Notes: a model not told the origin generated them from the letters alone. A DNA stretch of 45,376 nucleotides from a virus (IMGVR_UViG_3300009095_000003:1-45376); one strand, 5' to 3'. Counted from the stretch's first letter, positions 1-45,376 are shown. Numbers and translations: made by a program.

Positions 1-123
1 CCATCGAATACACGGCTAAGCTTATCAAAAATTATTCCAGTAATCTCATTAGTCTTAACGGGGTACCGGAATAATGTTTTGAAAATTTTAGCTTTGTCAT
101 GCGGTATAAGAGTTTGAACCCAC
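1..123. repeat. Terminal direct repeat / circular overlap, identical to 45254-45376
   Basis: CCATCGAATACACGG...TTTGAACCCAC occurs at both ends, and the portal frame stays open across the join. Most likely an assembly overlap of a circularly permuted genome. Confidence 0.97.
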
Positions 124-278
124 GATAAAAAATCCGTTACAGGCTGAGAATAGTTCGCAGTGATGCGAGTCTCAGCATGAAACTTGATACGATTTTGATG
201 GACAGTAGCTCTATTTAGAGTTGCTGCCTTTTTCTTTTCTTGTATCTTCTTTTTTATCTTGTCTAAATCCAATACCAT
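1..278 (-). CDS. Portal protein, N-terminal part (continues across the join at 45253)
   Basis: Manual translation from ATG at 278 gives MVLDLDKIKKKIQEKKKAATLNRA...DKLSRVFDG, then RNPAFNYQF...RQNVLKEPAVW with no stop. 278+1447 nt = 575 codons. Confidence 0.85.
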   Translation of the reverse strand, partial: MVLDLDKIKKKIQEKKKAATLNRATVHQNRIKFHAETRITANYSQPVTDFLSWVQTLIPHDKAKIFKTLFRYPVKTNEITGIIFDKLSRVFD

Positions 279-429
279 TTTTCACATTGAATGTATATTG
301 ACCATCAGCAGGAAGTACCCAACCACCATTGTTAGGCATTCTAAGCAAACGCTCAGCGTGATTAATTTCGAACTCTTGAGTGGTGCCTGTTTTTGAATTT
401 TCAAGCACCACATTTGTGAATTTTGCCAT
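211..429 (-). CDS. Small hypothetical protein upstream of portal
   Basis: 72-aa ATG ORF packed between the major-tail-like gene and portal. Confidence 0.75.
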   Translation of the reverse strand: MAKFTNVVLENSKTGTTQEFEINHAERLLRMPNNGGWVLPADGQYTFNVKNGIGFRQDKKEDTRKEKGSNSK

Positions 430-441
430 AGCTTTAACTTT

Positions 442-1095
442 TTAAGGAGTTACCGGAGCTACTAAATCGGTTAGAGGATTAAAGTCTGTTGGTGCAACAA
501 TCTCTAAATCATCAGACCAGTTAGGAATGAATGACCATTGGATTGCGTTACTGTCAGGAGCTTCTAAACCTCCAAGCGTTTTATCTCCAACGAAAAATGC
601 ACGAATAGGAATTGGTTCCCAAACAGGTGCAGCTTCTGTTCCTGATTTAATAGCACCGATAGCGCCATTTTCATCGAACAAATAAACACCGATTGTTTCA
701 CACTGCAATTCTTTAAGTGTTTTGATAACTGCTTGAGGGGTTTTACGAATAACACCGGTAAATGGAGTTGGTTCGCGACCGATAATTTCTTCAACACCTC
801 CAAGCGTTTCGTTTCCACCGCCGAACGTACGAGGAGCTCCAGCTTCTGCAGTTGGTGCTTGTATGTAAGGTGAAACGACAATTTTAGTATCATCACCAGC
901 TGCTAACAATGCTGTCCAAGAAGCAAGTAGGTCAGGAGCTCCAGCAGACCCAAGGTCACCGGTAAAACCGTTTTTACTTCCATCAGCCTTTGTTAATCGC
1001 TGAAATGCTACTTTCTGGATTTGTCCGAAAGTTTCAGGACAATCTGCAACCGGAATATCTGGTAAAGCGGCTGCTCTTGGGCATTTGCAAATCAT
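442..1095 (-). CDS. Major structural protein, probable tail tube / major tail protein
   Basis: 217 aa, Pro/Gly/acidic and beta-rich, first gene of a structural operon; resembles major virion proteins of Bacteroidota siphoviruses as I recall them. Confidence 0.6.
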   Translation of the reverse strand: MICKCPRAAALPDIPVADCPETFGQIQKVAFQRLTKADGSKNGFTGDLGSAGAPDLLASWTALLAAGDDTKIVVSPYIQAPTAEAGAPRTFGGGNETLGGVEEIIGREPTPFTGVIRKTPQAVIKTLKELQCETIGVYLFDENGAIGAIKSGTEAAPVWEPIPIRAFFVGDKTLGGLEAPDSNAIQWSFIPNWSDDLEIVAPTDFNPLTDLVAPVTP

Positions 1096-1257
1096 AGCTT
1101 ATAAAATTAAACTGTTAATAAATTACTAAATTGTTATCCTTAAGCCTACACCAAAGCATAGGAATTTAAGTTCTAAATCTAAGCTTCGGCTCACAAATTC
1201 TGCTGTTAAGGCAGGTAACAAAAAGAATTGTCTGTACTTCCAAAAAGAACGAACATA

Positions 1258-1265
1258 CAAATATA
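1258..1265 (-). promoter_or_regulatory. Bacteroidota -7 promoter box TATATTTG for the structural operon
   Basis: Exact TAnnTTTG match in the intergenic gap upstream of the 1095 ATG. Confidence 0.65.
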
Positions 1266-1282
1266 CACTAAATGTTTTAATC

Positions 1283-1765
1283 TTAAACCCTATTCTTTTC
1301 ATGTCTTAACGCTTTTTTAATCCCTTTCATATCAACGTGCAAAACGGATGGGTATTTGACTATTTCACCTTTAGTGTATACAGACTCACTAAACCCCTGG
1401 TCTCCACTGTATGGCATCTCTACCACTCTTTCAACATTATCAACGAAGATACCGTATTTGTGTTTATATTGGTCTCGTGCATCCTTAGATACGTTAGCAG
1501 CAATCCATTCTTCATCAGTGAATTTAGAAGTATGTTTGGCATCTACCAAATTGGCCAATGCCAATGTAGCTCCACATTCTAATCCAAAAATATCAGGTTT
1601 ATGAGTTGAGCAGATAAGTATCTCGCCTCTGTACTTTACATTGTCTTCGATGAAAGCAATGCTTGTATGCTTCTCAGATAAATTGGAAGCATGAGGCTGT
1701 GGCAAAACCAATGTTTGGTATTTGTCATGTTCAGCTGCATCAAATTTATCAAGCTTATATTGCAT
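1283..1765 (-). CDS. ASCH/PUA-like domain protein
   Basis: LVLPQPHA...YRGEILICS...GATLALANLVD...PYSGDQGF follows the ASCH pattern. ATG 1765 is preferred because the upstream TTG lies inside the promoter box. Confidence 0.65.
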   Translation of the reverse strand: MQYKLDKFDAAEHDKYQTLVLPQPHASNLSEKHTSIAFIEDNVKYRGEILICSTHKPDIFGLECGATLALANLVDAKHTSKFTDEEWIAANVSKDARDQYKHKYGIFVDNVERVVEMPYSGDQGFSESVYTKGEIVKYPSVLHVDMKGIKKALRHEKNRV

Positions 1766-1783
1766 ACAATAATTCTTTAAAGG

Positions 1784-1791
1784 CAAAAGTA
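1784..1791 (-). promoter_or_regulatory. -7 promoter box TACTTTTG for the ASCH gene
   Basis: TAnnTTTG match ~19 nt upstream of the ATG. Confidence 0.6.
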
Positions 1792-1831
1792 TAAAAAATT
1801 TTATTATAATTTGAACTTTTAAGCTGTAAAT

Positions 1832-3259
1832 TTAGTTCATTCTTCTAACGCCTTTCTTTTTAGCTTTGTCTTTACCAATCATCATGGTTAAACAGTCGAC
1901 GTACTCATCGTGTGCTGCATTTGGAAACGTACATACTTGGTCAATAAATTCTTTATTCCATGGACCTCGTATAAGCTTCACTCGTCCAGCTTCCACTGTC
2001 GGTGATGAGTCTTTAGCTCTTGCTACTTTGTCTTTAGCTGGCGGTATTCCTTCTTTCACATTAAGCTCTGTGATGCGTTTCAACGTTTGGGCTAATGACT
2101 TACCTGAAGCTTTAGGCTCAATCTCAATAATCGATTTGCGAGTGTAGCCATGTAGATGAGCGAATGCAGGCAATGCCTTACATAGCTCAGGAAACTCAAG
2201 GTATTCGGTTTGTGCATACCTGATTATGTAGTCATTGTTGTGTTTAGCATAAGCCAAATATCCTGATGGGTCATTCTCCTCATTTTCAGTGTAGGCGGTA
2301 TCAGCAGTGAAGTTCCATTCCAATTTAGCAAACTCTGGTTGCCAATCAATAATGCCAGACCATTCTTTTTTGAAGATACCTCCTTCGCTCGGCGCTGGGT
2401 TTTGGTCATACTGTCCTGCATAGCCGTAGCTGCCTAAATCGACTTGAGCTTCTTCAAGCACTTCACGACTCAAACGTATTGGGTCAAGCAATCCATCAAC
2501 GTAATTTTCTTTGGCTTCTTCAGGCAAAACCTTCGTGCCTTCCTTAATCTCAGCAGGCAAACAAATGTGTTTTATCTTTTTGCCCTTCTTGCTAATCATA
2601 ACACCTGTCGGGTCTTCTTCATGAAGTCGCTGCATTACCAATATGGTTGGAGTTACAAGCTTATCAATCTTACGAGATGATAGTGTTGAGGTCACGAAGT
2701 TATTAGCTGACTCTCGTTCTACGTCAGAAGCTGACTGCTGTGGATTAATAGGGTCATCGACAATAATCTGATGAGCGTGCATACCAGTAACGGTACCTCC
2801 TGTTGAAGTGGTAAATCGTTGGCCGCCTTTAGTATTTCTAAAGTCAGACTTTCCCTGTTGGTCTTTCTTGAGTTCAATTTCAGGAAACAATGTTTTGTAC
2901 TTATCAGAATTGATAATGTCCCTGGTCTTGATAGAATGAGACAGAGACAGTGCATGAGCATACGATGACGCAATCATACGTTGAGACGGGTCAACAGTCC
3001 AAACCCAAGCATTATACATCTGTGTTACAATGGTCGACTTGGTAGAACCAGGTGGCACATTGATAACTAAGTCGTATGGCTTAGGTAGTCTTTTGACAAC
3101 AAACGAATTTAAGTATTGAAGCTCATCACATAAATATTTTATGTGCCAATTGTAGACAGGAGTCTCAGGAATAACTACCTCCCAAAACTCCTGCAAAAAT
3201 CGGTAAAAGCTTCGCCTACACAATTCAGCTAATGCCTTATTCGGATTTGCTTTCAACAT
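1832..3259 (-). CDS. terL: Terminase large subunit
   Basis: Walker A-like NVPPGSTKS, Walker B IIVDDP, VMQRLH motif, C-terminal nuclease FPNAAHDEYVD. Confidence 0.95.
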   Translation of the reverse strand: MLKANPNKALAELCRRSFYRFLQEFWEVVIPETPVYNWHIKYLCDELQYLNSFVVKRLPKPYDLVINVPPGSTKSTIVTQMYNAWVWTVDPSQRMIASSYAHALSLSHSIKTRDIINSDKYKTLFPEIELKKDQQGKSDFRNTKGGQRFTTSTGGTVTGMHAHQIIVDDPINPQQSASDVERESANNFVTSTLSSRKIDKLVTPTILVMQRLHEEDPTGVMISKKGKKIKHICLPAEIKEGTKVLPEEAKENYVDGLLDPIRLSREVLEEAQVDLGSYGYAGQYDQNPAPSEGGIFKKEWSGIIDWQPEFAKLEWNFTADTAYTENEENDPSGYLAYAKHNNDYIIRYAQTEYLEFPELCKALPAFAHLHGYTRKSIIEIEPKASGKSLAQTLKRITELNVKEGIPPAKDKVARAKDSSPTVEAGRVKLIRGPWNKEFIDQVCTFPNAAHDEYVDCLTMMIGKDKAKKKGVRRMN

Positions 3260-3815
3260 TCAATTCAGATTGTTTAGCTAATTCGGCAAGTGCCTCATCA
3301 GATAATTGCGAATAGTCTACTTCGTTTTTAACTTTTGCGTTTACTTCGGATTTAGTTATCTCAGCTAACTGCAAATCTCGTGCGATGATTGAGGCATTGA
3401 ACGCTCCAACTGTAGCTCCTTCGAACTTATTATCGAACATTACCTTGTCTATGCGCGAGACGATGTCCCGAAATTCTTCATAAGCACCATTCGTATTCGC
3501 TCTATAGTGGTCCAGCTTATATATGATTCCATGTCTAATCATGAAAGTTTCAAAGCCAGCCCAGCTGTAAGGTCTAATGCTATCTAACTGCACTTTCGTT
3601 CCTGCTGAAGTACCTCCTCTAATGAAGTCTTGCTTTTTGAAAGGCGTTTCATCAACTTCTTTGAAATACTGGCATGCGTATTCCCACATCTTCTCAGGCG
3701 ACTCAATTTTCTTAGGTCTTCCGGCTTTGGACGCTTTGATAGCTTTCACTCCAATTTTACTCATATAGTCCCAATATCCAGGGTCTCCTTTTTTAGGTAT
3801 TTTTTGCTTTGCCAT
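3237..3815 (-). CDS. terS: Terminase small subunit, P22 gp3-like
   Basis: GRPKKIESPEKMW..ACQYF and GAFNASIIARDL motifs; overlaps the terL start; ATG 3815 preferred. Confidence 0.88.
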   Translation of the reverse strand: MAKQKIPKKGDPGYWDYMSKIGVKAIKASKAGRPKKIESPEKMWEYACQYFKEVDETPFKKQDFIRGGTSAGTKVQLDSIRPYSWAGFETFMIRHGIIYKLDHYRANTNGAYEEFRDIVSRIDKVMFDNKFEGATVGAFNASIIARDLQLAEITKSEVNAKVKNEVDYSQLSDEALAELAKQSELNVESKSE

Positions 3816-3836
3816 AGTTGTATATTTTATTTTCAA

Positions 3837-3844
3837 CAAATTTA
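3837..3844 (-). promoter_or_regulatory. -7 promoter box TAAATTTG for terS-terL
   Basis: TAnnTTTG match ~22 nt upstream of ATG 3815. Confidence 0.6.
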
Positions 3845-3944
3845 CAAATTAAATTTCAATATCGGTTTCAAACAAAGCTTCATAATTTTTAAAAATATAT
3901 GCTAAACTATTAAAAAGTTTTTCATATTTTATAATTATAGGTAC

Positions 3945-4294
3945 TCGAGAAACAATGATTTTCATATATTCACTTGACTATCAATCCTTTATACTTTGGC
4001 CCTTGGGGCCGGAAACAATAAGAAACGACTATTGTTTCTCGATAACCAATTGAGAATGAATAGATTGCGGCCAAAAATCGTCCTCGAGAAACAATAGGAA
4101 CAATTTTCCCATATAAGGCTATATGGCAATAACGCGTTTATTTTATTCAATTTTTTCAATATTATCTATTTTAAACTGTTTTATATATATTATTGTTTCT
4201 ATTGTTTACACCAGATATAAAGGATTATAAATCAATAACTTATGGTATGTTTTCGTGGAAACAATCATTGTTTCCATTGTTTCTCATTGTTTCC
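3945..4294. repeat. Iteron-rich non-coding element, copy A (origin-like)
   Basis: GAAACAAT/ATTGTTTC boxes at 3949, 4012, 4031, 4088, 4097, 4192, 4201, 4258, 4267, 4276 and 4286 around an AT-rich core; homologous to 25248-25575. Confidence 0.9.
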
Positions 4295-4300
4295 AGGCAC

Positions 4301-4591
4301 TTAATTATACGCCAATAAGTCCATTATGCCGTGCATTCCTGTTAGCGTCCTTTCCACTATGGCGGCGTCACCGGTTTTACAGCCTACGCCCAAACTATCG
4401 CTGCTGCCAAAGCATTTTATGCCTTCTTCGGAGAAGCTTACAAAGCCTGCGCTATGCACTTTTCCCACACCAGCAACTACAGATATATGAGCTATGTCTT
4501 TATGATTGAAAACTCCATTGAAAATAATGGCCCTTGCGCCATGAATATTCATGCCCTTAGGTATCATGATGACGTACTTAATATCGTTCAT
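4301..4591 (-). CDS. Hypothetical protein
   Basis: 96-aa ORF, start/stop overlap with the upstream gene. Confidence 0.75.
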   Translation of the reverse strand: MNDIKYVIMIPKGMNIHGARAIIFNGVFNHKDIAHISVVAGVGKVHSAGFVSFSEEGIKCFGSSDSLGVGCKTGDAAIVERTLTGMHGIMDLLAYN

Positions 4592-4821
4592 TTTGTCAGC
4601 TTTTTAATTTCTGCCGCATGCTCCATTATCCGAAACAGGGTCGTTATTTTTTCTTTTTCTTCCATACAGTCTAGCTCTTCTTGGGTTGTCGTAGGCTTAT
4701 GAAATGAACCACCTTTGTATGATTTGCGTTGTGCATCTCTGTGCTGCTTGTACATTAAAATTTCGTACTTCTGGCCTGCAGCATTGAATAACCGGTTTGC
4801 TAAGTTTTTAATATCTTCCAT
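4588..4821 (-). CDS. Hypothetical protein
   Basis: 77-aa ATG ORF in a tightly packed operon. Confidence 0.7.
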   Translation of the reverse strand: MEDIKNLANRLFNAAGQKYEILMYKQHRDAQRKSYKGGSFHKPTTTQEELDCMEEKEKITTLFRIMEHAAEIKKLTK

Positions 4822-4832
4822 GTTTTTACATT

Positions 4833-5204
4833 TTACCTATTATTAAAACGACTCGCTTTTTTTATAATACTCGTTGATAACTCCTGTAAGCTTTTTGGGT
4901 CTTTGGTATAGGCTTCCGCAATATCTTTAAACTTTTCCATCTCCCAAATTGGGATTTTTGATATTGTGAATATAAAGTCCTCCATAACATCATAAACTTG
5001 AGTTAGGCTCTGTTCTTCCTTATCAAAAAGCAAGTCAAAATCTTTTTCATTTTTTATTAGCATTTGCAAATACCTGTTTGTCAAGTGTTTAAAGTTTTGC
5101 CTATAGAGTTTTGGAGCGCTATACCTTAAATCCTCATTCAAATTTAACGCGAGTTGAGAAGATATAACCGCGTGTACTATTTTGTCTTGTATTGATTTCT
5201 GCAT
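4833..5204 (-). CDS. Hypothetical helical protein
   Basis: 123-aa ATG ORF in the operon. Confidence 0.75.
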   Translation of the reverse strand: MQKSIQDKIVHAVISSQLALNLNEDLRYSAPKLYRQNFKHLTNRYLQMLIKNEKDFDLLFDKEEQSLTQVYDVMEDFIFTISKIPIWEMEKFKDIAEAYTKDPKSLQELSTSIIKKASRFNNR

Positions 5205-5353
5205 CTTCTTTTAGTTTGAATTTTACTTACTATCTTATTAGCCTGCCAAAGTTTTATATCAAATTTTTTGGCAATTTGTCCAGAAGTATTGTTTTAGTTG
5301 TTGAAAAAATAATCTTCTATCTCATCGATTAATTCCTGCGATATTCCTTTCAT
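5177..5353 (-). pseudogene. Small HTH-like ORF interrupted by an in-frame TAA (5294-5296)
   Basis: Manual translation MKGISQELIDEIEDYFFNN*NNTSGQIAKKFDIKLWQANKIVSKIQTKRRCRNQYKTK*; fills an otherwise unexplained gap. Confidence 0.6.
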
Positions 5354-5355
5354 TT

Positions 5356-5949
5356 TTAAAACAGTTCATCAGAAGGCTCAAGCTCTCTGCGTGTTACAAT
5401 TCTATAAATTTGCCTTGTCAGCCTAACATCTTTTAAGGCGTCGTGAAGGTCTTCTTTATTTACTTCAATGCCAAGTTCCATTGCAACTCTTTTGAGTTTA
5501 AAGGATGGCATCTGTGCGCGTCTATCGAGCAAATACTCTGAAGCAAGACAAAGTACGTCTAAGGTATCTACCCAGAACCATGAACCCATAAATCTGTCGT
5601 GGTTCAGTTCAAAGAACATTCTAAGAAAGAAGTCATCGAAAGCTCGGTTATTAAAACCAATAAGCCATATTTTGTCAGTCTTATCGAACTTGTCAACATA
5701 CTTACCAAGCATTTTGACAAAGCTTTTATAGACTACTTTCATATCCGGGTACTGCATAATTTCGTCAACAGTTTTACCGTTCACCGCCATGGCTGCATCA
5801 TCGATTTGAGCCTTAGGATGAGGTTTGACTCTATAATCAAACTCCTCTACGACCTTACCATTTTTCTCTATCATTCCAGCGAGCTGAATTATAGAATGCT
5901 TTCTATGGTCAGTGCCGGTCGTTTCTACGTCATAAAATAGTTTTATCAT
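5356..5949 (-). CDS. DEDDh 3'-5' exonuclease (DnaQ/RNase T-like)
   Basis: ExoI YDVETTG, ExoII GFNNRAFD, ExoIII HDALKD. Confidence 0.92.
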   Translation of the reverse strand: MIKLFYDVETTGTDHRKHSIIQLAGMIEKNGKVVEEFDYRVKPHPKAQIDDAAMAVNGKTVDEIMQYPDMKVVYKSFVKMLGKYVDKFDKTDKIWLIGFNNRAFDDFFLRMFFELNHDRFMGSWFWVDTLDVLCLASEYLLDRRAQMPSFKLKRVAMELGIEVNKEDLHDALKDVRLTRQIYRIVTRRELEPSDELF

Positions 5950-6194
5950 CTCTTAATAGCTTTTCCACAGTGCTTACATTGCTTATGATTTTCATCCAAA
6001 TAGTTAAATCCTTGGTCATGCTTACAGCTGCTAATCGACCAAAGCCATTTCCAAAATTCTTTGCTTTTGAATACCCCACGAACAGAACTATCCGCAGGGT
6101 TTTTTAACATTCTATAGTCATGCAAAGTTATTGCTGCTATGTTAGCTAAAATAAAAAATGCTATACTAGCTAAAAGTAAATAAGTCAAAATCAT
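5946..6194 (-). CDS. Small membrane-anchored protein with Cys/His-rich C-terminus
   Basis: Hydrophobic N-terminus, CKH...CKHC; overlaps neighbours on both sides by 4 nt. Confidence 0.7.
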   Translation of the reverse strand: MILTYLLLASIAFFILANIAAITLHDYRMLKNPADSSVRGVFKSKEFWKWLWSISSCKHDQGFNYLDENHKQCKHCGKAIKR

Positions 6195-6601
6195 AATACT
6201 TCAGGGTTAAGTGGTAACAATGGTGAGTCTCGAACGGCGATGATAATCCAAAATAAACCTTCAGCTTCCAAAGCTTCAAGCTCATCATCGCTAAATTCAA
6301 ATTCCAATACTGCTGTTTGGTTTTCTAAATCCCATGCAATAGGGTTTACGTTCAATGCCAATCTGAAGTCAATAGGAAACTCCGGCTTAATAGTTTTAAC
6401 TTCCATGCCTTGCACCGGGCCATTGAAATTCAGTACGCCTATTCCAGCCTTTTTAGTCTCAAGGACCTTGGCTTTTTCTTCTTGGTCAAGTTCGAAACAA
6501 ATGCAAATTATTCCACGGCCAACCCATGCAGGCAGCTGTTGATACTCCTCCTGGTCTTTTGCGATTACGACTACCTGCTCTTCAAATTCAATTGCTTTCA
6601 T
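6191..6601 (-). CDS. Hypothetical protein with an internally duplicated module
   Basis: 136 aa; CFELDQEEKAKV..GIGV...PVQGM parallels EFEFSDDELEAL..FWIII...PLLPL. Confidence 0.75.
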   Translation of the reverse strand: MKAIEFEEQVVVIAKDQEEYQQLPAWVGRGIICICFELDQEEKAKVLETKKAGIGVLNFNGPVQGMEVKTIKPEFPIDFRLALNVNPIAWDLENQTAVLEFEFSDDELEALEAEGLFWIIIAVRDSPLLPLNPEVL

Positions 6602-6602
6602 A

Positions 6603-7457
6603 TTATCTTAAGTTAAATTTTTGTTTTAATTCTATAATGTCTGCTTCTTCTTGGGCAAGCATAGTCTCATATAAACCCATGTCTATTCTGCTCGTTATTT
6701 CGTTTTCGCAAAGGTTTATTAATTCTCTTGGTGGCAGAGCATCAAGCTCCCAAGAAGTATAACCCCATTGGTTAATATACCAGTCTGCTCTTGGGTCTGA
6801 GATTTTAGCGGGGTTTGGTGGTGGATTGAAATTCTTAATCTGCTCCATTGTTAAAGCCACAGGTACAACATTGACTTCAATTCCAAAGCCTTCCAGGCGT
6901 TCACGGATATCGCGTATCATGTCCAAACCACTTGGGTCATGGTCACCAAAGTAAAGAATAGTATCACCTGTCTCAAGTCTTCTATATGCGTCGTACATAG
7001 CTGAGCAAGAGCTATACCCACGATTAACCATTAGCCTAATATGATACTTATGTGTAACACGAGCAAGCACATTAGATAAAGCATCTTTCTCAACCCAGAC
7101 TTCAATTTTATTGTCTTGTCCTTTCATACGGTCAAGCCTGTATTGGCTTATAGTATCTTGGATTGCATCAGGTATACCATGAACCCAATATGGAATTTGT
7201 GGCTTACGAACACGGTCCTCAATAGCATCCCAATCTACTATTCCAGCCATGCGGCCTTTCTTAAGAATATTGCTTAAACGCACATATTCAATTTGCTTAT
7301 TTGGAATAACATCCCGAGATACCAATTGGTAATACAGCTGACGAAGAGTCAAGACGTAGCCATCAGCAACGTACTCTTCCAAAATGCTGTTGATTAACTC
7401 AAGCCGTTCTTTGTTGGCTTTGTTTAGTCTGAGTTTGTGGTCAAATGCTTGTTTCAT
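6603..7457 (-). CDS. Topoisomerase VI-A/Spo11-like TOPRIM protein
   Basis: LRQLYYQL winged-helix Tyr motif, VWVEKDAL, GYSS, YFGDHDPSG, WELDAL. Confidence 0.8.
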   Translation of the reverse strand: MKQAFDHKLRLNKANKERLELINSILEEYVADGYVLTLRQLYYQLVSRDVIPNKQIEYVRLSNILKKGRMAGIVDWDAIEDRVRKPQIPYWVHGIPDAIQDTISQYRLDRMKGQDNKIEVWVEKDALSNVLARVTHKYHIRLMVNRGYSSCSAMYDAYRRLETGDTILYFGDHDPSGLDMIRDIRERLEGFGIEVNVVPVALTMEQIKNFNPPPNPAKISDPRADWYINQWGYTSWELDALPPRELINLCENEITSRIDMGLYETMLAQEEADIIELKQKFNLR

Positions 7458-7458
7458 G

Positions 7459-7722
7459 TTATATAGTTGCTAAAAGTTCTTTCTGCTGAGCAATAGCGTG
7501 TTTTAAATATTTAATGTAGTCATACAAAAATTTGTCAGTATCAATTGGCAAAAATTGATATTTGAAAACTACATCAGCTGAAGCTCCTGCTTTCATTTTT
7601 ACTGTTAAACTTTCACCGTTGTTGAAGTCAAGCCTTAGCTCTTCAACTTGAGCAAGATTTTTCTCCAGTTCTTCAATTCGAGCCTGAACGGCATTGGCTC
7701 TGTTTAGTGTTTGTAAATCCAT
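7459..7722 (-). CDS. Hypothetical protein
   Basis: 87-aa ORF with TAATG coupling. Confidence 0.7.
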   Translation of the reverse strand: MDLQTLNRANAVQARIEELEKNLAQVEELRLDFNNGESLTVKMKAGASADVVFKYQFLPIDTDKFLYDYIKYLKHAIAQQKELLATI

Positions 7723-7952
7723 TATTTAAGTTGCTTTAATAAATTTTCAATACCTCTACCATCTTTGATGGATTTTCCTGAGTGCCAACCTGAGTATGGC
7801 CAAAAGCTAATAATAGCACCATTATATTCAAATTCAAGCTTACTATCGTTTATTTTAGTAACATTAATGCCTTTTGCTTTCAAAGCTTTTAAAGCATAGG
7901 CCATACGCTTTGGTTCCAATTCTTTTTGTCTGTCTATGTCTATTCTTGGCAT
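7722..7952 (-). CDS. Hypothetical protein
   Basis: 76-aa ORF with an FWPYSGW..GRGI..LLKQL pattern typical of small phage proteins. Confidence 0.75.
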   Translation of the reverse strand: MPRIDIDRQKELEPKRMAYALKALKAKGINVTKINDSKLEFEYNGAIISFWPYSGWHSGKSIKDGRGIENLLKQLK

Positions 7953-7953
7953 G

Positions 7954-8124
7954 TTATTTCTTTTTAACTATGAACGCCCTTGGTGCAGTAGGATGAGGCA
8001 CAAGTACCTCATCATCTGCTTTTAACGCTGCTGGTTTGACATTCTTTTTAGCTTTCTTCTTTTGGAAGATTTCTTGTCTGCGCGCTTTGGCCATCTTTTC
8101 AGACACGTAACGTTTGTAGCCCAT
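7954..8124 (-). CDS. Small basic protein (56 aa, below the ORF-track cutoff)
   Basis: Manual translation MGYKRYVSEKMAKARRQEIFQKKKAKKNVKPAALKADDEVLVPHPTAPRAFIVKKK*; fills the gap. Confidence 0.65.
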   Translation of the reverse strand: MGYKRYVSEKMAKARRQEIFQKKKAKKNVKPAALKADDEVLVPHPTAPRAFIVKKK

Positions 8125-8136
8125 TTTAATTAATTT

Positions 8137-9621
8137 TTATGCTTCAAAATCCGTAATAAATCCTAAATAGTGTTTGGCTCTTGTGTATGCCACATAGACC
8201 AAATTTGTTTCTTGTTCAGCCATCCAATCTACTCGCATAGCCATCTTGTTATATAGCTTATCTGGGCAAAGAATAAACACCCTATTTGCTTCTAATCCTT
8301 TTGACTTATGAATTGTTGACAAGCAAATGCCTTGCTTATTGTTCTCGCTGAAAATGCTTTCGATGCGGTCAGTTAATTGCCTAACCGTTGTAAGCCCTTC
8401 AGACAAAACCATTATTGCTTGTACTTTATCTTCGTAAGTAGTATATTGAGAACTCTCTCTTGCTTCAGACGGGCTACATTTAAGAGCCTCAGAGACTCGT
8501 TTTTCGATTTTCAATAGTTCTTTATTGAAAACTTTTACCGCATCTTCTACGTGGTTCCTTCTCGTTCTCTTGACCATGTTGATGAGGTTCACACCTATGT
8601 CCCTGCCTTTGATATATGCTTTAACTCCATTAGCAATATAGTTCATACAAAGCTTAGTGAGTGGAGCAGTTACACGGCAAATAATCATATCTCCATCTTC
8701 AACGTTTCTGATACTTGCATCATTGTCTACAGTACCAGACTCAGCACCATCTTTTGCTTCGATTTGAGGCACAAGAGTTTTGGCTAAGTTGATAATGCTA
8801 CTATCGCAACGGTAGCATACAGACAAAGGAAGTTGAGTTGTATTTGGAATTGATTTGAGCAAATTGAAGCTTTTAACATCGGCACCAGCAAAACCATAAA
8901 TAGCTTGCCTTGGGTCTCCTACTGCAACAAATCTGCCGCCAGGTTTTAAGCACTTTAAGAATAGTTCGCGTTGTGCTGCATTTAAGTCTTGGCACTCATC
9001 AACGAAAACCCAGTCGTATTGTGGCATGCGAACGTTCTTCATGACAGGAAAATAAATCATATCGGTAAAATCGATGAAGTCCATTTGCTTGTAGCCCCAT
9101 CGTACAACCTGAGCAGCAATGTGGCATTCGTTATCAATCAGATTTAGGTCATGCTTCATAGCAAGGTCTTCAAATTGCTCCGTAGAGTTACACAGGTTTA
9201 CTCGCACTAAATCTATAAGCTTATTGATGTTAGCTTTCCATTCAGATACTTCTTCGAAGTCAATGTCCATTAAGGGTTTATACTGTCCAAGGCGAATACC
9301 CTCATTCAAATGAGCTTTATATTTGTCTCCTTGGATTTTACAATTATAGGTATTCATAAGCGCCTTAGCTCCAAGTGAGTGAAGCGTCATAACTTCAACG
9401 TTGGGTTGCATGGCAACTTTAATTTTAAGCTCTTCAACTATAGCTTTGTTGAATGCTAAGAAAAGGACAGTTTGGTCTTCTGGTATCATATTCAGTGCAT
9501 GGACTATTGTTGTAGATTTACCTGAACCTGCAACGGCATCAACTACTGCATTCCCTTGACCGTTTTGAATAAAGCTATAAATAGCTTCTTGATACTTTGA
9601 TGGGACAAATTTTGTTTTCAT
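8137..9621 (-). CDS. UvrD/Rep-like SF1 helicase
   Basis: AVAGSGKST, VDECQD, VGDPRQAIYGF, TIHKSKGLE, YVAYTRAK. Confidence 0.95.
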   Translation of the reverse strand: MKTKFVPSKYQEAIYSFIQNGQGNAVVDAVAGSGKSTTIVHALNMIPEDQTVLFLAFNKAIVEELKIKVAMQPNVEVMTLHSLGAKALMNTYNCKIQGDKYKAHLNEGIRLGQYKPLMDIDFEEVSEWKANINKLIDLVRVNLCNSTEQFEDLAMKHDLNLIDNECHIAAQVVRWGYKQMDFIDFTDMIYFPVMKNVRMPQYDWVFVDECQDLNAAQRELFLKCLKPGGRFVAVGDPRQAIYGFAGADVKSFNLLKSIPNTTQLPLSVCYRCDSSIINLAKTLVPQIEAKDGAESGTVDNDASIRNVEDGDMIICRVTAPLTKLCMNYIANGVKAYIKGRDIGVNLINMVKRTRRNHVEDAVKVFNKELLKIEKRVSEALKCSPSEARESSQYTTYEDKVQAIMVLSEGLTTVRQLTDRIESIFSENNKQGICLSTIHKSKGLEANRVFILCPDKLYNKMAMRVDWMAEQETNLVYVAYTRAKHYLGFITDFEA

Positions 9622-9637
9622 TATCTAATGACTTAAA

Positions 9638-9713
9638 TGTTATTTGATATTGCTAAAGTACAAAGTCTTTCCGAAACAGAAAAATATTTTTATAAAAAGT
9701 TTAAAATTATTTT
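9638..9713 (-). promoter_or_regulatory. Repeated early-type promoter element (upstream of UvrD)
   Basis: 76 bp, 3 mismatches to 17514-17589; AAAAATATTTTT-N19-TACTTTAGCA on the minus strand. Confidence 0.8.
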
Positions 9714-9715
9714 TT

Positions 9716-9743
9716 AAAAAAGGGAGATTTATTGCCTCCCTTT
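9716..9743 (-). terminator. Intrinsic terminator
   Basis: AAAGGGAG/CTCCCTTT stem followed by a T-run on the minus strand at the end of the DUF3310-like gene. Confidence 0.7.
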
Positions 9744-9968
9744 CAATTCTTCAGCTTTATCAAGATACCATTTTTCTTTCTTAAGCTCTTGGTCTACTGC
9801 ATCTTTGTGGCCAAGTCTCATTCGATATTTGAAAGCTGTTATTAAACAGTATTGCCTTACTGCTTCTTTCCCAAATATAGCAATCATCATATCAATAGCT
9901 TCTATTGGATATTGCTTATAGTGGTCAGGATTTATCTGGTCTTTTTTACCGTCCATAGCTTGAGTCAT
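9729..9968 (-). CDS. DUF3310/SaV-like protein
   Basis: INPDHYK...IEAID...KYRMRLGHK...ELKKEKWY; ATG 9968 preferred. Confidence 0.85.
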   Translation of the reverse strand: MTQAMDGKKDQINPDHYKQYPIEAIDMMIAIFGKEAVRQYCLITAFKYRMRLGHKDAVDQELKKEKWYLDKAEELKGRQ

Positions 9969-10632
9969 TTTGAAGATAGAATTTTTTATCAGCGTAATAA
10001 TGTCTTTCATATACATGCATATCTGCAGCATGATGATAATACCAACCTACTGGCAAATCTAGTTCAGAGGCTACATGTTCTTGAAGCTTTGAGAAACAAT
10101 ATTGGTCATTACAAAAGCCGAACCAAATGTCATTGCTTCTCATGAACACACTCATACAAAGCTTATTGTTTTCAATAGTAAATCCAATGCTTAAAGTGCA
10201 TGGAGTATCTTTTGAAAACTCATCTTTATTTTTACCGTCGAATATAGTTATCCAGGCTCGTCTAGTCAAAGGGTCTTTTCTTAACTGCTCAATTGTTTTT
10301 TCCAATTGACCTTTTTCTGACCACAGATACCCATAGTTGCTGTTAACAATATTATCTCCGTTGTGCATTCTGTCCCAAATAGGAGCAAATTTTTTAAGCT
10401 CTTCTACTGAGCGATTTTTTGAGAGATACCATTCCCATTCACGTTCAGCGTAGGTTTTACTCCAGTTTCTCCATTCCGCTGAAATATCTCTATTTAAAGG
10501 GTTAGTGATGTAGAAGCCTACATTATGCAGCTTCTTTGTCCCATTGCCTGTTTCAATACCATTTTTGCAAAGCTCTGCAAAAACGATACTGAAAGCAATG
10601 TTTGCTGAGTTGAAGTGTTCTCCTTTAAACAT
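9946..10632 (-). CDS. Thymidylate-synthase-family enzyme, dCMP hydroxymethylase-like
   Basis: SNYG, D..TRRA, DTPCT catalytic Cys, MRSNDIWFGFCND, HVYERH; Asp rather than Asn at the base-specificity position, as in T4 gp42. Confidence 0.8.
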   Translation of the reverse strand: MFKGEHFNSANIAFSIVFAELCKNGIETGNGTKKLHNVGFYITNPLNRDISAEWRNWSKTYAEREWEWYLSKNRSVEELKKFAPIWDRMHNGDNIVNSNYGYLWSEKGQLEKTIEQLRKDPLTRRAWITIFDGKNKDEFSKDTPCTLSIGFTIENNKLCMSVFMRSNDIWFGFCNDQYCFSKLQEHVASELDLPVGWYYHHAADMHVYERHYYADKKFYLQNDSSYGR

Positions 10633-10638
10633 AATCTT

Positions 10639-11088
10639 TTAATTTAATCCAGTTGAACCAAAACCTCCTTCTCCGCGCTCGGACTCAAGAACATCAGGCC
10701 CAGTGAAAAGCTCATCTTCTGCAACTTCTTCTACATCCGCATAAGAAACTGGTACGAGTACCATTTGCACAAGCTTTTGGCCAGCCAAGATAGTTGTCGC
10801 AGTATCGCTTACATTTGTAACATGGATATGAATTTCACCTTGGTAGTCTTCATCAATTACACAAGCCCCGACTTGCAATCCTTGTTTAGTTGCGACTCCG
10901 GATTTATTAAACGCAATTAAGGCAAAGCCTTTTGGAAGCTTAGCTTTGATACCACTTGGGATAAGTGCGGCTTCTCCTGGCAAAAGCTCTGTCTCAAGCA
11001 TATTGTTTGGAGTGTAAAAATCTAATCCAGCAGACGCTGCTGTACCTCTCGATGGGAGTTTTACGTCTTTAATTCTTGCTATTTTCAT
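10639..11088 (-). CDS. dut: Trimeric dUTPase
   Basis: AGLD, KSG, VIDEDYQGEI, QMV, RGEGGFGSTG. Confidence 0.95.
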   Translation of the reverse strand: MKIARIKDVKLPSRGTAASAGLDFYTPNNMLETELLPGEAALIPSGIKAKLPKGFALIAFNKSGVATKQGLQVGACVIDEDYQGEIHIHVTNVSDTATTILAGQKLVQMVLVPVSYADVEEVAEDELFTGPDVLESERGEGGFGSTGLN

Positions 11089-11099
11089 TTGTTCTAATT

Positions 11100-11148
11100 T
11101 TTGATATTGCTAAAGTAAACTATTAAATTGAATTATAAAAATAATTTC
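11100..11148 (-). promoter_or_regulatory. Repeated promoter element, degenerate copy (upstream of dut)
   Basis: TGCTAAAGTA at 11108-11117 with AAAAATAATTT 19 bp away. Confidence 0.7.
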
Positions 11149-11156
11149 ATTAAAAT

Positions 11157-12065
11157 TTAAAAATATTTTTCAAAGTCTCTTAAGTCATTCCAATCTCTAT
11201 ACGAGTCAATTGTATCAGCAGAGATTGTAGGTTTAGGAGCATTCCCTGCTACGTTGAAAAACCAAGCACCTTCTGAAGAATGTTCCATAAAGTAGTGGTA
11301 AGCCTTTGCATCGTATTTAGGTTCTGTCTCAAACTCTAAAGGAATATAATCACTCAATTTAGAGAACTCTTTGTGGTATGACATAAACCTAGCGCGCCCA
11401 AGCTCGCCCTGTTGAATGTTTCTTGCAACGGCAACGGCAACAAAGTCCGTATCTGGAAGAGCAATCTGAAGCGTTCTGGATAGTACTCCTGTGGACATAG
11501 CCGACCACATTTCTTTTGGTTTTGGAATATCTTGAAAAAATTCGTATACCTGTCTAACCCCACACGCAATGACTTCTTCATGATAAAGTCCTAGCGGTAC
11601 ATAATAAGCTCCAGTAGCTTTAGAATATTTCTTGGCCAGCGAGTTAGCATTTGGCATAGCAGCAACTCTGGCGAATAAAGGTTTTGCTCCTAGCTCAATA
11701 CATAAGAGCTGATGAGGGCTAACCTGTTTTGATGATGGCATCACTAAAGTAAGTTCCAAGCCGTACTTCTTGCAAAGGTAGGCCAATGAAATTCCTGCAA
11801 ATCCTTGTCTAGGTTGAACGTATACAACTTCAGATACTCCTTCAGAAGCTAAGTTGGAAATTAACATTTCACCAGCTCTTGCTTTGTAACCTACTTCACA
11901 TGAAGTTGACTCATCGATTATAAATCTGCCATTAAATTCAATAACGTCAAAAGGCTTAAAAGAACTCTTAAATCCTTCTGAAATTTTTAAATAGTAGGCT
12001 AGTGTTTTTTCAGAAGTCAAGTCTTTGTTCTCGACTCCTATCTGCTTGTTTTCAAATAGTCCCAT
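11157..12065 (-). CDS. PLP-dependent enzyme, fold type II (Trp synthase beta / Cys synthase-like)
   Basis: GYKAR (candidate Schiff-base Lys), QPRQGFAGISLAYLC, YYVPLG, AMSTGVL phosphate loop. Confidence 0.8.
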   Translation of the reverse strand: MGLFENKQIGVENKDLTSEKTLAYYLKISEGFKSSFKPFDVIEFNGRFIIDESTSCEVGYKARAGEMLISNLASEGVSEVVYVQPRQGFAGISLAYLCKKYGLELTLVMPSSKQVSPHQLLCIELGAKPLFARVAAMPNANSLAKKYSKATGAYYVPLGLYHEEVIACGVRQVYEFFQDIPKPKEMWSAMSTGVLSRTLQIALPDTDFVAVAVARNIQQGELGRARFMSYHKEFSKLSDYIPLEFETEPKYDAKAYHYFMEHSSEGAWFFNVAGNAPKPTISADTIDSYRDWNDLRDFEKYF

Positions 12066-12066
12066 A

Positions 12067-13122
12067 TCAGTTAAGTAATTTCTTAATGTATTCCGAATAG
12101 TCTTCTCCAGACAAATCGCAATACTGTTTTATCGTAGAATTGTTAGCGTAAGTTTTTCCACCGTTCTTAGCAATGTGGTCTTTGGATTGAAATTCGTACA
12201 GGTATCTGTAAACATCACACATCCTTGAGTCTTCTACTGAATAGGGTACAGAATTGTAACGCTCCGCTATGAAGTTTATTGCTTCTATTTCAAAGTCTAA
12301 TTGCTTAATGCCTGGCTTCTTGTTGAACATCGCAGAAATACACTTTTTAGCGTTTGTTCCAGCGTATATGCTTGACTTTTGGTCAATAAGATTAGGAAAA
12401 TATTCAGCTATGTCTGCTGCGGTTGCCGATAGCACAAAATTTTGTCTTTTAAAACCCTTAGAAACTAAATAGACGTTCATAGAGTCGACAAAATCGATTA
12501 TCCCTATTCTACCATTGCCTAGCAAATCTTGCATCTTAGAAACAATCCCACGTATTTCTGTGAGAATAAAATTCTTAAGATGGCCAGAAGTTAAATGTTT
12601 GTAACTGACTTGAGGCAGTAAATATCCTTTATTATTTGTGAAAGGTGTTTCTCTAACTTCTAAATCTAGTAGCCAATCATCTAGCTTTAAATCACCTTTA
12701 AGCCAACTTTCTACTATCCAGAAATTACCAAATCCGTGAGTCCCGAAAGGATTTCCTGTAGTATTTGGAACGTAATTAATCCCGCTTCCGCAAAGCCTAA
12801 ATAGATAAAATAAAGCTAAAGCATCTTCGATTTCTAAATCTGATAAGGATGGAGCTTCAAGAAAGTGCAATCCGTTTTTCTTAGGGTCATTTTCTTTTTT
12901 GTCGATAGCTTCCAAGAATGAGCAGAATGCTGCGTATCTTCTGTCTAGCATATCATAAATAGGAACGTGAAAAATTAAATCGTCGTTGACTTCTTTTTGA
13001 AGTTTTTGCAAATCTAAATTATTAGGATTTCCATCGTATAAGTAGTTTTGCATTGCTAAGCTTTTTACGTGGTAGTCGTCTATCGCTTCTAATATTTGGT
13101 CATTTATGCTAAAATATTTCAT
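12067..13122 (-). CDS. aGPT-PPase / 5-hmdU DNA kinase-like helical DNA-modifying protein
   Basis: Motif order DDLI...YD..DR, LFRL, ADIAEY, AGTNAKKCI, EDSRMCD..RY parallels the DPIL..N..R..DR, FR.F, DL.Y, AGPGA, EH.LCE..KY pattern I recall for this family; context also fits. Confidence 0.6.
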   Translation of the reverse strand: MKYFSINDQILEAIDDYHVKSLAMQNYLYDGNPNNLDLQKLQKEVNDDLIFHVPIYDMLDRRYAAFCSFLEAIDKKENDPKKNGLHFLEAPSLSDLEIEDALALFYLFRLCGSGINYVPNTTGNPFGTHGFGNFWIVESWLKGDLKLDDWLLDLEVRETPFTNNKGYLLPQVSYKHLTSGHLKNFILTEIRGIVSKMQDLLGNGRIGIIDFVDSMNVYLVSKGFKRQNFVLSATAADIAEYFPNLIDQKSSIYAGTNAKKCISAMFNKKPGIKQLDFEIEAINFIAERYNSVPYSVEDSRMCDVYRYLYEFQSKDHIAKNGGKTYANNSTIKQYCDLSGEDYSEYIKKLLN

Positions 13123-14075
13123 GGGATAAAAGTTTCTTTGAACATATAATATTTAGGAGCTAAGTGCACGGATTGTCTAGCTTCCATGTAACTAAAATCA
13201 AGCTCTCCTAGTAAATTTGTCATGTCTGGCCATTTCAATAGCTTGAAGTTATTTCTATCACAAATCGTTTCTAATTTATCGTTGAAATAGTTTCTAACAG
13301 CGTTTCTCATAGCCCAGTCTCCATGGAAAGGTTTTCCTTCAAAATACCCAGTTTTCGGTAGTCTACGGCTTTCATTTTCGATAGGTAAAAGTTCAACTAA
13401 TTCTATTGAGTTGACCCTGTCTAGCAATAAATCTGAAAGCTGAGCTTCTAAATTCCCAATCATTTTATCTACCGCTTCGAAAACTTCATCTTCCGTGAAT
13501 AGCCTACAAAGGTGGTGCCGTACATCTATGTTTCCTGCGTACATTCTAAAAATTTCGATTTCACCTTCAGGAATAAAAGACTCAATTCCTTCTGTTAAAA
13601 ATCCATGCAATGTTTTTCCGTCATTCCTACTTAGGCCAAATCCTTTCTCATAGACGCTCAGAGAATGGCTGTCTCCTATAATAAATTTAGAATTGATAAA
13701 ATCATCTTCCGTGATTTTAATCGTCTCAGGCATGGTGAAAACAAGTTCTGAAATTCTTTTTTGGACTAACCCAGTGTAGTCTATTGTTTCCGGTCCAAAA
13801 CTGTAAACTTTCCCTAAAAAAGAATGTAGGCATTTAAGATTTTCTATAAGCTTGTCAGATACTCCACCAAATAAATTGTAAGTGCCTTCTCTGAAGTTTA
13901 CGCCTTCTGTCAAAACTATAGCGTCAAAGTCTTCAGCTTCAGATATTTCTATGACCTCCACTTCGCTTTTGAAAAATTCTTCTAATCTTGATTTAGCGTA
14001 AAAGGTATATCCAGCATTGTGGCTGGATAACCTAGTACTAGGTTTCCCTAGTACTCCAGTTAATCCAATTTTCAT
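13119..14075 (-). CDS. Uncharacterised enzyme with an SGNH-like C-terminal domain
   Basis: Start at ATG 14075 (MKIGL); IIGDSHS, GKTL, AGNID and QSVH fall in SGNH block order. Confidence 0.6.
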   Translation of the reverse strand: MKIGLTGVLGKPSTRLSSHNAGYTFYAKSRLEEFFKSEVEVIEISEAEDFDAIVLTEGVNFREGTYNLFGGVSDKLIENLKCLHSFLGKVYSFGPETIDYTGLVQKRISELVFTMPETIKITEDDFINSKFIIGDSHSLSVYEKGFGLSRNDGKTLHGFLTEGIESFIPEGEIEIFRMYAGNIDVRHHLCRLFTEDEVFEAVDKMIGNLEAQLSDLLLDRVNSIELVELLPIENESRRLPKTGYFEGKPFHGDWAMRNAVRNYFNDKLETICDRNNFKLLKWPDMTNLLGELDFSYMEARQSVHLAPKYYMFKETFIP

Positions 14076-14076
14076 A

Positions 14077-14793
14077 TTAGTCTTGTATTTCTTCTGCGGT
14101 TTCTGCCTCAGCTTTTTTCTTAGCTTTTTTCTTAGCTTTTTCTTCTTCTTTAGCTTTTTGAGCAGCTGCTCTTTCTTCTGCCACTCTTGCAGTTTCTTCT
14201 TCATTGATAACTACTGAGCTGTTGTAAATGCTAGTGTGGTAAAGCTTTCCAGTTGATAACTCATGGACTCTAAAATAAATTCTATTCACTCGAGTATCAA
14301 CAACAACCTGCTTAATTTCTGCAGTAATTGTTTCACCCTTTCTGAAAGAGCTGAACTCAATTACTTTGCCAATATTCACTCTCATCTCTTTAGCTATATC
14401 TAAAGCATCGCCTAGCGAGATTTTTTCCTTAGGTTCTTTTACAGATTTAGCTTTTTTCTCTTTCTTAGGAGCTTCAACTGCTTCTTCATCTGTTTCTTCT
14501 TCAGTTGACTCACCGACAGATACGCCTCGAGACTCAAGAACAGATTTGATAAGCTCAGCCTGAACGCCTGTTGATTTGTCAAATGCTGCAACCAATGCTT
14601 TGCTTGCTTTTTTCTTAAGACTCGAAGCAGTGACTTCAGTAACCTCAAGATTTTCCATAAATTCTGCGTCTACTTCTTCCGTTGCACGGTTTAAGAAGTC
14701 AACTTTTTCTTCGCTTTCATTAGCAGCAATTACATTTCCGTTTTCTAAAACGATTTCCATTTGTCCGTTAAACTCAAAAAATTTAGCTTTCAT
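14077..14793 (-). CDS. Highly charged hypothetical protein
   Basis: 238-aa Glu/Lys/Ala-rich ORF directly after a promoter repeat. Confidence 0.8.
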   Translation of the reverse strand: MKAKFFEFNGQMEIVLENGNVIAANESEEKVDFLNRATEEVDAEFMENLEVTEVTASSLKKKASKALVAAFDKSTGVQAELIKSVLESRGVSVGESTEEETDEEAVEAPKKEKKAKSVKEPKEKISLGDALDIAKEMRVNIGKVIEFSSFRKGETITAEIKQVVVDTRVNRIYFRVHELSTGKLYHTSIYNSSVVINEEETARVAEERAAAQKAKEEEKAKKKAKKKAEAETAEEIQD

Positions 14794-14825
14794 CTTTTTT
14801 AATTTTAAATTGTTAATCTGTTATT

Positions 14826-14901
14826 TGTTATTTGATACTGCTAAAGTACAAAGTCTTTTTGAAACAGAAAAATATTTTTATAAAAAATTTAAAATTATTT
14901 T
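14826..14901 (-). promoter_or_regulatory. Repeated early-type promoter element
   Basis: 76 bp, 1 mismatch to 17514-17589. Confidence 0.8.
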
Positions 14902-15203
14902 ACGCTGTCGCTAAAATCAAATTCCAGCTGCTTACCTACTTCATTGCCTTCCAAGTAGTTATTCATCGCACCCATATATGCAACGGCATCTAATAAATTA
15001 TCTTCTTTATGCGCATGGGCCTCTCTGGATAACTTCAGAGCAATCATTGATTGGTACATGTGTTTTGTATCAAGTTGCAATCCGGTCATCGCATTGAAGA
15101 TGTCTCTCATCTTATCCATTGACTCGTTGAATGAGCCGTATTGTCTGTTTTTCTCTTCTGAGCGCTGATTAACTATTTCATCAGCTTTTTTTAGGATGTT
15201 CAT
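14895..15203 (-). CDS. DUF6378-like all-alpha protein
   Basis: ILKKADEIVN.R...YG...MIALKLSR...EDNLLDAVAY. Confidence 0.75.
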   Translation of the reverse strand: MNILKKADEIVNQRSEEKNRQYGSFNESMDKMRDIFNAMTGLQLDTKHMYQSMIALKLSREAHAHKEDNLLDAVAYMGAMNNYLEGNEVGKQLEFDFSDSVK

Positions 15204-15214
15204 ATCTATAAATT

Positions 15215-15622
15215 TTAAATTAATATTTTATCAACTTCAATGCCTGCTTTCTTTAGCAAGTCAATGCCTTCTGTCAAACGAAAATCTTCAGCATATACAA
15301 CTCTCTTAATTCCTGACTGTATAATAAGCTTTGAGCATTCAATGCATGGCGATACTAAAGTATAAATCGTTGCATCTTTACTGCTATTATTAGACTGAGC
15401 CAATTTAGTAATAGCATTTGCCTCAGCATGCAAAACATACTGCTTCGTATTTCCATTTTCGTCTTCACATTCATTTTCAAAACCTCGTGGAGTGCCATTA
15501 TACCCATCAGCTATAATGGTATTGTCTTTAACTATGATAGCGCCTACCTTCAAACGTTTTGCGTGAGAATTTTCTGCCCATATCTGAGCAATTTTCAAAT
15601 ATTGAATATCATGCTTTGACAT
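15215..15622 (-). CDS. dCMP deaminase
   Basis: KVGAIIV, GYNG, HAEANAI and PCIEC zinc motifs. Confidence 0.93.
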   Translation of the reverse strand: MSKHDIQYLKIAQIWAENSHAKRLKVGAIIVKDNTIIADGYNGTPRGFENECEDENGNTKQYVLHAEANAITKLAQSNNSSKDATIYTLVSPCIECSKLIIQSGIKRVVYAEDFRLTEGIDLLKKAGIEVDKILI

Positions 15623-16997
15623 ATTTCTTTATCTTAGCTTTAACCGCTTCCATTAAACTGTCTTGCTTGGCGCTTTTGCTTTTTTGAGACTTTATAACGT
15701 CTTCATCCATGGTTTTAGAAGCAACCAATTTATGCACAATTACTACATTTTTTTGGCCCTGTCTATCAAGTCGAGCATTAAATTGTTGTTCTAATTCCAA
15801 TGACCAGGTTTGTCCAAACCAAACTATAATATGGCCACCCGCTTGAAGATTTAATCCATGGCCGCCAGAAGCTGGGTGCATTATCATGACTTGAATTTTA
15901 CCAGCATTCCAATCTTTAACATCTTGGTCAGTTTTTAACTGGACTGGCTTGTAAGATTTTAAAGCTTCTTTTATGCGATGTAAGTCATGTTGATACGTAT
16001 ACGCAACGAGAACCGGTTTACCATTAGCATCTTCGATGATTTCTTTAAGGGCTTCGATTTTTAGGTCATGCACTACGTGCCAATCTTTATTCTCATCATA
16101 TACTGCACCATTAGCAAATTGCAATAGCTTGTTAGATAGAGCCGCAGCACTTACTGCCGTGATTGCTTCATCTTCAGGCTGCTCAGCGAATAACTGAAGC
16201 ACTTGGTCACGCTCAAAAGCTTCATATTTAGCTTGTATATCAGGAGGTAAAACAATTTTAATAACGTTGTCAATACGACCTGGAAGACTCAAATAATCTT
16301 TAGCTTTCATAGACATGCAAATGTCACCTATTTTTTCATGTATACGCGCTTCTCCATCTGTGACTAAATCGTATTTATATATTATTGCACCATTGCGTTT
16401 TCCTGGCTTAAAGTATTCTTCTCTAAAGCGAGTTATAAATTTGCCTAAACGTTCACCTCTATCTAGCAAGTATATTTGACTCCATAAGTCAATCAATCCA
16501 TTTGGCGCTGGTGTACCTGTCAATCCAACGACTCGTTTGAATGAAGGTTGCACGCCTCTCAAAGCTTTAAATCGGATTGATTTTGGATTTTTAAACGATG
16601 ATAATTCGTCAATAACCAGCATATCAAATGGCAACATAGAACCGCCATACAAACCGCATAGCCATGATATGTTATCGCGACTAACAAGATATACATCTGC
16701 ATTCTTTCTAAGAGCTTCTTTGCGCTGTTTTGCGGTACCTATAATCTTGCTAACTCTTAAATCCTTGAGATGTTCCCATTTTTCACACTCAGCATCCCAT
16801 ACACTTTCAACTACTCGCTTAGGCCCAACGACTAACGTTTTGGAAATTTCAAGCTCTTCAAACATGAGCTTTTTAATAGCTGTTAAAGATGAAACTGTTT
16901 TGCCAAGTCCCATTTCAAGAAATAATCCGGCATGGGTATTGTCCATTATATGCTCTACTGCCGCAACTTGATAATCATGCAAATCTGCTTCATTCAT
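15609..16997 (-). CDS. SNF2-family helicase
   Basis: EMGLGKT, VIDELS, LTGTP, GHGLNLQ, ARLDRQGQ. Confidence 0.95.
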   Translation of the reverse strand: MNEADLHDYQVAAVEHIMDNTHAGLFLEMGLGKTVSSLTAIKKLMFEELEISKTLVVGPKRVVESVWDAECEKWEHLKDLRVSKIIGTAKQRKEALRKNADVYLVSRDNISWLCGLYGGSMLPFDMLVIDELSSFKNPKSIRFKALRGVQPSFKRVVGLTGTPAPNGLIDLWSQIYLLDRGERLGKFITRFREEYFKPGKRNGAIIYKYDLVTDGEARIHEKIGDICMSMKAKDYLSLPGRIDNVIKIVLPPDIQAKYEAFERDQVLQLFAEQPEDEAITAVSAAALSNKLLQFANGAVYDENKDWHVVHDLKIEALKEIIEDANGKPVLVAYTYQHDLHRIKEALKSYKPVQLKTDQDVKDWNAGKIQVMIMHPASGGHGLNLQAGGHIIVWFGQTWSLELEQQFNARLDRQGQKNVVIVHKLVASKTMDEDVIKSQKSKSAKQDSLMEAVKAKIKKYVKA

Positions 16998-17271
16998 AAT
17001 CTTTCAAAATATTTTCTATTTGTTCGCTTGTATCTATTACTTCAACTCTAAATCCGAGTTTTCTTAACTTGGCGTGCCAAAATAGTTGTAGCTTTTTTGG
17101 CTTTTGTTTTGTTGTTTTTATCTCAGCGAAGAATATTCTTCCTCCTGGTAAAAGACAAATCCTGTCAGGAATTCCTGCCACAAATAAAGGCACAAATTTG
17201 AAAGTTAAACCAAGAAGCTTTTTAACTCCTCGGTTTAGTTTTCTTTCGAGGTCTTTTTCACTTTCAATCAT
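16990..17271 (-). CDS. VRR-NUC nuclease
   Basis: SEKDLE, GIPDRI, FAEIK, LQ; ATG 17271 coupled by TAATG. Confidence 0.92.
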   Translation of the reverse strand: MIESEKDLERKLNRGVKKLLGLTFKFVPLFVAGIPDRICLLPGGRIFFAEIKTTKQKPKKLQLFWHAKLRKLGFRVEVIDTSEQIENILKDYE

Positions 17272-17495
17272 TAGTAGCTCCAAAGATTATATTTCTTTTT
17301 GTCGCACCATTCTCTTATGGCGGCCATAACTCTATGGGTATCCGGGCTTCCAAATTCAGCGCTACTGAATTTTTCTTGAGATGTTGGGTAATTCCAGTGG
17401 ACATATACTTTCTTAACGTAAAATCCTTCCACTAATTCTGTTACTACTACTGCCGTAGCTAACACATTTCCTGATAAAAATACTTTTGTTTTCAT
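17271..17495 (-). CDS. Hypothetical protein
   Basis: 74-aa ORF directly after a promoter repeat. Confidence 0.7.
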   Translation of the reverse strand: MKTKVFLSGNVLATAVVVTELVEGFYVKKVYVHWNYPTSQEKFSSAEFGSPDTHRVMAAIREWCDKKKYNLWSY

Positions 17496-17513
17496 TTCGT
17501 ATCTACGTTTAAG

Positions 17514-17589
17514 TGTTATTTGATATTGCTAAAGTACAAAGTCTTTTTGAAACAGAAAAATATTTTTATAAAAAATTTAAAATTATTTT
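17514..17589 (-). promoter_or_regulatory. Repeated early-type promoter element
   Basis: TGCTAAAGTA at 17527-17536 and AAAAATATTTTT at 17556-17567. Confidence 0.8.
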
Positions 17590-19973
17590 CAATCTATTTT
17601 TCTGACGTAGTATTTCTGCTTACCATAAAGCTTGAAACTTCTTGTGGATTTGCATTGCTCCCAGTTCTCCAAACTTCTCAAAATATCATTTATTTCACGA
17701 GTCTTATAGCGGTCCATATCTTCACGGTTCTTGCCTAAACACTCGCACCATATTTCAGCAACACAGACGTAGTCACGCTCAACAGTTCCATTGGCAGCAA
17801 GTGGGTCATCCAAAAATGCACGGCGTTCGTACAAGTCTAAGGAGTCCCAATCAACAGGCAACAATCTATCAAGATAATTCTCAATAATACCTGAGCGCTC
17901 ATCGTTTTCACTGTGCTCACGCTGTTCATGTTCTGCTATGATTTTAGCATCTTCACTTAAAAACAGTGGTTCGCCTTTCTTATACATAACCATTGCCTCA
18001 GCCCAAATTTGGTCAATCTCGCTTTCAGTTAAATCGTCAAAAACACTTTTAGTTGCTCTTTCAATCACAACGTCAATTGGGTTAAACCGTCTATTTCCTG
18101 ACGGGTCTCTTAAGAATGCTGGATTGTTCGTAGTTCCAAAGAATACGCATTGACGCGGATATGTTTCTGAAGTTCTTCCGTAAGCTGGTCTGAATGTATC
18201 TTCTTGCTTTGAGATAAAATGCTTGACCGCTTCAACTTCAACTTTACGAAGTCCTGATAGTTCAGCCATTTCAATTAGCCATGCACCTTGTATCTGTTCA
18301 AGTGCTTCTTTTCCTTGTACGGTTAAAAAGGTATCACTGAACCACTCTTTTCCCAACTTCTTAATAAATGTACTCTTACCGCAACCCTGATTTCCAACAA
18401 GTGTAAGTACTAAGTCAAACTTGCATCCTGGCTTCATGATACGAGCAACAGCTCCAACAAGCATTTTTCTTATAGCTTCTTTTGAATAAATATTGTCGTC
18501 GGCTCCAAAATAATCAATAAGTAAATTGTCGACTCTTTCTTCACCGTCCCATTCAAGGCTGCGCAAATAATCGATGATTGGGTGAAAGCCATTTTTCTCA
18601 AATTCCAAATTCATCGTATCTTCAATTTTAAGGGTCCCAGAAATGCCATAAATACTTTCAATATAGTTACGTACTCCAGAAAAATCTACGTTCTTCACAG
18701 GCTCAGGTTTCAAGACTTTTCTCCATGGCAGATTACCAAATACGTAGTTCTTGTTGTCAAATCTGTTTTGTTTGAATAAACCTCTTAGGCGAATATCATT
18801 TGCAAATATTAAATTAAGGTTTACAGCTGATGAAACGTATTTACCGCGAGCATCAAGCTCAAGGTCTTGCATCCAATCAATGTCTTCGCCTTCAAGTTGC
18901 TCGTAGTCTAAATCTTCAATGAAGTCATATTTTGCATCCGCTATATTCTCAGAAGCTATAATCTTTTTGACTTCTTTGTCCTCTCTCGCATACTCTTCCA
19001 TAGCTTTAAAGCTCTGTTGCTTTGAGCCGTGGAGTTCTGTGTTTTCGCTATCTAGATGGCCAAATTTGTGAATGCGTACAAGGTCAAAGGCATTGCATAA
19101 TTTTCCGCTACATGGGTCAGTACCGTGATGAGAAAAAGCAAATTTGTCATCATATATGATAAGCCCAGCAGCAGTTGTACCTTTGCAATATGTATATCTG
19201 CCATCTCCGGCTGGCGTATAAATTTCGCTTAAGAATTTTTCAATAGCTTCAGTTACTGAGTACGTTCTACAGAATGCACCAACTACTCCTTTTTTATTTT
19301 CAGGGTCTTCTTGCTTTTCGGCTGACGTTTTTATCTTTTGAATTTGGTTGGTGCTTGTAGGCCATAGACTCGAGTCTGTCCAATCTGTATATGTCGCCAG
19401 AACCTCATCTGCATCCACCCAAGGACCATCTTGGAAACGGAAGTAATAATCTATGTCCTTAGGATTTGATGGCCAGAACATGAGTCTATTAGGTTCAAAT
19501 GTAGTATTATCAAATAAGTCAATATTCAATAGTCCAGCTATCCGTCTTGCAATTGCTACGTATTCGTCAGGAGTAACTTCACGACTTATAGGCATTACCA
19601 GCCTATAGCGAGGACTTGTCTCGTGGTGCTTATGAGAAGAATGTAGAACAGCAGCATTTTCAAACTGCATTTGGAAGTCATCCCAAAATTCACCGTGAGC
19701 AAAATCAATATCTAAAGTCAAAAGCTGTTTGTGAACGATATTCTCAGGCTTACGTCTACCTTGTCTAAGGTAACCACCAACATATCCACCAACATCCTTT
19801 ATTTTACTCTGCTCATCTTTAGTAGCAGCAATATATTCCTTAAATGTTTCTGTTGTCTTATGCTCTTCCGATAATCTCTGAACTAATTCTGACCACTGAA
19901 ACTTTTTATTTTTCCAAATTTTGGATTTCGCTGACATGCCTACGGCTATGTCTAAAGTACCGTCAAATTTCAT
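17589..19973 (-). CDS. Primase fused to VirE/VapE-family helicase
   Basis: N-terminal LDID/HSSHKH/PRYRL prim-pol-like motifs; GNQGCGKST, EMAEL, GTTN, DPSGNRRF. Confidence 0.92.
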   Translation of the reverse strand: MKFDGTLDIAVGMSAKSKIWKNKKFQWSELVQRLSEEHKTTETFKEYIAATKDEQSKIKDVGGYVGGYLRQGRRKPENIVHKQLLTLDIDFAHGEFWDDFQMQFENAAVLHSSHKHHETSPRYRLVMPISREVTPDEYVAIARRIAGLLNIDLFDNTTFEPNRLMFWPSNPKDIDYYFRFQDGPWVDADEVLATYTDWTDSSLWPTSTNQIQKIKTSAEKQEDPENKKGVVGAFCRTYSVTEAIEKFLSEIYTPAGDGRYTYCKGTTAAGLIIYDDKFAFSHHGTDPCSGKLCNAFDLVRIHKFGHLDSENTELHGSKQQSFKAMEEYAREDKEVKKIIASENIADAKYDFIEDLDYEQLEGEDIDWMQDLELDARGKYVSSAVNLNLIFANDIRLRGLFKQNRFDNKNYVFGNLPWRKVLKPEPVKNVDFSGVRNYIESIYGISGTLKIEDTMNLEFEKNGFHPIIDYLRSLEWDGEERVDNLLIDYFGADDNIYSKEAIRKMLVGAVARIMKPGCKFDLVLTLVGNQGCGKSTFIKKLGKEWFSDTFLTVQGKEALEQIQGAWLIEMAELSGLRKVEVEAVKHFISKQEDTFRPAYGRTSETYPRQCVFFGTTNNPAFLRDPSGNRRFNPIDVVIERATKSVFDDLTESEIDQIWAEAMVMYKKGEPLFLSEDAKIIAEHEQREHSENDERSGIIENYLDRLLPVDWDSLDLYERRAFLDDPLAANGTVERDYVCVAEIWCECLGKNREDMDRYKTREINDILRSLENWEQCKSTRSFKLYGKQKYYVRKID

Positions 19974-19979
19974 ATATGA

Positions 19980-21944
19980 TTAATCTTTTTTATAAAAGTC
20001 CGTAATATACCCATCTGCTTTTAGAGGCAAGCCTAATGCCCATGGAACTTCAGCCCCCATAATATCACACATTTGTTCAAGCAGTTCTTCGCCTTTTGAT
20101 TTGTCAACTTCAGCAACGACCTCATCATGCACATGCATAACTATCGAAAATCCAGCTTTATCTAATTGTTGCATTGAATACGCTAATAAATCTCGAGCAA
20201 TTGCTTGAACAATATTCTCTACGAATTTACCTCCGTAAGAGTCTATCCACCACCATTTTTTTGTCATTTGGTCTAAGCCTTTATATTTTACTGACTCTTG
20301 TCCAAACCTATTAGTTGTTGTCGTGGCTTGTTGATAGAATAATTTTCTTCCAGAAGGCAATTCAATAGTAAGCGCATCACCATCGAAGTAAAACTTTAAA
20401 TTTCTAAACTTAGTTAGTATAACTGGTTTACGAGTTTTAACGGCTCTTATTGCTGCTTCATTTACTTCATACCACAGTTTTACGATACTTGGGTTTTTCT
20501 TTCTCCAAAGCTTTACAATCCTATCCATCTCCATATCTGTCAATCCCATTTTTTCACCGCCCATTTGACGTAAAGCTCCAAGAGCTCCTTGGTAACCAAG
20601 TGCTAATTCTGAGATTTTTCCTTTATCTCTTAGCTCACTTCCTTTTGTAACGCTTTCGATTGGAACGTTAAACATCATAGAAGCAGAAGCTTCGTATATT
20701 TTACCATGGGTTTCGAATACATCAAGGCGCCATTTTTCATTTGCAAGCCAAGCAATGACTCTAGCCTCAATAGCGCTAAAATCTGCAACGGCAAATGTAC
20801 ATTCTTTCTTAGCAATGAATGTTGTTCTAATTAGCTGACTTAATACATTCGATATATCATCGTAAAACATTGCTGCCAATTCATAATCTCCTGAGGCGAT
20901 TAAAGAACGAGCTTGCTCTAAATCTTTAATATGGTTTTGGGGTAAATTTTGCAATTGCACTAATCGACCAGCCCAGCGTCCAGTACGGTTTGCTCCATAA
21001 AATTGAAACAGTCCTCGAACACGGTCATCATTACATGCGCAATTAAGCATTGCCACGTATTTTTTAGTGCTTGATTTGCTTGACTTCTTTCTTAAGCTTA
21101 AAACTTCTTTAACAGCTTCCGACTCAGCTTCTTCAACGAGTGTATTCATAGCTTCCTTGGCCAATGTTGTTATTTCTTTTCCCATGGCAAGGCTTAACCA
21201 CTGTTTGAGCTGAGCCGGGCTGTTTGGATTATCTAATCCAGTAAGTTCAATGAGTTGCTTAGTCATTAATTCTGAATGCAATTCATCTATGTGATATGCA
21301 TTCTTAGCCATGTCTATATCAACCAATATACCTCTGTCATTTATCTGTTGGTCTAAGATATAGTTAATGCGTTCAAAATCTGGTATAGCGTATGCTTCTA
21401 ATCTTTTGCCAATTTCACGTTCAGCCTCAACGTCGTTTATACAGTACAATTTGAACTCTTCCCATTTTTCCATATCATGCTCAGGAAAATTACGCTCACG
21501 CATTCCATTTGCTTTCGTTGGTTTGATAGGCATTGAGAAATATCGAATAAGCGCTTTACCGGTTGAAAGCTTTCCTTTTTCTTCAAGTTTCAAAGCTTCT
21601 GATACCATGGCCAAAGATAATGGCAATCCGCAATATGCTGCTTTAACAGCTGAGCAATACCACTGTTCTATTGGTACGTCATACCCAATAGCTCTAAATG
21701 CATTTCTTTCGAAGTTGGCGTTGTGTGCATGCTTCTCAATTGATGGGTCCAGTAAGGCATCCAAAAATTCCTGAGGTATTTCATCTCCAAGGGCCAAATC
21801 AATCATTCTAATAGGTTCGTCATCGAATGCATAGGCAATCATGAGAATTTCAAAATCTATCGACTCACAATACTTATACGCGCCTGCGGTCATAATGTCG
21901 ATAGATGAATAGGTTTCAATATCTATGTGAAGCTGTCTAGCCAT
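19980..21944 (-). CDS. DNA polymerase family A with 3'-5' exonuclease
   Basis: DIETYS, HNANFE, RTGRWA, ADFSAIEAR, KGKISELALGY, HVHDE. Confidence 0.96.
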   Translation of the reverse strand: MARQLHIDIETYSSIDIMTAGAYKYCESIDFEILMIAYAFDDEPIRMIDLALGDEIPQEFLDALLDPSIEKHAHNANFERNAFRAIGYDVPIEQWYCSAVKAAYCGLPLSLAMVSEALKLEEKGKLSTGKALIRYFSMPIKPTKANGMRERNFPEHDMEKWEEFKLYCINDVEAEREIGKRLEAYAIPDFERINYILDQQINDRGILVDIDMAKNAYHIDELHSELMTKQLIELTGLDNPNSPAQLKQWLSLAMGKEITTLAKEAMNTLVEEAESEAVKEVLSLRKKSSKSSTKKYVAMLNCACNDDRVRGLFQFYGANRTGRWAGRLVQLQNLPQNHIKDLEQARSLIASGDYELAAMFYDDISNVLSQLIRTTFIAKKECTFAVADFSAIEARVIAWLANEKWRLDVFETHGKIYEASASMMFNVPIESVTKGSELRDKGKISELALGYQGALGALRQMGGEKMGLTDMEMDRIVKLWRKKNPSIVKLWYEVNEAAIRAVKTRKPVILTKFRNLKFYFDGDALTIELPSGRKLFYQQATTTTNRFGQESVKYKGLDQMTKKWWWIDSYGGKFVENIVQAIARDLLAYSMQQLDKAGFSIVMHVHDEVVAEVDKSKGEELLEQMCDIMGAEVPWALGLPLKADGYITDFYKKD

Positions 21945-21964
21945 TTTTTATATTTTTTGTTTTG

Positions 21965-22060
21965 TGGGTGAAAGAGGACTCGAACCTCTATGCAGTTATT
22001 TTCATGTGCTATTACCTGCGTCCTGCTCTAGGATATGCCTACCAATTACATCATTCACCC
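21965..22060 (-). ncRNA. tRNA-like RNA (class II / Leu-like body, aberrant anticodon arm)
   Basis: Acceptor GGGTGAA/TTCACCC + A; D arm ATG-TAATTGGTAGG-CAT; T arm AGAGG-TTCGAGT-CCTCT; anticodon arm only TCCT-AGAGC-AGGA; long variable arm GCAG...CTGC. Confidence 0.75.
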
Positions 22061-22062
22061 AG

Positions 22063-22096
22063 ATAAAAATAAAGGCTTCCTAAAAAGCCTTTATTT
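22063..22096 (-). terminator. Intrinsic terminator after the SSB gene
   Basis: 12-bp stem AAATAAAGGCTT/AAGCCTTTATTT with a T-rich tail. Confidence 0.75.
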
Positions 22097-22116
22097 GATT
22101 TTTGATTTTCTAAAGA

Positions 22117-22647
22117 CTACATTAAATCGTCATCTGCACCGAAGTCCTCTTCTGCAGAAGAACCTCCTCCGGATAATCTAATGCCGTCTTCTAGTTTTTG
22201 TAAGTTGTTCAATCCAACCGCTACGCCTTTGTTACCTGATACGTTGAACGCATAGAAGTTAACAGAAGCGCGTCCGTAGCACCCGCTGTAAAATTCATCT
22301 TTGTCCATAATCGGGTCAAGGTTTGCATCTACTATCCCAGGTTTTCGAGAGCTGTTGGCATTGATGAAATAAGAATTTTCGTAGTTCTCATCATCTGGTC
22401 TTTCTTCGTCTCCGTCACGCAATGGGTTTTTGTAGTTAGTTGGGATTTTACCTCCAAATTTTGCTTTGCCTTCTTCAAGAGCTGCTTTAATGGCTGCTTT
22501 GATTTTGTCTATCAGCTTAGTATCTGACTTAGGAATGATAATCGAAACAGAATACTTTTTTTCTTGGCCTTCTTCGATTGCAGATGGCTCGAATACGTGT
22601 GCGTAGCTGAAACGCACTTTGCTGGTAATTACTTTTGTTGTTGACAT
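22117..22647 (-). CDS. ssDNA-binding protein (DUF2815 / T7 gp2.5-like)
   Basis: VRFSYAHVFEP, PLRDGD, YSGCYGR, GLNNLQK, acidic tail. Confidence 0.92.
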   Translation of the reverse strand: MSTTKVITSKVRFSYAHVFEPSAIEEGQEKKYSVSIIIPKSDTKLIDKIKAAIKAALEEGKAKFGGKIPTNYKNPLRDGDEERPDDENYENSYFINANSSRKPGIVDANLDPIMDKDEFYSGCYGRASVNFYAFNVSGNKGVAVGLNNLQKLEDGIRLSGGGSSAEEDFGADDDLM

Positions 22648-22665
22648 GTTTTAAATTTTTTAATT

Positions 22666-22717
22666 GTTATTTGATAGTGCTAAAGTACACATTTATTTTT
22701 AATCTAAAAATATTTTT
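22666..22717 (-). promoter_or_regulatory. Repeated promoter element (upstream of SSB)
   Basis: TGCTAAAGTA at 22678-22687; AAAAATATTTTT 18 bp away. Confidence 0.75.
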
Positions 22718-22739
22718 TACTTTTTTTTGAAAATATTTT

Positions 22740-23915
22740 TTAATCTTTGAAGTCTAATTTTGCCTGCTCCACTCCCATGGCTGGGCGTTTATCGCTTTCA
22801 GGCACTAATGTAGGAGCACCTGAAGGCTTGACTATGAACTCGTTAAGCTTAGGTCCGAAATTAGCTTTTCCAACTAGTTTTTCAATCGCTGATATGCCGG
22901 CTAATTTTGTTACCATATACTTATCTTCGTCATAGTCTTCTTTAAGCACCTCAATGACTTTATTTTCATCAAGCCATTTACGATTGCTTCTTCCTTCTAC
23001 GAGCTTATATCCAGGCCATTGTTTTCCTTTTTTAGCTTCATCAAGTACATAAGAACTTACAGAGCTTGCCCAGTCCTGAAATACTGACAATTGACCATAT
23101 ATCTCTAAGACTTCTTTATCTGATAAGACATGAGGGTCCTGAAACTCAAAAGCCGCAAGCTTCATATTCTCATTGGCTAAGCCTCGACAAACAGCTTTCG
23201 CTTTACAGAACTTGCACCATTCTCCAGGAGTCTGTTCACCTTCGCCAGCATAAGCTTTCAATGCTTTTGGTTTTACTTCATTTTCACCCCAAGCAATTAA
23301 GTCTTCTACTGATATTTCCCAAGTTGATACGTGGTCCAATCTAGGTTGAACAATAGTCAATCGGACTGTATGAATATCGTAAAGCAATTCGTATTCTCTA
23401 AGGGCACCAGAGCCATACAGTTTCAATTGAGGATTTTCTTCTGCATCTACCTTGACGCCTTTGCCATACTTTAGGTCTATGACATCCAGAACACCGTCAG
23501 CAATAATAACGTTATCGCCTGTACCAAAACCTTGCTCAACTAGATGTGAGAAGTCAAGTCGTTGCTCTACAAGCATAACAGCGTCAGGATTTTTCTGCTT
23601 CGCTACGTTGTAAGCTTCCATAACTATTTCAACATACTTTGCAACCTCCGGTTCCATTTCAGTTGAATACAGTTCATGCTTACGAAGTTTAGCAATCTCA
23701 GAGTTATACACCTTTTTGGATATTAGCCCAAGTTTGTGGCGTATTTCTATATCGCCAAACTCGTGCGCCAAAGTACCTTCGTCAGCGTATACTGAACGCT
23801 TCTCTTCAAAATTCTCTTCGAGTCTGGCACTAGGCGTACAGTTCATCCATCTCGAAGCTCCGGAAGCAGACAGAAGCGCATGCTTCCGAGCAGAATGATT
23901 AACAGCTTTTGCCAT
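22740..23915 (-). CDS. DUF2800 Cas4-like PD-(D/E)XK exonuclease
   Basis: HALLSASGASRWMNC, EGTLAHE, FGTGD, IDLKYG, QLKLY, WCKFCKAKAVC. Confidence 0.92.
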   Translation of the reverse strand: MAKAVNHSARKHALLSASGASRWMNCTPSARLEENFEEKRSVYADEGTLAHEFGDIEIRHKLGLISKKVYNSEIAKLRKHELYSTEMEPEVAKYVEIVMEAYNVAKQKNPDAVMLVEQRLDFSHLVEQGFGTGDNVIIADGVLDVIDLKYGKGVKVDAEENPQLKLYGSGALREYELLYDIHTVRLTIVQPRLDHVSTWEISVEDLIAWGENEVKPKALKAYAGEGEQTPGEWCKFCKAKAVCRGLANENMKLAAFEFQDPHVLSDKEVLEIYGQLSVFQDWASSVSSYVLDEAKKGKQWPGYKLVEGRSNRKWLDENKVIEVLKEDYDEDKYMVTKLAGISAIEKLVGKANFGPKLNEFIVKPSGAPTLVPESDKRPAMGVEQAKLDFKD

Positions 23916-23916
23916 A

Positions 23917-24333
23917 TTATAGGCTATTTAGAAAGTCAGCAAATGCTTGGTAGTGTTTAGCGTCAAGAGTTGACACAGACGTAGCTCCAAGTTTGGTAAG
24001 CTCGTTTTTGATTTCAGTTCTGTGGTCACCAACCTTAGTTGCAAGAAGAGCACGAACTTTTACAATGTCAATACTTCCTTCTGATTTTTCAGTTTTAGGA
24101 GCTTCAGCTTTTTTAGCTTCTTCCTTAGGAGTTTCCTTATGCGCTTCTTCAGCTTTTGCTTTTTCCTTTTTAGGAAGTTCAGCAGCTTTAGTTGTTGCTT
24201 TTGCCGTTTCTTTCTTCGGTGCAGGAGTTGCTGCTTCCGCGGTATTTCCTATTGCTTGTAAAAAGTTGGTTACCGCTAATACGTGTTGTCCATTGGTAGC
24301 ATCTATTTCTACCTCAAATTTAATTTTGCTCAT
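23917..24333 (-). CDS. Hypothetical protein with an Ala/Lys/Glu linker, typical upstream partner of DUF2800
   Basis: Low-complexity middle and helical C-terminus (VRALL...LGATSVSTL..Y). Confidence 0.8.
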   Translation of the reverse strand: MSKIKFEVEIDATNGQHVLAVTNFLQAIGNTAEAATPAPKKETAKATTKAAELPKKEKAKAEEAHKETPKEEAKKAEAPKTEKSEGSIDIVKVRALLATKVGDHRTEIKNELTKLGATSVSTLDAKHYQAFADFLNSL

Positions 24334-24736
24334 TGCTTTGATTTTTGATTATTATTGAATTTAATTCGTTAAGATATTCACTAACAGGAGTTGCTCCTGG
24401 AGTGATTACAGACTCATGAAATAGTGAGCCGTTATGGAAAATCTTAGTGACCCATGTTTCAGTACTAAGCTCAGCTTTATACTCTCCATTTTGGAATGCT
24501 ATTATTCCTGCTTTGCTTGTAGATTTCCAGCCATTTTCAGAATAAAGCTGGTCTATAGATAAGCCAGTCATTAGTGAGAGTTTACTGATTTGATTTGCAT
24601 CAAGTACTGCTTCACCTGCTAGCACTCTGTTAAGCGCAAGTTTAGGATATTTGTTTCCTGGAAACAGCTGCTGAGCTACTTCTTTTGGGTCAAGCTCTTG
24701 CTTGCTTATAATACCGTTTAAGTCTATTGTTTTCAT
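24320..24736 (-). CDS. XRE/Cro-like HTH-domain protein
   Basis: PKEVAQQL...LNRVLAGE..LDANQISKLSLMTGLSIDQL pattern. Confidence 0.6.
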   Translation of the reverse strand: MKTIDLNGIISKQELDPKEVAQQLFPGNKYPKLALNRVLAGEAVLDANQISKLSLMTGLSIDQLYSENGWKSTSKAGIIAFQNGEYKAELSTETWVTKIFHNGSLFHESVITPGATPVSEYLNELNSIIIKNQSNEQN

Positions 24737-24756
24737 ATATTTTGTTGTTACCTTTA

Positions 24757-24806
24757 TTTTGACAGTGCTAAAGTAGATACTTTTTCCGAGATTAAAAAAT
24801 ATTTTT
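24757..24806 (-). promoter_or_regulatory. Repeated promoter element (upstream of the HTH gene)
   Basis: TGCTAAAGTA at 24766-24775; AAAAATATTTTT 19 bp away. Confidence 0.75.
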
Positions 24807-24822
24807 ACTAAAAAAATAAAAT

Positions 24823-25152
24823 TTATTTTCTCAACATATCTTTTTGAAAGCGCAATCCTTCTTCTGGTGTGTAGGTATACGGAGCATCTGCAGGTATTAT
24901 GTAAATCCTGTCGCGAATTAATGCCTCAGCTTCAGTATGGAAAAAATCCTTTGCTACATGAGTCTGTACATGCTCGATTAAAAATCGGCCTTCTTTGAAC
25001 AGTATGAAATACTTGTTTTGGTTGAAGTTGTTAGACTCACTTGGCACATCAGTAATAACAGGTGTTTCTGGTTCTGCAGGAAAATAATCGTCGTCTTTTG
25101 TGCAAGCAGTAGCCAATATGACTACTGCTGAAATTAATAGTATTTTTTTCAT
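24823..25152 (-). CDS. Lipoprotein, probably surface exposed
   Basis: MKKILLISAVVILATA-C signal II followed by TKDDD. Confidence 0.85.
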   Translation of the reverse strand: MKKILLISAVVILATACTKDDDYFPAEPETPVITDVPSESNNFNQNKYFILFKEGRFLIEHVQTHVAKDFFHTEAEALIRDRIYIIPADAPYTYTPEEGLRFQKDMLRK

Positions 25153-25172
25153 TGTTTCTACGTTTAATTGAT

Positions 25173-25222
25173 ATTTGATAGTGCTAAAGTACTATGTTTC
25201 CACCAAACTTAAAAATATTTTT
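25173..25222 (-). promoter_or_regulatory. Repeated promoter element (upstream of the lipoprotein)
   Basis: TGCTAAAGTA at 25182-25191; AAAAATATTTTT at 25211-25222. Confidence 0.75.
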
Positions 25223-25247
25223 GTATTTATTTTAAAAATTATTTTCT

Positions 25248-25575
25248 GTAAACAATCCAATTATCTCAAAATCAATAGGTTAGAGCTAAAAATAAATTTA
25301 AGAAACACTAAAATCTAGCATTGTTTCTCCGTAACCTATTGCATTCCAATTATTTAGTCTCAAAAATCGTCCTCGAGAAACAATAGGAACAATATTCCCA
25401 TATAAGGCTATACGCGATTATTACGTTTTTTTATATACTATTTTTTCAATATTATCTATTTTAAAGTGTTTTATATATATTATTGTTTCTATTGTTTACA
25501 GAGCATCTAAGTGTAATGATTATCAATCTCTTACACCAGAAACAATCATTGTTTCCATTGTTTCTTATTGTTTCT
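25248..25575. repeat. Iteron-rich non-coding element, copy B (origin-like)
   Basis: Blocks 25361-25412, 25440-25500 and 25539-25574 match 4072-4123, 4150-4210 and 4258-4293 with one mismatch each. Confidence 0.9.
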
Positions 25576-25733
25576 GTCCTCATGGGACTTGTATTACGGA
25601 TATGACCAAACCACCGCATATTAAATCCTCGATACCTCATACCATCCAGAATTGAACGAAAGTATTTTCCCATGTAAATCATTAGGATGAAAACAGAAGC
25701 GGACAGAGGACATCAGAATTAAACCAAGATAAT

Positions 25734-25765
25734 AAAAAAAGGCCACTACTTCACAGCAGTGGCCT
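25734..25765 (-). terminator. Intrinsic terminator ending the lysis operon
   Basis: AGGCCACTGC-TGTGAA-GTAGTGGCCT followed by a T-run. Confidence 0.85.
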
Positions 25766-25786
25766 AAATCAAGCATGAAAAAAAAA

Positions 25787-26413
25787 TTAGTCTCTTATAG
25801 TTATAAACTCAGCACCAACAATTTTTGTATGTGGGTTCTTGCTTACAATATCTTGCTTACGGTCTTTGATTTTACTTGTCTTCCATAAAAAGCCAAGGAA
25901 ACGCTTATACTTAACTGTCTCTACGTATATGAGAGAGTCGCGGCTTTCGAAATTACCATTGAATGCATTTTGCTTATCTATGCAACCATTCAAATCAAAC
26001 CATTTATCTTTTATAGTCAAGCATTTCAACGTATCTGTTCTTATTATAGTTTCAGTATCACCTTTGGCGTATACAATTGAGTCACGTATCTGACCCTTAA
26101 GTTTATATATTGTTTGGAGCTGTGCTTTGCTTACGCCTTGCAAATTGCGATTTTTTGTTTGCAAGCTTTTAATCAGTTTAGCATCTTCTGAACGATACTT
26201 TTTAAATTCAGAAAGTCTAAGACTAAGCTCACCAACTTGAACAGCATTAAGGCTGTCTTTTGTTTTGTAATCAGCCACATCATTCAAAAGCGTAGTCGTA
26301 TTATTTTTGTAAATGTCACGCTCTTCTTTAGCTTTTTTCAGTGACATAAATTGCCATCCAATCACTGCTAATAAGACGGCAAAAGCTATTGGTATATGAA
26401 TGTACTTTTTCAT
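25787..26413 (-). CDS. Membrane-anchored coiled-coil lysis accessory (spanin-like)
   Basis: N-terminal TM, coiled coil, KRFLGFLW motif; directly after the endolysin. Confidence 0.65.
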   Translation of the reverse strand: MKKYIHIPIAFAVLLAVIGWQFMSLKKAKEERDIYKNNTTTLLNDVADYKTKDSLNAVQVGELSLRLSEFKKYRSEDAKLIKSLQTKNRNLQGVSKAQLQTIYKLKGQIRDSIVYAKGDTETIIRTDTLKCLTIKDKWFDLNGCIDKQNAFNGNFESRDSLIYVETVKYKRFLGFLWKTSKIKDRKQDIVSKNPHTKIVGAEFITIRD

Positions 26414-27135
26414 TTCTTATTTTTTGTTAAATATTTATTTGCTACGTAACCACGTTTACGGTTGTATGCCACCAAACTCCAAGCCCCATTTCTTTCAAGT
26501 TCCATGACCGTTTCACCTTTAAGCAGAACAGTAATGACAGGATTGTGTGTACCTTCTCCTGCTCTTAAATTCAGAGCTGTAGTTGTTCTGAACACATTCG
26601 AAGATAATGGCGTGTGGTCTAATATTACATAACCATCTTTTGTTTGACCAGCATTCCATTTAGCTTGAAGCTGTTGCCATGAATAACCAAAGTCATATTG
26701 GAAATGTGGTCGGTCTTTAAAACTCTTCCAATCTCCACCCCATTCCCAGCCATTGGCTTTAAAAATATTCACAACTTCCATCCAATCAGCTACTCCATCA
26801 CCATCAAAGTCTTTGACAGTATTCCAACTTGCTTCTTTTCCATCAATGATAAGAGCAAAGTCAAGTGCTAAACCATAGTTATGAATAGACTGTCCAGCTC
26901 TTGCATTTGTAACAATATTTCCAAGAGGTTTAGATGGCTTAGCACCATCTGGGTTCCTGACAGTTCTACCGAGATTGTACAGGTCATTTTGCTCTTTGAA
27001 AGTACGCAATCCGTGTGTTACTCTCGGCATGGCTCTACCTGTCAAAGCCTCATCAGCTTGCTCCCAAGTCTTAAGAGCCAAAGCTCTTAAATTGGGATGT
27101 AGCGAGTTAATCCTCTGTAAGCTTATTTTATCCAT
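26410..27135 (-). CDS. Endolysin: M15 L-Ala-D-Glu peptidase with C-terminal SH3b
   Basis: GLRT..EQ..LY, SIHNYGLALD, WGGDW..FKDRPHF; LNLRAG...GYVANKYL; ATG 27135 preferred. Confidence 0.93.
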   Translation of the reverse strand: MDKISLQRINSLHPNLRALALKTWEQADEALTGRAMPRVTHGLRTFKEQNDLYNLGRTVRNPDGAKPSKPLGNIVTNARAGQSIHNYGLALDFALIIDGKEASWNTVKDFDGDGVADWMEVVNIFKANGWEWGGDWKSFKDRPHFQYDFGYSWQQLQAKWNAGQTKDGYVILDHTPLSSNVFRTTTALNLRAGEGTHNPVITVLLKGETVMELERNGAWSLVAYNRKRGYVANKYLTKNKK

Positions 27136-27757
27136 CGGTAGTTTCTTTTTCAAGTTCTTTTTCTTTCTGCTTAATCTCTTGCTTCTTTAAATCAAGCTTA
27201 TACTTTTCAAATTCTAAATCAAGCTCTTTGTCATCGTCTTTTTTAGCTGAAAACAACTTTTCCAAATCACCATTCTTTTCAAAGTTATACAGCTTTCGCA
27301 TTATAAACTCTGGTGGATATTTTCCTTTTGAAATTATAAATATATTCTTTAGCACTTTAGAAGTTGGATAGAGCAAAGTCATTACCTGAATGAGTATCTT
27401 GAATATTTCACCCGCTAAATTATCTCCAGCCGTGTATCTAAGCATTTCAAGCATTGCATAAGTGACTATTACGACAAAAGCTAATTCTACATTTTTAACT
27501 ATAAACTGCTTAAAGCAAAAAGTACCGCTTTTCTTATGCATGTACGCACCAATCACAAGATTTATAATTAAAGCTATGCACATGAAAGTTCCAAATTGGC
27601 GGTTCTCCGTGAACCACCAATTGAATAAGTCAAGTACTATTGCTATTGGAGCAAAATGTAAAATTGCATTCCAAACATATTTTATTCTATCACCAAAGCC
27701 AACATTATCATAGTCAGCCAATAACATAATTTGGGCTAAAAGTCTTTTCATTAGCAT
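27128..27757 (-). CDS. Holin-like multi-TM protein
   Basis: 3-4 hydrophobic segments, charged tail, precedes the endolysin. Confidence 0.75.
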   Translation of the reverse strand: MLMKRLLAQIMLLADYDNVGFGDRIKYVWNAILHFAPIAIVLDLFNWWFTENRQFGTFMCIALIINLVIGAYMHKKSGTFCFKQFIVKNVELAFVVIVTYAMLEMLRYTAGDNLAGEIFKILIQVMTLLYPTSKVLKNIFIISKGKYPPEFIMRKLYNFEKNGDLEKLFSAKKDDDKELDLEFEKYKLDLKKQEIKQKEKELEKETTDG

Positions 27758-27766
27758 ACTTTTTTG

Positions 27767-28612
27767 CTATATTGTATCAACGTAAGGTCTTCTCGTTCCT
27801 TTACCCTCAAAAATACCTGTTCCTGTAATGTATTCGTAATCTTCTCTAACAAGCTGTTCAGCTGATTTTCCTGCTTTATCTAAATCGTAAAAATTAGTAC
27901 CATAGTAGTAAATAGAAGCCACGTTGACATCTCTTGCTCCTATTACTAAAGGTATCGCTGTTTCAATAGTATCAAAACCAGTTGCATTTTCTGGTCCTGT
28001 TCCTTGATAAGCACCATTTACATATCTTATTATTGGGAGACCTACTCCTTGAAACTCAAATGCATATTGCATAAATTGGTCTGTTACTAAGGACATTGCC
28101 CCTGATGTAGCTCCTGCCATCCTACAAGATACAGCTGAAGTAGCTTGAAAATTTATAATAGGTGCAGAAGCAGGGGAGTTGGTAGTAACAATCCTACCTG
28201 AATTATTGCCCTCTGATTTTACTCTTATTAAAAAAATAGCTAGAAATCTAGGGTTATTTGCTTTTAGATAATTAACTATTCCCATTCCTAAGTTAAATCC
28301 TCTAGGGTTTGAAGTACTAGCACCACTTGTTATTGACTGAAAATCAATTCCTTTTCCTTCAGTAAATATAACGCTATCCTTTTTATCAACATCAGTTACA
28401 AGCCTAGTTGAGTTATCAATGCCCATAGCCCTTGATATATCATCGCTTAAATCAAATAATTGACTTCCATCTTTTATATCTTCATTAACAAATGAACCTC
28501 CATTTGCAAAATCGTGTAATAATAATGAGCCATCATTTACTCTTACATCTTTTAATAATTTCTCTGCTCCTGGAGCAGCTTTTTTACCTCTTATTTTTAA
28601 AACTATTCCCAT
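27767..28612 (-). CDS. Tail-associated beta-sandwich (LamG/ConA-like) protein
   Basis: LLLHDF N-terminus, YVNG and LVIGA strands; follows the fibre gene. Confidence 0.55.
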   Translation of the reverse strand: MGIVLKIRGKKAAPGAEKLLKDVRVNDGSLLLHDFANGGSFVNEDIKDGSQLFDLSDDISRAMGIDNSTRLVTDVDKKDSVIFTEGKGIDFQSITSGASTSNPRGFNLGMGIVNYLKANNPRFLAIFLIRVKSEGNNSGRIVTTNSPASAPIINFQATSAVSCRMAGATSGAMSLVTDQFMQYAFEFQGVGLPIIRYVNGAYQGTGPENATGFDTIETAIPLVIGARDVNVASIYYYGTNFYDLDKAGKSAEQLVREDYEYITGTGIFEGKGTRRPYVDTI

Positions 28613-28613
28613 T

Positions 28614-30713
28614 TTATTTATTTTTATTTGTTAAAAACCTAGAACTCATTAATATAAAATTAGACATCCATCTTTGTGACTCCGTTGCTATTTCTTCTGT
28701 AATATTATTATGATTTCCCCATTCTATTGTAAATGAATCGTAACCCAGCATTTGAGAACCATACTGTCCTGCTGTATTTGTGACATTAGCTTTAATAGGC
28801 ATTTCTCCATTTGTAAAACCTACATGCAAAGCATTATTAACTAATATTGCATAAGTATCTATATCGACACCGCTACAGTATCTTGAGTCATAATCAGCAG
28901 CTCCATTGTGCATATCTACTGCAAAATCAGCATCAGGATGTAATTCGTAAGTATCTGCTATGTAAGTAGTTTCATTTAATGCAAATGGTTTGGTTCCTTT
29001 ATTATTATAAGGCACCGCTACGGGGTCAGTAAACGACTGCGATGCGCTAGAGGTTACAACATCTTCCCATCTCATTAGAGGTAAATCAAATCCTCTATTA
29101 GGGTCTGTACTTACAAATATTTGACAGGTGCCAGAAGTGCCTCCTGTTGTATCAGGAGTTTCAATCGTTATAGTTTGCCCATTTATTACAGATTTGATAA
29201 CATACCCATTATCAGGCAATCCTGTTTGGTCACTACTATTAATAAGTGAAATCCATGTATTACCAACTAGACCCTCGCTAGCTGTAAAGTAATTGCTTCC
29301 TGATACATTTGGATTGGTCAAAGGAAAATCAGCTACATTAAAAGTAACAGTTACAACATTTCCACTTTTTGTCCAACTTGCTGGGAATGGTTCTGTCTCC
29401 CAAACACGTCTATTTCTCTTATGAAAACCAAAGGGTGACACTAAAGGAATAACAACAAAATGAACATTATGCCTAGCCCACATTAGTGCAGGATTATTCA
29501 TCCAATCCTCGCACAAAGCCTTGAAAAATCTTTGCAAAACTATAGGAGAAATCCTTTCTGAGCCATGAGTACCGCCAAATATTACGGCTTTTTTAGTTGG
29601 ATTTACAGGCTTAAATTCATATCGATAAACATCATAATTCTCTACAGTTGATTTACCGAGTAACTCCCTAGTTACATAAGGGTCATACCCTTGAGCTGTT
29701 TTTTGATTTAATCTAACTTCATCAAAAATACCCCAATAATCATAGCTTTCCCAATATGCTTGATTAGAGCTGCTGACATTATATGCTTCTTGAACTGGAG
29801 GCTCCCAGAAAGTTTGTATTAACTCTGACCGATTTATGATTTTTTCAACCTCATGCTTGTCTATGCCCCCTCCCTCACTATGACCTCCAATCTTTACTAG
29901 AATATAACCATCTTCATCTATAGCTACAAAATCTAAATCAGGTCTATCATATTCCTTAGCTAGTAATACAGTCTGTTCCTCAACACGTAATATAAGTTTT
30001 CCATCTTCGTCTACTATACTCAAAGCTGCATCATCCAACTCCAAATCAGGTCTGTCAATGAAATAAAATTCATTCCCCTCTGGCAGTATTCTTTCTGAAG
30101 TCAAAGGTGTAGAGTAATCTATCACAGCTTCTTCGGTAGTTACCTTTTCTGTTTTTTCTGTAATGGTATTTGTCTTGTCTATTTCAGCTACAGGAAGCTC
30201 CCCCATATCTGTCAAAGTCCAGGTAGTGCCGTCTCCAAAAAACAACCACCTTTTATCAGGTGTTAAATCATATTCATTACTACCAAACTTATAATATCCT
30301 GGCTTCGCTTCAAATGTGTATTTCTGATTGGGTTTCATAGTTGGCAATTCCGCCCTGTCTTCTAATGTTCCAGGTTCAATAGGTGCTAAATAGTTTATAC
30401 CTGAAACGTTTAATTCTGCAACCGCCTCGTATATGCCGTCTTTATTTGAAAAAATAACAAAATCATTGTTTGTTAAAGTGTAGCCTCCAAAATTTGTATA
30501 AACCCCATCTGTTGTGGCTATGTAAAACGCTATGACATCATTGTTTATTGGAACCGTTGACGGCTCTGCTACACCGGCAAATATAGCTCCGGCACCAAAC
30601 TGGTTTATTATGCTTAACAAAGCTCCTTGTAGCAGTGCCCCAGTAATTTCATTATTGCCATTGGTTTTTATAACCTCTGCTATAGCATCTTTTAAGTTTT
30701 GATTATTAGCCAT
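28614..30713 (-). CDS. Tail fibre/spike with M14 zinc carboxypeptidase-like domain
   Basis: Start MANNQNLK (30713), IKTNGNNEITG anchor; GGTHGSE, IPLVSPFG, DPNRGF, VDMHN, SFTIE. Confidence 0.75.
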   Translation of the reverse strand: MANNQNLKDAIAEVIKTNGNNEITGALLQGALLSIINQFGAGAIFAGVAEPSTVPINNDVIAFYIATTDGVYTNFGGYTLTNNDFVIFSNKDGIYEAVAELNVSGINYLAPIEPGTLEDRAELPTMKPNQKYTFEAKPGYYKFGSNEYDLTPDKRWLFFGDGTTWTLTDMGELPVAEIDKTNTITEKTEKVTTEEAVIDYSTPLTSERILPEGNEFYFIDRPDLELDDAALSIVDEDGKLILRVEEQTVLLAKEYDRPDLDFVAIDEDGYILVKIGGHSEGGGIDKHEVEKIINRSELIQTFWEPPVQEAYNVSSSNQAYWESYDYWGIFDEVRLNQKTAQGYDPYVTRELLGKSTVENYDVYRYEFKPVNPTKKAVIFGGTHGSERISPIVLQRFFKALCEDWMNNPALMWARHNVHFVVIPLVSPFGFHKRNRRVWETEPFPASWTKSGNVVTVTFNVADFPLTNPNVSGSNYFTASEGLVGNTWISLINSSDQTGLPDNGYVIKSVINGQTITIETPDTTGGTSGTCQIFVSTDPNRGFDLPLMRWEDVVTSSASQSFTDPVAVPYNNKGTKPFALNETTYIADTYELHPDADFAVDMHNGAADYDSRYCSGVDIDTYAILVNNALHVGFTNGEMPIKANVTNTAGQYGSQMLGYDSFTIEWGNHNNITEEIATESQRWMSNFILMSSRFLTNKNK

Positions 30714-31575
30714 TTTGTTGATTATTAAAGTCGTTGTTAAAATCGTTATTAAAGTCTCCACCGCTTCCAACTATATACCCTCTGCCTATTTTCTTGACAA
30801 CGGTAGCAGTTTGAAACTCAGTCTCAACACTTGCTAAGTCTCCTTGTGTTTGCCACTTAGGAGTTATTAGAAAAGTATCGCATTCATATTTTTGTCCTTT
30901 AGCATATATATTAATTTGGTCGCTCATTCTAACTATCCTTAAAACATCACAAAGATATTCAGGAGCTAAAAATGTAAATTTATAAGTTTTTTCTGATATT
31001 TGCTTTTCTGGAAAAAAATAACCGTCTCTTGTTTCGCCGTCTTCTTCAAAAACATATTCGGGTTTACCTATTTCTGCACACAGATAAAGCACATTTTTAA
31101 AAGAAGGATTAGAGTAAACTATTCTACCGGCATCAAAAACAAAATCGTCTATGTCAAACCATTCTATTTTTAAATAGCCATCTACGCTATTAACCGCTGT
31201 GAATAAATCAGAGTAAAATGTTTCCACTCCATCTGACAGGGTTAAATAATATAACCCTTCGGTCAAGTTGGAAACAAACGGTAAATTTCCAGGAAAAACT
31301 ATAACATCATACCCCAGTGAAGCAAAACGTTTAAGTTGCAATCCTGTTTCCAATAGTTGCTGAGAAATATTCTGTATTAATGTTCCTTGCTTATTATATA
31401 CGTTGACCGTAAAAGTATTGTTGCTTCTTGTATTTCTTAATATCTGAAATGGTATAAGCTTATCTTTAGGAACGAACAGCGGATATACATTTCCGTAAGC
31501 ATAGTCTTTTCTATGGTTTTGGAATTGTATGTCAGTATACCACGGCAAAACGCTTAAATTATTATTCGGTATCAT
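30706..31575 (-). CDS. Tail/baseplate structural protein
   Basis: 289 aa in the tail operon; C-terminal GDFNNDFNNDFN repeat. Confidence 0.7.
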   Translation of the reverse strand: MIPNNNLSVLPWYTDIQFQNHRKDYAYGNVYPLFVPKDKLIPFQILRNTRSNNTFTVNVYNKQGTLIQNISQQLLETGLQLKRFASLGYDVIVFPGNLPFVSNLTEGLYYLTLSDGVETFYSDLFTAVNSVDGYLKIEWFDIDDFVFDAGRIVYSNPSFKNVLYLCAEIGKPEYVFEEDGETRDGYFFPEKQISEKTYKFTFLAPEYLCDVLRIVRMSDQINIYAKGQKYECDTFLITPKWQTQGDLASVETEFQTATVVKKIGRGYIVGSGGDFNNDFNNDFNNQQNG

Positions 31576-34072
31576 ACTTTAACGTTATTTTGTTCATCCT
31601 ACTGTGCAAATTTACACTTATTTTATCTATTTGTCCATCTCCAATATATGTTTTTATCAACTTCATAGGGTTAATATCAGCTAAAGATGGAAAACTTACA
31701 GTTTGTTTTTTCTTTCTTTCTATCCCTTGCGCAAAAGTCAAACTATTATTTATCTCAACTTGACGAGCCGGTAAGTCATGTATGTAATAGTTTGGTTGAA
31801 GAGTTATCCAGCTCATATAACCGTTTTGCATTATGAAATCTACGCCGTCCAACGAACGAGTTACAAAAGGCAATTCACTTAAGCTCGGCACATCTAAATC
31901 ATAAAACTCAAATGAAGCTTCTCCAACGACCGTAAACCCAACATGTGTTGCATTGCTCGGGATATTAACAGCTATTTCTAAATTACTTGAAGAACCAATT
32001 GAAAAACTTCCTTGTGTTGAAATAACAGTATCACCATTGTAAAAAACTATTTGGCCCGTTGCTCCCAAAGAGCTATATGCTTGAAATTTCGCAGTTGCAT
32101 CTTTTCCATTAAATTCCTGCTTAAGCTCGTATTTTGGAGTCGATAAGCCGTTGTTGCCTGAGCTTCCAGTGCCTCCTGAATATACACCGTCTGGTAAAAC
32201 CAATGCATTCCCATTAACAGCTCCAAACAAAGCAAACCCGTCTTTTGAAACGTCACCAGGATTTAAAAGCAGATAATCAATATCGGTAGTAAACTGCGAA
32301 ACGTTTACATCTTCTATTTTTCCTGGCTGTACATATTTACTTACTACTTGAATTGGAACACCCTCAAAAGAAGGAGTAACATCATCCATCCAAGCAAATT
32401 GATAACGTTCTGCTAAATCTGCTTTATCAAACTCCCACGCTGATGAATTATAACCCCACTTCTTACCATTTCTAATATTCTCTAATTGGGTTAAATCTAC
32501 ACCTATCTGAGGCGTTCCTGTATATGTACCTCCATTCCTAAACCAAGTAATATGTTCTATTCTAAACTTACCATTTTCGATGAACCAGAAGCATCTAAAA
32601 CAGTCACGCAACATTGTTGTGAAAGCTTGAAGAGTTACAGGAGCTTTCTGAGCTGGTTGGTCATAATTTCCAACAAGCAAATTAGACTTCTGAGTTATCA
32701 TAAGCTTTAAGCGCTGAGCATAAATTTGATTGTAATCTTCTGGGCCATACAAAAACTCACTGTATTCAGGAGTCGCTTCGTGTGTAATACCAGGAGCAAA
32801 CTGCTGCAGCAAAGCATTGATACACGCACTAACTGGAAAAGTATCACGAAGCAAATAACGCTTACGCCCAGCTTCTTCTAAAATCCAGTCAAATGTTGAA
32901 AAGCCAAACCAAATAGAAGCATACCGCCAAGTAGACCGAGCTATCGGATAGAACTTTTGGCCGAATATAGAATACGGCGGCAAAAAATATTTATCATTGT
33001 CTGCTAAACCCCATTCTGTTGGAGTATCAGAAAAATTAGCAGAAATAAAAGCAACATCAATTGCATAGCCTATTACTTTACGGTAATTCCTATTATTTTC
33101 AACAATATCATCGCTCGGTATATCATAGGTGTTTAATCCCTGAATTGTATCTACGTCAAGCAAATACCTTGCATAAATTCTATATGTAGACATTTCTGCG
33201 TTACATGTACCAGTAACTCCGCTTTCTGGAGTCATTCCAAAATCTAAATTGTCATATTTTTCAACCAGGGATTGCTGTTCAAATTTGAATAATACTGCTT
33301 CATCTGATACTCTTATAAGCGAACAGAAAAGACCGTTATATGTCGTCCAACCAGTAAAAAATACAGCTTGAGTTACTACGAGTCTATAAGCTGGATTATC
33401 TCTATTTACTAAACTTCCATGCATAACTTTATTAGACCCTTCGGTTGTTATGCTTAATCTACCTGTATAAAGCCCAGAAGCTGCAGTGTGCGTGCCTGTA
33501 ACGGTTAGATTTATTTCTTTTAGTAAATTACAAAGAGCAAAATAGTAAGTATCAACTAAAGCATTTTCATCCAATACCTCGTTTGCGTCTTGCTCCCAAT
33601 AGGTACCTCCTAAAAAGCATGAAACTACGCTATCTCCAGGAATATAGATTTGAATTACTGGACGACGCTGCAAAACTAACTGCTCTATTTTTGGTGCTAA
33701 TTTTATAAGGTCGTATTCTTTTTCAAGCCCAGCAACAACGTCCGTATATTCGTCTACTGGGTCGGGCTGTACTTCTAATGATTGGTTGTCGTCATCCCAT
33801 TTGCCATCTGTTTTCATGAATTTTCCTTCATAGTACAAAGTCCAAGTTTGACCTAAATCATAAGAAACTTCTATATTGAATAAAAATTCAGTGTCAAAAG
33901 GGTGGGATTTTAAAAACTGATAATCCTGTCTAACGAAAGTTAATTTTCCAGACAATTTAGTTCTGTAAAATCTTTGATTATTTTCAAGCTCAAAATCTTT
34001 AGTTAAATCATCTTTATAGATAGGATTAACCTTTTGGCTATTTACAAAAAATCTATATATTGGATTAATCAT
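31562..34072 (-). CDS. Large tail tip/hub protein
   Basis: 836 aa, aromatic and beta-rich, immediately after the tape measure gene. Confidence 0.7.
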   Translation of the reverse strand: MINPIYRFFVNSQKVNPIYKDDLTKDFELENNQRFYRTKLSGKLTFVRQDYQFLKSHPFDTEFLFNIEVSYDLGQTWTLYYEGKFMKTDGKWDDDNQSLEVQPDPVDEYTDVVAGLEKEYDLIKLAPKIEQLVLQRRPVIQIYIPGDSVVSCFLGGTYWEQDANEVLDENALVDTYYFALCNLLKEINLTVTGTHTAASGLYTGRLSITTEGSNKVMHGSLVNRDNPAYRLVVTQAVFFTGWTTYNGLFCSLIRVSDEAVLFKFEQQSLVEKYDNLDFGMTPESGVTGTCNAEMSTYRIYARYLLDVDTIQGLNTYDIPSDDIVENNRNYRKVIGYAIDVAFISANFSDTPTEWGLADNDKYFLPPYSIFGQKFYPIARSTWRYASIWFGFSTFDWILEEAGRKRYLLRDTFPVSACINALLQQFAPGITHEATPEYSEFLYGPEDYNQIYAQRLKLMITQKSNLLVGNYDQPAQKAPVTLQAFTTMLRDCFRCFWFIENGKFRIEHITWFRNGGTYTGTPQIGVDLTQLENIRNGKKWGYNSSAWEFDKADLAERYQFAWMDDVTPSFEGVPIQVVSKYVQPGKIEDVNVSQFTTDIDYLLLNPGDVSKDGFALFGAVNGNALVLPDGVYSGGTGSSGNNGLSTPKYELKQEFNGKDATAKFQAYSSLGATGQIVFYNGDTVISTQGSFSIGSSSNLEIAVNIPSNATHVGFTVVGEASFEFYDLDVPSLSELPFVTRSLDGVDFIMQNGYMSWITLQPNYYIHDLPARQVEINNSLTFAQGIERKKKQTVSFPSLADINPMKLIKTYIGDGQIDKISVNLHSRMNKITLKYDTE

Positions 34073-34075
34073 TGC

Positions 34076-37000
34076 TTAATTATTTTTATATGTTCGCTTA
34101 AGATTTTTGTACGTCTCAACTATTTCACCTTTTCCATTTACAAAAGTTTTACGCTTACCCTGTTCTTTTATATCTCTTACGTTGTCATTGAGTTCTTTCA
34201 AATCTTGGTCATTGCCACCTTGCAAATTTAAACTTAATCCATCACCAGAAAAAGCACCCATGTACTTATCTGCAAAAGTTCCGTTATTAAGTGACTTAAT
34301 TACATCAGGAATTAGTCTTCTAAATCTTCTTGAGTTTCGTTTATTTATTACCGCAAAATATTCTCCTCCTTCAGCTCTACGCCTAACACCATTTGGTTTA
34401 CGGCCCAAATCAATATCATTTCCAGATTGGTGAGAACCTCCTTGAAGCAATTCAACAGTACCATCTCCATAAGACTCAGAACCTCCACCTTCTTGCTTAG
34501 TCATCTGTCTTGCTTTGATTTTAGCGCCTGCGAATGAGCCCCACATTAATGCAAGAGCTGCAACAGCAAGAGCTGGACCAACAATCGGTATTCCTGAAAG
34601 CGATGACCATATATTTGCTGACGCCGTTATTAAGCTTGAAGTTTGTGCAATAGTATCAAGCATCTGCTGTTGTTTGATAGCTTTTGCTTTATCCTTATTT
34701 GCTTTATCCTGTTGCTTACGGGCGTTGTCTAATTCCTTTTGAGCGAGTACTACGTTATTTGCATAACCTTGGTTACGTGCTTCAATTTCAGCATCCAATT
34801 TAGATTGGCTTGCTTGAACTTCTTGGTCTGCCGCAGCAACGGCTTGCTCAGCCGCAGCAATTTTAGCATCAAGCACAGATTGCAATTGTTCCAAAGCAAA
34901 AGCAGTGGACTCGCTAATTGCAGCTTTTGCATCATCATCTAAATTCAAACCAAACAATCCATAAATATCGCTTGAGCGTTCATCGTCTTTTGACTCTTGA
35001 ATTTCTTGGTCAATTTTAGCAATAGTATTTTTCACAGTCTGAACCTCAACATCAGACATCTTACTACCCATTTGCTCGTTGAGCTCAAGTATTTTCTTAA
35101 GCCTATCTTTTTCAGCTTGTAATCTAAATCGAGTTTTACGACCTTCAGAATTTCTAAGCAAATCATATTCAGATTGAGCTAATGCTTGTTGAGCATCAAA
35201 AATCTTTAATTGAGCTGCTATGTATTCATCCGCTATTCCTGCTGACTTAGCATCAAATCCAGCATTTATTGCTCCAGCATCTTGTTGTTGGTCAGCTGGT
35301 TTTGCAGCATTTTGAGCCAAAGCAATTTGACGTTCTTTCTCAAGAAGTTCCAATCGTATTTTCTGTTCTTCTAAAGAGCCTTTTCTTGCTGCATCTAATC
35401 TAAGTTGTAAACCTTGTTTTTGTTGTTCAAGAATAGCTAACTGCTTTTCGTTTTCAATCTTAGCAAGCTCTCGCACTTGTTGCTTTTCAAGTGCTTGAAT
35501 AGTTCCAAGTATAGCTTCTCTTCCTTCTTTGGTTAAATCTTTTTCAGTTCTAAGCTGTGTTTGTAAATCTTCAATTTGACGTTGATATTGGTATTCTGCT
35601 CGTTTACGTCTTTTCTCAAACTCATTTGTTTCAAGAGCCAATAAAGCATCTTGGTATTTTCTTGTAAGCTCTAAATTCTTTTTCAAAGAAGCTTCAAGCT
35701 TTTTACCTGCATCACCTTTTGCAGGTTTTGAATAGTCTGCTACTTTAGTTTTTTCAGGAGTTCCACCAGTTGGAGTTGGTGAACCTGTTTCAGGAGTATC
35801 GCCAACGGCCACTGGGATGGTTATAGGGTCAATAGTTTTGTTCATATTATCTACTCCCTTCTGGATGTTTTTTTGAACTCCAGTGATAGTATCTGTAGCC
35901 AATTTCTTTGAATTTTCACCCCATTTAACCCACGCACTTCTAATCTCATCAAAATCTAAAGTAAATGCTCCGTGTAAAGCTTGACCAATCACTTTAATTT
36001 GTTCTATCATATATGAAAACAGCGCTTTTACGACTGTCCACAAGCTTGAAAATGCCGAGACTATTCCTTGAATACCGACTCTAAAAGCTACTGAGTCATT
36101 GTACAGCTTGATGAAATAGTTCGTTAAATCAATTACGTTTTTGATTATCCAAATTAAAGCATCATTCACAAATATCTTAGCTCTTGTAGTCATTGACTCA
36201 AAAGAACCGCCTGTCTGGTCAAATAAAGCCGCGAGTACATTATTTAATTCTGCTTGGCTTTCAAGTTGCTCTTCTTGCAATCTGCCTAATTCTCCGGCTT
36301 TGTCTTTTACGCTATCCAGATTTAAGTCAATGTCCTTAAGCGTTTTAATGTATTGCAATCCTGCATCTTCTCCAGGACCTCCAAATATATCAGCAATAGC
36401 TGTACCAACAGCTGCAGAGCTTTCAGGTAATTCATTAAGCTTCTCAGATACCTGTTGCATTACGTCGAAAGTAGTCATACTTCCATCCTGCAACTTCTTC
36501 TGAATATCTACATAATTCAATCCAATACCTTGCAACGCTTCTGCGGTTGCTTTCGTCATCTCTCTGATACGGATGTTACCTTCTTTGATAGTATCTACTC
36601 CTTTATCAGAAAACACTCCTGCGGTTGCCGTTTGAGCCGAAATGGCAATAAATTGCTTTGCTGAGATACCTGCTTCTCTAAAGTAAGTTGGGTATTCCTT
36701 TAAAGTATCAAGAAATTCACCGTTAGCATCAGCTCCAGCTATAAATCCATCTTTGACCAAAGTCAAAGCTTCATTTTGAGAAATTCCAAATTGTGTCGAT
36801 AAAGCATTAGCCGCCATCAAGACTTCTTTGAAATCTTTATCGTAAACATCGGCTAAAGCTTGTACTTCATTTCTATAAGCTTTTAAATCGTCTCCAGATT
36901 TACCTGTGAACTGTTGAGTCAACCGAGTCGCTTCAATTAAACCTTGGTTGTAATCAAACCAAAACTTAAACGCTACACCGATACCGGCAATACCTGCAAT

Positions 37001-37744
37001 CGCCAAAAAGACTGGATTTGCAAGTAAAGTTAACAGCGTACGACCAAGAGCTTTTGCTCCGTCACCGATTGCTGTAAACACTCCTTTTGCAGCATCTCCA
37101 CCTTCGCCTAATTTCAAAAGTGAATTTCCAAATTCGCTATTTAGGCCAAGTGCGTCTTTCATTTTATCAGCGTATCCTGCAACTCCTTCTGTCAATTCTG
37201 GATAGTTACCAACGTTCAATTGGTTCATGCCTGTAGCTGATTGAAGGCGTTTCATTTCTTCATATATCTCGCGAGTTTGTTTTTCAAGCTCTTGTCCTTC
37301 TTTCGTATTTCTACGATACTCGGCAGACATATTATTTAAAGCAATTTTATTGATAGAATATTGGGCTGAAAGAGCGTTGTAAGAACCGGTTTGGGTATCT
37401 GCTAATTTAGCAGCAAGCTTATTCATTTGATTTGCTTCAGCAGTGGCTTTACGGACTATTGCGAGCTGTTTAGCATTTTCACTTTCAGCTTCAGCGAGTT
37501 TTTGTTTTGCCTTAGCTAGTCTGTCAGCTTCTCCAGACGCTTCTCTAATACGCTTTCTATTTTCTGAAGTAGCACCTGAAACATTCTGCAAGCTTACTTT
37601 TAATTGGATAGCTTGAGTATTTACATTGTTGAGTGTATTCCTGTAGGCATCACCTAGCTCGTCAAGCTGTTTGATTAATTCGGTTATCGAATTATCTGGC
37701 GTGACTAAGTCAGAATACTTTATCGGGTTGTTATTATCTGCCAT
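34076..37744 (-). CDS. Tape measure protein
   Basis: 1222 aa, helical/coiled coil, DIFGGPGEDAG core, hydrophobic segments. Confidence 0.92.
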   Translation of the reverse strand: MADNNNPIKYSDLVTPDNSITELIKQLDELGDAYRNTLNNVNTQAIQLKVSLQNVSGATSENRKRIREASGEADRLAKAKQKLAEAESENAKQLAIVRKATAEANQMNKLAAKLADTQTGSYNALSAQYSINKIALNNMSAEYRRNTKEGQELEKQTREIYEEMKRLQSATGMNQLNVGNYPELTEGVAGYADKMKDALGLNSEFGNSLLKLGEGGDAAKGVFTAIGDGAKALGRTLLTLLANPVFLAIAGIAGIGVAFKFWFDYNQGLIEATRLTQQFTGKSGDDLKAYRNEVQALADVYDKDFKEVLMAANALSTQFGISQNEALTLVKDGFIAGADANGEFLDTLKEYPTYFREAGISAKQFIAISAQTATAGVFSDKGVDTIKEGNIRIREMTKATAEALQGIGLNYVDIQKKLQDGSMTTFDVMQQVSEKLNELPESSAAVGTAIADIFGGPGEDAGLQYIKTLKDIDLNLDSVKDKAGELGRLQEEQLESQAELNNVLAALFDQTGGSFESMTTRAKIFVNDALIWIIKNVIDLTNYFIKLYNDSVAFRVGIQGIVSAFSSLWTVVKALFSYMIEQIKVIGQALHGAFTLDFDEIRSAWVKWGENSKKLATDTITGVQKNIQKGVDNMNKTIDPITIPVAVGDTPETGSPTPTGGTPEKTKVADYSKPAKGDAGKKLEASLKKNLELTRKYQDALLALETNEFEKRRKRAEYQYQRQIEDLQTQLRTEKDLTKEGREAILGTIQALEKQQVRELAKIENEKQLAILEQQKQGLQLRLDAARKGSLEEQKIRLELLEKERQIALAQNAAKPADQQQDAGAINAGFDAKSAGIADEYIAAQLKIFDAQQALAQSEYDLLRNSEGRKTRFRLQAEKDRLKKILELNEQMGSKMSDVEVQTVKNTIAKIDQEIQESKDDERSSDIYGLFGLNLDDDAKAAISESTAFALEQLQSVLDAKIAAAEQAVAAADQEVQASQSKLDAEIEARNQGYANNVVLAQKELDNARKQQDKANKDKAKAIKQQQMLDTIAQTSSLITASANIWSSLSGIPIVGPALAVAALALMWGSFAGAKIKARQMTKQEGGGSESYGDGTVELLQGGSHQSGNDIDLGRKPNGVRRRAEGGEYFAVINKRNSRRFRRLIPDVIKSLNNGTFADKYMGAFSGDGLSLNLQGGNDQDLKELNDNVRDIKEQGKRKTFVNGKGEIVETYKNLKRTYKNN

Positions 37745-37763
37745 AGCTCTTTATTCAATTATA

Positions 37764-37771
37764 CAAATTTA
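37764..37771 (-). promoter_or_regulatory. -7 promoter box TAAATTTG for the tape measure operon
   Basis: TAnnTTTG match 20 nt upstream of the ATG. Confidence 0.6.
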
Positions 37772-37773
37772 CT

Positions 37774-37801
37774 AAATAAAAAGGCACTATTTAGCCTTTT
37801 T
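37774..37801 (-). terminator. Terminator-like hairpin between the chaperone and tape measure genes
   Basis: AAAAAGGC-N8-GCCTTTTT followed by ATTT. Confidence 0.55.
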
Positions 37802-38545
37802 GTTGTTGCCAGGTTTTGCTTGTTCTTTTAGGTATTCAAAAGCATTGTAATATTCAAGAACCGTAAAAGTTTTTGGTTTTACATTTAGCTTCTGTGAAAG
37901 CATCAAGCACATACTTTCAAATTGCTTGTCGTATTGAATTTCTAAACTATCAGGACCAAAGAAAATTGAAGGCTTCGCAAACGTTAAAAGCAAATTAGTT
38001 ATTTCTTCAATTTCCGACTGTTTATCTTCTCCAGTTATTATTGCATCAAGCATTATTATCGCTCTACGCCTAAGCTGGTCATAGTATTCTTTGACAGTTG
38101 AATCATCAAAAACCTTAGGAAAATATGTATTTAGCTCTTCATCGATTTTTTTTTTGACCGACTCCAATTCGGCAGTCAGTTCTGAGTGTGTAACATCTGA
38201 AATAGTTTCATTCAGCTTCTTTAAAGACTCATCTGAAATGCCGTCGCATTCTTTTCCGTCAATCGATTTTACCAGTACGCAAAAAGCTAAATGCTTTGGA
38301 CTCAATTCTGACTGTATGAAATAGACGTTTTGACGCAAATTCTCTAATTCTGTTGCTGCAAGGTCTGGTTTAGTTTTACAAAAGCGTATTGCTCTTTCTA
38401 TGTGGCTATCAAAATCCGCTAAATCAGAACCGACGCCCGCATCTACAAGAAGCATCTTATTGTATTTGTGAAATCTAGCAACAGGCAAAGAGTCTATGCT
38501 GTCATATATCTCAATGGTATGTTTTCCTAATTTTATTGTTTTCAT
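37787..38545 (-). CDS. Probable tail assembly chaperone
   Basis: Position just before the tape measure gene; central A10 run; ATG 38545 coupled to the upstream stop. Confidence 0.6.
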   Translation of the reverse strand: MKTIKLGKHTIEIYDSIDSLPVARFHKYNKMLLVDAGVGSDLADFDSHIERAIRFCKTKPDLAATELENLRQNVYFIQSELSPKHLAFCVLVKSIDGKECDGISDESLKKLNETISDVTHSELTAELESVKKKIDEELNTYFPKVFDDSTVKEYYDQLRRRAIIMLDAIITGEDKQSEIEEITNLLLTFAKPSIFFGPDSLEIQYDKQFESMCLMLSQKLNVKPKTFTVLEYYNAFEYLKEQAKPGNNKKAK

Positions 38546-38799
38546 AGCAGCATTCTTGAAATTGGTGATGAACAAAATGGTACGAGTACCAATATTGGAT
38601 TAGCGGTAATTGCTGCAAATATAATCGCAGCAATTAGCCCAATCCAAAAAGATAAACAAAAATGACAAGAAGCCAATTTTGATATTAATTCAGTTCCATT
38701 AATCTGCATCCATTCAAGCACTCCTACTTTTGCAAGTAGAAGCACTGTGAATGAAGCAATCAAAGCAACTATAACAGAACAACAGATAAATTCTAGCAT
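38542..38799 (-). CDS. Small membrane protein with CxxC (DUF1360-like)
   Basis: Hydrophobic segments, LASCHFCLSFWIG. Confidence 0.7.
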   Translation of the reverse strand: MLEFICCSVIVALIASFTVLLLAKVGVLEWMQINGTELISKLASCHFCLSFWIGLIAAIIFAAITANPILVLVPFCSSPISRMLL

Positions 38800-38802
38800 A
38801 GC

Positions 38803-39369
38803 TTAACAATTTTCATTTATAAACAATTCACCATATAATCTAAAGCCCGCAAATGGGTGCATTAGAAACTGGTTGTCAACTTCGTCTAAGGAATATCCTC
38901 TATAAATATTCTCAGCTTGTTCGTATATTCTTGAGACGTTTATTCTTCCTGATTTAAGCCAAAATCCTCCGTTTAATACTTTTAAAACTTCAGATTTGAC
39001 AAATTCAGTATTTCTATTTTCAGCTCCTGGAATAGTTCTTAAATCAAACCAGAAAATAAGCGAGTAATATGTTCTTAAAGCTCCTCTTATTTTAGGTTGC
39101 CATTCCATATACTGTGGGTCATCTATTTGAAAGAAACTAAAGTTGCCTATTTTAGCATCAGGAGAAACTTCCAAATATTCATTGCCTCCAGCATATACAT
39201 TTGGAGTATAATATTTTTTGCCGTTAATATCTTTAATAAGCTTTTGAGCTTTACCAAAAGCATGGTCAAGCCATCCAAGATTAGACGCAAGCCCGGTTTG
39301 TATATCTCCAATCACTTTATCAAGCAATTGAGGATTTTGAATTATAGGTATTTTCTCAATGATTGCCAT
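38803..39369 (-). CDS. Probable tail completion/terminator protein
   Basis: Position and size; ATG 39369 (MAIIEK) preferred. Confidence 0.55.
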   Translation of the reverse strand: MAIIEKIPIIQNPQLLDKVIGDIQTGLASNLGWLDHAFGKAQKLIKDINGKKYYTPNVYAGGNEYLEVSPDAKIGNFSFFQIDDPQYMEWQPKIRGALRTYYSLIFWFDLRTIPGAENRNTEFVKSEVLKVLNGGFWLKSGRINVSRIYEQAENIYRGYSLDEVDNQFLMHPFAGFRLYGELFINENC

Positions 39370-39817
39370 AAAAATATTCGTTTCTTTGTTCGCATAAATC
39401 TGGGTAAATGTAATGCCAAATAATTTCGGAAATATTCTCATCTGTTAAACCCAATACTTGGCGACCGTATTTTTTTATTAAATGTTCTGTTTTTGAGTCA
39501 GAGGCTCTAATCTCGAACTGTTGGTCATTTACCACAATGTAAAAAGATGAATGGAAATCTCCAGTATCTCGTAATGTAACTCGATTTGTTGGCTGTCCCA
39601 TTACTTTTTTAACTTCGATTGTGATAGGAGCGTATGGCTGATAATCAGATATTTCAACGCCTAAATTATTAACGCCTTGCTCAAACAATTGTTCTTCCGC
39701 ATTCATGTCTATTATATAAGCTTCGTTTTCAACGATAATTTTAGAAATGATGAAAGGCATTTCATGCTCAAAAGCACGAACGCCATCCCTCATCTTTAAA
39801 ATTCTATTTAAGCTCAT
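39356..39817 (-). CDS. Neck / tail completion protein
   Basis: VTLRDTGDFHSS and KKYG..VLGL motifs of virion morphogenesis proteins. Confidence 0.65.
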   Translation of the reverse strand: MSLNRILKMRDGVRAFEHEMPFIISKIIVENEAYIIDMNAEEQLFEQGVNNLGVEISDYQPYAPITIEVKKVMGQPTNRVTLRDTGDFHSSFYIVVNDQQFEIRASDSKTEHLIKKYGRQVLGLTDENISEIIWHYIYPDLCEQRNEYFYGNH

Positions 39818-39819
39818 AT

Positions 39820-41124
39820 CTAAACAGTTCTATATCTTACTCCTTTATTGTTGCATGATAAGCAAACGCGGTCAAGCCCAGTCGTATCAATCTTTAGAGC
39901 TTCGTAAAGCTTTTTAAGTTCATGACCAAGACCTCCAGGTCTGTAGCTGTTAGTATTACCATCAAGCTCGTAAAGCATATCCATGCGAGATACATTTGAT
40001 TGATTGCGATTAACTCGTACATCTGGGTTCATCGCCATTGTTCTCAATAGATTTGCCGCAACTTGTTTTTGTATCACATTTGCAAATATACCTCTTTGTG
40101 AGATAATAAAGTCTGTCAAGTCGCAACCAATTGATATTTCAACATTCATTCCGTAGTTAAGAGTGTTTGTGTATATGGTTTTAGATATATCCCACATTTC
40201 AGGAAAATCTTTAAAATCACTCGGAGCATTTATTGCAAATGGTGTTATGCTCAAATATTTTGTAAGCTCTCTCCATACCTGAACATTGCTAATTCCGCAA
40301 GTAGTACATGGGTCTGCGCTCCAATCTTTATTTACGGTTATAGCTTCCATGCCAAGCGGTAATTCGTTTTGGTCATAGCATATAAACCAGCATCCTCCTG
40401 AGTTTGTATCGGCCGATATGTATGGCAAATAAAGGTCATCCATAACGAACCATTGATACCCACCATTAGTAAGTGTATACTCTACATCGATAGTGCGATA
40501 CGGCTCAACCATGTTTGAATGGAATACATATAAACGTACTGTGCCAGTTCCACCGGTAAATTGTAAGCCTATGCGTTCTATTTTAGTAGTCACTCCCATT
40601 GAACGGACTGGAGTTAATTCATAGCCACAAAGCTTACCACGGTTAGTAATTGTTGCAGCTAATCTACCAGCGCCGTCGAAGAATGTTTTTCTTTCAAGCA
40701 GGTTTTTAGTTTCTTTACCAAGAAGCTTATCGGTTGTAAACTTCTGAAGCATAGTCGCAATACCATTTCTTGTCTCTGTTTCTAAAAAATCAGATAGAAA
40801 GTTGTAAAGTTTCCACTCTGGTCCATTCTCTGATGGCTCTGTCTCATTATCGTCTTGAAGTGATATAAATACTTTGCCGTTAAATAAAACCTTATCAGAG
40901 GCCATGTACGTTGTTCCGTCATCGTATGCAGGATATTGGTACAAGAACTGTTCTGGCAAAATCGACTCGACATTATCCAACGTAAGAAGTGGATGGGCTC
41001 CTTGGAAATACAATCCACTTTCCGAAACAGTTAAATCTTCATTTATAGCTTTAGCAGGATTATAAGCTTGCTGCCACCCAACAACATTAAGCAATCTATC
41101 CTGTATTTCTTTTAGTCTGTACAT
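39820..41124 (-). CDS. Head-tail connector-region structural protein
   Basis: 434 aa after the capsid gene; short CBM-like insert (YDDGTTY...V.FNG..F.SL); CTTC and CLSC. Confidence 0.6.
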   Translation of the reverse strand: MYRLKEIQDRLLNVVGWQQAYNPAKAINEDLTVSESGLYFQGAHPLLTLDNVESILPEQFLYQYPAYDDGTTYMASDKVLFNGKVFISLQDDNETEPSENGPEWKLYNFLSDFLETETRNGIATMLQKFTTDKLLGKETKNLLERKTFFDGAGRLAATITNRGKLCGYELTPVRSMGVTTKIERIGLQFTGGTGTVRLYVFHSNMVEPYRTIDVEYTLTNGGYQWFVMDDLYLPYISADTNSGGCWFICYDQNELPLGMEAITVNKDWSADPCTTCGISNVQVWRELTKYLSITPFAINAPSDFKDFPEMWDISKTIYTNTLNYGMNVEISIGCDLTDFIISQRGIFANVIQKQVAANLLRTMAMNPDVRVNRNQSNVSRMDMLYELDGNTNSYRPGGLGHELKKLYEALKIDTTGLDRVCLSCNNKGVRYRTV

Positions 41125-41137
41125 TTGCTTTGGAATT

Positions 41138-41170
41138 AAAAAAGGGACAGGACATTTGCCCTATCCCTTT
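41138..41170 (-). terminator. Intrinsic terminator after the major capsid gene
   Basis: AAAGGGATAGGGCA-AA-TGTCCTGTCCCTTT plus T-run. Confidence 0.85.
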
Positions 41171-41201
41171 GGTTTGCTTAAATTTTTGAGTTTAAAGCGG
41201 A

Positions 41202-42326
41202 TTAAGGCTCAACTACTACCTCTTGCGTAAACACTGGGTTAGTTTCACCATTAACGATTGTTACAGGACGGGCAACAGGATTTGCTGAAGTACTTGCACC
41301 AATTTCCAATTTGATAACTGGGTTAGCAATTTCTTCAGGGTCGCTGTTATACGATACCAAGAATGCAACGTCAACTGCAAAAGCATAGTGCTCTTTTACG
41401 TTACAAGTCATATCAGCTGAAGACTCTCCAGCAATAGATGATTGGTCACCTACAGAAGTGTAGAAATGAGTATCAACAGGCATTTCCAAAATTGGAAGTC
41501 GTACAATATCCCACTCATGGTCGTTTGAGCGAGTACCCAAAATGTTTTCACGACCTGCGCGAGTTACAATTCCAACGTTACCGTCTTCAACAGCGAATGC
41601 AGTTCCGAAAACTCCAGCTTCGTTGGTGATGTTATTTGTAAAGTGGAATACTTTACCGGCATACTCAAGTTGCTTATTAACATCGTTGTACAAACCATGT
41701 TGAGCAAGCTTATTTATTAAGCTATCAACACCAGCATTACCAATTAAGTGGATTTGGCCACGGTAATTGTTAGCACGCATGATAGGATTAAGGTCTCCCA
41801 AAATCTCAGTACGTAAATCCCAAGGCACTTCAACAGTGTTTGCTGTTTCTTGATACAACAACAAGTCTTGGAATACTTGAGTTTTGTTTGCTTCAAGAGC
41901 TGCAACAGCTGCTTCGTCTAATGCATCAGCTAATGCTCTTGTAACCTTCTCAATTTTGCGTTGGAAGTCATGAGCGTAAGTGATGTTGTTGTTCATATAC
42001 AACGCCGGTACCATGGTAAATCCTACAGCATACGTTGCGAATACAACTGTATGAAGCGCTGAAGTATTTTCATTGTCAGCGATGACGCATGAACGAGTGT
42101 TAGATACTGTTACATCCCCATCAAAATCGATGACAGGAATTTGAAGCGTAGTTCCAATTGACGCCAACGCCTTATCTCGTAGTTCCGGTGTGATGAATGA
42201 ACGACCGCTTTCCGTTTGCTGAACGAAAAAGTCAAGTGCACCGTACTCACTTGGGCGGGTCATGTTCTTGTCAAATTGGGGAGCATTAACTCTCCAGTTT
42301 TGAACTCTGGTTGCGATTAATGACAT
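41202..42326 (-). CDS. Major capsid protein
   Basis: 374 aa following a scaffold-like gene and followed by a strong terminator. Confidence 0.8.
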   Translation of the reverse strand: MSLIATRVQNWRVNAPQFDKNMTRPSEYGALDFFVQQTESGRSFITPELRDKALASIGTTLQIPVIDFDGDVTVSNTRSCVIADNENTSALHTVVFATYAVGFTMVPALYMNNNITYAHDFQRKIEKVTRALADALDEAAVAALEANKTQVFQDLLLYQETANTVEVPWDLRTEILGDLNPIMRANNYRGQIHLIGNAGVDSLINKLAQHGLYNDVNKQLEYAGKVFHFTNNITNEAGVFGTAFAVEDGNVGIVTRAGRENILGTRSNDHEWDIVRLPILEMPVDTHFYTSVGDQSSIAGESSADMTCNVKEHYAFAVDVAFLVSYNSDPEEIANPVIKLEIGASTSANPVARPVTIVNGETNPVFTQEVVVEP

Positions 42327-42383
42327 ACTTTTTTGTTTTTAAATTAACTAATTATTGAAATAAGGCTACCCTTTGCCCATGAT

Positions 42384-43334
42384 TTATTTTTCAGGAAGTT
42401 TTGCAACTTCGTTATCTTTCCATGCCTGAGTGCTTGCTTCTTCGTATTCTGCTGAACCTCTCGTCAAACCTTGAGCTAACAAGCTTTTAGTGATGGCTTC
42501 ATTTGCTTCAACTTGGTTACGAGCGCCTGAAATATCAATAGTTGTATTTCCACCGCTTCCAGCACCTCCGGCATTACCGCCAGTTCCAGCTCCTTGTTGT
42601 TTACGTCCTTCATCAACTACTCCCATCGATTTAAGCTCTTTAGCTAAAAGCTCAGAAGCTGTAAACGGATTTAATTGATTTTCAGGATTGTTAAGAACTG
42701 CGCCGGCTTCATTTCTAAACACCAAACGTTTACCACCTTCACCATCATCGATGAAATCAGGTTTGTTCGCTTTAACCTTAGCAAGTGCTTGAGAAAGTAA
42801 AACCTTAGTAGCACTTTCTGGAAGCTCAGGCTTAAACTTAATACCTGAAGTTGCTTTGTTAAGTTCAAAATCAACTTGCAAATCAAATACTTTTTTATTG
42901 TGCTCTTTCTCAGCAGTAGAAAGTTTTGTTTGCAATTCAGTGAACTGCTCTTTTGTTTGGTCCAATTCAGCTTTAACGTTTTGAAGTTGAGTCTTAAGCT
43001 CAGCATCATTACCGCCATCTTGGATTGCTTTTTCTAAGCGAGCTTTTTCTTTGTTCAAATCCTCAATTTGTGTTTGAAGCGCTGAATTAGCTTCCGCTTT
43101 AGCTTTAAGCTCTTTACCTGCTCTCTCTAGATAGTTGTAGCTTTTTTCATCTCCAACTCTTGCAATACCAGTTGCCTTAAGAATAGTTTCATCATATTGT
43201 CGATGAATTTCTCCGACTTTCTGCGCTATTACAGCGTTTTCGTCATTACTACTTAATTGCTCAATAGCAGCAATCTGTTCGTCTGTTAAGCTCGCCAATG
43301 CAGCGTTTGCTTTTAATACTTCTTTTTTTAACAT
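42384..43334 (-). CDS. Capsid scaffolding protein
   Basis: Coiled coil with Gly-rich linker and short C-terminal helical domain; precedes the capsid gene. Confidence 0.78.
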   Translation of the reverse strand: MLKKEVLKANAALASLTDEQIAAIEQLSSNDENAVIAQKVGEIHRQYDETILKATGIARVGDEKSYNYLERAGKELKAKAEANSALQTQIEDLNKEKARLEKAIQDGGNDAELKTQLQNVKAELDQTKEQFTELQTKLSTAEKEHNKKVFDLQVDFELNKATSGIKFKPELPESATKVLLSQALAKVKANKPDFIDDGEGGKRLVFRNEAGAVLNNPENQLNPFTASELLAKELKSMGVVDEGRKQQGAGTGGNAGGAGSGGNTTIDISGARNQVEANEAITKSLLAQGLTRGSAEYEEASTQAWKDNEVAKLPEK

Positions 43335-43367
43335 AATTCTAACCCTTTGAATTGTTTGACAATGGTT

Positions 43368-43841
43368 TTATTTTTTCGTCGGTAAAGCTCCAGGAGCTGC
43401 CGCCGTTTTTGTTTTTTCTTCAGCTTTCTTTGTCGCTGGCGCTTTAGCATCGGCTTTCAATTCAGCTAATAACTCTGCACGAAGTTCAGCTTTAATAGCT
43501 TCAAGCTCTTTAGCTTTTTTAGCTTCTGCTGCTTCTTTTGCTTTTTGAGCGCGCTCTGCTGCAGACTCTGCTTGCTGTTTCTTCTGTTCTGCTAAGAACG
43601 TAGAAGGATCGTGCAAAATATCTACGGTATAACCTTGCTTTTTAAGGTTTGCCAAGATAGTCTTAAACGACTTTGAACCAAATTTTTGTATTCTTGGAAT
43701 ACTTTGGCGCTTACCAGTATTACTGTCGAATTTTTTAACTTCAATTCGAGCATGAAAAACTTTCTCTTCGCCAGCTGGGACAATATAATTGTCTTTAGTT
43801 ACCTCCTCAATCGGTAGGTCTCTGCCTGTTTTCGTTTGCAT
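43368..43841 (-). CDS. Hypothetical head-region protein with Lys/Ala/Glu-rich tail
   Basis: 157 aa between portal and scaffold. Confidence 0.75.
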   Translation of the reverse strand: MQTKTGRDLPIEEVTKDNYIVPAGEEKVFHARIEVKKFDSNTGKRQSIPRIQKFGSKSFKTILANLKKQGYTVDILHDPSTFLAEQKKQQAESAAERAQKAKEAAEAKKAKELEAIKAELRAELLAELKADAKAPATKKAEEKTKTAAAPGALPTKK

Positions 43842-45376
43842 ATTCTTTAAATTTATCTGTTATTATTTCGATTTTCCTGTAAAACGGTAAATTTACACCA
43901 AATTCTAATATGTTCGTATTTTCACGCTCAAATCTTCTGACAAAACTACTAAAATTTATTTTAATAATAAAGTCTTCTTGATTAATTAGATTTTTTTCAT
44001 ATAAATTTATAGCTTCATCACGGGTAAAATGCTTATACGTCTCTAATTCAGCTAACACAAGCATACGCTGTAACTGAGTAGGATTGTGCCTGTATTCTGT
44101 TTCAAGAATTTGATTTTGCAAAGCATCTAATTCTGCTTCACTCGCACCGCTCTCTTTTGCTATCTTGTATTGAGTTCTCAAAGTTTGAGGGTTCAACACA
44201 TAGAACTCAGTCCCAAGATTGATGTCAGCAGATATGAAAGAAGCTCCGTATCTCAACCGACAAACCGTCTCATCGACAAAATTCTGCGCTTCTTCAAAAC
44301 CTTTCTTAATTCTGTTCAGAATAGTACTTTGGTTTTCAAAGTTAGCATTGACCTGCATCTCATTGATAGCTTGGTCGTTTATAGCACCACCGTCAACACC
44401 GCACACAGCGTTTATAATTTCATTTCTAAGACGCTCCTCTTCTTCTACATTATAATCCAATGACGATTTGTCAATAGATAGTATCTGAACAGGGTTACGC
44501 AAATCTGGGTCGTCTTTGGTATCAGGCACAGGCACCTCAACAAATGAACCAACGCCAGCGATACGCTTATCACCACATTTTGGGCATCTGCATAAAGCTC
44601 CAGAACTATCAAGCAAATACAAACCATCTCTGTTCTTCAAAAATCCACCGTCGCATTCGTCGCCTGTCTCAGTGTTTGAAAAGTTACAATCCTGTTCATA
44701 ACCTGAGTAAATAGGATAAGCCCCATATAAATCAAGGTGACGCTTAGAAGTATGGAAGAACAAAAACCAATCCAACGACTCGAGCATCTTAGATAGTGGA
44801 TGAGACTTAACTTCTTGGTCTTTCAGCGACAATGGCTCATTCCAAAAGAAACGAGCAGGACAATAACCGAGGTCATGGGGATTGTCAACAACAATATCGG
44901 TTATTAAATCGTTCTTAGAATTAAACAGCCTATAGCTTGCGTCATCCAGAACCGCGATTTGGTCATCCTTTTGCCTGAATATAATATAGTCCATGTTACC
45001 TGTCTTCTCATTGACACTATAATCGATTATGCGGTCTATAGTTAGCCAATAGAAGTATGGTTGTGGATAAGGGTCAGAAGCATCTTGCTCAACGGCCAAA
45101 TCAACTACAAGAACTGAATTTATTTCGGTCTTAAAGTATTCCCAGCCATCAGTCTGCCAAACAGCAGGCTCTTTCAATACGTTCTGTCTATACCATTCCC
45201 AATCGTCTCTTTGTTCAGGATTTAGGAATTGATAGTTGAATGCTGGATTGCGGCCATCGAATACACGGCTAAGCTTATCAAAAATTATTCCAGTAATCTC
45301 ATTAGTCTTAACGGGGTACCGGAATAATGTTTTGAAAATTTTAGCTTTGTCATGCGGTATAAGAGTTTGAACCCAC
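43807..45376 (-). CDS. Portal protein (574 aa in total; starts at 278 across the circular join)
   Basis: Frame is open to the window end; size and position before scaffold and capsid fit a portal; Cys-rich insertion. Confidence 0.8.
   Translation of the reverse strand, partial: WVQTLIPHDKAKIFKTLFRYPVKTNEITGIIFDKLSRVFDGRNPAFNYQFLNPEQRDDWEWYRQNVLKEPAVWQTDGWEYFKTEINSVLVVDLAVEQDASDPYPQPYFYWLTIDRIIDYSVNEKTGNMDYIIFRQKDDQIAVLDDASYRLFNSKNDLITDIVVDNPHDLGYCPARFFWNEPLSLKDQEVKSHPLSKMLESLDWFLFFHTSKRHLDLYGAYPIYSGYEQDCNFSNTETGDECDGGFLKNRDGLYLLDSSGALCRCPKCGDKRIAGVGSFVEVPVPDTKDDPDLRNPVQILSIDKSSLDYNVEEEERLRNEIINAVCGVDGGAINDQAINEMQVNANFENQSTILNRIKKGFEEAQNFVDETVCRLRYGASFISADINLGTEFYVLNPQTLRTQYKIAKESGASEAELDALQNQILETEYRHNPTQLQRMLVLAELETYKHFTRDEAINLYEKNLINQEDFIIKINFSSFVRRFERENTNILEFGVNLPFYRKIEIITDKFKEYANENRQRPTD
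45254..45376. repeat. Terminal direct repeat / circular overlap, identical to 1-123
   Basis: Direct comparison of the two ends. Confidence 0.97.

Follow-up and report, generated by a model that had tools for sequence, protein, structure and literature searches.

The described systems closest to the locus analysed here are the thymidine hypermodification pathways of phages ViI (5-NeOmdU), M6 (5-NedU) and PaMx11 (PMC8989533, PMC11472151). All amino-acid hypermodifications in the literature that we surveyed are on thymidine and are kinase-dependent. The cytosine decorations in that literature are sugars or carbamoyl, as in the T4 glucosyl-hydroxymethylcytosine (hmC) system (gp42 plus beta-glucosyltransferase, PF09198), the hmC carbamoyltransferase pathway (5cmdC; PMC8670742) and the glycosylated 5-hydroxycytosine of RB69, DLP3 and RL38JI (PMC13326640).

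Here we analyse a gene cluster in a complete 45-kb phage genome (virus IMGVR_UViG_3300009095_000003:1-45376; the window is this whole stretch of 45,376 nt). The phage most likely puts hmC into its DNA and then adds an amino-acid-derived group. In common with ViI, M6 and PaMx11 the cluster has a thymidylate synthase (TS)-family hydroxymethylase, an HhH protein of the aGPT-PPlase superfamily with a Glu...Cys motif, and a PLP decarboxylase with the same lysine. Unlike them, it has a cytosine-type synthase, lacks a P-loop 5-hmdU kinase and radical-SAM, flavin and GNAT genes, and has one HhH gene, of unassigned clade; a hybrid of beta-glucosyltransferase (BGT) and SGNH domains occurs in this cassette and in none of those three phages. 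The gp42-type synthase residues and the glucosyltransferase N-terminal domain are shared with T4, but an SGNH domain replaces the sugar-donor domain, and gp1-type kinase and gp56-type dCTPase were not recognised in the phage genome. The acyl-type group that we propose on the hmC hydroxymethyl would have its parallel in the carbamoyltransferase, although that enzyme acts in a single step, has an unrelated fold and works without the HhH and PLP partners found in the cassette. An N177D synthase is also the starting point in RB69, DLP3 and RL38JI, which combine D169N with glycosyltransferases, whereas the phage here has D169 and no glycosyltransferase.

We found no description of the cassette in the literature searched (Iyer 2013 lay outside the search), and the literature surveyed has neither the amino-acid-type cytosine that the cassette predicts nor its enzyme architecture. 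If the prediction is true, the base and the activation chemistry on DNA would both be new, and hmC would gain an enzymatic handle free of sugar. Decorated hmC would shield the phage from bacterial defences by new chemical means, and an hmC acyltransferase or transferase could serve hmC labelling and sequencing.

A four-gene core within the cluster

The initial annotation described nine contiguous co-oriented genes, and all nine ORFs are indeed found on the minus strand. They are listed here with three nearby repeats.

15215..15622, minus strand: dCMP deaminase family protein, accessory (Pfam E 5.8e-25)
14895..15203, minus strand: DUF6378 protein, accessory (Pfam E 4.8e-12)
14831..14904, minus strand: promoter-like repeat, family D2, upstream of the charged ORF-SGNH-HhH-PLP block
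14077..14793, minus strand: charged 238-aa ORF, lineage gene outside the cassette
13119..14075, minus strand: core, 318-aa hybrid of a BGT N-terminal domain and an SGNH domain
12067..13122, minus strand: core, 351-aa protein with HhH-glycosylase fold, aGPT-PPlase superfamily, from fold and invariant residues
11157..12065, minus strand: core, PLP fold-II enzyme (Pfam PALP E 3.7e-11)
11100..11173, minus strand: promoter-like repeat, family D2 reference copy, upstream of dUTPase-synthase-DUF3310
10639..11088, minus strand: trimeric-type dUTPase, accessory (Pfam dUTPase E 3.3e-21)
9946..10632, minus strand: core, dCMP hydroxymethylase-type thymidylate synthase homologue, from residues and T4 gp42 match
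9729..10031, minus strand: DUF3310 ORF, lineage gene outside the cassette (Pfam E 1.6e-13)
9643..9716, minus strand: promoter-like repeat, family D2, just beyond the cluster, upstream of a UvrD-like helicase

Pfam matched each of the earlier domain calls for dCMP deaminase, DUF6378, PALP, dUTPase, the thymidylate synthase family and DUF3310, and gave zero matches (E 0.01) for the charged ORF, the 318-aa protein and the 351-aa protein. The 74-nt D2 repeat has seven copies in the genome, three of which split the nine genes into three blocks; it may resemble Bacteroidota promoters.

We examined gene association in 80 viral loci picked by the 351-aa HhH gene alone (9 groups at 70% identity). The PLP gene is present in 78 of these, the SGNH gene in 76 and the synthase in 61, and all six PLP or SGNH misses sit at contig ends. 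Thus, the association goes far beyond chance. The order SGNH-HhH-PLP is kept in all 74 loci holding all three genes (hereafter the trio), which counts in favour of the model proposed below, and each cassette has one HhH gene. The proposal of a nine-gene pathway stands for four genes, the trio and the synthase, which form the core; the other five fall outside it and are also seen in relatives without the trio. The charged ORF and the DUF3310 gene each occur in 0 of 80 cassette loci, and both turn up in related phages devoid of the trio. The dUTPase, for which a dCTPase role is possible, is present in 41 of 80, and the deaminase, which probably feeds dTTP supply and is common in relatives without the trio, in 20 of the 31 well-covered cassette loci. 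The DUF6378 protein is a steady companion of the synthase clade, its gene being found in 68/80 cassette loci and in 49/80 synthase loci counted regardless of the trio.

In the 80 nearest synthase loci, the slot beside the synthase holds HhH in 31, PLP in 32 and SGNH in 27. A SAM methyltransferase takes the same slot in 15 of the 80, none of which has the trio, and such alternation supports the model proposed below. In the related phages L158 and L160 the slot is occupied by the hmC carbamoyltransferase. Often nothing recognisable as a tailoring gene lies next to a synthase of this clade. The possibility, raised in the initial annotation, that the three enzymes would match unrelated folds and not accompany TS homologues elsewhere was not borne out: the expected folds were found, and in other phages the genes are accompanied by Asp-type synthases.

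Properties of the core enzymes

Residues D142, C145, D168 and D176 of the synthase align with E. coli 143, 146, 169 and 177. The cytosine-type Asp noted previously is D176, aligned with D179 of T4 gp42, which is also the best solved match (E 1.2e-33, versus 4.7e-25 for E. coli ThyA). An Asp at ThyA position 177 confers dCMP preference, and hydroxymethylation correlates with an acidic residue at 143; the residue rules for 143 and 169 come from the same source (PMC13326640). The synthase thus has the full gp42-type set of Asp 177, acidic 143, Asp 169 and catalytic Cys, from which we infer that it makes 5-hydroxymethyl-dCMP. The D143/D169/D177 signature is present in 61/61 cassette loci and in 80/80 nearest synthase loci, in support of the acyl-priming model. 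Two other synthase types were ruled out: a 5-hydroxy-dCMP synthase (RB69 type, D169N), by D168 here and Asp in 61/61 cassette synthases, and a dUMP hydroxymethylase with Asn at 177, which M6 gp58 has where this synthase has Asp. Against the model, Bacteroides phage BF486P2 and L158/L160 carry a second Asp-type synthase beside the same synthase clade, so that context does not fix the product of the clade.

In support of the model, a P-loop kinase gene was found neither in the complete genome nor, in the 80 loci, within 1.5 kb of the cassette genes. The complete genome also lacks a match to M6 gp54, and every Walker A is accounted for: the four Walker-A matches in the window fall in the genes for UvrD, an exonuclease and a primase and, on the plus strand, inside the SNF2 gene. 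These searches speak against a P-loop 5-hmdU DNA kinase in the genome, but would miss a very distant kinase without a Walker A. One cassette lineage, L343, has a P-loop kinase adjoining the synthase, which counts against the model. The earlier statement that no dNMP kinase or recognisable dCTPase is encoded holds across the complete genome, and base substitution may consequently be partial.

The hybrid gene starts at 14075, since an ORF from 14204 would run into the upstream gene. Structure agrees with the earlier SGNH-like call for residues 127-313 (AlphaFold pLDDT 91; VIA Z 13.9, rmsd 2.8-4.3, 154-175 aligned), with both hydrolases and transferases among the matches. The SGNH blocks of this acyl-enzyme domain are well kept in 125 rows (S136 100%, G153 81%, N182 88%, H304 100%), and the acid is E298 (100%) in ExxxSxH rather than the usual DxxH.

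Residues 1-94 are homologous to the N-terminal domain of T4 BGT (hhalign 90.6, 95.5 and 97.7%; best E 2.4e-12), whereas 40 column shuffles gave 2.8% or less and three unrelated alignments gave 0.2%; this homology supports the model. The BGT profile matches 18 of 150 representatives (E up to 0.05), 17 of them at the N-terminus, the domain being recognised by sequence profiles only. N67-x-F69-G-G aligns with N70-F-F72-G-G of BGT, and N67 is kept in 96% of the 125 rows; the counterpart of BGT D100 is poorly kept (44% Asp at position 94, 61% at 99), which weighs against the model. The alignment ends near residue 95-99, and a full T4 BGT (GT-B) with its C-terminal UDP-glucose-binding domain was ruled out, residues 127-313 being SGNH. 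The BGT-type domain had not appeared in the initial annotation.

SGNH is fused to the HhH family in 8 of the 150 representatives and also in L007 and L204, and to PF18723-type domains in 2 further representatives, all in favour of the model. The hybrids of Aeromonas phages end in LFAI/LFDI, resembling the LFDMFDI end of the 44RR polymerase, and we presume this to be a clamp-binding tail. In Aeromonas phage 44RR2.8t, which has no glucosyltransferase (PMC2993671), the hybrid carries a fused PF18723-like domain and gp42 is hmC-type, in line with the model, but no PLP homologue was found in this phage. Also against the model, the hybrid of Aeromonas phage 25 lies beside a UDP-galactopyranose mutase without a neighbouring HhH gene, and Tenacibaculum phage PTm1 has the hybrid with a D169N-type synthase and, on searching, no HhH gene. 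A 2010 paper (PMC2993671) noted hmC synthesis in the absence of a glucosyltransferase in Aeromonas phages 44RR, 31 and 25; all three encode the hybrid, and the cassette makes the question raised by them testable.

The 351-aa HhH protein is a candidate amino acid:DNA transferase. Its earlier description as aGPT-PPase- or 5-hmdU-kinase-like stands at fold level for the first part and fails for the second, as the protein is all-helical, unlike the 5-hmdU kinases that have been characterised, which belong to the P-loop proteins (PMC8989533 Table 1). The predicted structure (pLDDT 94) matches QNG1 (VIA Z 9.6), OGG (8.2) and PaMx11 gp46 (8.1; rmsd 4.4, 210 aligned); Z values of 8-10 are modest for a helical protein, and Foldseek gave zero matches at E 0.001, both of which weigh against the model. 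The C-terminal helix carries Glu...Cys, as in amino acid:DNA transferases, and none of E297, D298 and C302 varies across 67 rows. PaMx11 gp46 uses E243 and C247 (PMC11472151), and C302 is in register with C247, in support of the model, if the helix is ungapped (the structural alignment ends at model 313, chain 258). Evidence on clade goes against the model: hhalign did not place the protein in the transferase clade, clade 2 (0.4%), and gave 0.2% to clade 1, both shallow alignments, and the motif past the Cys looks closer to clade 1 (M6 gp55, dispensable in M6 lysates) than to clade 2. PF18724 matched 0/67 family members and PF18723 2/67, below cut-off; PF18723 is found on 10-36% of members of the Atlas neighbours, more often than PF18724.

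The PLP enzyme is of the gp52/gp226 decarboxylase type. It matches phrog_7093 (E 5.5e-23), to which M6 gp52 belongs, and aligns with this DNA-acting decarboxylase directly (hhalign 95.4%, E 2e-8). Its K61, invariant in 23 rows, aligns with K36, the aldimine lysine of gp52 (PMC8989533).

A predicted pathway and its alternatives

The initial proposal of an hmC-based hypermodification pathway using aGPT-PPlase-like, PLP and SGNH-like enzymes held up in every computational test, its product remaining a prediction. It is likely that the trio hypermodifies hmC in DNA with some amino-acid or acyl modification. We envisage a cytosine counterpart of the ViI and M6 pathways in which acyl priming would replace phosphorylation. 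Judging from its diagnostic residues, the synthase would supply 5-hydroxymethyl-dCMP, which would become the triphosphate through host kinases and enter the DNA through the phage Pol A, possibly only in part. The BGT-derived domain of the hybrid would flip hmC out of the DNA, and the SGNH serine would O-acylate the hydroxymethyl group to give a leaving group. C302 of the HhH protein would then add to C6, the carboxylate being expelled, and an amino acid would join the exocyclic methylene via its side chain, with serine in ViI as precedent. Finally, the PLP enzyme, by homology, would strip the alpha-carboxyl, which is feasible because side-chain attachment leaves the required free alpha-amine; a radical-SAM isomerase would be unnecessary. 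The product would be an aminoalkyl ether or similar of 5-methylcytosine, for example 5-(2-aminoethoxy)methyl-dC, serving nuclease protection. We put forward this order of acylation, exchange and decarboxylation tentatively, as having a little less than an even chance.

The cassette is common, with the HhH family encoded on 217 viral contig stretches and 472 clusters at 50% identity matching the hybrid. It may, with comparable reserve, define a widespread phage class with amino-acid-derived hypermodified cytosine, in which a DNA-base O-acyltransferase would do the priming, a new HhH clade would provide a cytosine-specific amino acid:DNA transferase and a PLP decarboxylase would follow.

An unlikely alternative is that the hybrid and the HhH protein form one acyl-delivering unit, like the kinase and clade-1 helical domain of the thymidine pathways. 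The SGNH domain would esterify hmC with an amino-acid-derived acyl group, for instance aspartyl or glutamyl linked by the side chain, the HhH protein would serve only to help hold the DNA, the PLP enzyme would trim the ester-linked amino acid, and the final base would be an ester. The recurrent SGNH-HhH fusions, the clade-1-like motif, the PF18723-rich neighbours and the single HhH gene per cassette all fit, and hmC carbamoylation is a precedent for acyl-type capping (PMC8670742). The invariant HhH residues look instead like a catalytic site, yet clade 1 also keeps its Glu and Cys, and an ester in virion DNA would be expected to be labile.

Somewhat less probable is that the HhH protein condenses the amino acid with unprimed hmC, as direct thiol condensation on hmC is known for C5 methyltransferases, and that the hybrid acts last, after PLP decarboxylation, either as an acylating enzyme on the new amine or on a hydroxyl, in the manner of acetylation by PaMx11 gp48, or as an ester hydrolase. 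A capping role would suit the hybrids of phage 25, next to a sugar mutase, and of PTm1, which stands alone; both keep Ser and His. However, M6 gp51 required the kinase-made phosphate (PMC8989533), the hybrid N-domain derives from an enzyme acting on bare hmC, and the fusion partner of the hybrid is the HhH gene rather than the PLP gene.

The initial annotation also offered hmU reached by hmdCMP deamination, a reading that we keep as improbable and weaker than first suggested. The deaminase would convert hm-dCMP or hm-dCTP to the uracil form, hmU would replace thymine and the trio would make a thymidine hypermodification. Some phage deaminases beside Asp-type synthases do deaminate 5hmdC nucleotides (10.1101/2024.12.05.627091), and the characterised aGPT-PPlase and PLP partners all act on hmU (PMC8989533), but the deaminase is missing from 11 of the 31 well-covered cassette loci and present in only 2/80 nearest synthase loci, and the MazG-type pyrophosphatase adjoining the synthase in 69/80 fits a dCTPase. 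The genome avoids C-containing sites (GATC, 1 versus 112 expected), which counts against our hmC model; GAWTC (3 versus 83) and CATATG (0 versus 12) are avoided as well. These sites have A/T cores, while GGCC, CCGG and AGCT are not avoided, and NdeI still cuts the cytosine-modified DNA of T4, RB69 and DLP3; both points speak against hmU.

Least probable of all is that the synthase makes 5-methyl-dCMP, partly for dTTP via the deaminase, and that the target of the trio is not hmC in DNA: 5/7 tested deaminase-linked Asp-type synthases made 5mdCMP, and the synthase clade often stands without a tailoring gene and coexists with a second Asp-type synthase in BF486P2, but acidic residue 143 goes with hydroxymethylation (PMC13326640), the Aeromonas hybrid has its 44RR-polymerase-like end, and all three trio enzymes have DNA-acting relatives.

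Gene neighbourhood of the synthase

With bases 1-123 exactly repeated at 45254-45376, the window represents a phage genome in full. The genes that it carries for terminase, tail, Pol A, primase, SNF2 and UvrD-like proteins all lie on the minus strand. The closest cultured match of its thymidylate synthase homologue is in a Bacteroides phage, from which we infer a Bacteroidota host. All nine ORFs of the initial annotation are present at 9729..15622, and four of them concern us most:

13119..14075, minus strand: 318-aa hybrid protein, an N-domain resembling T4 beta-glucosyltransferase (BGT) joined to an SGNH domain
12067..13122, minus strand: 351-aa HhH protein
11157..12065, minus strand: PLP enzyme
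9946..10632, minus strand: synthase, a dCMP hydroxymethylase-type thymidylate synthase homologue

We used a profile of 17 relatives to assess the identity of the synthase. T4 dCMP hydroxymethylase was the top-ranked solved structure (E 1.2e-33; E. coli ThyA, 4.7e-25). According to the accessible text of PMC13326640, Asp at position 177 (E. coli ThyA numbering) marks dCMP as the substrate, an acid at 143 hydroxymethylation and Asn at 169 hydroxylation, the position-143 rule being a correlation. The window synthase has the cytosine-type Asp that had been reported for it (D176), together with D142 and D168 at positions 143 and 169, and this hydroxymethylcytosine (hmC) signature predicts hydroxymethylated dCMP as its product. 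The signature recurs in 61/61 synthases of the loci chosen by their HhH gene (cassette loci) and in 80/80 nearest synthase loci (best 80 of 172). A 5-hydroxycytosine synthase is rejected because position 169 is Asp, not Asn, and so is a canonical ThyA, a separate copy of which occurs in 8/80 cassette loci.

For the cassette survey we took viral stretches in which an HhH family member is encoded, using the best 80 of 217. The PLP enzyme was present in 78 of these, the SGNH protein in 76, DUF6378 in 68, the synthase in 61, the deaminase in 44 and dUTPase in 41. The six absences of PLP or SGNH all fall at the end of a contig, and the order SGNH-HhH-PLP holds in 74/74 loci; the loci collapse to 26 groups at 90% identity and 9 at 70%. 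In two loci with no synthase in the fetched DNA, the gene follows a short way beyond, next to genes for a P-loop kinase and a Nudix protein. The proposed linkage of the hybrid, HhH and PLP genes (the trio) with a synthase is therefore borne out. Of the nine-gene pathway originally proposed, a four-gene core is conserved, whereas the charged ORF and DUF3310 occur in 0 of the best 80 of 217 loci, and we reject the nine ORFs as a single pathway. The four core genes probably form a real, conserved cytosine hypermodification pathway.

Centred on the synthase (best 80 of 172 loci, partly the same contigs as the 217 HhH stretches), the core is DUF6378-slot-synthase-MazG, with MazG in 69/80. The slot is either empty or occupied by the trio or by a SAM methyltransferase. 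The methyltransferase occupies it in 15/80 synthase loci and in no case together with the trio (p 1.6e-4, without correction for kinship). The trio was found in 0/80 SNF2-related phages within the fetched DNA, much of it short, and many of these relatives have the charged ORF, dUTPase, deaminase and DUF6378, their slot being filled by different modification genes. Because the slot holds either the trio or other genes, and SNF2 relatives without the trio keep its companions, the trio is a swappable tailoring module.

Other slot contents were also seen. Class I SAM methyltransferases adjoin hmC-type synthases at L185:5785-6549, L117:14216-14995 and L154:9329-10168, the last accompanied by a PF18723 protein; they may methylate hmC to methoxymethyl-cytosine. 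Five loci of related phages (L105, L107, L110, L113 and L123; for example, L107:4971-9409) have a dimeric-type dUTPase, a C5-methyltransferase-like protein and an Asp-type synthase, most with an asparagine-synthetase-like gene, and are a candidate for another modification cassette. L003:3641-9669 (Bacteroides phage BF486P2), L158 and L160 each combine in one cluster a carbamoyltransferase, a P-loop kinase and two Asp-type synthases, the second synthase of L158 and L160 having Asn at 169, the 5-hydroxycytosine signature.

The three putative tailoring proteins

Residues 127-313 of the hybrid AlphaFold model (pLDDT 91) match SGNH enzymes (Z 13.9; Foldseek E 2e-5), as the initial SGNH-like call had it. 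D135, S136, H137, E298 and H304 are invariant in an alignment of 125 rows (the query and 124/150 representatives of 290-380 aa, 26 being dropped). Homology to the BGT N-terminal domain extends over residues 1-94: hhalign gave 90.6% with T4 BGT alone, 95.5% with a set of six BGTs and 97.7% (E 2.4e-12) with a deeper alignment, compared with at most 2.8% for 40 column shuffles and 0.2% for three unrelated alignments. The two proteins share the NxFGG loop, which in BGT (N70, F72) we take to flip the base; the residue equivalent to D100, presumably the catalytic base of BGT, is only partly kept. Our literature search found no paper on the roles of N70, F72 and D100. For the N-domain, an Atlas feature search gave no usable match and an Atlas structure search returned nothing beyond unnamed viral clusters and folds of flavodoxin type; when the whole model was searched, the listed fold matches were taken up by the SGNH domain and did not include BGT. 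We read the architecture as a fusion of a putative base-acceptor domain with a putative acyl-donor domain.

The HhH protein has 379 homologues and itself matches no Pfam family; tblastn against 50,697 phage records found no match, and a single-sequence locus search no locus. Among the top 22 structural rows for its model (pLDDT 94), 21 are glycosylases, QNG1 or PaMx11 gp46 (gp46: Z 8.1, rmsd 4.4, 210 residues), and Foldseek gave no match at E 0.001. PF18723 is found on 10-36% of members in its Atlas neighbours. E297, D298 and C302 are invariant in the family. In gp46, C247 attacks C6 and E243 binds metal (accessible text of PMC11472151); the ends of the structural alignment suggest that C302 corresponds to C247. 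Pairwise profiles against M6 gp51, gp55 and 44RR ORF233c, and comparisons with small clade alignments, gave no significant match. Past the Cys, the motif is like that of clade 1, whose member M6 gp55 is dispensable in M6 lysates (accessible text of PMC8989533). The fold, the PF18723 neighbours and the gp46 match thus uphold, at fold level, the aGPT-PPase side of the previous aGPT-PPase/5-hmdU-kinase-like assignment. The kinase side falls, because those 5-hmdU kinases that have been characterised belong to the P-loop proteins (PMC8989533, same text) and no such kinase is encoded in the window.

The PLP fold-II call agrees with homology to M6 gp52 (hhalign 95.4%; K61 aligns with gp52 K36). Such enzymes decarboxylate amino acid-base conjugates bearing a free alpha-amine (PMC8989533, accessible text). 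SGNH and PLP alignments gave nothing useful against PDB sequences. In Erythrobacter and Microcystis phages (L004:2326-4764, L005:6201-7792), a member of the PLP family lies next to, or is fused with, an N6/N4 DNA methyltransferase domain, which is a different context.

Fusions occur within the module: SGNH-HhH in 8/150 representatives, and the hybrid with PF18723-type domains in 2 more among 14 long representatives scanned. The 981-aa P0188 joins an FkbM-type methyltransferase, a PF18723 domain and the hybrid.

Proposed pathway and modified base

From the folds, residues and gene linkage we infer that the trio probably decorates hmC in DNA. A more tentative proposal, somewhat short of an even chance, is the order of steps: hmC would be acyl-primed, the acyl group displaced and the product decarboxylated. 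The amino acid would be joined through its side chain, as in ViI, the simpler route because the window has no radical-SAM gene. The pathway would work like those of ViI and M6, yet is not a member of that group.

Cultured phages bear on the priming step. The hybrid is matched in 43/50,697 phage records (38 Aeromonas, 3 Tenacibaculum, 2 Stenotrophomonas). Aeromonas phage 44RR2.8t encodes a hybrid-HhH fusion and an hmC-type gp42, a search of it found no PLP homologue, and it lacks a glucosyltransferase (accessible text of PMC2993671). Phage 31 likewise carries the fusion, and no PLP gene was found there. In Aeromonas phage 25 the hybrid has as neighbours a UDP-galactopyranose mutase gene and an ORF that matches BGT weakly (8.9%), and in PTm1 it stands alone, lacks E298 and accompanies a D169N-type synthase. 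An HhH partner thus does not accompany the hybrid in every phage, and these cases count against a pure priming role. At L001:5408-9388 (44RR2.8t), a sodium:solute symporter gene, whose product could import a substrate, lies directly upstream of the fusion; at L345:78-3349 (phage 25), a stand-alone hybrid, the mutase and a possible glycosyltransferase stand where 44RR2.8t has the fusion.

The deaminase, present in 20/31 cassette loci that are flanked by 2 kb or more on either side, leaves room for other bases. In cytosine-modified contigs an Asp-type synthase commonly has a deaminase as neighbour, and some deaminases act on 5mdC or 5hmdC nucleotides (accessible text of 10.1101/2024.12.05.627091). 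Deamination of 5hmdC nucleotides may thus lead to hmU, and the activity on 5mdC nucleotides is consistent with a route that may run through 5mC.

Site avoidance bears weakly on the choice of base. The window avoids GATC (1 site, 112 expected), GAWTC (3, 83 expected), GAATTC, GATATC and CATATG; GGCC, CCGG and AGCT are not avoided, nor, unlike GATC and GAWTC, is GASTC. NdeI cuts cytosine-modified phage DNA (accessible text of PMC7653180). GATC avoidance also occurs in relatives without the trio. The median observed/expected ratio (O/E) of G/C palindromes was 1.05 in 13 SNF2 relatives with an Asp-type synthase and 0.81 in 46 others (59/80 of at least 12 kb, groups set by hand; one-sided p 0.006, uncorrected for kinship), the window scoring 0.95. 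This lower avoidance lends weak support to a modified cytosine; of 37 cassette loci that are 12 kb or longer, 6 do avoid these palindromes (O/E < 0.65).

Our literature searches turned up no description of the gene set, although Iyer et al. 2013 may predict such clusters, and the seven papers from one of these searches do not mention SGNH. The main text of PMC8670742 does not mention aGPT, PALP, pyridoxal or GDSL, the accessible text of PMC5539321 holds no DNA-modification data, and that of PMC8056088, PMC13216743 and PMC5539321 adds nothing further on the gene set.

Other features of the genome

At 21945-22116, an intergenic stretch looks tRNA-like on the minus strand; ARAGORN made no call there. 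A 284-aa ORF at 6603-7457 weakly matches DUF2399 (E 0.047). Three non-coding blocks of 36-74 nt in 4072-4293 are repeated about 21.3 kb away in 25361-25574 (88-97% identity), possibly as origin or regulatory regions. Seven copies of a promoter-like element lie upstream of minus-strand gene blocks, at 9643-9716, 11100-11173, 14831-14904, 17519-17592, 22670-22743, 24758-24831 and 25174-25247.
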